Positions 1-64,000 of a DNA stretch of 64,000 nt are shown piece by piece. Below the pieces are notes generated by a model. The model made no database searches. It had not been told where the DNA came from and was given only the letters and a program-made list of their open reading frames with translations. This DNA is from Negaprion brevirostris. Lineage: Eukaryota. The stretch spans positions 80,588,220 to 80,652,219 of the forward strand of contig JARDVH010000073.1 of the NCBI GenBank assembly GCA_030324005.1, given 5' to 3'. The stretch's first letter is position 1; every line of letters starts with the position of its first letter. The translations under genes and the position numbers were made by a program.

Positions 1-470
1 AGGTGGGGTATAAATTGAAGACAAGAGTTTTTTTTCTGGAAGGGATGGAAAGGGGTTCAGAGAAGACATGTGGGAGATGAGTTGAACATGGCTGAGTGCC
101 CTGTCAACCACAGTGGGGTGGAAACCTCAGTTAAGTAAAAAGGCAGATATGTTGGAAACGTCATTTTTGAAGGTGGCATCATAGGAACAAATATGACAGA
201 GATGGAGAAACTGGGAGAATGGGTGAAGTCCTTACTTGAAGCAAGGTGTGAGGAGTAGTTGTTGTGGGAATTGGTGGGCTTGTAATGAATATTGGTGACC
301 TATTATCAGAAATGGAGAAAGGGAAATTAAGGAACGAAAAGGTGGTGTCAGAGATGGACTCAATGTTCATTCTGTTTCTCTCTCCACAAATGCTGCCAGA
401 CCTACTGAAAATTTCTATCATTTTCTGTTCTTATTTATGATTTCCAGCGTCCACAGTATTTTGCTTTTAT
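1..470 (-). mobile_element. Penelope-like element fragment
   Basis: Terminal motif ctctctccacaaatgctgccagacctactga...atttccagcgtccacagtattttgcttt is shared in reverse with 11165-11290 and 23128-23220. The upstream part resembles PLE RT N-terminal sequence. Confidence 0.5.
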
Positions 471-1034
471 TTCATGGTTGCAATCATTTAGTCATATTTC
501 TTCTATTAGTAGGTTATTAGTAGGCTGGTTTCATAAGTTCATTGTGACTTTTCATGGGTCGGTTTCTAGCCATTTCCCTAACATTTGCTTGGTACTCTGC
601 CCAGGTGCTCATTTGTGGTTTTCTGTTGTTTTTACTATTGAATCATTAAATTGTATTGGTGAAAGTGAGATGTTTTGGGAAGTCGGTGTTGTACAGAAAT
701 GTGCGAGAGACCAGATTCTTAATACACAAGAGATAGCAATTCTCTCAATGTATTAATCATTGCAAGTCAGGTACGCCCTGTTCTATAAGAATATACACGT
801 TACACTCTACTCAATTTAATTCTGCTAAGGTGGATCAGCACCTTTTAGGGGAATAAATTGTTCTCAATGAAGAAAGTCTCAGACCAGTCTTTAACTGTTG
901 TTTGGTCAGTTTCAGGCTCGAACTCAGAAATAACAACATTGAGATTTTGTTCATCTTTAATGAAATCTGACATTTGCATATATTAGATAGTGTAGTATAT
1001 GGATCGATGTTACTTCATTAATATCTGGCATCTA

Positions 1035-1312
1035 GTGGCATAGTGGTTGGTACTGCTGCCTCACAGCGCCAGGGACCTGGGTTCGATTTCTGGCTTGGGT
1101 CACAGTCTGTGTGGAGTCTGTACATTCTCTCAGTTTCTGTGTGGGTTTCCTTCCACAGTCCGAAAGACGTGGTGGTTAGGTGTATTGCTCATGCTAAATC
1201 CTCCCTCGGTGTACCTGAACAGGCACCAGAGTGTGGTGACCAGGGGATTAACACTGCAATGAGGTTACTGTGAAAATGTAAGCCTATTGTGACACTAATA
1301 AATAAACTTTAA
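1035..1312 (+). mobile_element. HE1-type tRNA-derived SINE (variant tail)
   Basis: A-box-like tggcatagtgg, core ctgcctcacagcgccagggacc, B-box ggttcgatt, body ctgtgtggagt..., tail gtaagcct..gtgacactaataaataaactt. Confidence 0.85.
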
Positions 1313-1878
1313 ACGCCACTCAACTGACTGTTTCACACCAGTGGATGACTTGTATTCATACTACAAAACTATCTTTTTAAGACAACAGGAAGTATTCATC
1401 TGAGGTTGGAACTGAGCAGCATTATTGGCACAGAATAGAGACCACACTACTTTCATCCATGGCCTGGGAATACCTGATGCTAACACTGGGACCTGTCCTT
1501 AACATAACTGAGGTGGGGAGGGGGAAGGGCAGTTGAAAGTAGCAGGTAGAACTTGATTCTGAGATTTCTGCCCTCATTCCCACTTCATGGAAATTCTATG
1601 GCTGTAGCATAAAGGTTGGGGTAGTAAGCCTGTCCTCATCAATTCATGTCACACGATCTGTAATCCCCATGACTTGCCTGGGTNNNNNNNNNNNNNNNNN
1701 NNNNNNNNNNNNNNNNNNNNNNNNNNNNNNNNNNNNNNNNNNNNNNNNNNNNNNNNNNNNNNNNNNNNNNNNNNNNNNNNNNNNNNNNNNNNNNNNNNNN
1801 NNNNACCTTTAAGAATTGATTAGCTGTAAAGACTCACATTCTAATCAGTATTCTGTAAACTGTGTGTGCCTTTATATG

Positions 1879-1916
1879 CTCACCTGACGAAGGGGCAAAC
1901 CCCGAAAGCTAGTGGG
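1879..1916 (+). ncRNA. Minimal type I hammerhead ribozyme motif in a Penelope-like repeat end
   Basis: ctcac-CTGACGA-a-gggg-caaa-cccc-GAAA-gc-TA-gtggg. Core is intact, stem II is GGGG/CCCC, stem I is CUCAC/GUGGG, and stem III is the palindrome AGCT. Confidence 0.7.
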
Positions 1917-4900
1917 TTTACTATCAAATAAACTTGTTGGATTTTAATCTGGCGTTGAGAGACTTCTTAGTCATCAATTCCACCATTGCTTCTTACAATG
2001 TAGGAGTTAGCATTTCAGGCCTGCCACAATTTTGATGCAGTTGGGCTGGCCTTGAATAGGAAACATTGTTCACAGCCCCTTGGAGAAGTCAAGAACCATG
2101 GTGGGTGCCTAGTCTGGAGCTGGGTACCATTTGACAGATGCTTTGCAAATCTCACATGTTATATTTAGATGATGTATGATGATTTATGTTCCAAGGCAAT
2201 GATTGATGATAGGGCTTTGTTGTTAAATAGTAAGTGACTACTGAATTAACCAGTCTTCTGTAAGTGTTCATATATATTGGAATAATTTATTCAGCAGATG
2301 AAGGGCTGTTCTGTAATCAACATTATTCAGTCTATTTTTAACATGTCATATGGATACTGTGCTTTCATCTTCAGATTGATTGAAAGTCCAGAGATCTGTT
2401 GAGCTTTTGAAGTATTCTTCCAGTGTCCACTATGGACAGAATGCATGAGCCTCATAATGATAATTGAAATGCTCATAAACAAAAAACAAACAAGCATCCA
2501 TAACAGAACACTTCAAAGAAACATTTTTACTCAGAAGCTTATTAAACTGTCAATTAAACATAGCAATTCATACTCCCAGTGGAAGAAAGCTGTAACCATT
2601 TTAACCTCTTAATCCATTGCATGGGTGTACAAACAAAGGCTCTAAAACAGAATACAATGAAATCTTTGAACTGGACTCACCAAGTGATTAGCTTTTTTGA
2701 GTGACAGTGTGTCCAGAAACTACAAAGGAATGTAGTCAGTTTTGGGGCCTTGTTGATACAGCTGTGCAATGAAATCCCTCTTTGACGAAGCTGCAAACCC
2801 ACTAGTGGATTCAGCTCTGCAGGTGGTTATTTACACGGCTGTGAAGAGGATTTTGACAGTTTTACGAGCTTGTAATAACTTTTTGGGCTAGATTTCATGG
2901 GGTGCCATAATTCCTGGCACACTTAAAACAAAATCATTAGGTAGCAAGCATATGGCAAAGATATCCACTAACCTAGAAATGGCATTAATTGCCTGAAGTT
3001 ATAAAATGGAGGATGGGTCAGGTTGGAGGGGCACAGTTGGGAAGGCCATGCACTGCATTTAATGAGTCCTCCTCCAACCCTTCCTTCAAGCATACTGGTA
3101 GGGTGCTGTAAAATCTAGTCCTTTCTTTGAACTGGTTTTTCAATGCATGTACGTTTATTTGAACAAGAGGCACTGAGGGGATTAAAGCTTCTTTTCCTGT
3201 AGAAGTGTGAATGGTTGCATTTTATCGACAGTTTTAAGAGTATCTGGGAGAATCTTGTTTTTTTCAAGTCATTTTGAATAGATGTATGTTTATTTTGATA
3301 ATCTTCTGAGCATTTCAAAGTTTGCCAGCTTTATTATAAGGCCTATTGGTTCTCCTTTTGAAAAAGTGGATATGCAAGTTACACGGGGTGTATGGAGATG
3401 TAGTAAAACAAAACATATTGCTTTAGATTGCAATATAAGTTGCAATTGTTTGAGCAATAAAAACAGCTCCAATTCTTTTAATTGGTTGCCATAAAATTGA
3501 AAGTTGGCAAAATGCAGTAGAACTAGAATGTGCATTTTGTAAAATTGTTGCTTTCTTTTACTTTATTCATTCGTGGGACATGGGCATTGCTGGCCGGCCC
3601 TAGTTGTCATTGGAGGGCAGATGAGAGTCAACCACATTGCTGTGGCTCTGCAGTCACATGCAGGCCAGACCTTAAGGACATTAGTGAACTAGATGGGTTT
3701 TCCCGACAATCAACAATGATGTCATGGTCATCAGTAGATTCTTGACTCCAGATATTTTTTATTGAATTCAACTTCCATTAGCTGCTGTAGCAGGATTCAA
3801 ACCCAGACCACCAGAACATTAGCTGAGTTTCTGGATTAGTAGTCTAGCAATAATACCACTGGGCCATCGCCTCTCATAGTGGACAGTAGTGCCTCAAAAT
3901 TTTCAAAAGCAGTCAGCTTCTTTGAGTGCTTTCTTCTCCCTTTTCCAAATTTCCTCCCCCACTGTTCTCAAAATTCCAGATTCTTGCTCGGTTAGCATGC
4001 AGTGTTTGTAGCCCTTTGGTACCTCATCCAAATGGATATTCTTCATGCTTCGGTCCACAGAGTGATACTGGCAAGTAGTTTGAAAGCAGAATCATCACCG
4101 CTGAGCCAAAGCCTTCCCTTCCTGATTAATAAAAATGGGTATAACATCAGCACAATTTGTAAAGACAGTAAGTTGTTGAGTCATGCAGGCCAGCTTTGAT
4201 TCCTGGTATGCATCAACTTAGATAACTTCAGCCCAGATTGTAGCAAGGGTGCTGCAATCAATTGAGTATCATGTTGGGAGAGAAAAAATAGGATTCCCAA
4301 ACTTGATCATTATCCTATCCAGGGATTTCTGCTGCAGGACACATGTGCAAGGTTCTCAGTTAAGAACAGGTTTGGATTCGACTGTGATAGCCTGGAGTTG
4401 TACAACCTGCTGACACTGACATTAGTTTTACACGTGACCACATGAGATGCCTTCAGGAGCAGAGGAGGGAAGAAAACTGACAGAAAGTAAACAAAGGCAA
4501 CAAAATCAGAATATTTTTTCAAAAATGTAACACACTAGCCCTTAACCTTGTGGAAGTTTCAAAGCCGAAAGTAGTTTCTAGAAATGCATCACATTCTCTG
4601 TGGTCAAGCAGTTCCACACAAATCATCTTGTTTTCTGTTTCAATGCGATTTGTATATTGTGTAATGCAGATGTAATGCTGAATGCATGCTGTATAGTTGT
4701 ATGAAATATGACAAATACTCTACAGATTTATTATAGATGGCACCTTTTTACATCATACTTCAGGCGACACACATTTTATAGGTGCAAAATAATATTAAAA
4801 ACATTTAAGCCCAAAACCTAAAGCCTATTTACATGTTCTACTTTGTATATTTCTTGAAACAAACAACAATGAAACTCTATTTACTTAATAGTTAGGCCGT

Positions 4901-7900
4901 GCAGCCTAAAATGGACACAGACCTATTACTGTACAACATTACATGGAAATTATATGCATCAAATAGCATGGAGATAACTGGAATGAAAGGGTTTTTTTCC
5001 ATATTGACCAAGAACACTATTTCCACAAACTGAATATTACTCAAAGAGAGTCTGGATAAAACTTAAAAAAAGGGAAGTATTCACTTACAATCCAAGAGAC
5101 TTTGAATATAACAGCAGCATTAATCACAATGACATTGTCAGCTTTCAAAACCATGCTAACACAAGACCACAGGCTCACATGCTTCCATGCAGCACTACTA
5201 CAAAATTATCAGCCCAAAATTAACACAAACTATTAGTGTGGATTTTATATCATATGGATCATCTGAACAGATTTCCTTGTTCTGAAATGATAAGTGTAAT
5301 TGCAGCAAATTTGAAAAAAAATCCATTATAATATTTAGATAACATGACTTGAGTAGGAGTTAGTTTGCTTCATATTTACCAATTGCAGTTTAACTTGCAG
5401 AAACTTTCAATAATCTCAACCTCCTTATATCTTGGATAAATTATTCAGTTACCTTACTGTGAGTAGAAGCTGTCAATATCAGTACCCAATACTTCTGGGC
5501 CAATTCTATCTGGAGTCCTTGCTAAGGCTATGGGAGAACCATATTATTCAGCAACATTGGACCTTACTGCACAGATTCTGACACATATACAAAGACATAC
5601 ACATACACACACTTCTGCTATGCAGTGAAGGAAGGAAAACAGTCACTATTCAACAAGCAAAGGCAGAGACAGATTAGTCATTATTAGAATATATAGGTGT
5701 CCAATGACTCAGAGCATGAGTGACAGCACGCAATGGAGAGAGAGAGGAGGCAAGACAGTCAGAGTGAGGCTAAACAGGAAGTGAATGGAGCAGATGTTAG
5801 GATCAAACAATTAGCAACTACCAACGCCAGTGCTGTAAAGGGGATTTGATGTTAGTTGGCATAGCTTTTGTTAAGGCAGTGGAAAATCTGGGTCTGAAAG
5901 TACAGTCTGTAAGCAAAGCAATTCCTTAAACAGGGTGGGAAAAGACACAAAAGAGATAAGAAAGACTGAGGAAGAACAAAATTGAAGAATCTCAAACATA
6001 GAAACAGACAGTTGCAGCCATACTGCAGCAGCAAGTACTGGAAGCCAATTAACAGTTCACTGTTAACCACAAATAACACGGACAGCTGGAAGGAGAAGCT
6101 ACAAATAAAAAGACAGGATTGAGCAAAGAGTTTCTTGGAGAACTTTAACATCGGCCAGACATACAGTTCACAGACAGCTTGAGGGATAAACAAATATTGT
6201 GATCCTGAACCCAAGATATCTGCAGGAAACATTGCTTTTCAATACAAGATGAAGACAGACCCATATTAGACTTGTATTCTGATAGATTGAATGAAACTGA
6301 TCAATGAGGTAAAATAAATCTAATAACTTTGCTCACCCTACAAATAAAAAATTATCCAATAATAAATAAATGCTTGAAACATACATAAATACTGGTTGGA
6401 GAAACTTAATTAGAAAGCTTATGGCCTTTTAGCTGATGTATAAATTACCACAGAAATCTGTAGGGAGTAAACAAGCTGAGTTATCAGAAACAGTATCAAT
6501 GCTATAAAATGCAGTCTTATTTCATTTAAGCTCCTTTATACTGTCAATATAAAGAACAAGTTGCTTCACAATGAAATAATATCATCATTGTTTTTTAGGT
6601 TAACTGTCTGGGTGTAGTTAACCTCAACATTAAAATCAATTCTCCACTTACAATCGCCATTCTTGACATTGAAATCCAGAGCAATTTATGATAAAAAATA
6701 CCTTGCTCTCTGTCTATGCTCTACGCTGATTTGCTAATCAAAATGAAGGGTCGATAAAGAACGAGCCATATTTAATACTCTATTAACCAAAAAGTACATT
6801 GAAAGAATACCTGCTGCCAATGGATGTCGGTAGCATCAATCGGTCCTGAAGCTCTAATCTATATACTACACACTGAATAACAGACAGCTGCTATGGTACT
6901 AGACATTGGATGACGGGGATCTGCTATTCTGTTATGAGCAGAATAACAATATAAACTGGGAATATGTTTCATACATGGAACAAAAATAGCACCATATTAC
7001 TCACAGGGGGAAGGATAGCGAAAAGGCAGAAATATGAAAGACAATAACACAAAGGTTTCAGAAGATGTCATGAACTGTAAGATGTGAATGGATTCATACT
7101 CTGTGCTTTTTTGTTGAAGTTGTGCACAGATATGCATGTCATTTTGTGAATGTCCATAGTGAAGGAAAGAGACTATACTGACCCCATGAGCAGAATTACA
7201 TAGCCAAGAAGACCTGTTGTTTCCTATTTATATTTATTGAACTGAAGTATTACAGAGAAGGAATTCCATTCCCTGGTTAAGGAACCTTGGTAATCTGGTC
7301 TATAGAGCCCAGGCAATTCACTTCTATCAGTACTTATATTTAATTATTTCTGTTTGGTCTTAATTGAATTCTATTAGCCATACATTTGAAAAAGAGTATT
7401 CTTAGTGCTCTTATCTCATTGGCGTATACGCCCCAAATATGGGTATCATTTTAAAATACATACATATATATGTCACTAAAGGTACAGATATTCCTGTATA
7501 AGGAGAAGAATGATCCTGTGTACATTTGGGATACATACTGGGTTCTATATATTTTACACACAATATAGAAATCAACTAGATTAAAGGATGCTGTGACAGT
7601 GGTTCTCTCTCAGGGTCTGCTTACTTGGCTTGCAAATCATATGATCAGCAAGAACTTGGATTTACACATTGTTTTCTTACATCCACAAAATGTTCAAAAG
7701 CATTTTGCAATTGTGTGTTTAGAAATGCAATCCTGGGTGTCATATAGGCAATGTAGCCATCAGCGATTTTTATTATCTTAAAATTTGTAAGTTAGTTAAA
7801 AGACAGATTTCATAATGGAGTTCTGGAACTATATCAAATGAGGAGAAACCCAATGCTGACCTGCATGATTATGACAGATTAAAAGTCCCACTGACATCTT

Positions 7901-8534
7901 GGCAAGTCTGAACTGAATTAAACAGCGAACTAGGAGGTGCAGACCAGTTTTATCAGTTAATTCTCCTGGTTGCCTTTGACATATAAACACAGTGATAAAA
8001 ACACAATACCAAACACACCATTTCACTACCTTGCATGGACAGATACACCAGTCTCACTGCAAACATTGGGTCCGATTCTTCAACCTCGTTCACAGTTAGG
8101 ATTCTCCCGTCTTGCTGCAGTGAACGGAGATGTGACTGAGTGCCAAATTCTCTGACTTCGCTGGCAGTGGTGATGGGGCATGAACAGCTGGAGAATTTTG
8201 GCTATTGTGTCAGATAAACTGGCCAATGAAAAGTACTAACTGGGTTTTAAAAGGCTGTAAATTGGAGGAGGAAAGAAAGACAGATGGCCTTAAGGAGTTT
8301 TTCCTGTTCTAAGATCCTGAGAATGAATGAATTAGAAAATGAAATAACGTGATGCATATTTGTTTGAAAATAGTGAGAATTCAGAAATGAGGGGGAGAGT
8401 ACAGATAGCATATTGTAGTTCACATGCAGCAAGGGCAGAGATTACGATTTAAGCAGTATCAAATGGCCAGGAAACTTGCAGTCAGTGGTGAAGGAATGGC
8501 ATTTGCCATTCACTACGCTGACTATTGTAGCATC

Positions 8535-8945
8535 ATAGAATCCCTACAGTACAGAAGGAGGCCATTTAAAAGTTAATTTATTAGTCACAAGCGAGGCTTA
8601 CATTAACATTGCAATAAAGTAACTGTGAAATTCCCTTAGTCGCCACACTCCGGCACACTGTTTAGCTCATAGAGCCTGCATGGACAACATTCCCACCCAG
8701 GCCCCAACCCCTTAACTCCATGCATTCACTCTGCCAATCTCCCTAACACCAAGAAGCAGTTTAGTATGGCCAATTAACCAAACCCGCACATCTTTGGAGT
8801 GTGGAAGGAAATTAGAGCACCTGGAAGTAACCCATGCAGAAACAGGGAGAACGTGCAAACTCCACACAGAAAGCGATCAAGGCCGAAATTGAACACAGGT
8901 CCCTGGCACTGTGAGGTAGCAGTGCTAACTACCGTGTCACCATGC
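8535..8945 (-). mobile_element. HE1-type SINE with a nested variant-tail fragment
   Basis: Reverse complement of the HE1 head (ccctggcactgtgaggtagcagtgctaac) and tail (catagaatccctacagt). Confidence 0.85.
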
Positions 8946-8949
8946 TACC

Positions 8950-9187
8950 TGTTGGTTACATCTCGGTAAGTTGTAATGAAGTCTTCGTAGTTTGAAGTAA
9001 CTAAAAGTCTTTATTAACTATTTACAAAAATATAGTAAAGGTACAAACTGGGAGCTGTCTCCATGGTTGAATCTGCAATCACGCTGACTCCCAGGTATGG
9101 GTCATGTGTTCTCTTACATCACCGTGTGGATGATACTATACTCAGCCCCACATTAACACCCTATGCACCAGTCCCTTGTACTATACG
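8950..9187 (-). repeat. Probable 3' LTR of the Gypsy element
   Basis: Directly follows a short polypurine tract (GGGGAGA on minus, 9188-9194), contains AATAAA on minus (~9009-9014) and ends in ...CA. No matching 5' LTR was seen. Confidence 0.6.
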
Positions 9188-9194
9188 TCTCCCC

Positions 9195-12100
9195 AAAGTC
9201 TTTATCCAATGTATTTAAAGTAATACTAGTTTTTTTTGTATCCTACATTGTTATTGTTAGTCTCAATGTTGCTACTCTATCACTATCCTGTCTACTCCTT
9301 CACATCCTTGAATTCAAAGAATCAGGTGGTCTGAAGACCTTATAATGCTTCCAAATCTCGTTGCACTACTGTTGGAGAAATGGTAGGCTCTGCCACTGCT
9401 GGTTCTTTCAGTGTGGAGGTTGTTCTGGCATCTGGCTATGTTCCATGATATATGTGTTGAACTGTGGGGATCGGCAGTGTGGAGATGAGGAGAAAATTTC
9501 TCTTGTTTCTCCTGACTATGCCCTGTGCAGACCCAACTAGGCAAGAGTGAGAATGGTCCTTGTCCTTTCTAATGATGGTACCTTCTCTCTCAAATCTTTA
9601 ATCCAGATCTTGTAACCTTTTTGTAATTGTGCAAGTGACTGGTGTGGTATCTTCTGTTGTGCATAGAAGCTTGCTTGTACAACAGCTCTCTTGCTTGGAT
9701 TTCCTGGTAATCCTTGGTGACCAACCCCGATATGATCTTTATTATATGGACTCCTCTTTCAGCTTCCCATTTGACTTTGGTTATCTTGGGAGTTGGTACG
9801 GTGGTAAAGCCAGATGTGGTGCTGAAGTCCATGAACTATTCATTTGAATATTCTGGGTTGTTATCAGATAAAATCTTGTCCACAATGCTATGGCTCTTGA
9901 ATGTCTTTCAATAGGCGTATATAATTGTCTCACCTCAATCCATTTGGAGAAATAGTCCACCATTATAAGGAATGATTTGCTGTTGATTGTGAACAGCTCA
10001 ACTCCCAGCCTCTTCCAAAGCCTGGTTGGGAATTGTGTGGGGATGAGGGGCTCTCTTTGGTCCTGCTTGCACAATGCACACACCTGGAAATGGTGTCTTC
10101 AATCACCTTAGAAATAACTGGCTGGGTTGTGCCTGCACTGTGCACTTGATGCCATGGTGACACTGCTGAAATTTTTTGAAGGATCGCTGGCCACTGAGAG
10201 GCTGAACATAAGAACATAACAACTTAAGAAATAGGAGCAGGAGTAGGCCATCGAGCCCTTCGAGCCTGCCCCGCCATTCAATAAGATCATGGCTGATCTG
10301 TNNNNNNNNNNNNNNNNNNNNNNNNNNNNNNNNNNNNNNNNNNNNNNNNNNNNNNNNNNNNNNNNNNNNNNNNNNNNNNNNNNNNNNNNNNNNNNNNNNN
10401 NCCTAATTAGTTTAAAGCCCTATCTACAATCCTGGGCTCGGATGATCAGCCATTCAGTGTAGACCCAGGAGTCAGCTACAATCTTAAAAGTGTTTCTTTT
10501 GTTTGAACCTGGTTTTCATGATCCCTCCATTTGGTTTGTGCTAAGGCTATCCTCAATGGCAGTATCTGCGGATGTGATACACTCCTCATTGCGCATTTTC
10601 TCTTGGCACGTCTGTTGGATTTCATTGCAGTTGTTGGCAAGTGTCTCAATGTCATATTGGGAGTACGCTTCCAATTGTTCAATTTTGGTAGGGAAGCTCA
10701 CTACGGCACTTGAAAATCTCTCTGCATGTTTTCCGGTTTTTATCTCCTCACAGTCGCAGGTGAAACCTTTGGATTCTAGGGGGCAGCTTTGCTAGCTCTT
10801 TCTTGTCCAATAAGGGAATTAGTGGTTTATGGTCTGTTTGATTGTGACCTTGAGACCAGTGACATAGGCTGAAAACTTCTTGCATGCCCATGTGACAATG
10901 AGACCTTCCTTTTCTATGATGGCATATCTCGTCTCCTTGTCCGACAGCCCACTGGCTGGGTGGGTGACTTCCATCCAGTTGTTTTTGGAGCAGAACCACT
11001 CGATGCCTGTGGATGAAGCAGCCACTGCTTTGGTGATAGATGGGACTGGGTTGCATGGGCTAGAAATCCTGTGGAAAATAGCATTACCTTGAAGTGAGTG
11101 AAAGTTTGTTCTTGATATGAGTCCGAGCACCCTGGTTGGTTTTCTAAAATAGATTCCTCAAGGTAAAAGCAAAATACAAGGATGCTGGAAATGTGAAATA
11201 AAACCAGCAAGTGCTGGTTAAACTCAAGAGGTCTGATGGCATCCGTGGAGAGAGAAAAAGAATTAAAATTTTGAGTCTGTATGACTTCTGTTCGCTTGAA
11301 GAATAGGAATATATGGAAGATAATTTTCTAGATTCTTCAAGTGTTCTGTGATCTGCAGAATTAAATAGAACTTCTTACAACTGGTTTACTATCCCCAAAA
11401 ATTGCTTGAGGTCTGGAATTGAGGGTGGGGTTGGGAACTTGCTGATTACCTTGGTTTTCAGCTAGTCCGCTGTGATACCTTTATTGCTGACACTGTGATC
11501 CAGGATAAAACAGATGTTTTGGAAGACTTGTTTTTATCATTCAGTACTAGCCCTGCTTCCTGTAGATGTTCTCAGACTGCTGAGAGTTTCGTAATGTTCA
11601 TCCACTGTTCCACTCTGAATCAATACATCGTATAAGTGACAAATGACCCCCTGGAGACTCTGCATAATGGCCAACATTGTACATTGGAATATTTCTGCTG
11701 CAGTGATTCAACACGGCAGATGATTAAGACAGAAGCCATTGAAGGGGTTAATAAATGCTGTTAGCAGTCTGGATTCTTTGTCAAGAGGGAGTTGCCAAAA
11801 ACTACTATTTGCATTCAGTTTCAAAAATATTGTGCTCTTCGAGAGTTTAATCAACCTTTTGTCCACTGAGGACAAAGGAAGTGCTTTTCTGGCTACAGCT
11901 TTATGAGCTGTATCAGGTAAACACAGATACAGATAAACCCGTTTGATTTTAGGACTGGGACCATCCCAGAACATTTGGTTGTGCAACTCGGAACCTGCTT
12001 CATGAGTGAATGGGGGATCTCAAATGGTGCAAAGAGGCACTCCTGTGAAGAGTTTTGGAAAATCATATCTGTACTTACGGGCTGACCTCGTCAACCACCT

Positions 12101-13200
12101 GTAACAGGTTAAGTTCAACACAGGCTTTACGAATTAATAACGAACAGTGCTAGTTATAGATCAGAAAGAGTGTCTCGTGGATTGTTTTATTCTTGTATCT
12201 CAGTGTCACCAGCAGGGTGCCTTTTCACCAGTAGTTTTAAGTCTCCTGCCCCATATAGGGGCATCATGGACAGTGTCAGCCACTGAGATGCCAGTCATGG
12301 TTCTTTTTTCAGCAGGACTGTTACGCTGGCTTCTGTGTCTGATTTAAAATTTGTTAAAAGGCCACTGACTAAAATGTCCACATTCCAAAATGAGAAACCA
12401 AGACCTTGGAGCTCACCCAAGAAGCATGGCAGTGTCTTTTCCAAGCTTGAGGACCATGTGGATGATCTTCGGGCCATTTGTGAATTTCAGGGTTTTTGCC
12501 CTGCACAATTTGCCGTTGTGTCCAATTCTGCTGCACTGAAAGCATTGGGCTGAAATTTCAGGATATTGATCTCTCCAGTGGGAGTGTTTGCTAAGCAGTG
12601 CTGGCATGCTCGCTCTGCAGACCAATCTGGGTGCTGCTTTCCCTGTCTTAAAGTGTTCTTATGTCTTTGTTGTCTAACAAGCTGGAGTATGGGTTGGCAT
12701 CTCCACCATGATTTATATTCTCCCCTTAAAATGGTCATGTGCACCTCACGGAGTTCTGACAATCTATCCTGTCCACATTTCACCCATTCTGATTTCCGTG
12801 GCAGGGAAGAGGCTTGGGTCACTGTCTGTGCAGGGTCTGTTAGAAATCCCCATGTCTGCGTGGGTTTCCTCTGGGTGCTCAGGTTTATTCCCACAGTCCA
12901 AAAGATGTGCTGGTTAGATACTAAATTCTCCCTCAGTGTACCCAAGCAGACGCTGGAGTGCGCGACTAGGGGATTTCCACGGTAGCTTCATTACAGTGTT
13001 AATGTAAGCCTATTTGTGACACCAGTAAGTAAACTTAAACTAAATATTTGGCATCCGATTCTTCTCGATAGAGTCCCTTAACAGGGCCACCAATCATCTG
13101 ACAGGTTACCACAGGAGCTAATTAAGTGTCTTCAATCAAACAAGCAGACAAGAGGGTTAAAAAGCTGATAAAAGGTTCCATTTTCTGTTCAAAAGGAATA
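9195..13200 (-). mobile_element. Degenerate Ty3/Gypsy LTR retrotransposon internal region (gag-pol pseudogene)
   Basis: Domains appear in Gypsy order on the minus strand: gag CCHC knuckle (CFQCSRIGHNGKLC, ~12500-12560), RT (LSKSTIFLKLNANSSFWQLPLDKESRLLTAFINPF, 11708-11900), RNase H (ETRYAIIEKEGL...TDHKPLIPLL...LPPRIQRFHLRL, 10750-11020) and integrase (CALC..REPLIPTQFPTRLW..FLIMVDYFSKWIEV, 9900-10150). Many frameshifts and stops. Confidence 0.92.
12812..13043 (+). mobile_element. HE1-type SINE (5' truncated) inserted in Gypsy gag
   Basis: ttgggtcactgtctgtg...gtctgcgtgggtttcctc...ccctcagtgtacc...gtaagcctatttgtgacac, the same subfamily as 1035-1312. Confidence 0.85.
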
Positions 13201-13759
13201 AAAGAATAAAAGAAAACAAAGAGAAGCTGTGACACACGCAATCCTGCCACATCCAGATGTGAAATTGGTTAATTAAACAACTAGCAAGTCAAGGACTTTT
13301 AATAAATATCCTCACCCTCAACATTGGCAGAGCTTATATGTGATACAAGACTGAATTGCTCACAATCATCCTCAGCCAATATTACAAATTCTTCCCAGTC
13401 TCATTCGACGTCACCACTATAACTAATCTCAGTCAATTTAATTAATTCAGATGGCATCAAGAAATAGCTAAGTGCACTGGACTCAACAAGGGCTACTAGG
13501 CCTGACATTATCCCACTGTAGTGCTCATGAATTATCCTTAACAAAAATGTATCTATGTAAGTCTTAAAAACTTGCAGACTCTTAGGGCAGAGCTGGTTCC
13601 AGATTTCTAAGATCCTTTAAGTAGAAAAATTGCTTTCGATTTTTCTCTTTAATGGGTTCTCTCTAATTTAAGGATTATGTCTCCCTGTGCTTTATCTTAC
13701 ATCAGAGGAAATAGTTTATTTTAACATTTTAAAGCCTACAGCTACGTAATTAAGAAGTG

Positions 13760-13930
13760 ATGTGGAGATGCCAGCATTAGACTGGGATGGGAATATAGGA
13801 AGTTAAAGGGACCAAGTTAAAGTCAAACAGGTTTATTTTGGTGACTCACCTGATGAAGGAGCAGTACTCCGAAAGCTCATGATACCAAATAAACCTGTTG
13901 AATTTTGACCTGGTGTCATGAGACTTCTAA
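13760..13930 (+). mobile_element. Penelope-like terminal-repeat element with internal inverted halves and hammerhead motif (13846-13882)
   Basis: accaagttaaagtcaaacaggtttattt ... aaataaacctgttgaattttgacctggt form an inverted pair around tcac-CTGATGA-aggagcagtactcc-GAAA-gctc-atga. Confidence 0.7.
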
Positions 13931-15469
13931 TTAAGCAGTGGCTGTGCTAACTATGAAGGCAAACCGATGTTCAAACCCCTCGATATGATTGCAGGATGTA
14001 ACATTTTCACATAAACACAAATTTGGTTTCTATAATAAAATGAACATATATATGGTGAGCATTTTGAATTTTAAAGTTTATATTTGAATACATTACGTTT
14101 GATTAAAAAAAAAGTGGGAGAAAATAAAATTCTGCTAATAAATATCAACCTTCACAAACTATCATGGTAAAATGTGTTGCTGTGCATCAAAGGCTGGAAT
14201 CTCAGTGTTTCACTCCCTCAGGATTTTCGTTCAGTCATTTATATGTAACACAATGATGAAGTGCCACATCCAACAAACAAGAGATGCAGCTATACGTGTC
14301 ATATCAGAAATGCAGCACGGAAATGAAGACATTTCTAGAATTAATCAAATTCAATCCTAACTTTGTGTTTCACTATTAGAATGTAATTGAATGAACTTGC
14401 TCGTAAATCTCAGGAATCAGAGAAAATGGCTGCTTTTTGGCTTGCAACATGAAATAACCCTTGATGGCATGTAATGTGGCTACTGGTTTATTACAATTGT
14501 AAGAGAAATACAAATTAACATTTAAATGATTATGCAATGTCTGAATTATTTTCAGATTCAAATTACGTGATTTTCAGTGGTAAGAGTAAATTAGTGGTCT
14601 TGGCATATGTTACCCATTCAATTTCAAAGGGATTACGGAGATACACCATGATTTATAGGGAGGGGTGGTGAGATATTGGAGGAAGATTCAATTTAACAGA
14701 TGGTGGAAGGGGTAACAGGGGAAATACCACTCCCAGGGAGGGTGAATCTACAATGCTCAAGTGTACCAATCATGGCATGCAAGTAGGGGAAGGTCATTCA
14801 GGCCACTGATTTCATGCTGGAATGAGTCTCGCAAGAGTCTTTCATCCACAAGAGACTAAGCGTATGTAGCCCAAGAAATGTTGAAGACTACCATCAATGT
14901 TACCTGACCAGACAGGGTTTATAGGTAGAGATTTAGATAAAACCCGTGAGGACATCATTCTCAGGCTTGGCCCAGGAAGCAGGCACCATGGAGCAAGCTA
15001 TTTGGAAGGCTATTGAAAGACGATTTGAGTACAGGAGTAGTGAAGTCTTGCTTTAATTGCGTAGGAGCTTGGTTCAACCACATCTAGAGTACTGTCTGCA
15101 GATTTTGTCATGAGTCATTCTACAATGGCACTGCGCGGAAAGTCAAGATCAGTTAAATTCTACAGATGAACAATAATTGAACCAGAAAGTGTAAACCTAA
15201 TTTAATCTCCTATTGAACAAAGATTCTTTCCTTATCTTAGATTTCCACTGTTAATTCTTGTGATCATAATGTAAACTTGTACTATAATTACATGCTCCTC
15301 TCAGCATGGGTACTATCTGACTCTACTGGCAAGTAGGTGCAAAAATTGTGTTACATGTTTACCTAGGCATCTCTCTGTTATAAATATCAACAGAAAATTT
15401 ATAGTGAAAAAAATTGACTGAAGTAGATGCAGTCACATATATTTAATTAGGAACAAGTGAACAAGGAAC

Positions 15470-18400
15470 AGGAATAGACCAATCAGCCCCTCAAGCCTGC
15501 TGTACCATTTAGTAAGCGTCATAGAGTTTTACAACACAGAAAGAGTCCCTTCAGCTCATCATGTCTGCATTAGCCATCAAAGACAACACCAATCTACGCT
15601 AATCCCACCTTCCAGCACTTGGTCCGTTTCAAGTGCTCATCTAAATGGCAGCATGGTGGCACAGTGTGAGGCACTGCTGCCTCACAGCGCCAGGGACCCG
15701 GGTTCAATTCTGGCCTTAGTTAACTGTCTGTGTGGAGTTTGCGAGTTTCCTCTGGGTGCTCCGGTTTCCTTCCAAAGGTGTGCAGATTAGGTGGATTGGC
15801 ATTGCTAAATTGTCCCTTTGTGTTCCAAGATGTGTAGGTTACAGGGATTAACAGGGTAAATGTGTGGGGTTACAGGGATAGGGCAGGGGGTGGGCCTGGG
15901 TAAGGTACTCCATCAGAGAGTCAGTGCAGACCTGGTGGCCAAATGGCCTCCATTCTATGATTCTAACTGCTTCTTAAATGCTGTGAGAATTCCCACCTCT
16001 ACCATCCTATCAGACAGTGAGTTCCAGTTTCTTATTCCCTCTGGGTGAAAATGTTTTTCCTCAAATCACCACTAAATTTCATGCTCCAAATCTACACCCC
16101 TTGGTTATTGACCCTTCGACTACGATGAAAGGTTTTTTCCTATCTACCCTAACTACATCCCTCATAAATTTGTACATGTTGTTGAGGTCCTCTCTCAGCC
16201 TTCTCTGCTCCAAAGAAAACAATCTCAGCCGAACAGCCTCTCTTCATTGCTGAAACACTGCAGCCCAGGCAACATTCTGGTCAATCACATCTACACCCTT
16301 TCTAGTGTAATCACATTCTTCATACGATACGGCGGCCAGAATTGCACACAAAGCTTCAGCTGTGGCCGAACAAGCATTTTATACAGCTTCAGTCATAACC
16401 TCCCTGATGTTCTGTTATAAGCCTCAGTTAATAAAGCCAAGAATCCCACATGTCACGAAACAAAGGAAGTCTGTTATCCATAATTGCTGTCATGTAAAAA
16501 CTACAGATCTCTGATCTTGTACTTTATGAATTTTAAAACTGCATCAGCTTTTTTTTAATGGCTTTATGAACTTGCACCTGTAGTTTCAGCAATTATCTAC
16601 TTCAGCCATTCCACCTCTACCTGCTTCTCTATCACCTTCAGCAACCTTCACATTGTTCCCTTGTTTTCCTCCCAAAATGTACTCCCCGTAATTCTCTGCG
16701 TTAATTTGGATATGTTGACAGTCTGCCAATTTCTCTAACCTGTGCATGTCCTTAAGTCTTTGACTTTACCTTGCTGATGACAAGCCCCATACTTACTAAA
16801 AAATGTGGACTCGACCCTTGGGGTCGATTCCAACAAATCCTTGTTAACCCTAACACTTTGTTTTCTGTCTGACAAATTATTTTCTATCCACGATGCTACA
16901 TTTTTATTTGTAAGATATGCCTGGACTTTTGTCAATAGTATTCGATGTGACACTGACAAATGTTACCTGAAAATTCACATACATCTATTGTATTCATTAT
17001 TCGTACCGCATTTCTTTGAAAATAATTATATTTGTTAAACATGATTTTCCATTAACAAATATGTGATGGGTGTTCTTGATTATTCAATGCATCCGTAAAT
17101 ACTCCTAATTTCATCTTGAATGAGGGATTTTAAGAGTTTACCGACATATGAACAAGGAGCAGTAGGCCATTTGGCCCCTTGAGCCTGATCACTCAATACA
17201 AACATGGCTGATCTGATAGCAGTCTCAAATCTGCACCCTGCCTATACACAATAGCCTATCACCCCCTTGATTCCCAAGAATCTATCCACCTCTGCCTTAA
17301 AAGTAACAAAAGACTTTTCAGGAACAGTGTTCCAAAGATTCGCAACCCTCAATAGAAAAAAAATTGCCTCATCTCTGTCTTAAATAGGCAAACCCTTATT
17401 TTTAAACAGTGACTTCTAGTTATAGATTCTCCCACAAGAGGAAACATCCTCTCCACATCCACCCTCTCAAGATCCCTCAGGATCTTATGTTTCAATCAAG
17501 TCATCTCTTACTTTTCTAAACTTCAGCAGATATAAGCCTAACTTGTCCAATCTGTTCTCATAACACAATCTGCCCATTTTGGGAATTCAGCTGGAAAAAC
17601 TTCTCTGTTTGTTTCCAACTCATTACATCTTTCCTTAAATAAGGTGCTCAATACTGTGTTCCAGATGGAGTCTCACTAGTGTTCTGTATAACTGAAGTAT
17701 ATCGCCCTTACATTGGTATTCAATTCTCCTTGTGATAAATGATAACTTCTATTAGCTTTCCTGATTACATGCTGTACCTACTGTACATTCCACCCTTTTG
17801 GGATACATGCATATGGATATTAGACTAATTTGTCTATTTGATCTTTCCCCCCACTAATGAATACACTTAATAATAAATTGTAATACTGAATAGTCTAAAG
17901 TTTGATAACAAATCTGCTCAAATTCTTTGCCATCTATTCTGTGACTTCTTTCAAGAATCTATGGTATATGCTGAATTAGGTCATTTATAACTGAGATGTG
18001 TGATTTATTTTCAGAACCAAATCCTACATTATCCCAAATAATGTTCCCACGTAATTCCACAAAGCTATCTCTTTCACTATCATTTGAAAAATACTTACAG
18101 TCACTACTAAATCTTCCATTTGTAGAACAAATCTCCCTCTGATCCTTGGCAGGCATACTTTAATCTTTTACATTTAACATACTTAACAAAATGTTTACTT
18201 TATTATTTTTCATATTCTATTTCAGCACATCTGATTTCATTTCTGTGGCACATTTTCTACCTCCTTCATATTTTTTATTACATATTGTTAATATTGCATT
18301 AGTTTAACCTTTTAAGTTCCTGTTAAGTTTTACTTAATGCTATCTTTTGATTTGGATTATTTTCACTGTACAAGAATATATCTGTTTTGTACTTTATCCA

Positions 18401-18800
18401 TACCATATTTAAAAGGTCCCATATTGCTGATCTCAGCTGTTTTACTGAATTTATTATTTTTCTAGTCCGGAACCTGTATTTTTCACTAAATCATCATTTT
18501 CTATTTTCATATTGAGCCTAATGTGGTTACTTTCCAATTCTTCCCTTGCTCCGACATCAAAGGTGAATCAAAAAATGTTTTCCTTTTTGTATTAAAATCA
18601 TGCCAAGATCAGAAGCAGTCCTGGATGTTTTCTATAATGCATATTCCACTTTGATCAAATGTATTGTCTTTATGTTAGCCTATCCTGGAGCAATTAAAAT
18701 TGCACAATACTGTTGCCATCTTGGTCTTGCCCATGTCTCTGAACTGGCTACAAAGATCCCTGATGATCTTGTCTCTGCTCTTTGGTGTACTGTCTACCAG
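15470..18800 (-). mobile_element. Cluster of nested CR1 LINE fragments
   Basis: Several CR1 3' ends (15470, 15520, 17148) and an RT remnant VSHRILLTKVQAY..ASWIENNLSDRKQSVRVN at 16735-16959. Boundaries approximate. Confidence 0.7.
15647..15966 (+). mobile_element. HE1-type SINE, full length
   Basis: ggcagcatggtggcacagtg..cactgctgcctcacagcgccagggacccgggttcaattc ... ctatgattcta tail. Confidence 0.9.
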
Positions 18801-19099
18801 AAATTTAGAATTTTACTATTTCTCTTCAGATTGCTCAATTTATCTATCTGGATTCTGTTTCAATCCAACTATTTGGAACATATGTACTTTCTAGGACTTT
18901 AATAAGATCTTTTACTACAAACAACACTCATACTTTCTCCTCTTCGCTTTGCATGAAAATGTGTAAAAGAAAAATACGTTCCCAGCCTTGTCCAATCTAA
19001 AAAAACTACATACCATAATCCTCCATAATTATTAATGTTTCTGGGTGGTCTGCATATTTGCATACATATTATGATAACTTGTTTTTGAAGGTAGAACAA

Positions 19100-21120
19100 G
19101 TGGGCATTGTTCTTTGTAAATACTTTGTGACTGTTTTCGCAAAAGAAAAATATAAAAGTTAAAGTTTATTTATTAGTCACAAGTAAGGCTTACATTAACA
19201 CTGCAATGAAATTACTGTGAAATTCCCGCACTCCACTGCCTGTATGGGTCAATACACCTAACCAGCACATCTTTCAGATGGAGATTATGCAATTTGTTAA
19301 GGAGGAGGAATGTGAAATATTGATACATATATCGAGAGGGGCAATATTAACATGTCTAACATTTTAGGAATAGATAAATCNNNNNNNNNNNNNNNNNNNN
19401 NNNNNNNNNNNNNNNNNNNNNNNNNNNNNNNNNNNNNNNNNNNNNNNNNNNNNNNNNNNNNNNNNNNNNNNNNNNNNNNNNNNNNNNNNNNNNNNNNNNN
19501 NNNNNNNNNNNNNNNNNNNNNNNNNNNNNNNNNNNNNNNNNNNNNNNNNNNNNNNNNNNNNNNNNNNNNNNNNNNNNNNNNNNNNNNNNNNNNNNNNNNN
19601 NNNNNNNNNNNNNNNNNNNNNNNNNNNNNNNNNNNNTGTCCTGCGCTGTAATGTTATATGTTCTACGCACTTACGGGCAAATCACCCGGACTTAAATCAA
19701 AATGTTCTCAAAAAAAGTCTCAGAAACAGAATTAATTGTCAATTAATCAAGGACAGTAAACATCGATTTGTTGAAGGAATGTTGTGTCTAACTTGAATGA
19801 TGTTTCTGAAATGATAACGAGGAAGGTCTATTACGGTAGTATGTTTAATGTCATCCAGGGTCCCATATGGCAGGCTGATTGGAAAAGTTAAAGTCTATGT
19901 AGTCCACGTGAAAATGGCAAGGTGGATTCAGAATTTGGTCAGCTGCTGAAAGCAAGCGGTAATAGTCAATGGGCATTTTTGTGAGTGGATGGCTTTTTCA
20001 ATTGGGTTCAACAGAACTCAATACGAGGTCCCTTGTTATATCAATGGCAGACTAAGGGCGGCACCTTGGCATGGTGGTTAACAATGTTGCCTCACAGCAC
20101 CAGGGACTCGGGTTCAATTCCGTTCTTGGGTGACTGTGGATTTTGCATGTTCTCTGTGTCTGCCTGGATTTCCTCCAGGTGCTCTGGTTTCCCCCGAAGA
20201 TGTGCAGGCTGATTGGCCATGCTAAATTGCCCCTCAGTGTTAGGGGAGTTAGCAGGGTAAATAGGGTTATGGGGAGAGTGCCTGGGTGGGATTGTTGTCA
20301 GTGCAGGCTCAATGGAGCAAATTTCCTCCTTTCGCACTGTAGAGATTTTATGATTCTATGAGACATAAATGGTTTTAAAAATCCAGATAACACAATGTCA
20401 CTGTAGTTGACAGGGAGAAAGAAAATTATAAATGGCAGGAAGATGTCATGATGGTCAGATCGACTGAAAAGTGGCAAAATAAAATACAAGTGCCAAGGGA
20501 ATACATATTAATGGTAGGATATCGAGAAATGCAGAGGAAGGGTACACACCTACAAATCTCTGAGGTAAGAGAACAATAGATAAGTAGGTCAGATGTATTA
20601 GGCGCCATATGGGAATATCTGCCATTCTGAGTTGAGGCTTAGAGTTTAAGACGAGGGAGGTAATGTGAGAACTGTATAATACACTATTTAGGCTGCAGCT
20701 AAAGCACACAGAGTTCAGATCACCACATGACAGGAAAGATATAATTGCCTGAAAGAAGGTCAAGAAACCTAATCTCTCCAATCATATATTTACCTCAGCT
20801 GACTTGTTATTTCTATACTGATTAGCATGGGTCACTGGGAATAATTCCAGGATAATTATGTTTGAAGAGCTATTTTTATATTTATTGCCTAAATCTTAAA
20901 ACGCCATTTATACAGGTGCCAAATTCCATTCGTTCCAAATAGTCCTGATATGAACCATGGCTTCTGGATTTCTCAAAGAATGTTGCAAGGACTGGAGAAT
21001 TTTTGTTTTCAGGAAAGTTTGGAAATGATGGGATTGTTTTCTTTGAAACAGGGGAGATTAGATTTAAATTAGATGTATACAATTATGAGAGGCCTAGATA
21101 AATGGATAGTGAAGATCTAT
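19100..21120 (+). mobile_element. Highly decayed CR1 LINE with SINE insertions and a gap
   Basis: Nucleotide resemblance to CR1 ORF2 (aaatactttg...gttttc; aaggacagtaaacatcgatttgttgaagga; ctgtataatacactatttaggctgcagct). Confidence 0.55.
20056..20360 (+). mobile_element. HE1-type SINE, full length
   Basis: Same head, body and tail as the other copies. Confidence 0.9.
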
Positions 21121-23532
21121 TTAATTTGTAAAGAGGTTGTTACACTCCCTGAAGACATATCCTATTCATAACTTTAAACATGGACTGCATTCAGTATATT
21201 ATTTTCTGGAACTGTCTTTTATTTTAAAATGTACATTAACAGTGGCTAACAGTGGCTAACCTGGCTACCAAGTGTCAGGTGACTTTCACAATTTTTGCTC
21301 AGGCCTCTGGAAACTGCTTGATTGAATACCATGGGTGAACATACAAACAAGGAGCAGGAGTAGGCCATTCAGCCCCATGACCCTGCGTCATCATTTAACA
21401 AGATCATGATTGAGGTGGGACGTTTCCCTTTCAACAGGCATACTAAAGTGAAACCATCTATGAGATTTACATTGCTTTTGTTTGTGGTTTATTGTAACTC
21501 AAAATCTATGGATCTACTGTCTCCAAGCTTGATATTTAACAAAAGAGAACTGGAGAAACCAGTTCATCACAATTAGATGTGAATGGTCATAATCCATCTC
21601 CCATGACTTCAGGCCTCTAAACCACTCTGAGTAGATAACTTCAGCTGAGCATGAGACAAAACTAACTTCAGATCACAAATTCTTCTTTCCCAAAACCAGA
21701 GAGAAACTGGTCTGTCTACACAGAACAACTGCAAGACATCAGCTGCAGAAAAAGGCAGTAGGTCCACACCTTTTCAAACATGGAGACCACTACATCTTAA
21801 AAAGCCGCCCAGCCTGGTTCCTTTTCCAAGTCTACTTGTACAGAATTTTGACTCCCTGGTAAGAAAACCACAAGTAGCCAACTTTATGACCTGCTAGAAA
21901 AAGTCTGCCTCTTCAAAGGAATCCTGCGGCAACTCTGACATGTATCTCTGGTAACTGGAATCTACCTAGGCTAACACTTCAGGAGTGATAATGCCTTCTT
22001 CAATAGGCCCACAAGATTGCAATTTTCTATAAGAAACCAAATATGTGAACTATTCTTTTGTTTACAACTTGTAAGAGTGCACTGTCCTCTTTCACCTATA
22101 TTTATCTCAAGGGTATGTGCGTGTATGTGCTGAGTGATTGACATAATGTTATATGTTAGCGGGCCTGGAGACTTCAGTCCTGGGCTGCCTAATCACATTT
22201 AAATTCTATGCAAATAACTATGTAAATGCTTCTTCGTGCCTCCCCACCTATTTCTGGTGTGGGTCTGATGCTGCCAGAAATCCGGGAGATGCTAGCAGGG
22301 CGTAAATGCGCACGCGAATCCCGCAAATCGGCTGACGCAAGAATCTCCCAGCTAATTTTTTAACGCAGCGGGATGGGAGAATCACAGCCTACTTGCTAGG
22401 TGGATACTTTACACAGATGGAAACTATGAACTGAATGGTATTACATGGATAAAAATTACTAACAGTTCATTACATGAGGTGTCACTAGAAATTGAAAAAT
22501 GCATTACACAGAGGCTGACAAAGAGAGCAACATTTACTGTTTTCAGCATCAGATTCTGTCCATTACTCCACGAAAACTAAAAATGAATACTTTAAGATGG
22601 GTCAGAAATCCATCAACCCGTGATGTTAATTAAGCGAAGAATCAGTAATGGAATGGGAAGGGGAATGGCTGTAATTATTGAACAGGGGAAAGAGGAGAAT
22701 CCGAGAAATATTAAAAATTGAGGAAGTAGGGATGGAATAGATATTAATAGAAGAAGGGAGTAATGAGAAGAATCAGTTGGAGTGATGCTAGCACTAAGTA
22801 AGGCAGAGACAAGGGATAAAAAGGAGGAAAAATAAAAATATCAGAAATTAGCAAACATTCTTTAATAGAAAGCAGAAAACAACCCCCGTCAGCTTCTGTG
22901 ATATTCTAACGATGCAAATTTTGCACTTCACCGACTTGGATGAAAGGGAACTTAAATGTTACGAACAACGTAGGAACTTTGGACAGCTTGTCTGTCCAAA
23001 GATCCTGACATATACTATCATCTTTGAAGGCTTTTCCAAGCTTAATTTTAAATTTTATCATGGTGTTACCTTCCACTTCAAAACTTCTGCAGTTCCAACT
23101 AGTTCAAGTTCAAGAACTAGTTCGTAGGGCAGAAAATGCTGAGAAATCTCAGCAGGTCTGACAGCATCTGTGGAGAGAGAATAGAACTAACGTTTCAAGT
23201 CTGGATGATCCTTTTGTTAGTGCACTTGAACCTAGTTCAAGTTTGATATAGTGATATTGAGAAATAATTTTCCTGACCTCATACAGTATATTGTTTTCTT
23301 CACATGGAAAAATGTGTATGAGTGGCTCATTTCACAAAATGTGTACACACAGAACTGATCCCACATACTCAAGACACTAACACAATGCGTACGTACTGCT
23401 TTCACACAAAGCCAGGTCTCAAGTTCATTATCTAGCTTTCCTAAAAATTTTGCTCTTGTTTCCTTTGGTTCATCATGTCCTCCTAATACACATTGTGTGA
23501 TCAGTTTTCTATTCTTTTTGTCAGATTCATAC

Positions 23533-23655
23533 CTTTTGTCTGACTGCATGCCTTGGTTTTGTTGGCTGTTGCTGGTCTGTAGATCAGGAATATTTGCAAA
23601 GTCATCTTGTTCTGTCAAACCCATAACCAGGGAAAGGACCACCATCCGACCTTCA
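23533..23655 (-). CDS. SYT7: Synaptotagmin-7 linker exon (123 nt, phase 2/2)
   Basis: Encodes EGRMVVLSLVMGLTEQDDFANIPDLQTSNSQQNQGMQSDK(R), near-identical to SYT7 EGRMVVLSLVLGLSEQDDFANIPDLQNPGTQQNQNAQGDKR. Acceptor is ttcttCAG (23656-23658) and donor is GTATGA. It joins the upstream exon in frame (CT|T = Leu). Confidence 0.96.
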
Positions 23656-25834
23656 CTGAAGAAACCCATTCAGAGGAACAGGGCAGGGAGAGAGAGATAA
23701 GTAAGAGAGAAAGCTTCCAATATGCAACAGGCAGAGGTAAAACTCTGGTCTGGACTCAACTGCACCAAATGGGACTAGTTTGGAATTAAGGTTTTAATGG
23801 AGATGGAAAATACAGGGAGTAAGATTTGGAGGTAAGTATGCATGCCATGGAAGATGTAAGTTAAAAGAACAAACCCATTTTAGGTCCAGTGGAAAAGGAA
23901 CATTAATGATCATAATTGTGCAATTTCAGATACATGGGCAGAATTTTACACTCCTCCCGCCGATGGAATTTTCCGATCCCGCCCAAGTCTATGGACTTTG
24001 AGTGGCTCAACGAATTTACTAGCCCCATTGCATCAGGGGCAGAAGTGATGAACAAAATAAGCACTTGATTAAATCTGATTCATTATGATTTCAAATGGAT
24101 TTGATTTGAATACCTGCATGAGACTGCAAATGAAAAATCTTTCAAATTCTAACAGAAATATTCTGGTCTCAGCTGGGATGGTNNNNNNNNNNGACACTAC
24201 AATAGGCCTCAGTACCTTGAGCTAAGGAGGGTTCCCGCTTCTGAATGTTATCCAACTACTCCTGCTGGAAAGTATGAATGGGTCAATATCAGACGAGGAC
24301 AGGATTGGGCTCAGCTGTGTTGCTCCGCGCAGTCGAATAGTCTGTGTCAAATATCTTGTGTGTTTAAGTTGCAAAGAAATAAATTGCATGTTAGAGACAG
24401 GTCTTAACTAAAAATAAAGGACAATGCATAAACATTTGGAATGAACAGAATAGGTATAGAATAAAACTGTCATTGAATTTCAGCTCTCACAAATCCTCTG
24501 CTTAAAAGTCATTTGTATGCATAAGGTATAACATATGCATTAAGAAGTAGCATACTTCGGTTTCAGATTTTCACCCCTTTCAAGTTTATCTTTTCTCTCT
24601 CTGAAGTGCTGACAGTGGAACCAATCCCACAGGCAATTGCTACCCATCTCATCCAAGTAGCTATTAGATACGTGTGATCTGAGATAGCAAATGCTGAGGG
24701 TGTGGGGTGCACCACAGTTAAGTCTGATCCTGTCCCTGGATCCACACATATTCCAGCCTGGTAGAGTTCATAAACGTGAACCAGAGGTGATATTTCCTCT
24801 TGTAGCCTAAGGGTGCTGAGGCAAATTGGAGATCAATAGCTGAGATCAGCCTAGAGGTTGAATGTGGGACCTTCCTGATGTTTGTCTCAGTTCCACACTT
24901 AGCTGCATTCCTTATAACCGAGACATCAGGGGAGCCCATTTTCAATTAATTTATTTTTGAGCCTTTTGGCAGTTTTAGCTTTTAAAAAAAAACAAGCCAG
25001 GTAGAAAGCATCTAACAATTATTGCAGAAAATGTACTCTTGGTGAAAATTAGGGACCAAATGTAATGTTACCAAATGTTTAACAAATGTTTTGCACACTC
25101 ATTCACAGTTCACCTTGTTCACTGGTTATATAGATTGACAAGTGCATTTGGGAAGACAGAAGAGAAATACTACAGATCACACCAGACCATCTCCAGGTGC
25201 AGCTGAAAGAGACACAGAACTAAATCTTACCAAGATCTGAAAAACATACGTTCTTGAAACAAGAACTGTCAATTTTGAAATGAAAACGAGTTACAGCAAT
25301 TAGGAGTAAACTTCAATTCTGGGATTTTGTCATTAAAAATTGGTTGTAAACAAAAAGCGAAGGACATTTGTTAAATATTACTACTCAGTTAGATCAGGAT
25401 CACAATGGACACATCCAGAATTGGGCAATATTGATTCTCCAGGACAAAGCATCAGTGGCATCTACTTCTGTGCCTTCAATGATGTTCAATAATTTTCTGA
25501 TATTTTTGCATTTTTAAGCATTCCCATTGTTCTGGCAGCTCAGTGAAGACAGCTAGATCATATTTCATGAGACTGATATTGCACCATGCTTAGTTAACAT
25601 CTGTCCCAAATTTCAAGCCTCTTCTGCTGCAGTGGGAATGGGCACTCCTCTCATGTAATAAATTCTACTTTACAGTCTGGAACTACAAGATCTCAAATAT
25701 TGGAGGTAGCAGGTCATTTAACCTACAGCCGTAGAGTTGTCAGTGCCATGTATTTACTTCCAAGATACCCAGTGATTACACAAAAAAGAACTCACTTTAG
25801 AAAAGGCAAAAGTTTGGTATAATTTTTAAAAATG

Positions 25835-26140
25835 TATTCATTTGCATCTTTCGCAACTGTTATATGCCTCAAGGCATTTTACAGCTAATTAAGTACTTTT
25901 ATAAGTGGAGTTAACTATTATAAAGTAGGAAATGAGGTAGTCAATTTATGCATGGCATGCTCCCACAAACAGCAATGAGGCTATGAGCAGATAACCTGGC
26001 TTTGTGCTGTTTTTAAGGGATAAATATTGGCCAGTACACAGGGGATAATTGCCCTGTTCTTCTTCACAATGCAGTGGAAACCTTTTTGTCTCCCCAAGGG
26101 GGCAGATGGGGCTTGGTTTCATATCTTATCTGAAAACTGG
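25835..26140 (-). mobile_element. Deu-domain SINE (SacSINE1/AmnSINE-like) remnant
   Basis: ctcccacaaacagcaatgag...gggataaatattggccag.acacagggg...ggggcagatggggc..ggtttcatatcttatctgaaa, recognised by resemblance only. Confidence 0.55.
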
Positions 26141-28503
26141 ATGAGGCTGGATTGACTGCACATAAATGGATAGGACATTTCAGTTCTATTAAGTAACAAT
26201 GGAGGAATTGCCCTGCAAAGGAGAATTTATTACAGAAATCGATTTCCTAAACATGTCATAAAGCATCAACCATTTACATACAGTTCAATCTGAAATAGCT
26301 TGATTAAAGCTGAGTAGTCTATTCAACGACCACAAACAAAGAAGAGCCTTGACTTGATTGACAGGTAAAGAGCTTGTATTGTCATTCTCCTGCAAATGCA
26401 TTATATTTACATTCAGGCATTGGAAGGAAGAGGAGGAAACAATGTCGGACCCAATATTGATATTGTTTCATTAGTGGCCCATAGGAGTTGTTCTTAATTA
26501 ACTAAATAAGCATATTATAATTCTTTGCCATTTCCCTGTTGCATGATGGAACACTTACTCCAACTGAGAATCTAAGTTGTTTCTCCCAGCTGGAAAATTA
26601 ATGTATCTACATGTCACATTAAATTCCAAGCTCATTCTTTAACCAATAGGCTATTATCAGTAACTGGCCTGTCTCCCGTGAAATAAATTGCAGTAGAACA
26701 TTGACTAATATAAATATTCCCTGGTTCTGCCTCATCTGCTCTTCAATCTGGAGTCCTATTTTGCACTGCACATAGATTTTCTATTTCCGCATCTTCTAGT
26801 GGAAATACTGTACTGAATGGCATTGAAAAAACATACCTAGATGTTGACAAATGGAAGGAAAAAAGGCAGTAAAACTCAGAAATGATTGGTGCTGGTCTGC
26901 ACTGGAATTCCAATTCAAGGTACACAAGGCCAGTTCAGACCAGTCATTTTCCAAGTTTCTTTTTTTCTGGAAAATAGTAAGCTACATATTTTTATCATCA
27001 TCAGGTGGTCAGGATTATTTTTTGAGCATGTGATTGCATTTTTAAAAGATGTTTTCTCCTCTCTTAAAAATGGCAGCCCAGTTTCGGAACAGCAGAACTG
27101 CCGACAGCTTATCCGCTATAAATAAATTAGCACCTATCAGGTGGGAGAATCCGGTGGACACTTATTCCCAATTTGAGAGCATCATGGCCAACATTTCTTT
27201 CATTTCTTCCAAACTTCTGCTTCATCGCATTTCAGCAACGGTGAGCAACAAATGTAAGTTCACAAATGTAATGTAACACTTCTCAAGATTCTGTGTGTAA
27301 TGTGAAAATGCCTAACAAGAATGCACTCTTCTCCCAACCTCTTCAACGTGCATTCCAAGATGATTTATGAAGCTATAAAATGAATGAGTTGCAATATTTG
27401 TATATCATTATATTAATAGCTATAGAGAAGAGGGGATTAAAGAATTATAGCACAGTCTGGTACTGTAAGCAGCTGTTATGGTCACAGAGTGAAAACACAA
27501 GTAATTATATTTAGCAAGGATTAACAGGACTGGGCATGAAACAAGAGGTTTAACAGTTAGGTATGAATGTTCTGCTATTCAGAACCTTGGATTAGAGCAT
27601 TACTAATATACAGATAAGAAGTAGACTTACTTCACCAAGAAAACCAAATAAAATGCTGAATCAACTGCAGCAGGATACAATAGCTTACACTACACAGCAT
27701 CTAACGTAATGAAGTACCCCACGGAAATTCATGAAACAAGTGGATTGGCACCAAGGAGACAACTAGGAGAAGTGTACGATAGGAAGTTTTGAGGAGGCTG
27801 TATAATGTGGAAAGGAGAAGATACATTTAGAAATGAGTGTTAATAGTACGTCAGCTGCATTTAATAGCTTGTAGATGGTGGATATTAACTGGGTCTCACT
27901 TCTGCCCTGAAATGAATGTGTCAGGGGACCATTGAGCAATCAGTGAGCAACCAGCAGGACTTAGGGCGAGCTAACATTTAAGCTGTGCAATTCAATGTAA
28001 GGTTTGAATTTCCATCTGATGGATTTCAGGAGACTGGCTTGGGGAAATTGAAGTTGTTTTTCCTAGAAGTACAAAGGCAGGATTACTTGCAGTAGCAGTG
28101 AGAGAGAGAGAGAGAGAGGTAGTGATGGAGGCAGATGATGTGATAGAACTGAAATAGATATTCAGAAAAATAAATAAGAACAGAGAACATAGAAAACACT
28201 CAGAGACAAAGCAGTATCTGTACAGAGTTAACATATCAGGTCACTGACCTTTCATAAAAACTGGAAGGTGTTAAGTACTGAACAGCTTTAAAGCAATTTC
28301 AGATCCGGGAAAAAAGGATCAGGAACAGAACAAACTGCTGTGATATGTAAAAGGGTGAATGAAGGACAGGAGTCATTAAATGACAAAATAATGATAGTTC
28401 AAGGCAAATGGGTCAAGAGGAGGTATACCATAGCATCCTTTCAGTGCAGAAGGAAGCCATTTAGCCTATTGAGCCTGCACTGACAACAATCCCACCCAGG
28501 CTC

Positions 28504-29156
28504 CAAAGAACAAAGAAAAAAGAAAATTAGAGCACAGGAACAGGTCCTTCAGCCCTACAAGCCTGCACCAATCATGCTGTCCGTCTTAACTAAAGCCCCC
28601 TACCCTTCCAGGGACCATATCCCTCCATTCCCATCCTATTCATGTATTTGTCAAGATGCCCCTTAAAAGTCACTACCGCATCCACTTCCACTATCTCCCC
28701 TGGCAACGCGTTTTAGGCACCCACTACTCTCTGTGTAAAAAATCTGCTTGTACATCTCCTTTAAACCTTGTCCCTCGCACCTTAAATCTGTGCCCCCTAG
28801 TAATTGACTCTTCCACCCTGGGAAAAAGCTTCTGACTATCCACTCTGTCCGTGCCTCTCATAATCTTGTAGACTTCTATCAGGTTGCCCCTCAACCTCCA
28901 TCGCTCCAGTGAGAACAAACCAAGTTTCTCCGACCTCTCCTCAGAGCTAATGCCCTCCACACCAGGCAACATCCTGGTAAATCTTTTCTGTACCCTCTCC
29001 AAAACCTCCACGTCCTTCTGGTAGCGTGGCGACCAGAATTGGACACTATATTCTAAGCATGGCCTAACTAAGGTTCTATAAAGCTGCAACACGATTTGCT
29101 AGTTCTTGAATTCAATGCCCCGGCTGATGAAGGCGAGCATGCCGTATGCCTTCTTG
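28504..29156 (-). mobile_element. CR1 LINE 3' fragment
   Basis: ORF MLQLYRTLVRPCLEYSVQFWSPRYQKDVEVLERVQKRFTRMLPG...RGHRFKVRG, with a (TTCTTTG)n tail at ~28504-28525. Confidence 0.95.
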
Positions 29157-30217
29157 AGGCCACTTGTCCTTCTAGTTATTTACAGCTGGGTCAATATTTC
29201 CCTGGATCCTGTGGATTGACCTTTTTTTAAACACAATTGGAACTGGAGCTCTTTCCTGATCTTCTGGTGCCGCTCCCAGATGTAATGAGGCACAAGTTAC
29301 TTTTCAGCCTCACTTCCCCCTGGCCCCCCACCCCCCTCACTATCATTTCCTTAAGCATGCATGGGTGCATTCCATCTGGTTCTGAATTCTTATGAATATT
29401 CAATCCCTTCAGATTTAGTTAATCACAATTTCATTTCTAAATGTTTGCCAGTGAGGTTGGGTGTTCCTGAACTGCCCCTATTGCAGAACAGCACCATTCC
29501 TGAAGTGAAATCTCATCATTTAAAATTCACACCGAGATTATATTTCTCTGTTGTTGCCTCTGTATCATTGGCTGTAATTGCTTCATTTGTTCTTCAATGT
29601 GTTCTGAGCACGAACCAACACAAATATCACTTGTCCTCTGGAATCATTTTCCTGTTGATCCTTTGAGTTCAATTCAAAATGTTATCTCAAATTTCGTACA
29701 ATCCTGCCTCACTTCCTTCAAATATTTAAAGGTCCAGTCGATCTCTTGGAGACCTGGGTATTCGAAGCTCCGAGGAGGTCAGCAGCAGTGTGACTGATTC
29801 ATTCATTCAATCAGGAGTCTCACAACACCAGGTTAAAGTCCAACAGGTTTATCTGGAATCACGAGCTTTAGGAGCACTGCTCCTTCATCAGTGGATCGTT
29901 CATCAGGGGAGTGTTTCCTTCTAACACACAGCAAAGGTGACCTGGCCTCAGCACCTTTGTACCCCACCTGTTCCCCTTGTAGCTGCCATCCTGGGACAGG
30001 AAGCCTCAAGCCCTTCAGTATGGAGAGGTGAGGAAGGAGTTTTTATACAGGCCACCAGCATGTGCCCCGCCCTGATCAGCAATAGATCCTTTGTGTTGTT
30101 AATTAAGCACGGGGTTGAATTGGAGATTGGAAGGGTTTTGCGAATTTGAGATCAGTATCTGGCTTTCTTTCTCTTTTTTAGGCGTCATTAGTCTGTCTCC
30201 CAGGGAGACAAACGCAG

Positions 30218-30790
30218 AGGGTGGATTTGTCTGTTTTTTTTTGACCAAGTGTTAGTTCAGTTGGGTAAAATTGGTCTGCGGCTCACCAGCTTCACTGCTG
30301 GCTTTTCCCATCAGATCGTCTGACGCTTGGTCAAATACAATCCTGGAGGTGGGACCCACGGCATCACGTGGGTGGAATGGCCTCATTCAGAGATGCCCCG
30401 TCAGCAACAGTGGCTTTCCAAGGTCCAGATCTGAACATAATTAAACTAAGATAAAGAATCCCTCACCTCGCAGCATTGAACACCAGCCCCCCACCCCCCC
30501 CATCAGAAGCCCCCCCAGTTCCTGAGCACTGCTCCCTGGCGCTGCCCACTGGTTGTGCCTCTGGCAGTGCTCCGGGATTGCCAGGGGGCAGTGTCGAGGG
30601 AAGAGCTCAGGGGGCAATGCCCTGGTCACTGCCAGGGTGCTGTCCCAGGCATGACTCGCTCCCTCCTGGGGCCTGTACTAACCTGCACACCCTGCTCACT
30701 GCTCTTCACCTGGTCTCTGTCAGAAGCTGTTGTAAACCCACTGCTGTGAAGTCACGATGGAGTCTGGGATTATCTGCTGTGGGTGATAAT
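30218..30790. mobile_element. Probable non-autonomous DNA transposon (Harbinger-like MITE), GC-rich
   Basis: GC-rich interior with repeated ggcagtg / cactgcc / tgccaggg motifs in both orientations and a gggtggattt terminus. Shorter relatives occur at ~8068-8203, ~22170-22390 and ~23936-24050. Confidence 0.45.
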
Positions 30791-30926
30791 TGAGCAGGAA
30801 AGCACCAATTATGTTATACGGGATAATAATTGGGCTCCTAACTTTTATGGCTAGAAAGTAAAAGATAGGAGCAGGAGAAGGCCATTCAGCCCTTTGAGCC
30901 TTCTCCACCATTCATTACAACCCTGG

Positions 30927-31175
30927 CGGTAACAGAGGGACCCTGTTAACACAGGAGCCCGGTAACACAGCGGCCCGGTAACACAGGGACGCGGTAACAC
31001 AGGAGCCCGGTAACACAGGGGCCCCGGTAACACAGGGACGCGGTAACACAGGAACCCGGTAACACAGGGGCCCCGGTAACACAGGGACGCAGTAACACAG
31101 GGACGCGGTAACAGGGGGCCCCGGTAACAGAGGGACACGGTAACACAGACACTTGGTACGACAGAGACCTGGTAA
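30927..31175. repeat. Minisatellite, ~16-18 bp unit CGGTAACACAGGnnnn, ~15 copies
   Basis: Directly visible tandem units cggtaacacagggacg / cggtaacacaggagcc / cggtaacacaggggccc. Confidence 0.95.
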
Positions 31176-31194
31176 TAAAATAACTATCACAGAC

Positions 31195-31440
31195 TCATAG
31201 AATCCCCACTGTCCAGAAGGAGGCCCTTCAGCCCATCAAGTCTGCACTGATAACAATCCCACCCAAGCCCTATGCTTGTAATCCTACATAAACCTCCTAA
31301 CACTGAGGGGAAATCCCAACCAGATCTGTTCCCAAGTGTTTACTCTGCTATTCACCTCCCCCACCCCCCCACAACCTACACAACATGTGACACAAAGAGA
31401 AATTTTAGCATGGCCAATCCACCTAACCTACACATCCTTG
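31195..31440 (-). mobile_element. HE1-type SINE 3' part
   Basis: catagaatcccc..cagaaggaggcc..gacaatcccaccca and tttagcatggccaatccacctaacc. Confidence 0.75.
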
Positions 31441-33087
31441 AAATCGGATTACTGTCTGTGTATAGTTTTAATTTACATTTCAAATATCAAAACATATGAT
31501 GGAAGAAAGGAATGATTTGCATTTACATAATTTTTGACATACAATAGATCGCTGGCTTGTGTAGCTTCTCGCTGGTTTGCCTTTGTACAGTCACAGAGCC
31601 CTGTTCCAATCAGGGTATTTAAACAATTGGATGACAAAAAATATAATCATGGTGCTAAAACAATGGCATTATGTTTCCAAGAAAGCGAAGTTTAATTGTT
31701 TGTGAATTAATTAACATTTTGCAGTTACTCTGCACTTTAGCGTAGCAAAGCTTCACAAAAATGGTGTCAAATAAATGCAGACAAAATCTGCATAAGGAGT
31801 TATTGCAGCAAGTGACCAAAGCTTAATCAAAGCGATAGGTTTTAAGGGGTGTCCAAAATAGAGGAAGAGGAGGAGGTGGGGAGGTGTTGTAGTGTTAGGC
31901 TATTTGGAACCATCAGGGTTAATTTGGGACTGTTGTGACAATACTGCCCACGTTGTGTTGTAGTAAGTCACGTGGCAGTGAGTCTGGAAATCAGTATGGG
32001 GATAGCACCTGGTGTATGTCGATATCTCGATGGTTATATGTTAATATTAAACAGTTACTGTTCAACTGGACAAGTACCTGGACTTCTTTCCTGAGACAAC
32101 CTTTTAACAGGCTGGAGGTCTAGGGAAGTGATTCCAGAACTTGGGATGCAAGCAGCTGGAAGCACAGCCCCCAGTGGTGAAGGGATTAAAATGGGGATGT
32201 TTTGGAAGAGTGTCAGGATTTCCGAGGTGTGCAAAGTCTGGGTGAAGTTACACGAGGGCGAGATCGTGGAGGGATTTGAAAACAAGAGTTTGGTTCAGGG
32301 GTGAGCAGGTGTGCCTCATTAACAAAGAGTCCAGTCACTCAAAGATCAGGAAGGTTTACCAAATAGAAAGTTTCATCTGAAGGTTAAGTTCTCACACACT
32401 AAGAAAGCAACTTTCAATCTTTTTTGACCAACTTGAGGCCAATGGGCCTTTACATGGCTTCTCCTGCCTGCTCAAATTCCCGTGGCGGTGGGACAGGAAA
32501 ATTCTGCCCGGAGAATTTTCTGGGTGAAATGCCAAGGTGGAGATTGGATGAGGAGAATACATAAAACAGGTTCAACCTTTATATACATTTTATCTTTAGA
32601 ACAATTTAATGACATTAACTTGATGCTTTTGTGTGTTTAAGTTAAATTTGTATCTTTCAGACTGTAATCTGCACTTTTCTATTCAGGAATGTTTTCCCAT
32701 CATGCCTCTGATAACTCTTTGAAAGGTCCATTCCATTAGCCCCACCCTTATGAATGGGCTGTGACTTCTCACTGGCTAGTAACACAGCAGAATTCATTTC
32801 CATTGCATTTCTGTAATCAAATCAGGATTAACTCCTGGGAAAATTCCATGCCATGTGCTCACTAGGTTTCCCATTGGTCTGCAAGTTCCTGCTGGCTGTG
32901 CTGCTGTCCCGTCATTCGTCCATACATACCCCTCCCCCCGCTCTCCACTTCCAATCTGAATTCTGGTGACGATGGTGTGCTTTGTACTTACTGAAACCAA
33001 TCTGCATCAATTTCTTCCTCTGTCCTGCTGATTTTGAGCAAATCCCAGTTATTATTTCCTTCCCTTCTCCCAGATGTTCAATGAATA

Positions 33088-33165
33088 TTGGCACAGTGAT
33101 TAGCACTGCTGCCTCACAGTGCCAGGGACCCGTGTTCGATTCCCAGCTTGGTCACTGTCTGTGCG
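33088..33165 (+). mobile_element. HE1-type SINE head running into a gap
   Basis: tggcacagtgattagcactgctgcctcacagtgccagggacccgtgttcgattcc. Confidence 0.85.
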
Positions 33166-33265
33166 NNNNNNNNNNNNNNNNNNNNNNNNNNNNNNNNNNN
33201 NNNNNNNNNNNNNNNNNNNNNNNNNNNNNNNNNNNNNNNNNNNNNNNNNNNNNNNNNNNNNNNNN

Positions 33266-33640
33266 TATCTGTATTAGACCTTCCAAAATGCATTACCTCA
33301 CATTTGTCCAGATTAAACTCCATCTGCCATCTCTCCACCCAAGCCTCCAAATGATCTGTATCCTGCTATATCCTCTGATGGTCCTCATCACTATCCGCAA
33401 ATTCACCAAACTTTGTATTGTCCGCAAACTTATTCATCGAACCAGTTACATTTTCCTTCAAATCATTTATATCTATCACAAAGAGGAAACATCCCAGCAC
33501 TGATCCCTGAGGAATACCACTTGTCACAGCCCTCCATTCAGAAACGGACCCTTCCACTGCTACTCTCTATCTTCTTTGACCAAGCCAGTTTTGTATCCAC
33601 CTTGCCAGCTCATCTCTGATCCCTTGCGACTTCACTTCCT
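33266..33640 (-). mobile_element. CR1 LINE RT fragment
   Basis: WRAVTSGIPQGSVLG..LFVIDINDL...KFADNTK and WQMEFNLDKCEVMHFGR. Confidence 0.9.
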
Positions 33641-33644
33641 AACC

Positions 33645-33858
33645 TCATGTATTTACCCTGCTGATCCCTCAACGTTAAAGGGGCAATTTTGCATGGCCAA
33701 TTAACCTAACCTGCACACCTTTGGACTGTGGAAGTAAACTGGAGCACTCACATGAAACCCATGCAGACATAAGGAGAATGTACCAATTCCACACAGACAG
33801 TGAACCTGGGTCCCTGATGCTGAGAGGCAGCAGTGCTAACCACTGTGCCACCATGCCG
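33645..33858 (-). mobile_element. HE1-type SINE
   Basis: Reverse complement of HE1 head and body (ggcagcagtgctaaccactgtgccaccatgcc). Confidence 0.85.
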
Positions 33859-34879
33859 TGGTTATATAAGAATTGCAAAAGAAGGCAGCAATGAAAGATA
33901 GGTTTTCTGCAGCCCAGAAACATGAGGGAAGGAAGGCAGATGGACCACATAAACAATGGAATCGCCTCTGGTTGCAAACTACCCCTTTGGTCCTCTAATC
34001 CATGGAGATCCCCTATTGTCCAAGATAATAAGCTGCTTATGGTATTTAAAACTAGCAGAGATCAGTGAATGGCTGCTAAAAGGTTAGACTCTTAGTAAAG
34101 TACTGAGTTTCTGATCAGAACCAATTGCAATGATACTTGCTAATTTTTAAACTGATGCAAGTTCTATCTCATCCACAGTTTGAAGATGGACAGGCAACTC
34201 AGTAGCAACAATTGATCTAAGGTTAACTGAGAACTAAAAATGATTACAGAGAGCTTACATTTCTGAACAATCCTATTCTTTTCAATTGTGCTCAGGAGAA
34301 ATTTGTAGATCAGCAAATTTCTGACCTAATGAGAAAAGGATTGGATTCTGGGAACAAGGCAGGTCGAATTGATGAAATGTCAGTAGGGGAATGTGGATGG
34401 AACAGTACAATTTTAATTATTGACGGAAAAAGTTAAGCAGTAACCTGGAGTGAAAATATTTAGTTGGAGGAAAGCCAATTTCAGATGGTTGAGAATGGAT
34501 CTGTTCCAGGTAAAATAGAATCAAAGACTGGGAGGCAAAACTGCAACTGAAAAATGGGTTGCCTTCATTGAAGAGATTGTTTGGAGGAGGAAAAGTAGAA
34601 TAATTAAAGCCAGTGCTCTCTGGATGATGCAAGAGAAAGATGAAGCAGACAAAAAAAGCCATATGACAGATGTCAGATTGCAAATGCATGCAAGACCAGT
34701 TTGACTACAGAAAGATCAGAGCGAAAAAGGAAATAAAAACAACAAAGAGGCCGGAATTCACTGGCATGCCCACCCCAGTCCTGGGGGTGGGCGAGGCTTG
34801 GAGAACAACATTCTCTGTTGGCCTCAGGCAGGATCGTACCAACCTTGAGCAGAAGCGCCGATAAAATTCCACCCACAGA

Positions 34880-36590
34880 GTATGAGAAGACACTGGAAGT
34901 TAATGTAAAAAAGAAATCCAAAGTATTCTATAGACTAATAGTCAAAGTGCTGTGACAGGATGGCTAGGGGCTGAGATCTATGCATGGAAGCAGGGAGCAT
35001 GGCTGAGGACAAATTAACTAGGTACTTTGCACCTGATTTTGTCAAGAAAGATGATGTNNNNNNNNNNNNNNNNNNNNNNNNNNNNNNNNNNNNNNNNNNN
35101 NNNNNNNNNNNNNNNNNNNNNNNNNNNNNNNNNNNNNNNNNNNNNNNNNNNNNNNNNCGTAATCAGTCAAGAAGTAGGTAACTGAGATATTGGATGGGTT
35201 ACAATTTGATAAAAAGATGTCAAAAAGGCTGGTTGTACTTAACATTGTCCATTCTCAGCAGGACTGGGCCAGATATATCGAAAAACTTTGAGAGAAGTGA
35301 GAATGGAAATTGTGCAGGTACTGGTCAAAATCTTCAATCTTCTTCAGATATGGGAATGGTGCCAGCGGATTGGAGGATTGCAAATGTTACTTCCTTGTTT
35401 AAAGGGTAAACCCAGCAATTATAAGCTAGTTCATTTAACCTCGGTGGTGGGCAAGTTTTTGGATAAGATAATCTAGGAAAAGATTAACAACCAATTGGAC
35501 AAGGCTGGATTAATTAAGAGAAGCCAGCATACATGTGTTCAAGGCAAATTATGTTTCACCAATTAAATTGAGTTTTTTGATGAGGGAACAGAGAGGATTG
35601 ATAAGGGTAATACAGTTGATGTGGTGTATCTGAACTTCCAAAAGGTATTTGATATAGTACCACGTAATAGACTTTCAGCAATTGAAGCCCATAGAATGAA
35701 AGGGACAATGGCAGCACGGATGAGCTGGCTGAATGACAGAATACAGAGTGACGGTGAACAGTTATTGATCAGATGAAGATGTAAAATGGTGCTCACCATA
35801 GTTCAGTACTAAGACTGCTGCTTTTTAAAATATATATCAATGAGCTAGACTTGGGTGTACGGGACACAATTTGAAAATTTGCAGGTGACACAAACTTGGA
35901 AGTATTGTGCTCTGCAATGAGGATAATGATAGCCTTCACAAGGAAATAAATGGGTTCACAGAATCAATGGACACATGACAGATGCACATTAATAAAGAAA
36001 AATCTGAAGTGTTACATTTTGATAGGAGGAACAAAGAGAAAATATAAACTAAAAGGTACAACTGTAAAGGGAGTGCAGTAACAGAGCGACCTGGGGCATA
36101 TATGCATACGTCTTTAAAGCTTGCAGCAGAGAGCCTGGTTGACGCAGTTGGTAGTTCTCCTGCCTGCAAGGCAGAAGGTCCTGAATCTGAGGGTTTGAAT
36201 GTAACTCAGGAATGCGTTGGCCACAGAAGAACTCAGTCACTGTTGCAAGTGCGCTTGCAAGCCCTCGTGCCAGTCCCCAGCCTGAATAAAGGGTTTGAGA
36301 GGTATGTGGCTGTAAAATCACCCATAAAATACAAAAAAACTGACAATGAACGGTGATCAATCAGCATTGTGGCGACATTATATAACATGGGAAAAGGTGG
36401 AACAAACAAATAAGTTGAAGGGCAGGATGTAAAAGGGTTGTAGAAAGCCTCACAGATGCCTAGACTTTATGCGTAGAGTGCAAAAGCAAAGAAATTGTGA
36501 TGAACCTTTATAAAACATCAGTTCAATCTCAATTGCAGCATTACATCCAAATTTGGGTACTGCAATTTAGGAAGGATGTGAAAGCTTTTT
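34880..36590 (+). mobile_element. Old CR1 LINE ORF2 fragments, interrupted
   Basis: VPADWRIANVTSLFKG, KPSNYKLVHLTSVVGKFL and MMNLYKTSVQSQLQHYIQIW..FRKDV, with many stops. Confidence 0.8.
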
Positions 36591-36864
36591 TTTCAAAAAA
36601 GGCAATTCATCCTGACTCCCAATGTTCATGGATCCTTGAAAACATTTCAGGTTCTGGATCTGCATCCTGCCAAAAACTAAGCAGTTCTTCCTTGCGCTCT
36701 GCCCTGTCTTTGTACCAAATTTCACTGAAATCCATCCATTAGTTTTTGAGATGTATTGTTTACAGATTTGCATGCTAATAGACTGATGAATGGGGGAGAA
36801 AACATTACCATCACCCACTTTAAGTGTCACATTGTAAAAGCCTTTACAGGGGCAGGATAAATTA

Positions 36865-37400
36865 CAATGGATTTAAGGAAATGTCAGAAACATTAAATAC
36901 ATTTCTTTTATCTATATTCACAGCAGAAGATACAAAGGGTGTACCAGAAATTGTAGGAAACCAAGAGTCTTTTGAAATTGAGCAACTTAAAAGTAACTAA
37001 TACAGGGAAATAAATTATTGGGATTAAAACCCAACAAGTCTCCTGAATTTCATAACCTTCATTCTCAGGTCTTAAAAGAGGAAGCTACAGATATAGTGGA
37101 TGCATTGCTTTTGAACATGCAGAATTCTTTAGATTTTGGAACAGTCTTCATGGCTTGGATGGAGGCAAATGTTAATACCACTGTTGAAGAAAAGAGGGCA
37201 TGTAAAAATGGAAACGATTGATTAGTTAGCCTGACGCCGTTAGCAGAAAAGAAGCTAGAACCTATTATTAGGAATGTGGCAACAGGGCACCTATCGCCAA
37301 TCAAATTATGATTTCCTGAGTTAACATAGTTTTATGAAAGGTGAATAGTGTTTTATAGAATTATTAGAGTATTTGAGGGTGATGCCACACTTCAAGAATT
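36865..37400 (+). mobile_element. Old CR1 LINE ORF2 fragment
   Basis: EMSETLNTF..SIFTAED and GLKPNKSPEFHNLHSQVLKEEATDIVDAL..QNSLDFGTV..W.EANV. Confidence 0.8.
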
Positions 37401-37449
37401 TAAAATAGGAAAAATTAAGCAAGATGTTCTCAAGTTTTGCCTGTGGCCC

Positions 37450-37760
37450 AGATAGAGCTGCCATATTTATAACAAGGTGCTTGAGAAAGGCTTTCTCTGC
37501 CTGTTCAACTGGATATAAAAGATTCATAGCATTCCTCAAAAGAAAGAGTATTTTGGTCAAAATTTCTCCCTCAACTATTACTATCAAACATTAATTAACT
37601 GTGCATTCATCTTATTTGCTGTTTGTGGCACTGTTTTGTGCTGACACTGGCTACTAGACTCACCAGCAATGGTGAGATTTTTAAAACCACTTAATTGATC
37701 ATTTACTGCCCTTGGGGTGCCCTGAGGATATGGAAGACATCAAGAAAATCATTACGATTA
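37450..37760 (+). mobile_element. Deu-domain SINE remnant
   Basis: ggatataaaagattcatagcatt...aaatttctccctcaac...atttgctgtttgtggcactg, the reverse-orientation relative of 25835-26140. Confidence 0.5.
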
Positions 37761-38884
37761 AATTTTCTCAGGGGTCATCATGTTTGAAGTTATATCGACA
37801 CATGCAAAATATTGCATCTTGTCATGTGCTATTGCTGCTGCTTCTCTGATATTTGATTAAAGTTCCTTGCCACCCATTCATATTTTTCTTGGTTGGGGAT
37901 ATTTTCTATCTTCCAGCATGATTGTCTTGTTCTCTGTCCTTGCTCCCTCTGGCTAAAATGTCACCTAGAACTGAGTTTTGTTTCTTTAATTTGAACATCA
38001 TGGTTCTCTCTCTCTCTCTCTCTGTGAATATAGATAAAATAAATTTATTTAATGTTTGTCATTTCCTTAAATGCCATTATAATTTATCTTGCCTCTGTAC
38101 AGGCTCTTACAATGTGCCACTTAAAGTGGCTGATGGTAATGTTTTCTCCCTTGTTCATCAGTCTGTTAGCATGTAAACAATATATCTCAAAAACTAATGG
38201 ATGGATTTCAGTGAAATGTGGTACAAGGACAGAGCATAGCCCAAGGGAGAACTGCTTATTTTTGGCAGAGATGCAGATCCAGATACTGAAATGTTTTTCA
38301 AGGGTCCATCAACATTGGGAGTCAGGATGAACTGACTTTTCTTTAAAAAAAAGGAATATTGTGGATTGTTTTATTTAAGATGTTATTATTTGTTTTAAAA
38401 CTTTGTCGATTGTCTCTGCTGCTGAGATGGAATTTGTTACAGCTGTTAAAACATGAGCAGAATTTTCAGAACAGGTTGTTGAATGTGGCTTGGCCTGAAG
38501 CTCTCTTAGTGAAAAAGCTCTTAAAAAAATACATTTTTAGACCTGTATGAGATGGAGATGCCGGCATTGCACTGGGATGGGCACTGTAAGAAGTCTGACA
38601 ACACTAGGTTAAAATCTAACAGGTTTATCTGGAATCATGAGCTTTTGGAATACTGCCCCTTCAGCAGGTCAGACTCATCTCTATCAATTTGCTGTTGTCC
38701 ATTGCTCATATGTACACACATGCTTGCATGTGCACAATCCTATTAGGCTGGCATCATTTTGTTTCTTCTTTTAATTTAATTCCAGCCTTCGCTTCTCTAG
38801 TTAGCCATGGTTGGATCATATTTTCTGGGAGAATTTAAAATTCCTTGAGGAAATGTATCTTCATTCAACATTGTGAATTATTTT

Positions 38885-40023
38885 AGGTGGAATCTTCCCA
38901 GAAATTGGCCAATGACAATGAAGGCTTTTTCTGCCATATTGTGCAGCATTTGTTTAAAGAATGCAGAGGTATGGATTTTCTGGCAGATCACTGGTGGAGT
39001 GACCTCTGATTCACATGCCCTCTAATAACTTCATAGCTTCAGTAATGTGGGCACTACGCTTAAAGGCCACCTCTGCACAGAGGTAATACTCCAAGGAATA
39101 GGAAGCCGCTGGGAGCTGATAGCTGCCAAAGCCAAGAAACATGCTGCCCTCACATTTAGCAATGCCTCCCTTGTGCATCTACTAGAAGCAGTGTCCTAGA
39201 ACCTTGCTCTGGACAAGACCAGCAAGCAATGTCACCAATCCAACATGGAAGGTATTGGTAGTGATGGTGGTCAGTGCAAACGCCCTCCAAAAGAGGACAG
39301 CTATGCAGTGCCAAAACAGGACGTATGACCTCCCCATTCTGCAGAGTAAGTCACTCTTTTTATAAATTTCAACTCACACACTCATCACACATCCTCAGGA
39401 ATCTCATTCACTGCCAGCTCAAGGGTCATTATCACTCACTCTCACATAAATATCACCACTTCCCTTGCAGGTAATCTCCTCATCCTTTGCAATGGCCTCA
39501 CTCACCAACCATCATCTGGCCTGGCAAGTGTCCTACCTGCACTGTCTCCATTTTTCTTCACAAATGGACAACTGGCAGAAAACAAAAGGGAGAGGTCCCA
39601 GACTGATGGAGAAATGATGAAACTCAAGGTCCTGACAATTCAGCTAGCTGGTGAGGATGTACACTGTTCTTGTGCTAATGGTGAAGTCAGTGGCGCTCAA
39701 CAAAGTGAGGATCCTGCACTGTAACATCCATCAGACAATCATACTGTGTGTGATCTCTCCTGTTTCACAGGGTCCTGCTATCCCTAATGATTTCTCCTTT
39801 CCTTCACAAGGACAGCCGGGAAGCATCCAAGGCGTTTACGAACCAGATCCTGGACTCCAGCCTCAATGATACCATAGAAGCCAAAAGCACTGACAGTGAC
39901 ATTGTTGACCTTTCATCAACGCAGCCACACACACCTCATTGGGACTTATTTCTACAGTAGCCTCTGAGTCACGATCTGATGAGCACATCATACTGTCTGA
40001 CCCACAGCAGGTGGAAGCAGGGA
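38885..40023 (+). mobile_element. PIF/Harbinger transposon remnant, Myb/SANT DNA-binding protein pseudogene (5' part)
   Basis: From 39119: AAKAKKHAALTFSNASLVHLLEAV* ... NPTWKVLVVMVVSANALQKRTAMQCQNRTYDL, then GTAAGT at 39346, and later LAENKRERSQTDGEMMKLKVLT. This is the pattern of Harbinger Myb-like (NAIF1/MSANTD-type) proteins. GGTGGAATCTTCCC at ~38885 resembles a Harbinger terminal repeat. Confidence 0.7.
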
Positions 40024-41585
40024 CATAGAAACATAGAAAAATTACAGCACAAACAGGCCCTTCGGCCAACAAGTTGCGCCGAACGTGTCCCTACCTACTA
40101 GGCTTACCTATAACCCTCAGTCCTATTAAGTTCCATGTACTTATCCAAACGTCTGTTAAAAGACCCTATTGAATCTGCCTCCACCACCACTGCCGGCAGC
40201 CGATTCCACACACCCACCACCCTCAGTGAAAAACTTACCCCTGACATCTCCTCTGTACCTATTCCCCAGCACCCTAAACCTGTATTCTCTTGTGGCAACC
40301 ATTTCAGCTCTGGGAAAAAGCCTCAGAATCCACTTGATCAATACCTCTCAACATCTTATGCACCTCTATCAGGTCACCTTTCACCCTTCATCTGTCCAAG
40401 GAGAAAAGACCGAATTCTCTCAACCTGTCCTCATAAGGCACGCCACCCAATCCTTGTAAATCTCCTCTGCACCCTTTCTATGGCTTTCACATCCTTTCTG
40501 TAATGAGGTGACCAGAACTGAGCGCAGTACTCCAAGTGGGGTCTGACCAGGGTCTTATACAGCTGCAGCACTATCTCCCAATTCCTAAACTCAATTCCTC
40601 TATTTATGAATACCAGTACACCATACGCCTTCTTAACTACAGCTTCTACCTGCAAAGCTGCTTTGGGCGTCCTATGAACCCAGACCCCAAGATACTTCTG
40701 ATTTTCCACACTGCCAAGAGTCTTACTCTTAACATTATATTCTGTCATCCTATTTGACCTGCCAGAATGACTCACCACATGTCCATCTGCCACTTCTCCG
40801 CCCAGTCTTGCATCCTATCAATGTCTCATTGCAACTTCTGACATCCCTCCACACTATCCACAACACCTCCAACCTTTGTGTCATCAGCAAACTTACCAAC
40901 CCATCCTCCACTTCCTCATCCAGGTCATTTATAAAACTCACAAAGAGCAAGGGTCCCAGAACCTGGGGCACTCCACAGATGACCGACCTCCATGCAGAAA
41001 AAGACCCATCTTCAACCACTCTTTGCCTTCTGTGGGCAAGCCAGTTCTGAATCCACAAAGCAATGTCCCCTTAGATCCCATGCCCCCTTACTTTCTCAAT
41101 AAGCCTTCCATGGGGCACCTTATCAAAACACTTTGCTGAAGTCCATATATACTACATCTACTGCTGTTCCTTCATCAATGTGTTTAGACACATTCTGAAA
41201 AAATTCAATCAGACTCGTAAGGCATTATCTGCCTTTGACAAAGCCATACCGACTATTCTTGATCATACTATACCTCTCCAAATATTCATAAATCCTGCCT
41301 CTCAGGATCTTCTCCATCGACTTACAACCACTGAGGTTAGACTCACCGGTCTATAATTTCCTGGGCTATCTCTTCTCCCTTTCTTGAATAAAGGAACCAT
41401 ATCCACAATCCTCCAATCCTCCGGAACCCCTCCCATCTCATGGATGACACAAAGATCATCGCCAGAGACTCAGCAATCTCCTCCCTCGCCTCCCATAGTA
41501 ACCTGCGGTACATCCCATCCGGTCCCGGCGACTTATCTAACTTGATGCTTTTCAAAAGCTCCAACACATCCTCTTCCTTAATATC
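40024..41585 (-). mobile_element. CR1/HER1-type LINE, 5'-truncated ORF2 RT plus 3' tail
   Basis: Peptides KLDKSPGPDGMY..LLWEAREEIAESL, WIQNWLAHRRQRVV..WRSVICGVPQ.LGPLLFVSFINDLDE and LQLYKTLVRPHLEYCAQFWSPHYRKDV. A (TTCTATG)n-type tail sits at 40024-40038. Confidence 0.95.
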
Positions 41586-41599
41586 TGACTGGCAACTGT

Positions 41600-41872
41600 C
41601 TAGCCCAACTGCGTTCACTGTCTCTCGTCTTCCATCTCTGAGCTCTTTGTAGTACAACTGCAATCGCTCTCTCTTGCCACCTAGGCTGAGCTCTCCTTTT
41701 CGCTCTCCAAGCTTTTCATGTCCAACTGTTCTTGCTCTCTCTCGCCACTTGAGCTGAGCTCTCATCTTCCCTCTCTATGCTCTTTGTAGCCCCACTGCTC
41801 TCACAGTTTACCTTCCCTCTCTTTGCTCGCTGTAGCCCCACTGCGCTAGCTGTCTCTCATCTTCCCTCTACA
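41600..41872. repeat. Degenerate pyrimidine-rich tandem repeat (~45-65 bp units)
   Basis: Recurrent ctctcatcttccctct, ctttgtagccccactgc and gctgagctctc motifs. Confidence 0.7.
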
Positions 41873-42980
41873 AGATGCACTCAGCAACTCACTAATACTC
41901 CTCCAACCGTACCATCCAAACCAGTGACCTCTACCACCTAAAAGGACAAGGGCAGCAGAAGAATGGTAATACCACTACCTGCAAGTTCTCCTCTAAGCCA
42001 CAACCATCCTTACTTGGAACTATATTATTGTTTCTTCACTGTCACTGGGTCAAAATTAAGGAACTTCCTCCTTAAAAAACACTGTGGGAGATGTTACTGC
42101 ACTGGTTCAAGGCAGCAGCTCACTGTCACCTTCTGAAGGGCAATTAAGGGAAAAAAGCATTGGCCTTGCCAGCAATGCCCCCATCCCATGAACATTTTTT
42201 TAAAATCAAGAAACAGGGGCAATATACAAGTTTAAATATGACCATATATCTTCTGGTTGGCAGGAGAAACCTCTTTACAAAATTAAGAGACTGTGCAATT
42301 CACTTGCAGGATTTGTGGAAGAGGCAGAAGTAATCAACATTCAAGAACAGGTTTATAGATGAAGGAAAAGGGGCACATGGAAATCATTCAGAATATCTGC
42401 CCACATGGAAGTTTAGTACTGACATGAACAGTTTCTATTTCAAATAGGTTCTGTCTCTATTTTGTAATGTCCTTGCATTTTTATATGCATCATTTGAAGA
42501 CACTAAGAATGATGGATGTGGGAAATGGAAATATAATGGAAACATGTCATTCTGGCCAGTGAGAGGTTTTATTTCGATAATGGACAGAACTTCAAGCAGG
42601 TACTTGAGGTCCATTATGATGGAGACTGACAAAGTGAGTATGCTCCAAAAAATTCAGCATGCTCTAGGAAAAGCAAAGACAGTATTATTAATCGCTGTGT
42701 TGACAACTGGAATAGGTGTCATCTGAAAGAATTCAAACAGTATTGCATAGCCACTCGTGCCCTCAAATTTCTACAATCTCTCATAGTGCTAGGAGAATGT
42801 GGATACTGGGAATGAAACATTTTCTTCAATAGTTGTCTTGTCCCAGCATTAGGGGAGCAGTAATTGTCTCAAGTTTGTGTTGGTCTTGGAACTGATCTTA
42901 GAACCTCTTAATCACCGGACAGAAAGTAGAACAAAATTCTAGATCTTTTGGCATGAACACAAGAGTAAAAATGCACTTAC

Positions 42981-43125
42981 TGTTCCTTGTTCCAGTAGGA
43001 GCTGGCATTTGCTGAGACATTCTGGGCTCTCAGTGAGCTCAATCAAGGCTTTTTCCGCTTGTAATCGCTGGGCTGGATCTGTGGCCTCATAAAGTTGCTT
43101 GCATACTATTTCCAATTGTGCCAAA
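42981..43125 (-). CDS. RANBP17: RANBP17 / exportin-7 family exon 2 (importin-beta N-terminal region), 5' end lost in N gap
   Basis: Encodes [48 protein letters not shown] followed by a GTAAGT donor (42975-42980, phase 0). The C-terminal half [16 protein letters not shown] fits RANBP17 better than XPO7 ([16 protein letters not shown]). No stops or frameshifts. Paralog assignment is less certain than the family assignment. Confidence 0.85.
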
Positions 43126-43225
43126 NNNNNNNNNNNNNNNNNNNNNNNNNNNNNNNNNNNNNNNNNNNNNNNNNNNNNNNNNNNNNNNNNNNNNNNNNNN
43201 NNNNNNNNNNNNNNNNNNNNNNNNN

Positions 43226-43900
43226 TTGCAAGGCATGATGGAGTCTGTCCACCTTCAGTCTGAAATGTTAGTGCTGATGTGCCATCACAATAAGGTCAAC
43301 ACTGGTAGGATGGTGACCACTGTGGAGATCTTGGTCCAGGACATCAGTCCAGCACTGCCGCAGGAGTTACACTCATTGCCAAGATATTTGCTGGCATCCA
43401 TCAGTGTCGACTCAAGAGGGGGCAGGGAAATTCAAATTCACTCAATGCCTTCGGCATCCATAGGGAGGAGGGTCAGCAGGTGTACACTCCAGGGCCATTC
43501 ACCCAAGTGATTGCAGGATTGTCTGCCCCATCCAAATCCCCTCTTCCTGTGAGCCTATCATCTCCAGCTCCACAAGCCAACACAGATAGCACTGCCACAC
43601 AGCAGAACATAAAAGCAGGCTGGGGCCCTAGAGATCTCAGCCTTAAAGGTCATCACAGATAACAGGGTGTAGCAATCAGCAGATTGCCTCCACCTCCACT
43701 GTGGATGTTGAGGATGCACAAAGACACAGCGGCAGAAAGGTCAAGAAGGAGTAGTTGCACCGCATGGGCACAGATGCTAATCAGCTTACATATTGAGTTG
43801 ACCATTATAAATACACACCCAAGAATGTCTCCTTGTCTATGGCTTCTTGTTATGATGAATCGTGTTCATGTTAGTCAGGTGTGAAACCTTGGTCCCTGCT
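43226..43900 (+). mobile_element. Probable 3' continuation of the Harbinger Myb-like gene remnant
   Basis: Reads LQGMMESVHLQSEMLVLMCHHNKVNTGRMVTTVEILVQDISPAL followed by a Pro/Ser-rich tail. Same strand and composition as the part ending at 40023. Recognised from recalled resemblance, not from an alignment. Confidence 0.55.
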
Positions 43901-45879
43901 CAAAATGAAGGCAAGTTTCAAAGTCTAGGTTCTTTCCTCTGTGCAGTGTGTTATGATGATGTGGAGATGCTTGCGTTGGACTGGGGTAAACACAGTAAGA
44001 AGTCTTGACTCCTTACAATGTGTAATGAGCATAGTGATTGTTCTGCCTCAGTCACTCTCCCAATCAGTGATGCTTGCACCTCGATGTGGCTTGTGTTTGC
44101 TACAAGGATCTTGTACCCAAGTGTCACAGGGTTCCTTGATGTCCTATATTTGCTCACATAATAACTATTTTAATATTGCCCCTGTTTTGAAAAGATTTAT
44201 TCACCTCCATCTCAGAACAGCATCCCACCCACACTAGTAAATGTTGTAACTTCTAAATCTCCACATCAACCAGCCGACTGGCTTTGTTTGTGGAGTCAGC
44301 AATCCTGCCCTAGTATTTGTTAAATTATGGGCAGTGTTTCTTTCTGTTTGCTACCCACTTATGCCAAGAAGAAATCCAGTGAAGGCTATCTCTAATTAAG
44401 AAGCTATTAGTCTGATTGGATTTAATTTCAGAAAGTGAAAAGATAAGTGTTCCAAAACATAGCATGATTCTATCTTGTAGCTGCTTTATTGAAAATAAAC
44501 TGTGTTTTCCTCCTCGACACCACTGCTGGTTTCCAGTGGAGATTTTTAAAAGAAACATATTACTTTATTTCAGTGAAATTACAGAAAATTGGAGAGAATT
44601 AATGACAGAAGAAATTCTAAACAAAACAAATTGCTTGTTCTTGTCCCGCCCATCCAGAATAATCCTATTCTCACCCAACACATTCCTCCTATTGTAGAAT
44701 ATAATTGTTGCTTGAACAAATCTCTATATTTTATGATGCATACTAATAGAATTGATTTAATCTGTTTAAGAAATGGGCAACAATGGTAGTTCTTATTTAA
44801 GCAATGTTAAGTAAGATGATGCACAACTCCTCATTCTTGTTTGGCATAAATGTGATTGTTGTTTCCTGAGTGTCTTATAAAAAGAAAATGCAGATAAAGG
44901 GTATAACTAAGTAAAAATCTGAATGTTTAGAGAAAATTTCCTTTCAAGAAGGCTTATTGATAGTCTAATCAGTTGCATGTCTGTGGGAGTTTGTGGATGC
45001 AGCCTTATTAATACAACAGAATAAACACCATTGCTCAGGAGAACAAGAGCAGATGGGTAACAGAATATAAATAATCTGATTATAATTTGTGGTGGTTCAA
45101 AAATTATATTTTATGTTATTTTGTTTTTCTGCAATAAGTTCACACGTTCAGAAAATGAAGTGAACCCGGCCTTATTTATGGCTCCTTCACATGCTTTGTA
45201 ATTCAATATTCTGCTTAACCTGTCAACTCAGTCAGGGCTCCATAAATAGAATGCAACATATCATCCTGGATATACAACTGGAAGAAATAAAACAAAATAG
45301 TATGCCAGGTTTATTTACAGCACAACAGAAAAGCATAAAATAAACACATTCATTGAACCAAGGAAAGGTTCCAGCACAGTCTCATACAGGTTCAGGCAGT
45401 GGTCAAAATTTAACCTCAAATCGTCTCTTCCATGAAAGTGTTTAATCTCAAATGAAAAATGTTTGATTTACTCTGATGGTCTGTTCCATTGAATACTTTG
45501 AAACTTAAACTGAGGGATCCTGCAGCTATCAACATGAACTGCCTGTTCCATGTCATGGTTTCATTGAAAGCAACAGGCAAAAATCACAAATGGTCTCCTC
45601 TTCAAATACTTTCATCTCAATAAATCTTCCAATTCTCCAGAGCATAGTCAGTGTTTTGGATTTAGACTCGCCATTTTTTCAAAGCTTCTCCTTGAAACGT
45701 TTTCCTTGGTTAGTTTGTTACCATTTTAGGTAACACTTTCAGGATTTTCGCTTAATTGTCCCTTATCCTCTCTATGTTATGAGGGGAAATATGCTTTTCA
45801 GTCATATTGGTTAAATAATTGAACTGTTGGAGGCGATCCTGTTTATTTTAGAAAGAAACTTCCATTATAGCATCTTGAA

Positions 45880-46690
45880 GTCCTGTCTTGATGTGGTGAC
45901 TCAAAAATAGTCTATTAGCTTGTTCCTGGTATCTAAGCAGCCTTTAAAATTCCTGTTAGTTCCAAAGTATATAGTGTTTTAAAAGCCGACAACTGCAAAG
46001 AACCAGTAAGGATATTGATATCACACTTACAAACATTTAGGATTGCAGTTCCGTAATACATTTTCCATTAGCTGTTCAGAGATTTTTTGAATAGTATAAA
46101 GAAATTACTTTCTAATGTTCTCCTTCCCAGGAATTACTATTAAATAATCATGACATCCCTGAGAACTCAGCAAGTAAAGGTATCTTCTCCAGTGGGTAAG
46201 GCTTTAATGGATACATTCAATCTGTGTTTGGATGTTCTTAATAAACTTGTCAAATGAAATCAACCATATTCATACCGAGTTTTCATATGGACCATTAAAC
46301 AAGAGCTAATGTAGAAAATCTTTTCAAGCTACTTGAATCTTTTTAAACTACACTTTAGGAATAAGGACATCTTCTTCACCATGCCTGCAATGTGTCTTTT
46401 TCCAGAACAAGCCAATTAACTATGAACTACTTTTTTGCTTATGATCTGTAAAAGTGCACTTTTTTTTCCAACTGTACTTTCTTTGTGTTTGTGTGTGTGA
46501 CTGCGTGAGTGAATACTGCAGCATTAGATTTTCAGGGTGAGTGCATCAAAAAACAATCTTCTTTATTTAAAATAACAAAATGCCCACTCACTCTGAGTCT
46601 AAAAAACACACACATCTTCTGTTCAAAAACTTATGGACCCTTGGGAAGGGAAAAAGGATTTCATCAACTTTCTCTCACTCTGTCATAACA
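45880..46690 (+). mobile_element. Possible solo LTR
   Basis: Ends in ...tcATAACA after an (TG)n / AT-rich U5-like stretch. Similar architecture is seen at ~21139-22150 and ~48379-49350. No coding support. Confidence 0.3.
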
Positions 46691-49600
46691 GAATTTGGGG
46701 CTGCATCTGATAAATATCCTTGAAGTAAATGGGAAGAGAAAGGCTGAGTTGCCTGAAAAATAAACTTCATGTTTATGCTCATCCTTTTATAATACCGCTG
46801 GGGCTTGTGTGTAGTTAAACTCCGAAAGTAGTTATAAAACTAACTCAACAAATTTCTTCCCACTATCCTTTGAATGCCAGGCATACTTGTCAGCCCTTGA
46901 GCTGCATTCAATGTTGAATATTTTAAATAGTGGGAAACATACTTTTCTTGCTTTATTTACATGTGCTGTGTGTTAATTTTAAATGTCAGTATATGACAGA
47001 GGAGTAACACAGCAGCTTGTCTTTTACCTTCAGCAAGTTTATTCTGCCTCCGATTCGGCAGAGATACTAACTCCATACAATTACCATAGCAATTGTTTCA
47101 GCTGTGTCCCCATTTGGAGGTTGAGCCAAAAATCATTTCCTGTCTTTAATTAGGCATCTTAACAATTAGATATCTTAACAATATCATTGTCACAGCATTG
47201 CCGCCATATTGACACCATGGAGCTTCTGAGCAGGTCATGTGCTTGCTTTATCTAGGGTTATCTTCAACACAACCAAATCACACTGATGAATCAAACTGGC
47301 CCAGTGTATTTCAGCAGACTAATGAGATTATTTAATCCAAAAGAAGACCAGGTGACCCAGNNNNNNNNNNTCCTTGGTTGTGCAGATGTCAAGTCATTCA
47401 TACTCATAAATGCCCAGTATGGTGAGATTGTAGGATTTGTTTGTGCATGTTTCTGCAAGATTACGATTTCAGAAAATGGTGTAAAGTATTATCACCCGTA
47501 GCTTCATCTGTTAAAAGAGTATTGTAACTGATATGTAACAATCTTCTTTATTTAAAATAACAAAATGCTTGCTCCTGTTTATTCAAATTGCCCACTCACT
47601 CAGGATCTATTCCTTTATGTTTTGCATATAAACCACTGATGCTTTTAAAATAAAAAGATGCATTTTTTGCAATATGAAAATGCAATTGTATTGATTACGT
47701 GCAAGGCAATAAACGTGCTTCCCTTGCAGGGTGATAAATAGATACTAGCAAAACCTTCCTTGGTGGTAGTTGATACACTGGTCTGTCAGAGAGTTTTACT
47801 TGGCTTCAGCTGTTCATTTAAACCTATCCAAGGAGGATTGGGAAGCTGGAATTGACAGTTAAACCTTGCCTCTAATAAGTCTATGGTCTACTTCGCAATT
47901 TGCAGTGTTTAGATTTCTGGCTGAAGTATCTCTAGTTAATTCTGTAAATGGTTCAAGACACAACAAATCGTTGGTTCATGTGCAAAGTACTATTAACAAT
48001 GCCAAGTGGAAAATCCAAGCCATTGTCCCCGTAAAAGAAAATTGAGAGAATCAATAGCGCCTGAAATCTCTCTTTAAAAATATTGTCAAGATACAAGATT
48101 GTGCTTGGTAAGTTGATGTTCTTGGCTTCATCAGTATCAACAGGATACCATTTTACTAGTAAAGAATCAGATAGATCAAGATCACTAATCATCATTGCTG
48201 AACAGAGCATGGCACTCTTCCAAAAGGTTTCAAAAGGATTCCTTCTTTCTTCTTTCAATTATAACTTTCCTTCTCTGTTCTCTTCTCAAGACTTTCATTT
48301 TTGTTTAGCTACAACTGCATAGGCACCAGTCATCACTGGTAGCTCACCCAAGTAACCTTTGTGCTCATATATGTATATGTGTTATGGCTATAATTATTGA
48401 GAATTTATTCAGCCAAATGCAAATCTCTGGGCACAAACCCATCCTTACAACAGCCATACATGCATTTTCCAGTCCCAGGAGGGGTTTATATTAAAGATCA
48501 GGAGGGGAGTGTTTTATGTTAAAAATCAGGTTGCAGTGAAAACTCTGGTCAGCTTTGTATGTCTTCAATAAAGAGATGCTAAAGCAAACTTAAACATTTT
48601 ATCAGCTTTACGGCCATCAGTTAACTTAGCAAAGATTGCGCCTGGGATCGCAAGGATTTATATGATTCCTCACTAGATAAACTCAGACCCATTTGAAAGC
48701 AATTTTCAAAGGTTATGAGAAAAAACAGATGTTATGATGGATTCTGTGGTTTCAAAGTGTGTACTCTTTAAGACAGAGTCTAATTGAAACCAAAAAGGGA
48801 AAATGAAAAGGGAAACCAAGAAATTGTCCTTCTCAGTTTCTAATGAAAATAAGACTGGAACAGAGGTTGAAAACCAAAACTTCTGGAGAAATGGAAGCTG
48901 GTTGAAACTTTATAAAAAAAGACATCAGAACTCAGCTGGTGAAGATGATCCTAGTAGTGCAGTACAAGCAGGTTTAATAAGACAGAGGCTAGATCCAGAA
49001 GCCAAGAACAGTCAAATTATTCAATTTTTGGAGCTGTTTCTGTAACTTGAATATAACATTTGTGGATCTACAGCATCCAATGATTGTAAGCAGAGTTGAG
49101 GAAGTTCTGTGCACATTTGCCATGTTTGGTGAATACCTGTGGAATTCAGGTTCGCTGTGCATTGCTATCAGCTGGAGATCAGGCTAAGTCCTGGAAGAAG
49201 AGGAGCTGAAATTCTTTAAGTTGAAGACAAAGCTGTGAAGGACTTTGTGACTGAGACAGAAAACATTAATGCTCAGTTGGCTGCCAAGCCAATTTGTAAG
49301 ATTTGTCTAACAAATTGTATCTGCAATTAATAGATTTTAGAGTACACCTTGTTNNNNNNNNNNNNNNNNNNNNNNNNNNNNNNNNNNNNNNNNNNNNNNN
49401 NNNNNNNNNNNNNNNNNNNNNNNNNNNNNNNNNNNNNNNNNNNNNNNNNNNNNNNNNNNNNNNNNNNNNNNNNNNNNNNNNNNNNNNNNNNNNNNNNNNN
49501 NNNNNNNNNNNNNNTAGTTTCCCAGCATCCAAAACCAAGGCTATAAAACAATGTTTTTCAACAAGCTGTAATGGGTAATCCAACTTCTGGGTAAACCATC

Positions 49601-52600
49601 CAAAGTTCATCAAAAAGATTTTTAAAAATTACTGAAAATTTCAAAGTGTGCTGTTTCTAAAGTCCGAGAATTTATCAAGTAAAGGGGAAACTCAGGCAAC
49701 ATAAAAATGCATCCATGCATTAAAAGCAACAAGATGCACAAATCAGACAGCAATAAAAAGTGAAGGGTAGGTTATTTTTTTCAGGTGGAACAACACATCA
49801 AATAAAGTATATCTAAAAGATTGACTGGTCTTCCTTCTCCATTTACCATTGACATTGTTATGTATTACTGGCATTTTAAGTCTTAAACTTGCATTCATCT
49901 GCAGAGAAATACATCCATTTTTGAGAGCCTTAGATAAATGGCTGTATATATGAGGGTGCATACTCCATGTCAAGAAGAGTTGGGTAACAAGATCCAGCAT
50001 AATCCATTCCAGATCCCTTTAACAGTAAACTTATAATTGAGGTCTGAATCTCTCTAGTAATCAATGAATGGCTATGGGTAATATCCTCACAATAGGAGCT
50101 TATCATGATCCTAGAAACTGAAAAATAGCTCACAATGGTGTTTTCTGAACCAGAACATGTCATTTCTTGGAATCTATTGCAGGTATAAAACAGTTTGGGA
50201 TATATGCTACTTAGAGAAAGTGAGAAAAAAAGCTGAAGTGATCAAGCGTAGAAGTATCAATAAATCTGTCCACAAATTCAATTTCAAAGTTAATCAGGGT
50301 GCACCTGTCATTGAAATGGGAGGCTTGTGTATCAGTCTTTTGTGGAGGGAGACATTCATTACCTTGTCAATAAAAGGGGTACAGATCGGGAACATTAGAA
50401 ATGATAAATGTTGCAAGAGCATTCACAATAATTGGGTTGGCCAAGAATTTATTACTAATAAAAGAAGTGTGAGGATAGAGTATTTGAAAGTCACAGGCAT
50501 ACTACTACAACATCTATATTTCCCCTCCAGAAGTTAATTTTATGAAGGGTGGAGGTTGGAAAGCCAGCCAGAAGAATATTGGAGCAATAAGTCTAAAAGC
50601 TTCAATCTGTTGCTCAGCTACAAATGGGTTGAGCAATAGACAAAGACAAGGATTATTACAAAATGCAAATAGTTGGTCTTTGTGATGAACCAGAAGTTCA
50701 GCTTGTAATCTAACAGAATGTGCACAGTTTCAAACTTATTTGGTTCAGTCAGAGGCAGTGACCAAGAGTTAAGGGCAAGAGTATGGAATATGTTTTTGGT
50801 TGGGTTGGATGGCAGGAGGATATCAGACATTGAAGTCAGCCTTTGCAGTATTTAGCTGGGGATCGGAGATGCAAAAAATTTTGTTTGTGCTGTGCAAAGT
50901 AACAATTTGCATCAACTTGGATCATGTCCATCACTCAGGATTTCTCAGAGTAAAGCTACTACTTAGTTTATTTTGGCCTCCCCTTTCTGAGTTCCTGAAG
51001 TATGCAGTGTCAATGAAATTCTGAACTTAGGAATGGCGAGAGTCAGGCTTGAAGGATGCAGGTACATTGAACACACCACCATTTCACATGAGTCACTGAG
51101 CTGGGACAGTGTACCTCAGGGCACGAATCTTTAAATGTCTGTGCAACAGATTCCATGCAGGAGTCAGAATGACAACAAATGGGACCGGGTTCAGCTGTGA
51201 TGCCCTTCATATTTGAATAGACTGCCAATATATTGTCCAAGTTGACTTGCATCAGAGTTGTTTGTATTGGGTCTTTAAGAGCATTAGAAACATACAATTG
51301 GTTCAGCAAAAATTTACAACTTTTAAAACTTGGTTTTCTAGTTTTGCAGCATTACTGCGTCAATACAAAACTCAACTATAATCTATCCATTAGGAAATCG
51401 CTCCAAGGGAAATTTCTTTCTGTATTCAATCCCCTCCTTCATTCATTTATTACTGTTAAAACACATGCTGCACTTGCAAGATTCCAGCTGTATTTTCTAT
51501 TTAAAAGATTTGACACATATTTTCTCATAACCCCATGTCTGCTTATTCTAAAAATACATGAAAGTCATCAATTCTCCTCCTCCACGTTCTCCCCTTTGGC
51601 ATCTTACCTGATATCTATTATTTCCGAGTACAATATAATCAGACATTGGGCACTACATTTACTACAAAGAGATATCTCTGACCTCGGTGAGAAATAATGA
51701 AGGCCTTGCCATGATAATTCTCAGTTAACATGTCAAAGGTGAATTACTGCTGGAGAGAAAGTGAAAATTGATCAGAAGTAAATCTACCTAATTTCATAGA
51801 GATTTCTCCTTCTAGATTTTGACCTCCATGATATGCTAATTTGGCTCCCAGCTGGAGCAGCAATTATATATTATGCTGGCCTTCAAGGAGAGGGGGGGAA
51901 AAACAGTCAACCAAAGGTCCTACGCNNNNNNNNNNNNNNNNNNNNNNNNNNNNNNNNNNNNNNNNNNNNNNNNNNNNNNNNNNNNNNNNNNNNNNNNNNN
52001 NNNNNNNNNNNNNNNNNNNNNNNNNNNNNNNNNNNNNNNNNNNNNNNNNNNNNNNNNNNNNNNNNNNNNNNNNNNNNNNNNNNNNNNNNNNNNNNNNNTT
52101 CTCCTACCCTTCTTTATCAACTTCTTTGTCAATCTTTGTTGACATTTAAACCTCTCCCAATCCTCTTCTTGCCCATTACTCTTAGCTACTCTAAACGCCT
52201 CGGCTTTTAATCTCAGGATTCCTGGACTTGCTGGCTTCCTTAGGTCCTTCTCCTCTATCAGACTGTCAGATTCTTACTCTCCCTTTTAAAATGCACAATG
52301 TGTTGTTCAATATGGTGAGAAAAGCCGGCTGCAGAGTTTGTGAGCGTCATACCATTTTTGTTTCCTGAGCCAAATCCCTCGTGCAATTTTGTGAAAATTC
52401 CACCCTCAGTAAATGAATGTTGCATGTGTAAGTTCCATCTGCCTGTAAGAATAATTATGTATCTGATCAGCATCTCATCAACCCATATTCTTTGGATTTC
52501 TGATACTTATACCAAACAGGTGGCTTCTCTCCCCCTCTATTTTACCAATAGTTCTTCTGTGGACTCTCCTCCGTTTTTGCTCCAAAACTTTGAACAATTG

Positions 52601-55096
52601 CATTCTTTTCCTTTTTGCATCCTTAATGATTCATTAATGTATTTCTGGAAAGGGAACCACCCAAATCTGTATGGTTTATTCTACATGCAACTCCAGTCCT
52701 GTGTCATGTGATCACCTCATAATATCCTTGAAAATGTAGCCTAGCAAACTAATAAAAACTATGAATACATGTAGCTTTGTTTACGTCTTCCAGATTCCAA
52801 ATCATTCAGATTTATGCTGTTGCTTTGAGCAGAAATACTGAGATTGGAGTGTGCTCAGAAGGCCCTAGCATTTTCAGATTATTTGCTTTGGGATTGTCCC
52901 AAAGCAATAGTCTTTAATGCTCCCAACCAAGACCAATCATCTCGGTTTTCTTTTCAGGTGAGTACTGAGATTATATCTGAAGCTATAATGCACAGCTACT
53001 TTGAAAGGAACCTGCTTTGTTTTTTCCTATGAGACTAAATGGAAGGGACATTATCTGGATTGTGTTGTATGTATGTACTCGAAAAGCTACCTAATTATCC
53101 AGTCTTCACTCCATCCAGGTGATTTTGTGCACCTGAATGTCAATCCAGGAAACCTACCTTTATGATGTGTGTTAATACATAGTTATAGTGGATGGAGAAA
53201 TTTGCTACAGTCATTTTATAACACTTCTCATTTTATAAAGATTTTTAGTCAATCAGCTACAAGAATTTGAATTTGTCTTCATAAAGGTGAGATAATGTGT
53301 GCGACAAACAGGATATTGCATATCTTAAGTATGATAGACAAGAAATGTATGTATCTGAACACTTTTTTAAAATATGAGTCAAAATTTTGGACCCATATAT
53401 CAAGCATCTTAACGTTTCCTCTCATGACCTCAACTTGACATTTTGTAAATTATATTTGTTTAGCAATTGTTTGTCATAATTCAACTTTGCTAAAATCAAG
53501 CATCCAGTATCAACCATAACTGAGTAAAGTTGTACCCTGAGAAACTGTGGATCCTCAGTGCAGGAAGCACATAGAAAACTGCAGATCCAACCTAGGCCAT
53601 GAGTACAATGGAACAGGCACAGAGTAAGTGACCAGTCAGTGAGAGATTAAATGAGACAATGGTTTTCCAAACAGATTTTGCAAAAACATTTTTTCTTGAA
53701 AAGGAACTTGCTACTTTTGTTTTAGTAGGTGCAGAAAACCACAATTGTTTTGAGCTTAATGAGACTGTGCTGAGATATATCGTTAATTTATTACGTGTTT
53801 ACAAAACCCAGGACAATTGCTGTATTCCAAGCGACAACATAACAGTAAATGGCTGGTTGAGGCAAACTTAGCCTTTGCCAGCTCACCAGATACCAACATG
53901 ACAGTTCAAGAGCATTCCATTGTGGAAATGCATACATACCTCCTTCCTTGTATTACTGATGAACAATAGTCTGATTATAGAGTTATTACCAGTGTTGCAT
54001 CAAAAATGTGTTTCCCTTTCAACTTCTGAAGAGGTAAAGAGCATTCAAAGTAATTTTTATTCTTTAGGTAGTTAATGGGCACATATGCTTGTGCCCATCA
54101 TCCAATTGGATTGTTCCATCATGCTGCAAACAATAGCAGATGGAGGAATAGAAGAAACATATGTGATTCACATTGACTTTTCTAAGACTTCATGTACACT
54201 GGATACTTTTGTTTACATTGGCACGCATTCAAATTACAACAAAGGCACATTTGACACAACACTAGTCAATGCACTTGCTTGAAAACACTGGGTGATTTTC
54301 TTCAGCTAAACAAAATATGGTTTAATTTTATTTGTTTTGTTTTTAAAAGATGAAGGATAACTTCAGGATTTGCAAATCTCTGCTTCAAATATCAAACATT
54401 TGTGTTTCAGAGGATAACCAAACACCAAGGATGGGAAATTCTAATAGCACAAGATCCAGGGTCATGTACATAACTTTGAGACAGAGTACAATGTCGTAAA
54501 TTGTAAAGATCAGAATCACCATCTTCTCTGGTAACACTGGGATGTAAGCCTTGCTGGCGAGGCCAGCACATTCCCCTCTCTAATTGCCCTTGAGCAGTAG
54601 TGGTGAGCCAGTTGTATTCCAATGCACTTCATATTTTCTATTGGTAGAATGATAGCAATGCTCAGTAATAGTCATGGGCCGTAAGAGCACTGCAACAACA
54701 GTAATGTGTAAATTATTTCTCTTTGAATCCAACTGACATTGACAAGTTCTGAACCTGTACATTACACCCTGGACCTGAAGTGAGAAGTTCTCCATCATTG
54801 GTAGGGATAAGTTAGGATTGCAGTGTGATCCTCAGATACAGACTTGGTGATTTGTCCAGGAGCTCCTGTAATTCAGAACATAAACCCTATTCAATTTACA
54901 GTTTCTTTCCCTGCAGAATCTCATTGTTCAAAAACGTTGCTGTGGATAAAGTTAGCAAAACATAATCGGGAAATGAAAGCATTCTCACACCTCTTAATCG
55001 GTGCAGTCCAAATAGAAGTACAAACAGATTTATAATGGGGGAATATGGAAAATACTCTTGTTTTTGAGGTGGAAAGGAAAAAGAAGAGAGACTTAC

Positions 55097-55459
55097 AGGA
55101 AAGACTTCATATCTAACCCTCGATTACGGAGCTGTCCCATCACGTAATCCCAGCTCCCAGGATTGGAGCGGCTACGGCCTCCAGCTGTACGATTGCGTGA
55201 GCCCGCCATACCACTTGGCCTGTGCTGGGCTCTGTAGGGAGACCTGCTGCCGGAGGTTGTCTGCTGTTGGAATTGAAGCTGCCCAAGGCTCTGGCTGGTG
55301 GTGGGTTGGCTCTGGGCAGGTCTATGGTGCTGCAGCGGCTGCTGCAGGCTCTGCTGCCTCTGCAGCGTCCGAGGTCGCGGGCATTTCGACTGTTGGTCAC
55401 CTGGTGGCGTAGATATGTGCTCTAATGTGGACGCTGCTGATAAGGTCGGCTCATCCAAG
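55097..55459 (-). CDS. SYT7: Synaptotagmin-7 alternatively spliced linker exon (363 nt, phase 2/2)
   Basis: Encodes LDEPTLSAASTLEHI...KCPRPRTLQRQQSLQQPL...SQPTTSQSLGQLQ...AGGRSRSNPGSWDYVMGQLRNRGLDMKSF(L), matching the long-isoform SYT7 linker (mammalian RSRSNPGSWDHVVGQIRNRGLDMKSFL). A long polypyrimidine tract and TAG acceptor lie at 55460-55462 and a GTAAGT donor at 55091-55096. Length is divisible by 3. Confidence 0.95.
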
Positions 55460-56225
55460 CTAACAGCACAGCATGAGAGAAGAAAAGAGCAGAAAGAAAG
55501 AGTAAAGGGAGAAAACAAAAAGCAAAGCACAGTTAGCGAAGTCACCTGGGGTGAAGTACAGTAATGGTCTTGAGTTTGGTGGATATCTGGCTTTGCTTTG
55601 CACTCAGATTATTAACACATCATTACTGACAGGTGATTCTCATTTCCTGTAGAGTGCCTCTTTGCTGGACAGTTACAACACAATGTAATCAACTCTAATT
55701 TAAATTGTTCTTGTTTTTTTGCCCTCCTCATCACGATCAGCCTGTGTCTTCCACCAGTTGCCGGAACACAGCAGGTGAGTAAGGCTGAACAGAAATGCAC
55801 TTAAGTGGTTTGCTGAAAACAAAACAGCTTTAGCTATGGAACGAACATCCTTCCCCCAGCACTGGCAGGTAGTCGTAAGCAAAACCAGCATCAGGACTAA
55901 AATTATTGGTAGCATTTTAGGGAATTAAATGTAATAATTCCCATAGGTGACAAACATTCAATTTTCAGAAATATCTTGACTTGTTAAAAAATGTACTGCA
56001 AAGAGATGACAATGGAAAGTAATGTTCGGCAAAAATCTTATTTTCTGGCATATTTACATCTTTATTATATTTCTGCATCATTTTTTGTTTGCATTAAACA
56101 CCTCCAGAGCAATTTTTGTACAATAATTAATGTTAGATGCGGGGAGAAAGCTTATGAAATTGGGGCAAAATTGAAGCCTCATCACTGGCAAACTCAGTCA
56201 CGTGGTGACACAGAACTTGAATATT

Positions 56226-56700
56226 GCTGAAAAGAGAGACATGTTGCTGAAGCTTTTCATCTTGCACTCATCAGGACAAATGAAAGAATGCTAAGTTTCA
56301 AATGATCACAACATTTTATGCTATAGGAACAAGGTGCTGACAGATTGGCAAGTCAACTCTGAGTTGCTGATGTGTTACAATGGGGAAAGCAATGGGGAAT
56401 TTTGGTCTCCCCAAGCTTCCACGGAATTCAAAAAAGGGCTCAAGGCTTGACCATATTCCTTTTGTTCTTAGAGAATGGGCTCCTGAGTCAGAACGTATGC
56501 TGTTTGAGGCAAGGGTGATTGAGCCACATTAGGAGTTCAACTGATTATCTTAAATTGGTTGTTTCTGTAGCTGCTAACACTCTCAGGATTGTTCAGCAAG
56601 TGCTGCCCAAACACAGAATCACAACTAACAATATACATTTTGTTTTGGATTTTGCAAGTGTGAACTGGTTGAATATGTCTGTACTCTGCCTTTTACAAAC
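56226..56700 (-). mobile_element. Penelope-like element 3' end (GIY-YIG C-terminal remnant plus hammerhead-containing terminus)
   Basis: Minus strand reads CDSVFGQHLLNNPESVSSYRNNQFKIIS (PLE endonuclease SAIGQHL motif). CTGATGA..GAAA motif at 56244-56279. Confidence 0.75.
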
Positions 56701-57199
56701 AACTGAAGGAATATGCTGTTTGTTCAGCCCACCACTGGGACATATGATCTATGTACCTGGCATTGCACTGGCACCCTAACCTCCTACCCCATGCACATTT
56801 CTGATATGTAGGTGATAAGTTTGTGATCTTTGAGTCTGCAAGATTTTCTTACGCTCCTTTATACATTCCATTAAACATTTTCAGATGGAACAGTTTAACC
56901 TGCTTCTTTTCTGTTAGATTCCTTTCTAACTGAGAAATCCGCTAACGGGTTCTCTACTATGATCTACCACAAACCTATCTTCACCAGTCAATATATATGT
57001 TAGGATTTCAATAACCTCTATGCACTATAATACTTGTTTTGTCAACAAACTTGTAAATAGGATCTAGCCATTTGCTCACTTGATATAGAAATAGAGTACA
57101 AGAAAGTCATCCTGGTCAGATTGCCATGTATTGTACAAACTTGCAAAAAGGCCAAAAACCTGAAAAATGCTGCATCTACCTCAAAATAATCTGGAAATG

Positions 57200-57990
57200 C
57201 AAAGCATCTCAAAAATGTGAATAATAGATTAAACAAGCTGTTTCACGCTGCTACCACGCAGTAGCTACATGAGTCGTATTTTCCACTAACAGGAGGTTGT
57301 TGCAGCCCAAAATGATATCATACAATTGAGTAGCATCATGTATGAATTTTAGAGCTGTTGTGATATCAGGTCTGTAGGCCATACACCCCAACGACTGGCT
57401 GATCAAATTGAAGAGCATCAGTTGTTTGTAATTGGCAAAGCACAGTCTGAACTTAACTACCCCACTCATGCAAAACCTAAAACACAACATCTACTGTTAA
57501 ATGTGATACACTGATTGGGCAAGCACTTGCTGAAAATTCCTGTGTGCGTTAATATAGATAATCAAGCATGAAACATGGCTCAGTTCTGCTTGTTAAAAAT
57601 AATATACATAGAAGCAAGAAGCGGGAATAGGCCATTCAGCCTTTCAAGCCTGTTCTGCCATTCATTTTGATCATGGCTTGATCATCGAATTCAATCTCCT
57701 AATCCCCACTTCCCTCCGTCCATTTAGTCTGCAGAGCTAAATCTATAGAATGCAATCATTACTCTCTAGAAACAAAAGAAACATGTCCAAGCCTTACAAC
57801 TTTCTTGAATTACTGGAAGCTGGGAGATCCTATAGTGCCCCCCACCGCCCCAATATTCTCGCCAGGGCAACTGTTTGGCCAATCACAGTCAACTTGCTAA
57901 CCAATCAGCATCCTATTCTGTAGTATAAATTGTGATCATTGGAAATTTGGCGTTCTTATAATCTCCTTAGTGTAGCTATACGAAGAAAGC
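57200..57990 (+). mobile_element. Penelope-like element GIY-YIG endonuclease remnant and 3' region
   Basis: SSIMYEF*SCCDIRSVGHTPQRLADQIEEH matches a degenerate VYxFxC.C...YVGxT.xRL..RIxEH motif. 57870-57957 is the reverse complement of the 56283-56370 region. A CR1 tail is inserted at ~57607-57745. Confidence 0.75.
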
Positions 57991-58550
57991 AATTTCAGAT
58001 TATAAAACAGAGAGAGAAAAGAGAGAAAGTTAAAGTTGCTGCAGTTTTTTGCAGAGGGAATTTGATCTTTGGTCCTCTAGTCATGGAAATAGTGTTTACT
58101 TATAAAGAAAATCGCTGTCAATTCCTTTATATTTCAATGGACTTTTAATACCTGTGGAAGATACAAGATTTTAAAACAGAGACAATGTTTGAACTTCCAG
58201 TCTCCTTTTCTCTGGATATTCAATTATATGACCAACTGAAGCATTGGTTATCAAAGGACCTTCACATTCAGGGAGAGAGTGATTTCCCTGCAGGGACTTG
58301 GTCCTATTTTAGCTGCTGCCATTCAGTCAGCACTGTGTATATTCTCCTCAGCCGATTTGTCAATGCAGATTACTTAGATGGCATATCTCTGCTCCAATGC
58401 ATTATTGCAGTGTTGTAGGCAAATTGCAAGCTATCTGGAAAAAAAAATCAACTATATCTTAACATCACAGCAACTTTAATTTAACACATTGGGTGCCCAG
58501 GGTGGAAGCGAAAACTACTTATTTTTAAAACTTGTGTGCGTGTAAGCTAA

Positions 58551-58872
58551 GCACTGTGGCACAGTGGTTTGCACTGCTGCCTCACAGCGCCAGGGACTCA
58601 GGTTCAATTCTGGCCTCAGGTCACTGTCTGTGTGGAGTTTGCATATTCTCTCCATGTCTGCATGAATTTCCTCCAGGTGCTCCGGTTTCTTCCCACAGTC
58701 CAAAGATGTGCAGGTTAGGTTGATTGGCTGTGATAAATTAACCCTTAGTGTCAGGGATGTTAGCAGGGATTTCATGGATTACAGGGATAGGACCTGGGTG
58801 GGATTGTTGTTGGTGAAGACTTAATGGGCCGAATGGTTGCCTTCTGCATTGCAGGGATTCTATGATTCTATG
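58551..58872 (+). mobile_element. HE1-type SINE, full length
   Basis: tggcacagtggtttgcactgctgcctcacagcgccagggactcaggttcaattc ... gggattctatgattctatga. Confidence 0.9.
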
Positions 58873-61159
58873 AACCATGTAAAATCCCAGTTCAATGAGG
58901 AAGTTGAGAGATAATCTTATCTGCTTTTTAAAATATTAGCTTGGAATTTTATTGGCATAGTAAAAGATTGAGCAGAAAGCCTTTCCTTATTTTTGTTCAG
59001 AGTTCATGAATGTAAGTAATGGGAGATGGAGCACTTTCCAGACAACTTGAGTCAGCACCATGCACTCCCAGTGCTTTATTCTGTGGTAAAACTCCCCCAG
59101 CAAAGTCCATCATACAAGTGCATCTCTATTGCAGTGAAATTTTCATTGCCCACACTAGCCGTTCTGTGACCTCTAAGTAGGATTGTGAATTAATGCTAAA
59201 CTAGGGAAAGTTTTGTGCCATGGGTCAATGTCCACTAGCAATCAAATTATGAAAATACATATCACAGAGTCCTTGTAGCAGACAGACACAGCAAAATTCA
59301 TTCCATCAGCCTGAGTAGGACTCAAATCGGGTTAGATGTGAAAAGTTAGTGTCTAGTATGCTGCACCACCTACCCTGTTTTATGATCCGTTTTTGTGCTG
59401 GTTATGGGCTTGTCAGTGCAGGCTGGGACCAACAGTGTGCTTCCCATACCTGAAGTGTGAATACGTTAAAAGAATTAAATATTAAAATAAAAAGACCATA
59501 TGATCGTCACATCACTGCTTTATGTTTGTCAAGAAGCAATCTGCAATTGGGACAAATGTTGGGCCCCATATGCATTGTAGATAATGAAGTCTCTTCAATT
59601 CAGTATTTGCATAGCCCTAAATGTGCTGGTTTTAAATTCTCAAATATCTAAAAATCATAAATACAGATTTTGATCTGAGTCAGTGGACAAAGTGGGCATA
59701 TGAATTGGTGAAGAATGCTTTATTTTCTTCCTTCTGACTTGCTTTCCTTCCTACCCAATTCTAAACAAAAGTAGGAGACAATCAACACAACATGTTGGCA
59801 ATGTCATGTAACTGGCATCCTTAATATCAATTCTCAAAAAGATCAGCAGTAAGCAGAGTTTATGAAGCTGCAGCATGCAAGAGTCTACATGCTTGGCAAG
59901 GGGTGAGAGTTAGCTAAGCACATGACAGCCGAGTCCTCAAGGTGAGGGTCATTTTAGTTCACATACATGGATATAAGTTTGGAAAAAATGTAAAACCATA
60001 TTTCAGTTATAGCAATTACTCAACACTTATTTTTCGAGGGAGTAAATGTTGATTTGCAACTTTAAACATTACAAGTCCTGGAGTTCATCATGAGCCCTGA
60101 AGTTTAAAGTGAATTAAATTGCTCCCCTCACCACCAAATCTCACACAAAGCAGATACATGTTTGAAAAGTTGGATGTGACATTGAGAGATTTTCACCAGG
60201 CCACTGTAAACATGCTGTCAGTTGCTAGTACTGCTTAAAACAACACATATATGAGCCAGTTGGTAACAAAGAACAAGCATACAGCAACACCAACACTGAT
60301 GAGGGAGATAAACATGGCACAAATTGGCAATTATGCATTTAGAGTTGCTGGCACATTGCACATTTATATCAAACAGAGACATACACATAGGCTGTATGAT
60401 ACAGCTTTTGTACTGGAACAGCAATAAATGTCTGAAATGGATAACACTGGAATAGGAGAGTATACAATGTTAAGGCTCTTTTTAAGGATCACAAACTCAC
60501 ACACACTCATTCACTCATTACAGATCGACTTATGGAGTGAATTACTTGCATAATTCATCTCACTGAAGATGAGTGGCACTCATCATAGTTCAGTTGCTAA
60601 TTGCAACGGTATCCAGATATATAAATATTAAAATATAAATGTCCAGATATATAAATACAATTGAGTTCCTAATATAACCAGAGATTATCTTTTTCTATAA
60701 TGTAAATCATAAAAAAAATGTCTAAAGGGATATTATCAAGTCTGAGTCCATGAATTCACAGATTTATCTCTGTCCAGAAATTAACATTCCAATTTGGCCA
60801 CAAGTCCCAGAAGTATAAATCAGAAATAAATAAATCAGAAATAAATACTCGAACAAAGCCAAGGGTTTCCTTCGATGCACAGGTGCTCAATTACTCATGT
60901 TCCTAAGGCACTCACTACCTAAAAAGACACATCAAACTGAGCATGGTTTTCAACGCAAGCGCTTTGATATAAGATCAATACAATCGTGATTTTTTTTCAA
61001 CAGTGTCATATCCCAGTTCAGTCAGAGATTGTGCTTTTGTTTCAAACGAAGCAACTACAATGTAAATACACCCATACATAAACACATCACAATTTACCTG
61101 TATGGTCACATGTTTTGCTGCACAACTTGAATTCAGATAGTGCCACTGATGTATAGAAT

Positions 61160-61790
61160 ATCACAAAAGGTACTTCACAGAAGAGAAACAAATGATGAGC
61201 AGCAAAAGACAAAGTGGGAGAAATGACTGAATGCACAATTGAAGAAGTAGATTTTTAAAGGAAGGAATAGAAATAGCAAGACTGAGACTCTTCTGGAGGA
61301 ACTTCCCAAGAATAGGGTCAAGATGATTGAAGACTGTGGTGCCAAGATAGAGCTGAATGCCATAGGATACATGGAAAACCACAGTTGGAGACCTAATGAA
61401 GAGAGGCTGCAGTACAGGACTGGAAGAGATTAATGAGATGAGTGTATGACGTTGTGAAGGAATCGATACGCAAGGATGAAGTTTTTGAATTCAATGGATT
61501 GAGCGATGGAAAGGGAATTGAGTTTACAGGGACAGTGACACAGGTTGAAGGACGCTTTAGAGTATAGAATGCAGACCTTGGAGTTGCAGAGATATCTTAG
61601 CGAGTTTATGCAGGGTAGAACTTGAGCAGCTGGTAAGGGATATGTCAGGGAAGATAAGTTAACAAAGGTGACAAATATCATTAGCAGTAGGGCAATGTCA
61701 AGGTTGGAGGCGAACCAGCTGTGTTTTTGGTAGGAGCCAAATAGGATGATTAAATTCTTACCACTATTTGGTTGAATATCATTGAACTTC
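61160..61790 (-). mobile_element. Ancient L2/CR1-like LINE 3' remnant
   Basis: Remnant LNSLSIAQSIEFKNFILAYRFLH and YPMAFSSILAP.., typical of L2 3' regions. Confidence 0.5.
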
Positions 61791-61976
61791 CTACTTGATT
61801 GCAAACAAATGATATGACAATAAAGAGGTGGCCATGGAGAACTTATAGCTGTATATCATATGGAAGACTACCCCATAGCTATAGATCATATTGTTGAGAC
61901 ACATTTGGGAAAAGAGGAAATAAAAACAAAAGTGAAATTTTGGGGTATCTCTGAGGAGACCACAGGGATAGGTAAT

Positions 61977-62107
61977 TGTGTACACACACGTGTGTGTACA
62001 CGTGTGTGTACACGTGTGTGTACACGTGTGCGTGTGCGTACGTACACGTGTGTGTACACGTGTGTGTACACGAGTGTGACCACGTGTGTGTGTGAGAGAG
62101 AGAGAGA
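61977..62107. repeat. (CACGTGTGTGTA)n 12-bp tandem repeat followed by (TG)n(GA)n
   Basis: Directly visible, with seven CACGTG and one CACGAG. Confidence 0.95.
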
Positions 62108-63439
62108 AAGAGTGCATATGCATTAGCAATTATGAGCCAGATTTCTGTGTTCCATAAAGGTTGGGGATGGGTGTGGGGTTTGGCAGAAATCTAAACTGCG
62201 GGGTCTGAAATTTGAATTTCCCCTCAAAAAGAATCCCACACAACTACCCATAGGTGTGAAGAGCTTCAGTCTAGGTTTGGCTTGTGAGCCCACATGCACA
62301 GCCTGTGACATTAGGGTCACTATTGACAGGGCAGGAGAAGTTTGTATTTCATACCAACAATATTTCTGTTGAGTGGCATTTGGAAGCCTTTGGAAAACCC
62401 ACCAAGTAAGAGAGTGCAGGAAATTTGCTGAGGCATCAGGAACATTCTGACAGGCAAAAGTAACATTAAATATCACTATTCGATGCCATCTTATAAGTTA
62501 GATGTATTTTTGCTGCAGTCATTGATCATGGGGTTTGGTTATGAAAGGGCAGGTTGATCCCTACATCAATCAGTATTGTGTGTTGAGATTAAAGAGCTAC
62601 TCCCAAATGGATAAAGTGCAATTATGTATTTCAAAACTGCAGAAAGAAGTGTGAACTCTCATCATGATCTGAAGTGATTTTAAAGCTGACAGTGTTTTCA
62701 CTTAAAACATAATGCCTGAGTTTAAACTTAAAAGAAAAGCCAGCCCTCTATTTTTGGATTGCTTTGAATGAGAGGCTATCTGACGTAGCTTAGGAAAAAC
62801 CCATGTATTCAATTTGAAAAGGCTCCATTGTCAATGCTGAAATGGTTTGTTTTCACAGATGAGCCTATTATGCTTGACTGAGGTTCAAAATCTGTTAAAG
62901 CACTTATTTCAAAAGTCAATTGTTTACACAGTTATGCAGGAGACTGGGAGTGTGGCTTTACTGACAGTTTTAGGAGAATATAACCTGTCTTAGATGTGGT
63001 TTCTGAATATATGTCTGCTTGCGTTCAATGATCATCTCAAATGAGAGAGAACCTAAATTATTTCCCCTTGACATTCAGTAGTGTTATCGTCGCTAAATTC
63101 CCCATTAACATCTTGGGGGTTACCCCCAACTGGCAAGAAACTAAACCGGATGTGCCATATAAATACAATGGCTATAAGAACAAGTCAGTATTCTCCTGAC
63201 TCCCCAAAGTTTGTCTGCCATCTGCAAGGCACAAGTCAGGAGCGTGATTGAATATTCTCCTGGATGAGTGTAGCTCCAACAACATTCAAGAAGCTTGACA
63301 GCATCCAAAACAAAGCAGCCCACTTTATTAGCACACTCCACCAGCTTAAACATGCACTCCATTGACCACCTAAAAAGGGTAAGGGCAGCAGATACTTGCG
63401 AACACCACCAGCTGCAAGTTCCCCTCCAAGAGGGGACAT

Positions 63440-63712
63440 GAGATGGCTTTGGCTGATAGGACTAAGGAGAATCCTAAGGCGTTCTATAGGTATGTCAAGA
63501 ACAAAAGGTTGGTTAGGACTAGATTAGGGCCAGTTACAGNNNNNNNNNNNNNNNNNNNNNNNNNNNNNNNNNNNNNNNNNNNNNNNNNNNNNNNNNNNNN
63601 NNNNNNNNNNNNNNNNNNNNNNNNNNNNNNNNNNNNNNNAAAAGCTGGTCGGCGCAACATCGTGGGCCGAAGGGCCTGTTCTGCGCTGTAATGTTCTATG
63701 TTCTATGTTCTA
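63440..63712 (+). mobile_element. Young CR1/HER1 LINE (interior in gap) inserted in an older LINE 3' end (63060-63900)
   Basis: LADRTKENPKAFYRYVKNKR before the gap. After the gap, a 3' end gggccgaagggcctgttctgcgctgtaa(tgttcta)n. Confidence 0.8.
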
Positions 63713-64000
63713 AGTCACATACCATCCTGACTTGGAACCATATTACCATTCCTTCACTGTCACTGAGTCAAAATCCTGGAACTCCCTTCCAAAAACCACT
63801 GTGGGTGTACCTATACCAGAAAGTCTGCAGAAGTTCAAGGTTGCAGTTTTCTCAAGGGCAATTAACACTAGCCTAGACAGCAACACTCATATCCTGCGAA
63901 AGAAAACTAATCAACTTAATGATCAGTTAAGGAGTTTTGATTTTTTCAATGGGATTGGAGTTTATTCTGTGCAGTATGAATGGTGATTGATTGGTAATTC

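Follow-up and report, generated by a model that had tools for sequence, protein, structure and literature searches.

A RANBP17 exon inside a SYT7 intron of Negaprion brevirostris is in all likelihood an artefact of a chimeric contig joined through two LINE copies

The window (the whole 64,000-nucleotide stretch of DNA that was analysed) carries exon 2 of RANBP17 between two exons of SYT7. The exon itself is real, an ordinary exon 2 of RANBP17, and its placement within SYT7 is very probably not genuine. In all likelihood, the exon came to stand in the SYT7 intron as an artefact of a chimeric contig, formed through two copies of a LINE. The features of the locus, in window coordinates, are the following.

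23533 to 23655, minus strand: SYT7 exon downstream of the host intron, amino acids 302-343 of P0122
38900 to 40026, plus strand: left part of an old dispersed repeat, assigned to the SYT7 intron and cut by the LINE tail
40023 to 41586, minus strand: 5'-truncated LINE with its 3' tail at 40023-40040, the likely site of the chimeric join
41587 to 42980, minus strand: putative 5' part of RANBP17 intron 2, including an old repeat at 41864-42206
42975 to 42980, minus strand: splice donor GTAAGT of RANBP17 exon 2, read in the window and used in an RNA-type contig of run X19
42981 to 43125, minus strand: 145 nt of the 147-nt RANBP17 exon 2 (its first two bases fall in the gap), phase 0-0, the only copy in the assembly
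43126 to 43225, no strand: gap of 100 N, adjoining the exon and bridged by no contig of runs X2, X3 or X7
43226 to 43950, plus strand: right part of the old dispersed repeat, with about 150 nt missing before 43226
55097 to 55459, minus strand: SYT7 exon upstream of the host intron, amino acids 181-302 of P0122, ending in phase 2

Translation of positions 43124 to 42981 (minus strand) gives a stop-free peptide of 48 residues, followed by the donor at 42980-42975, which confirms the stop-free 48-codon exon of the exportin-7 family, with its GTAAGT donor, that the initial annotation had described. That annotation had named the exon RANBP17/exportin-7 exon 2; the family stood, and the choice of member that it had left undecided falls on RANBP17 specifically, with XPO7 exon 2 being found on scaffold C167. 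The peptide shows 94-96% identity to shark 'RANBP17-like' proteins versus 73-77% to XPO7. Compared with 16 shark RANBP17 models, 44 to 47 of the 48 residues are identical, and in the case of several shark RANBP17 proteins the match of 47 residues leaves a single I-to-V change, which is common to the compared sequencing runs (no difference is listed there). Past position 43125, DNA contigs of runs X2 and X3 provide two more exon bases, the AG acceptor, and a pyrimidine tract. Because these contigs show the acceptor and the two further bases, the full size of the exon is 147 nt, or 49 codons, and its first codon is GAT (Asp); the AGT start assumed earlier was wrong. An Asp residue is found at the start of the exon in all the shark models that carry it (16 of the 19 examined). 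The exon thus has a canonical acceptor (in the X2 and X3 contigs) and a canonical donor (in the window). A Pfam search of the exon alone named no domain, and a PDB search gave no relative.

The host SYT7 intron is of phase 2 and measures 31.4 kb as assembled, and at this locus all 12 SYT7 matches lie in order on scaffold C73. The exon was rightly described as lying between two SYT7 exons on the same strand (55459-55097 and 23655-23533, all minus), and the statement that a phase-0 exon sits in a phase-2 intron also holds. A hypothetical splice of SYT7 into the exon would read CTG ATT TGG CAC AAT TGG AAA TAG (read by hand); the poison-exon frame proposed earlier keeps its stop after six further codons, and its GTT codon is replaced by ATT. 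No other RANBP17 or XPO7 exon was found in the window by tBLASTn with three shark RANBP17 proteins and one XPO7 protein, in agreement with the reported absence of further RANBP17 exons.

In the assembly, the exon DNA has one match genome-wide, which is the window itself. The exon protein has two, namely the window exon and XPO7 exon 2 on C167 (all three candidates were scored). The full-length search with P0003, which used a stricter first look and may have missed weak matches, gave 42 matches: 22 on scaffold C110 (in order), 16 on C167 (XPO7), 2 on C1, 1 on C150, and 1 in the window. The body of RANBP17 is located on C110 at 8.268-8.964 Mb, where the first exon present is exon 3. RANBP17 on C110 looks functional, because all 20 stretches aligned to P0250 are free of stops, and as such it needs exon 2. 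The 330 kb of C110 that surround exon 3, with 98 gaps and 91,954 N (28% N), contain neither exon 2 nor the unique intron next to it (the intron part at 41587-42980 has no match there). RANBP17 exon 1 was found neither in these 330 kb nor by one pattern search. The contig carrying the exon, compared by BLAST with 200 kb of C110, shows repeat matches only and no overlap at its ends. Neither flank of the gap can be placed, since the assembly contains, at up to two mismatches, neither the 30 letters past 43125 nor the 30 that precede 43226. The earlier proposal that part of the true RANBP17 locus has been misplaced is therefore supported: exon 2 is missing at C110, and the assembly holds no second copy.

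Upstream of RANBP17 exon 3 on C110, at a distance of 136 kb, there is an SH2 exon of the BLNK/SLP-76 family. It fits the gene block LCP2-KCNIP1-GABRP-RANBP17-TLX3 described in the accessible part of PMC2446394, with LCP2 as its candidate identity. A large Kazald-like exon with a hydrophobic N-terminus and IGFBP and Kazal domains (C110:8149907-8150656, plus strand) is located between the SH2 exon and RANBP17.

The contig that carries the exon extends from 35158 to 43125 and has 100-N gaps at both ends. Its sequence passes from the left part of the old dispersed repeat into the LINE, whose tail stands at the cut of the repeat with a 4-nt overlap. In other copies of the old repeat, the left and right parts are collinear (20 of 29; the spacer, measured from 40020, has a median length of 155 nt), and the other 9 were without a collinear left part under the rule applied. 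The 30 letters of X7 before 43226 align to the end of this spacer, with 18-26 of 30 letters identical in 12 of 13 copies, compared with about 11 at random places. Because the other copies are collinear and the loose end of X7 matches the last portion of the missing stretch, the stretches 38900-40026 and 43226-43950 appear to be two parts of one repeat copy in the SYT7 intron. By eye, this repeat looks like a Harbinger relic encoding Myb/SANT, which we take as its presumable origin; Pfam named neither the LINE fragments nor the old-repeat fragments of the window.

The LINE presumably belongs to the CR1 clade. Its family comprises 18,568 candidate copies in the genome, the best scored of which are 83-93% identical, and related copies carry RT and endonuclease domains. 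Beyond the truncated end of the LINE, the contig runs 1.4 kb to the RANBP17 donor with no return to the old repeat, and the foreign block thus spans at least 41587-43125 and at most 40027-43125 (1.5-3.1 kb). One X3 contig covers 42260-43125 and, judged by its length, reaches about 41931.

Two further observations concern repeats elsewhere in the window. Degraded LINE-like sequence is present at 34860-35700, on both sides of the gap at 35058-35157; the by-eye impression of a LINE running across this gap was dropped, as none of the fetched copies bridged it. Broken frames are found at 10098-9439 (minus strand), which by eye we assume to be the relic of a retrotransposon integrase.

The arrangement at the exon is best explained by a chimeric contig. 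Coming from the SYT7 intron, the assembler would have run into one LINE copy and emerged from another member of that family, located in RANBP17 intron 2. The place of the contig in the scaffold would then have been fixed by its longer, SYT7-derived portion (35158-40026), and the RANBP17 overhang of 1.5-3.1 kb would have been taken along and closed off by the 100-N gap. The copy switch, the anchoring and the gap closure are what we infer, because no contig or read crosses the LINE in the compared runs, all of which consist of short contigs that break at repeats. The true order of the SYT7 intron would be the left repeat part, the LINE, and the right repeat part, and exon 2 would belong in one of the large gaps that precede exon 3 on C110. 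A high-copy repeat at the junction and host sequence resuming after the block are both present. On C110, 2 of 55 contigs, at 13 and 32 kb before exon 3, start with the 3' end of the LINE family (88-89%) in sense orientation, and both directly follow large gaps (5,240 N and 8,551 N). As candidates for the true continuation they are suggestive only.

Among the points that weigh against the chimera is that the LINE shows no visible change from one copy to another: along its whole length it departs from the family majority at 2-10 positions per 100 nt, the nearest copy and the divergence stay constant, and the longest exact match to any of the 29 copies compared is 69 nt. Another is the orientation, which would equally be expected from 5' transduction. 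In such an event, an unspliced RANBP17 transcript with a sense LINE in intron 2 would have been reverse-transcribed from the 3' tail into the SYT7 intron. This origin is very unlikely, and so to the same degree is the outcome it would carry for SYT7, a frameshifting poison exon with both splice sites, whose parent copy is hidden in a gap. The LINE tail located exactly at the cut of the old repeat, and the exon, intron and LINE all lying in the sense of SYT7, are consistent with it, and the 28% N of the C110 region could hide the parent copy. However, transduction needs two copies, and no second or variant copy was found in the assembly. Runs X2, X3 and X7 each show one listed contig over the exon (reaching 211, 760 and 283 nt past 43125, respectively). 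The contig depth, a weak measure which does not give a copy number, was counted as not above that of the SYT7 flank in X1 (3.1-6.5 for the block vs 4.5-8.3), X3 (18.7 vs 16.5) and X7 (6.4-7.0 vs 13.1), and as about equal in X2 (2.5-4.9 vs 3.6).

The other side of the gap also argues against transduction. The contigs at 43226 extend toward the gap by 192, 204 and 204 nt (X2, X3 and X7, respectively), and those of X3 and X7 therefore start at the same place, about 50 nt past the cut point of the repeat; this shared start suggests that a high-copy repeat is present there, and not the unique RANBP17 intron 1. No joint between the 43125 side and the 43226 side was seen in X2, X3 and X7 among 24 of the 26 pieces listed; the second junction of a transduction would lie in this same unbridged gap. 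Run X1 alone is identical to the window; it has no listed contig over 43005-43125, and such a hole proves nothing. The divergence of X3 is 1/145 in the exon versus 16/721 in the intron, which is not significant (P = 0.33). In addition, 5' transduction is called very rare in the accessible part of PMC8232201.

Still less probable is another artefact, in which the whole gap-bounded contig 35158-43125 would be a RANBP17 intron misplaced by the scaffolder. The 100-N gaps at both of its ends resemble those around the stranded XPO7 exons on C1 described below. Against this, the repeat at 38900-40026 resumes at 43226 with the expected spacer, and a misplaced contig would not supply the matching half. 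The earlier reading of the exon as a misplaced piece stood, with a mechanism other than the one that the gap would suggest: in place of a whole gap-bounded contig, the piece appears to be a block fused to real SYT7 intron inside the LINE.

Transcript-like contigs bear on the partner of the exon. The RNA-type label of these runs is a guess, and the contigs come from relatives; a search for RNA runs of the species itself with this stretch found none listed. The contigs of two relatives coincide with 42981-43125 at both edges, differ from it at 1 and 2 positions, and continue with other letters. In X19, the exon-2 donor is joined to an AG acceptor that is found once in the genome, on the unplaced contig C18554 (single-copy, 1,571 nt). 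The acceptor exon extends from 671 downward on the minus strand, shows a stop after 23 codons, and has 1 mismatch in 30 between the species; it is probably an alternative exon within RANBP17 intron 2, of the poison or the terminal kind. The partner letters are not in the window, and the junction leads neither to exon 3 on C110 nor to a SYT7 exon. Inspection of the junction partners of the donor, which had been recommended initially, thus gave no link to SYT7, the single junction read (X19) going to C18554. For the same reason, exon 2 is not tied directly to C110, as this junction does not lead to exon 3. The Chiloscyllium RANBP17 model P0002 has 21 additional residues inserted between exons 2 and 3, a possible intron-2 exon, with no match to C18554.

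The least probable of the explanations is a DNA rearrangement in which ectopic LINE-LINE recombination would have moved the 5' end of RANBP17 into SYT7 and left a split or interleaved gene: such a crossover yields the same left junction, and a truncated gene might also account for the X19 contig, in which a stop-containing exon follows exon 2, but the return to the same old repeat at 43226 requires a second, non-LINE junction in the gap, the RANBP17 exons on C110 are intact with the SYT7 matches in order on C73, and exon 2 is joined to exon 3 in the shark models that rest on long contigs.

In this assembly, exons are often stranded away from their genes. Three others of the exportin-7 family have a normal sequence, and each is located near 100-N gaps:

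C150:38754230-38754367, plus strand: RANBP17 exon, residues 883-928, intact, missing from the expected 60 kb of C110
C1:156269059-156267223, minus strand: XPO7 exons 3 and 4, enclosed by two 100-N gaps, missing from the XPO7 locus on C167

With four exons of two exportin-7-family genes placed on wrong scaffolds, orphan exons, exon losses and nested genes in this assembly need checking for this reason. SYT7 and RANBP17 themselves look like ordinary shark genes, and the biological weight of the arrangement is most likely none. The split-repeat comparison can map such joins without reads. Transduction, if true, would stand as one of the rare instances in which a LINE carries an exon, together with its two splice sites, from one gene to another. 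A literature search on RANBP17 with shark or poison exon returned nothing on this locus.

In respect to known sequences, the shark 'ran-binding protein 17-like' RefSeq models (XP_078405859.1, XP_078087613.1, XP_072369022.1) are alike in 47 of the 48 residues, in the exon ends and in the first Asp; they differ from the window in the I-to-V change and in having the exon joined to exon 3. The paralogous XPO7 exon 2 of the same genome (C167:9282564-9282707) is 73% identical and has the same length and phase, but it starts with AGC (Ser) and, unlike the window exon, sits in its own gene. The 5' transduction of non-LTR retrotransposons, as described in the accessible part of PMC8232201, is similar in that upstream host sequence is joined to the LINE and the 3' tail marks the insertion point, whereas it leaves a parent copy, and none was found for exon 2 here. 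Assembly errors of the proposed kind have precedents in the accessible part of a VGP preprint (bioRxiv 10.1101/2020.05.22.110833), which gives 5,000-8,000 mis-joins in the short-read assemblies of one bird, and in which a VTG2 scaffold is placed in a Calpain-13 intron in the old platypus assembly and later corrected with long reads. As far as that part of the source goes, the platypus case is like the present one, with part of a gene missing at its home locus and turning up, in a fragmented assembly, within an unrelated gene's intron; the difference is that there a scaffold was misplaced and then corrected by long reads, whereas here the join would lie inside a LINE.
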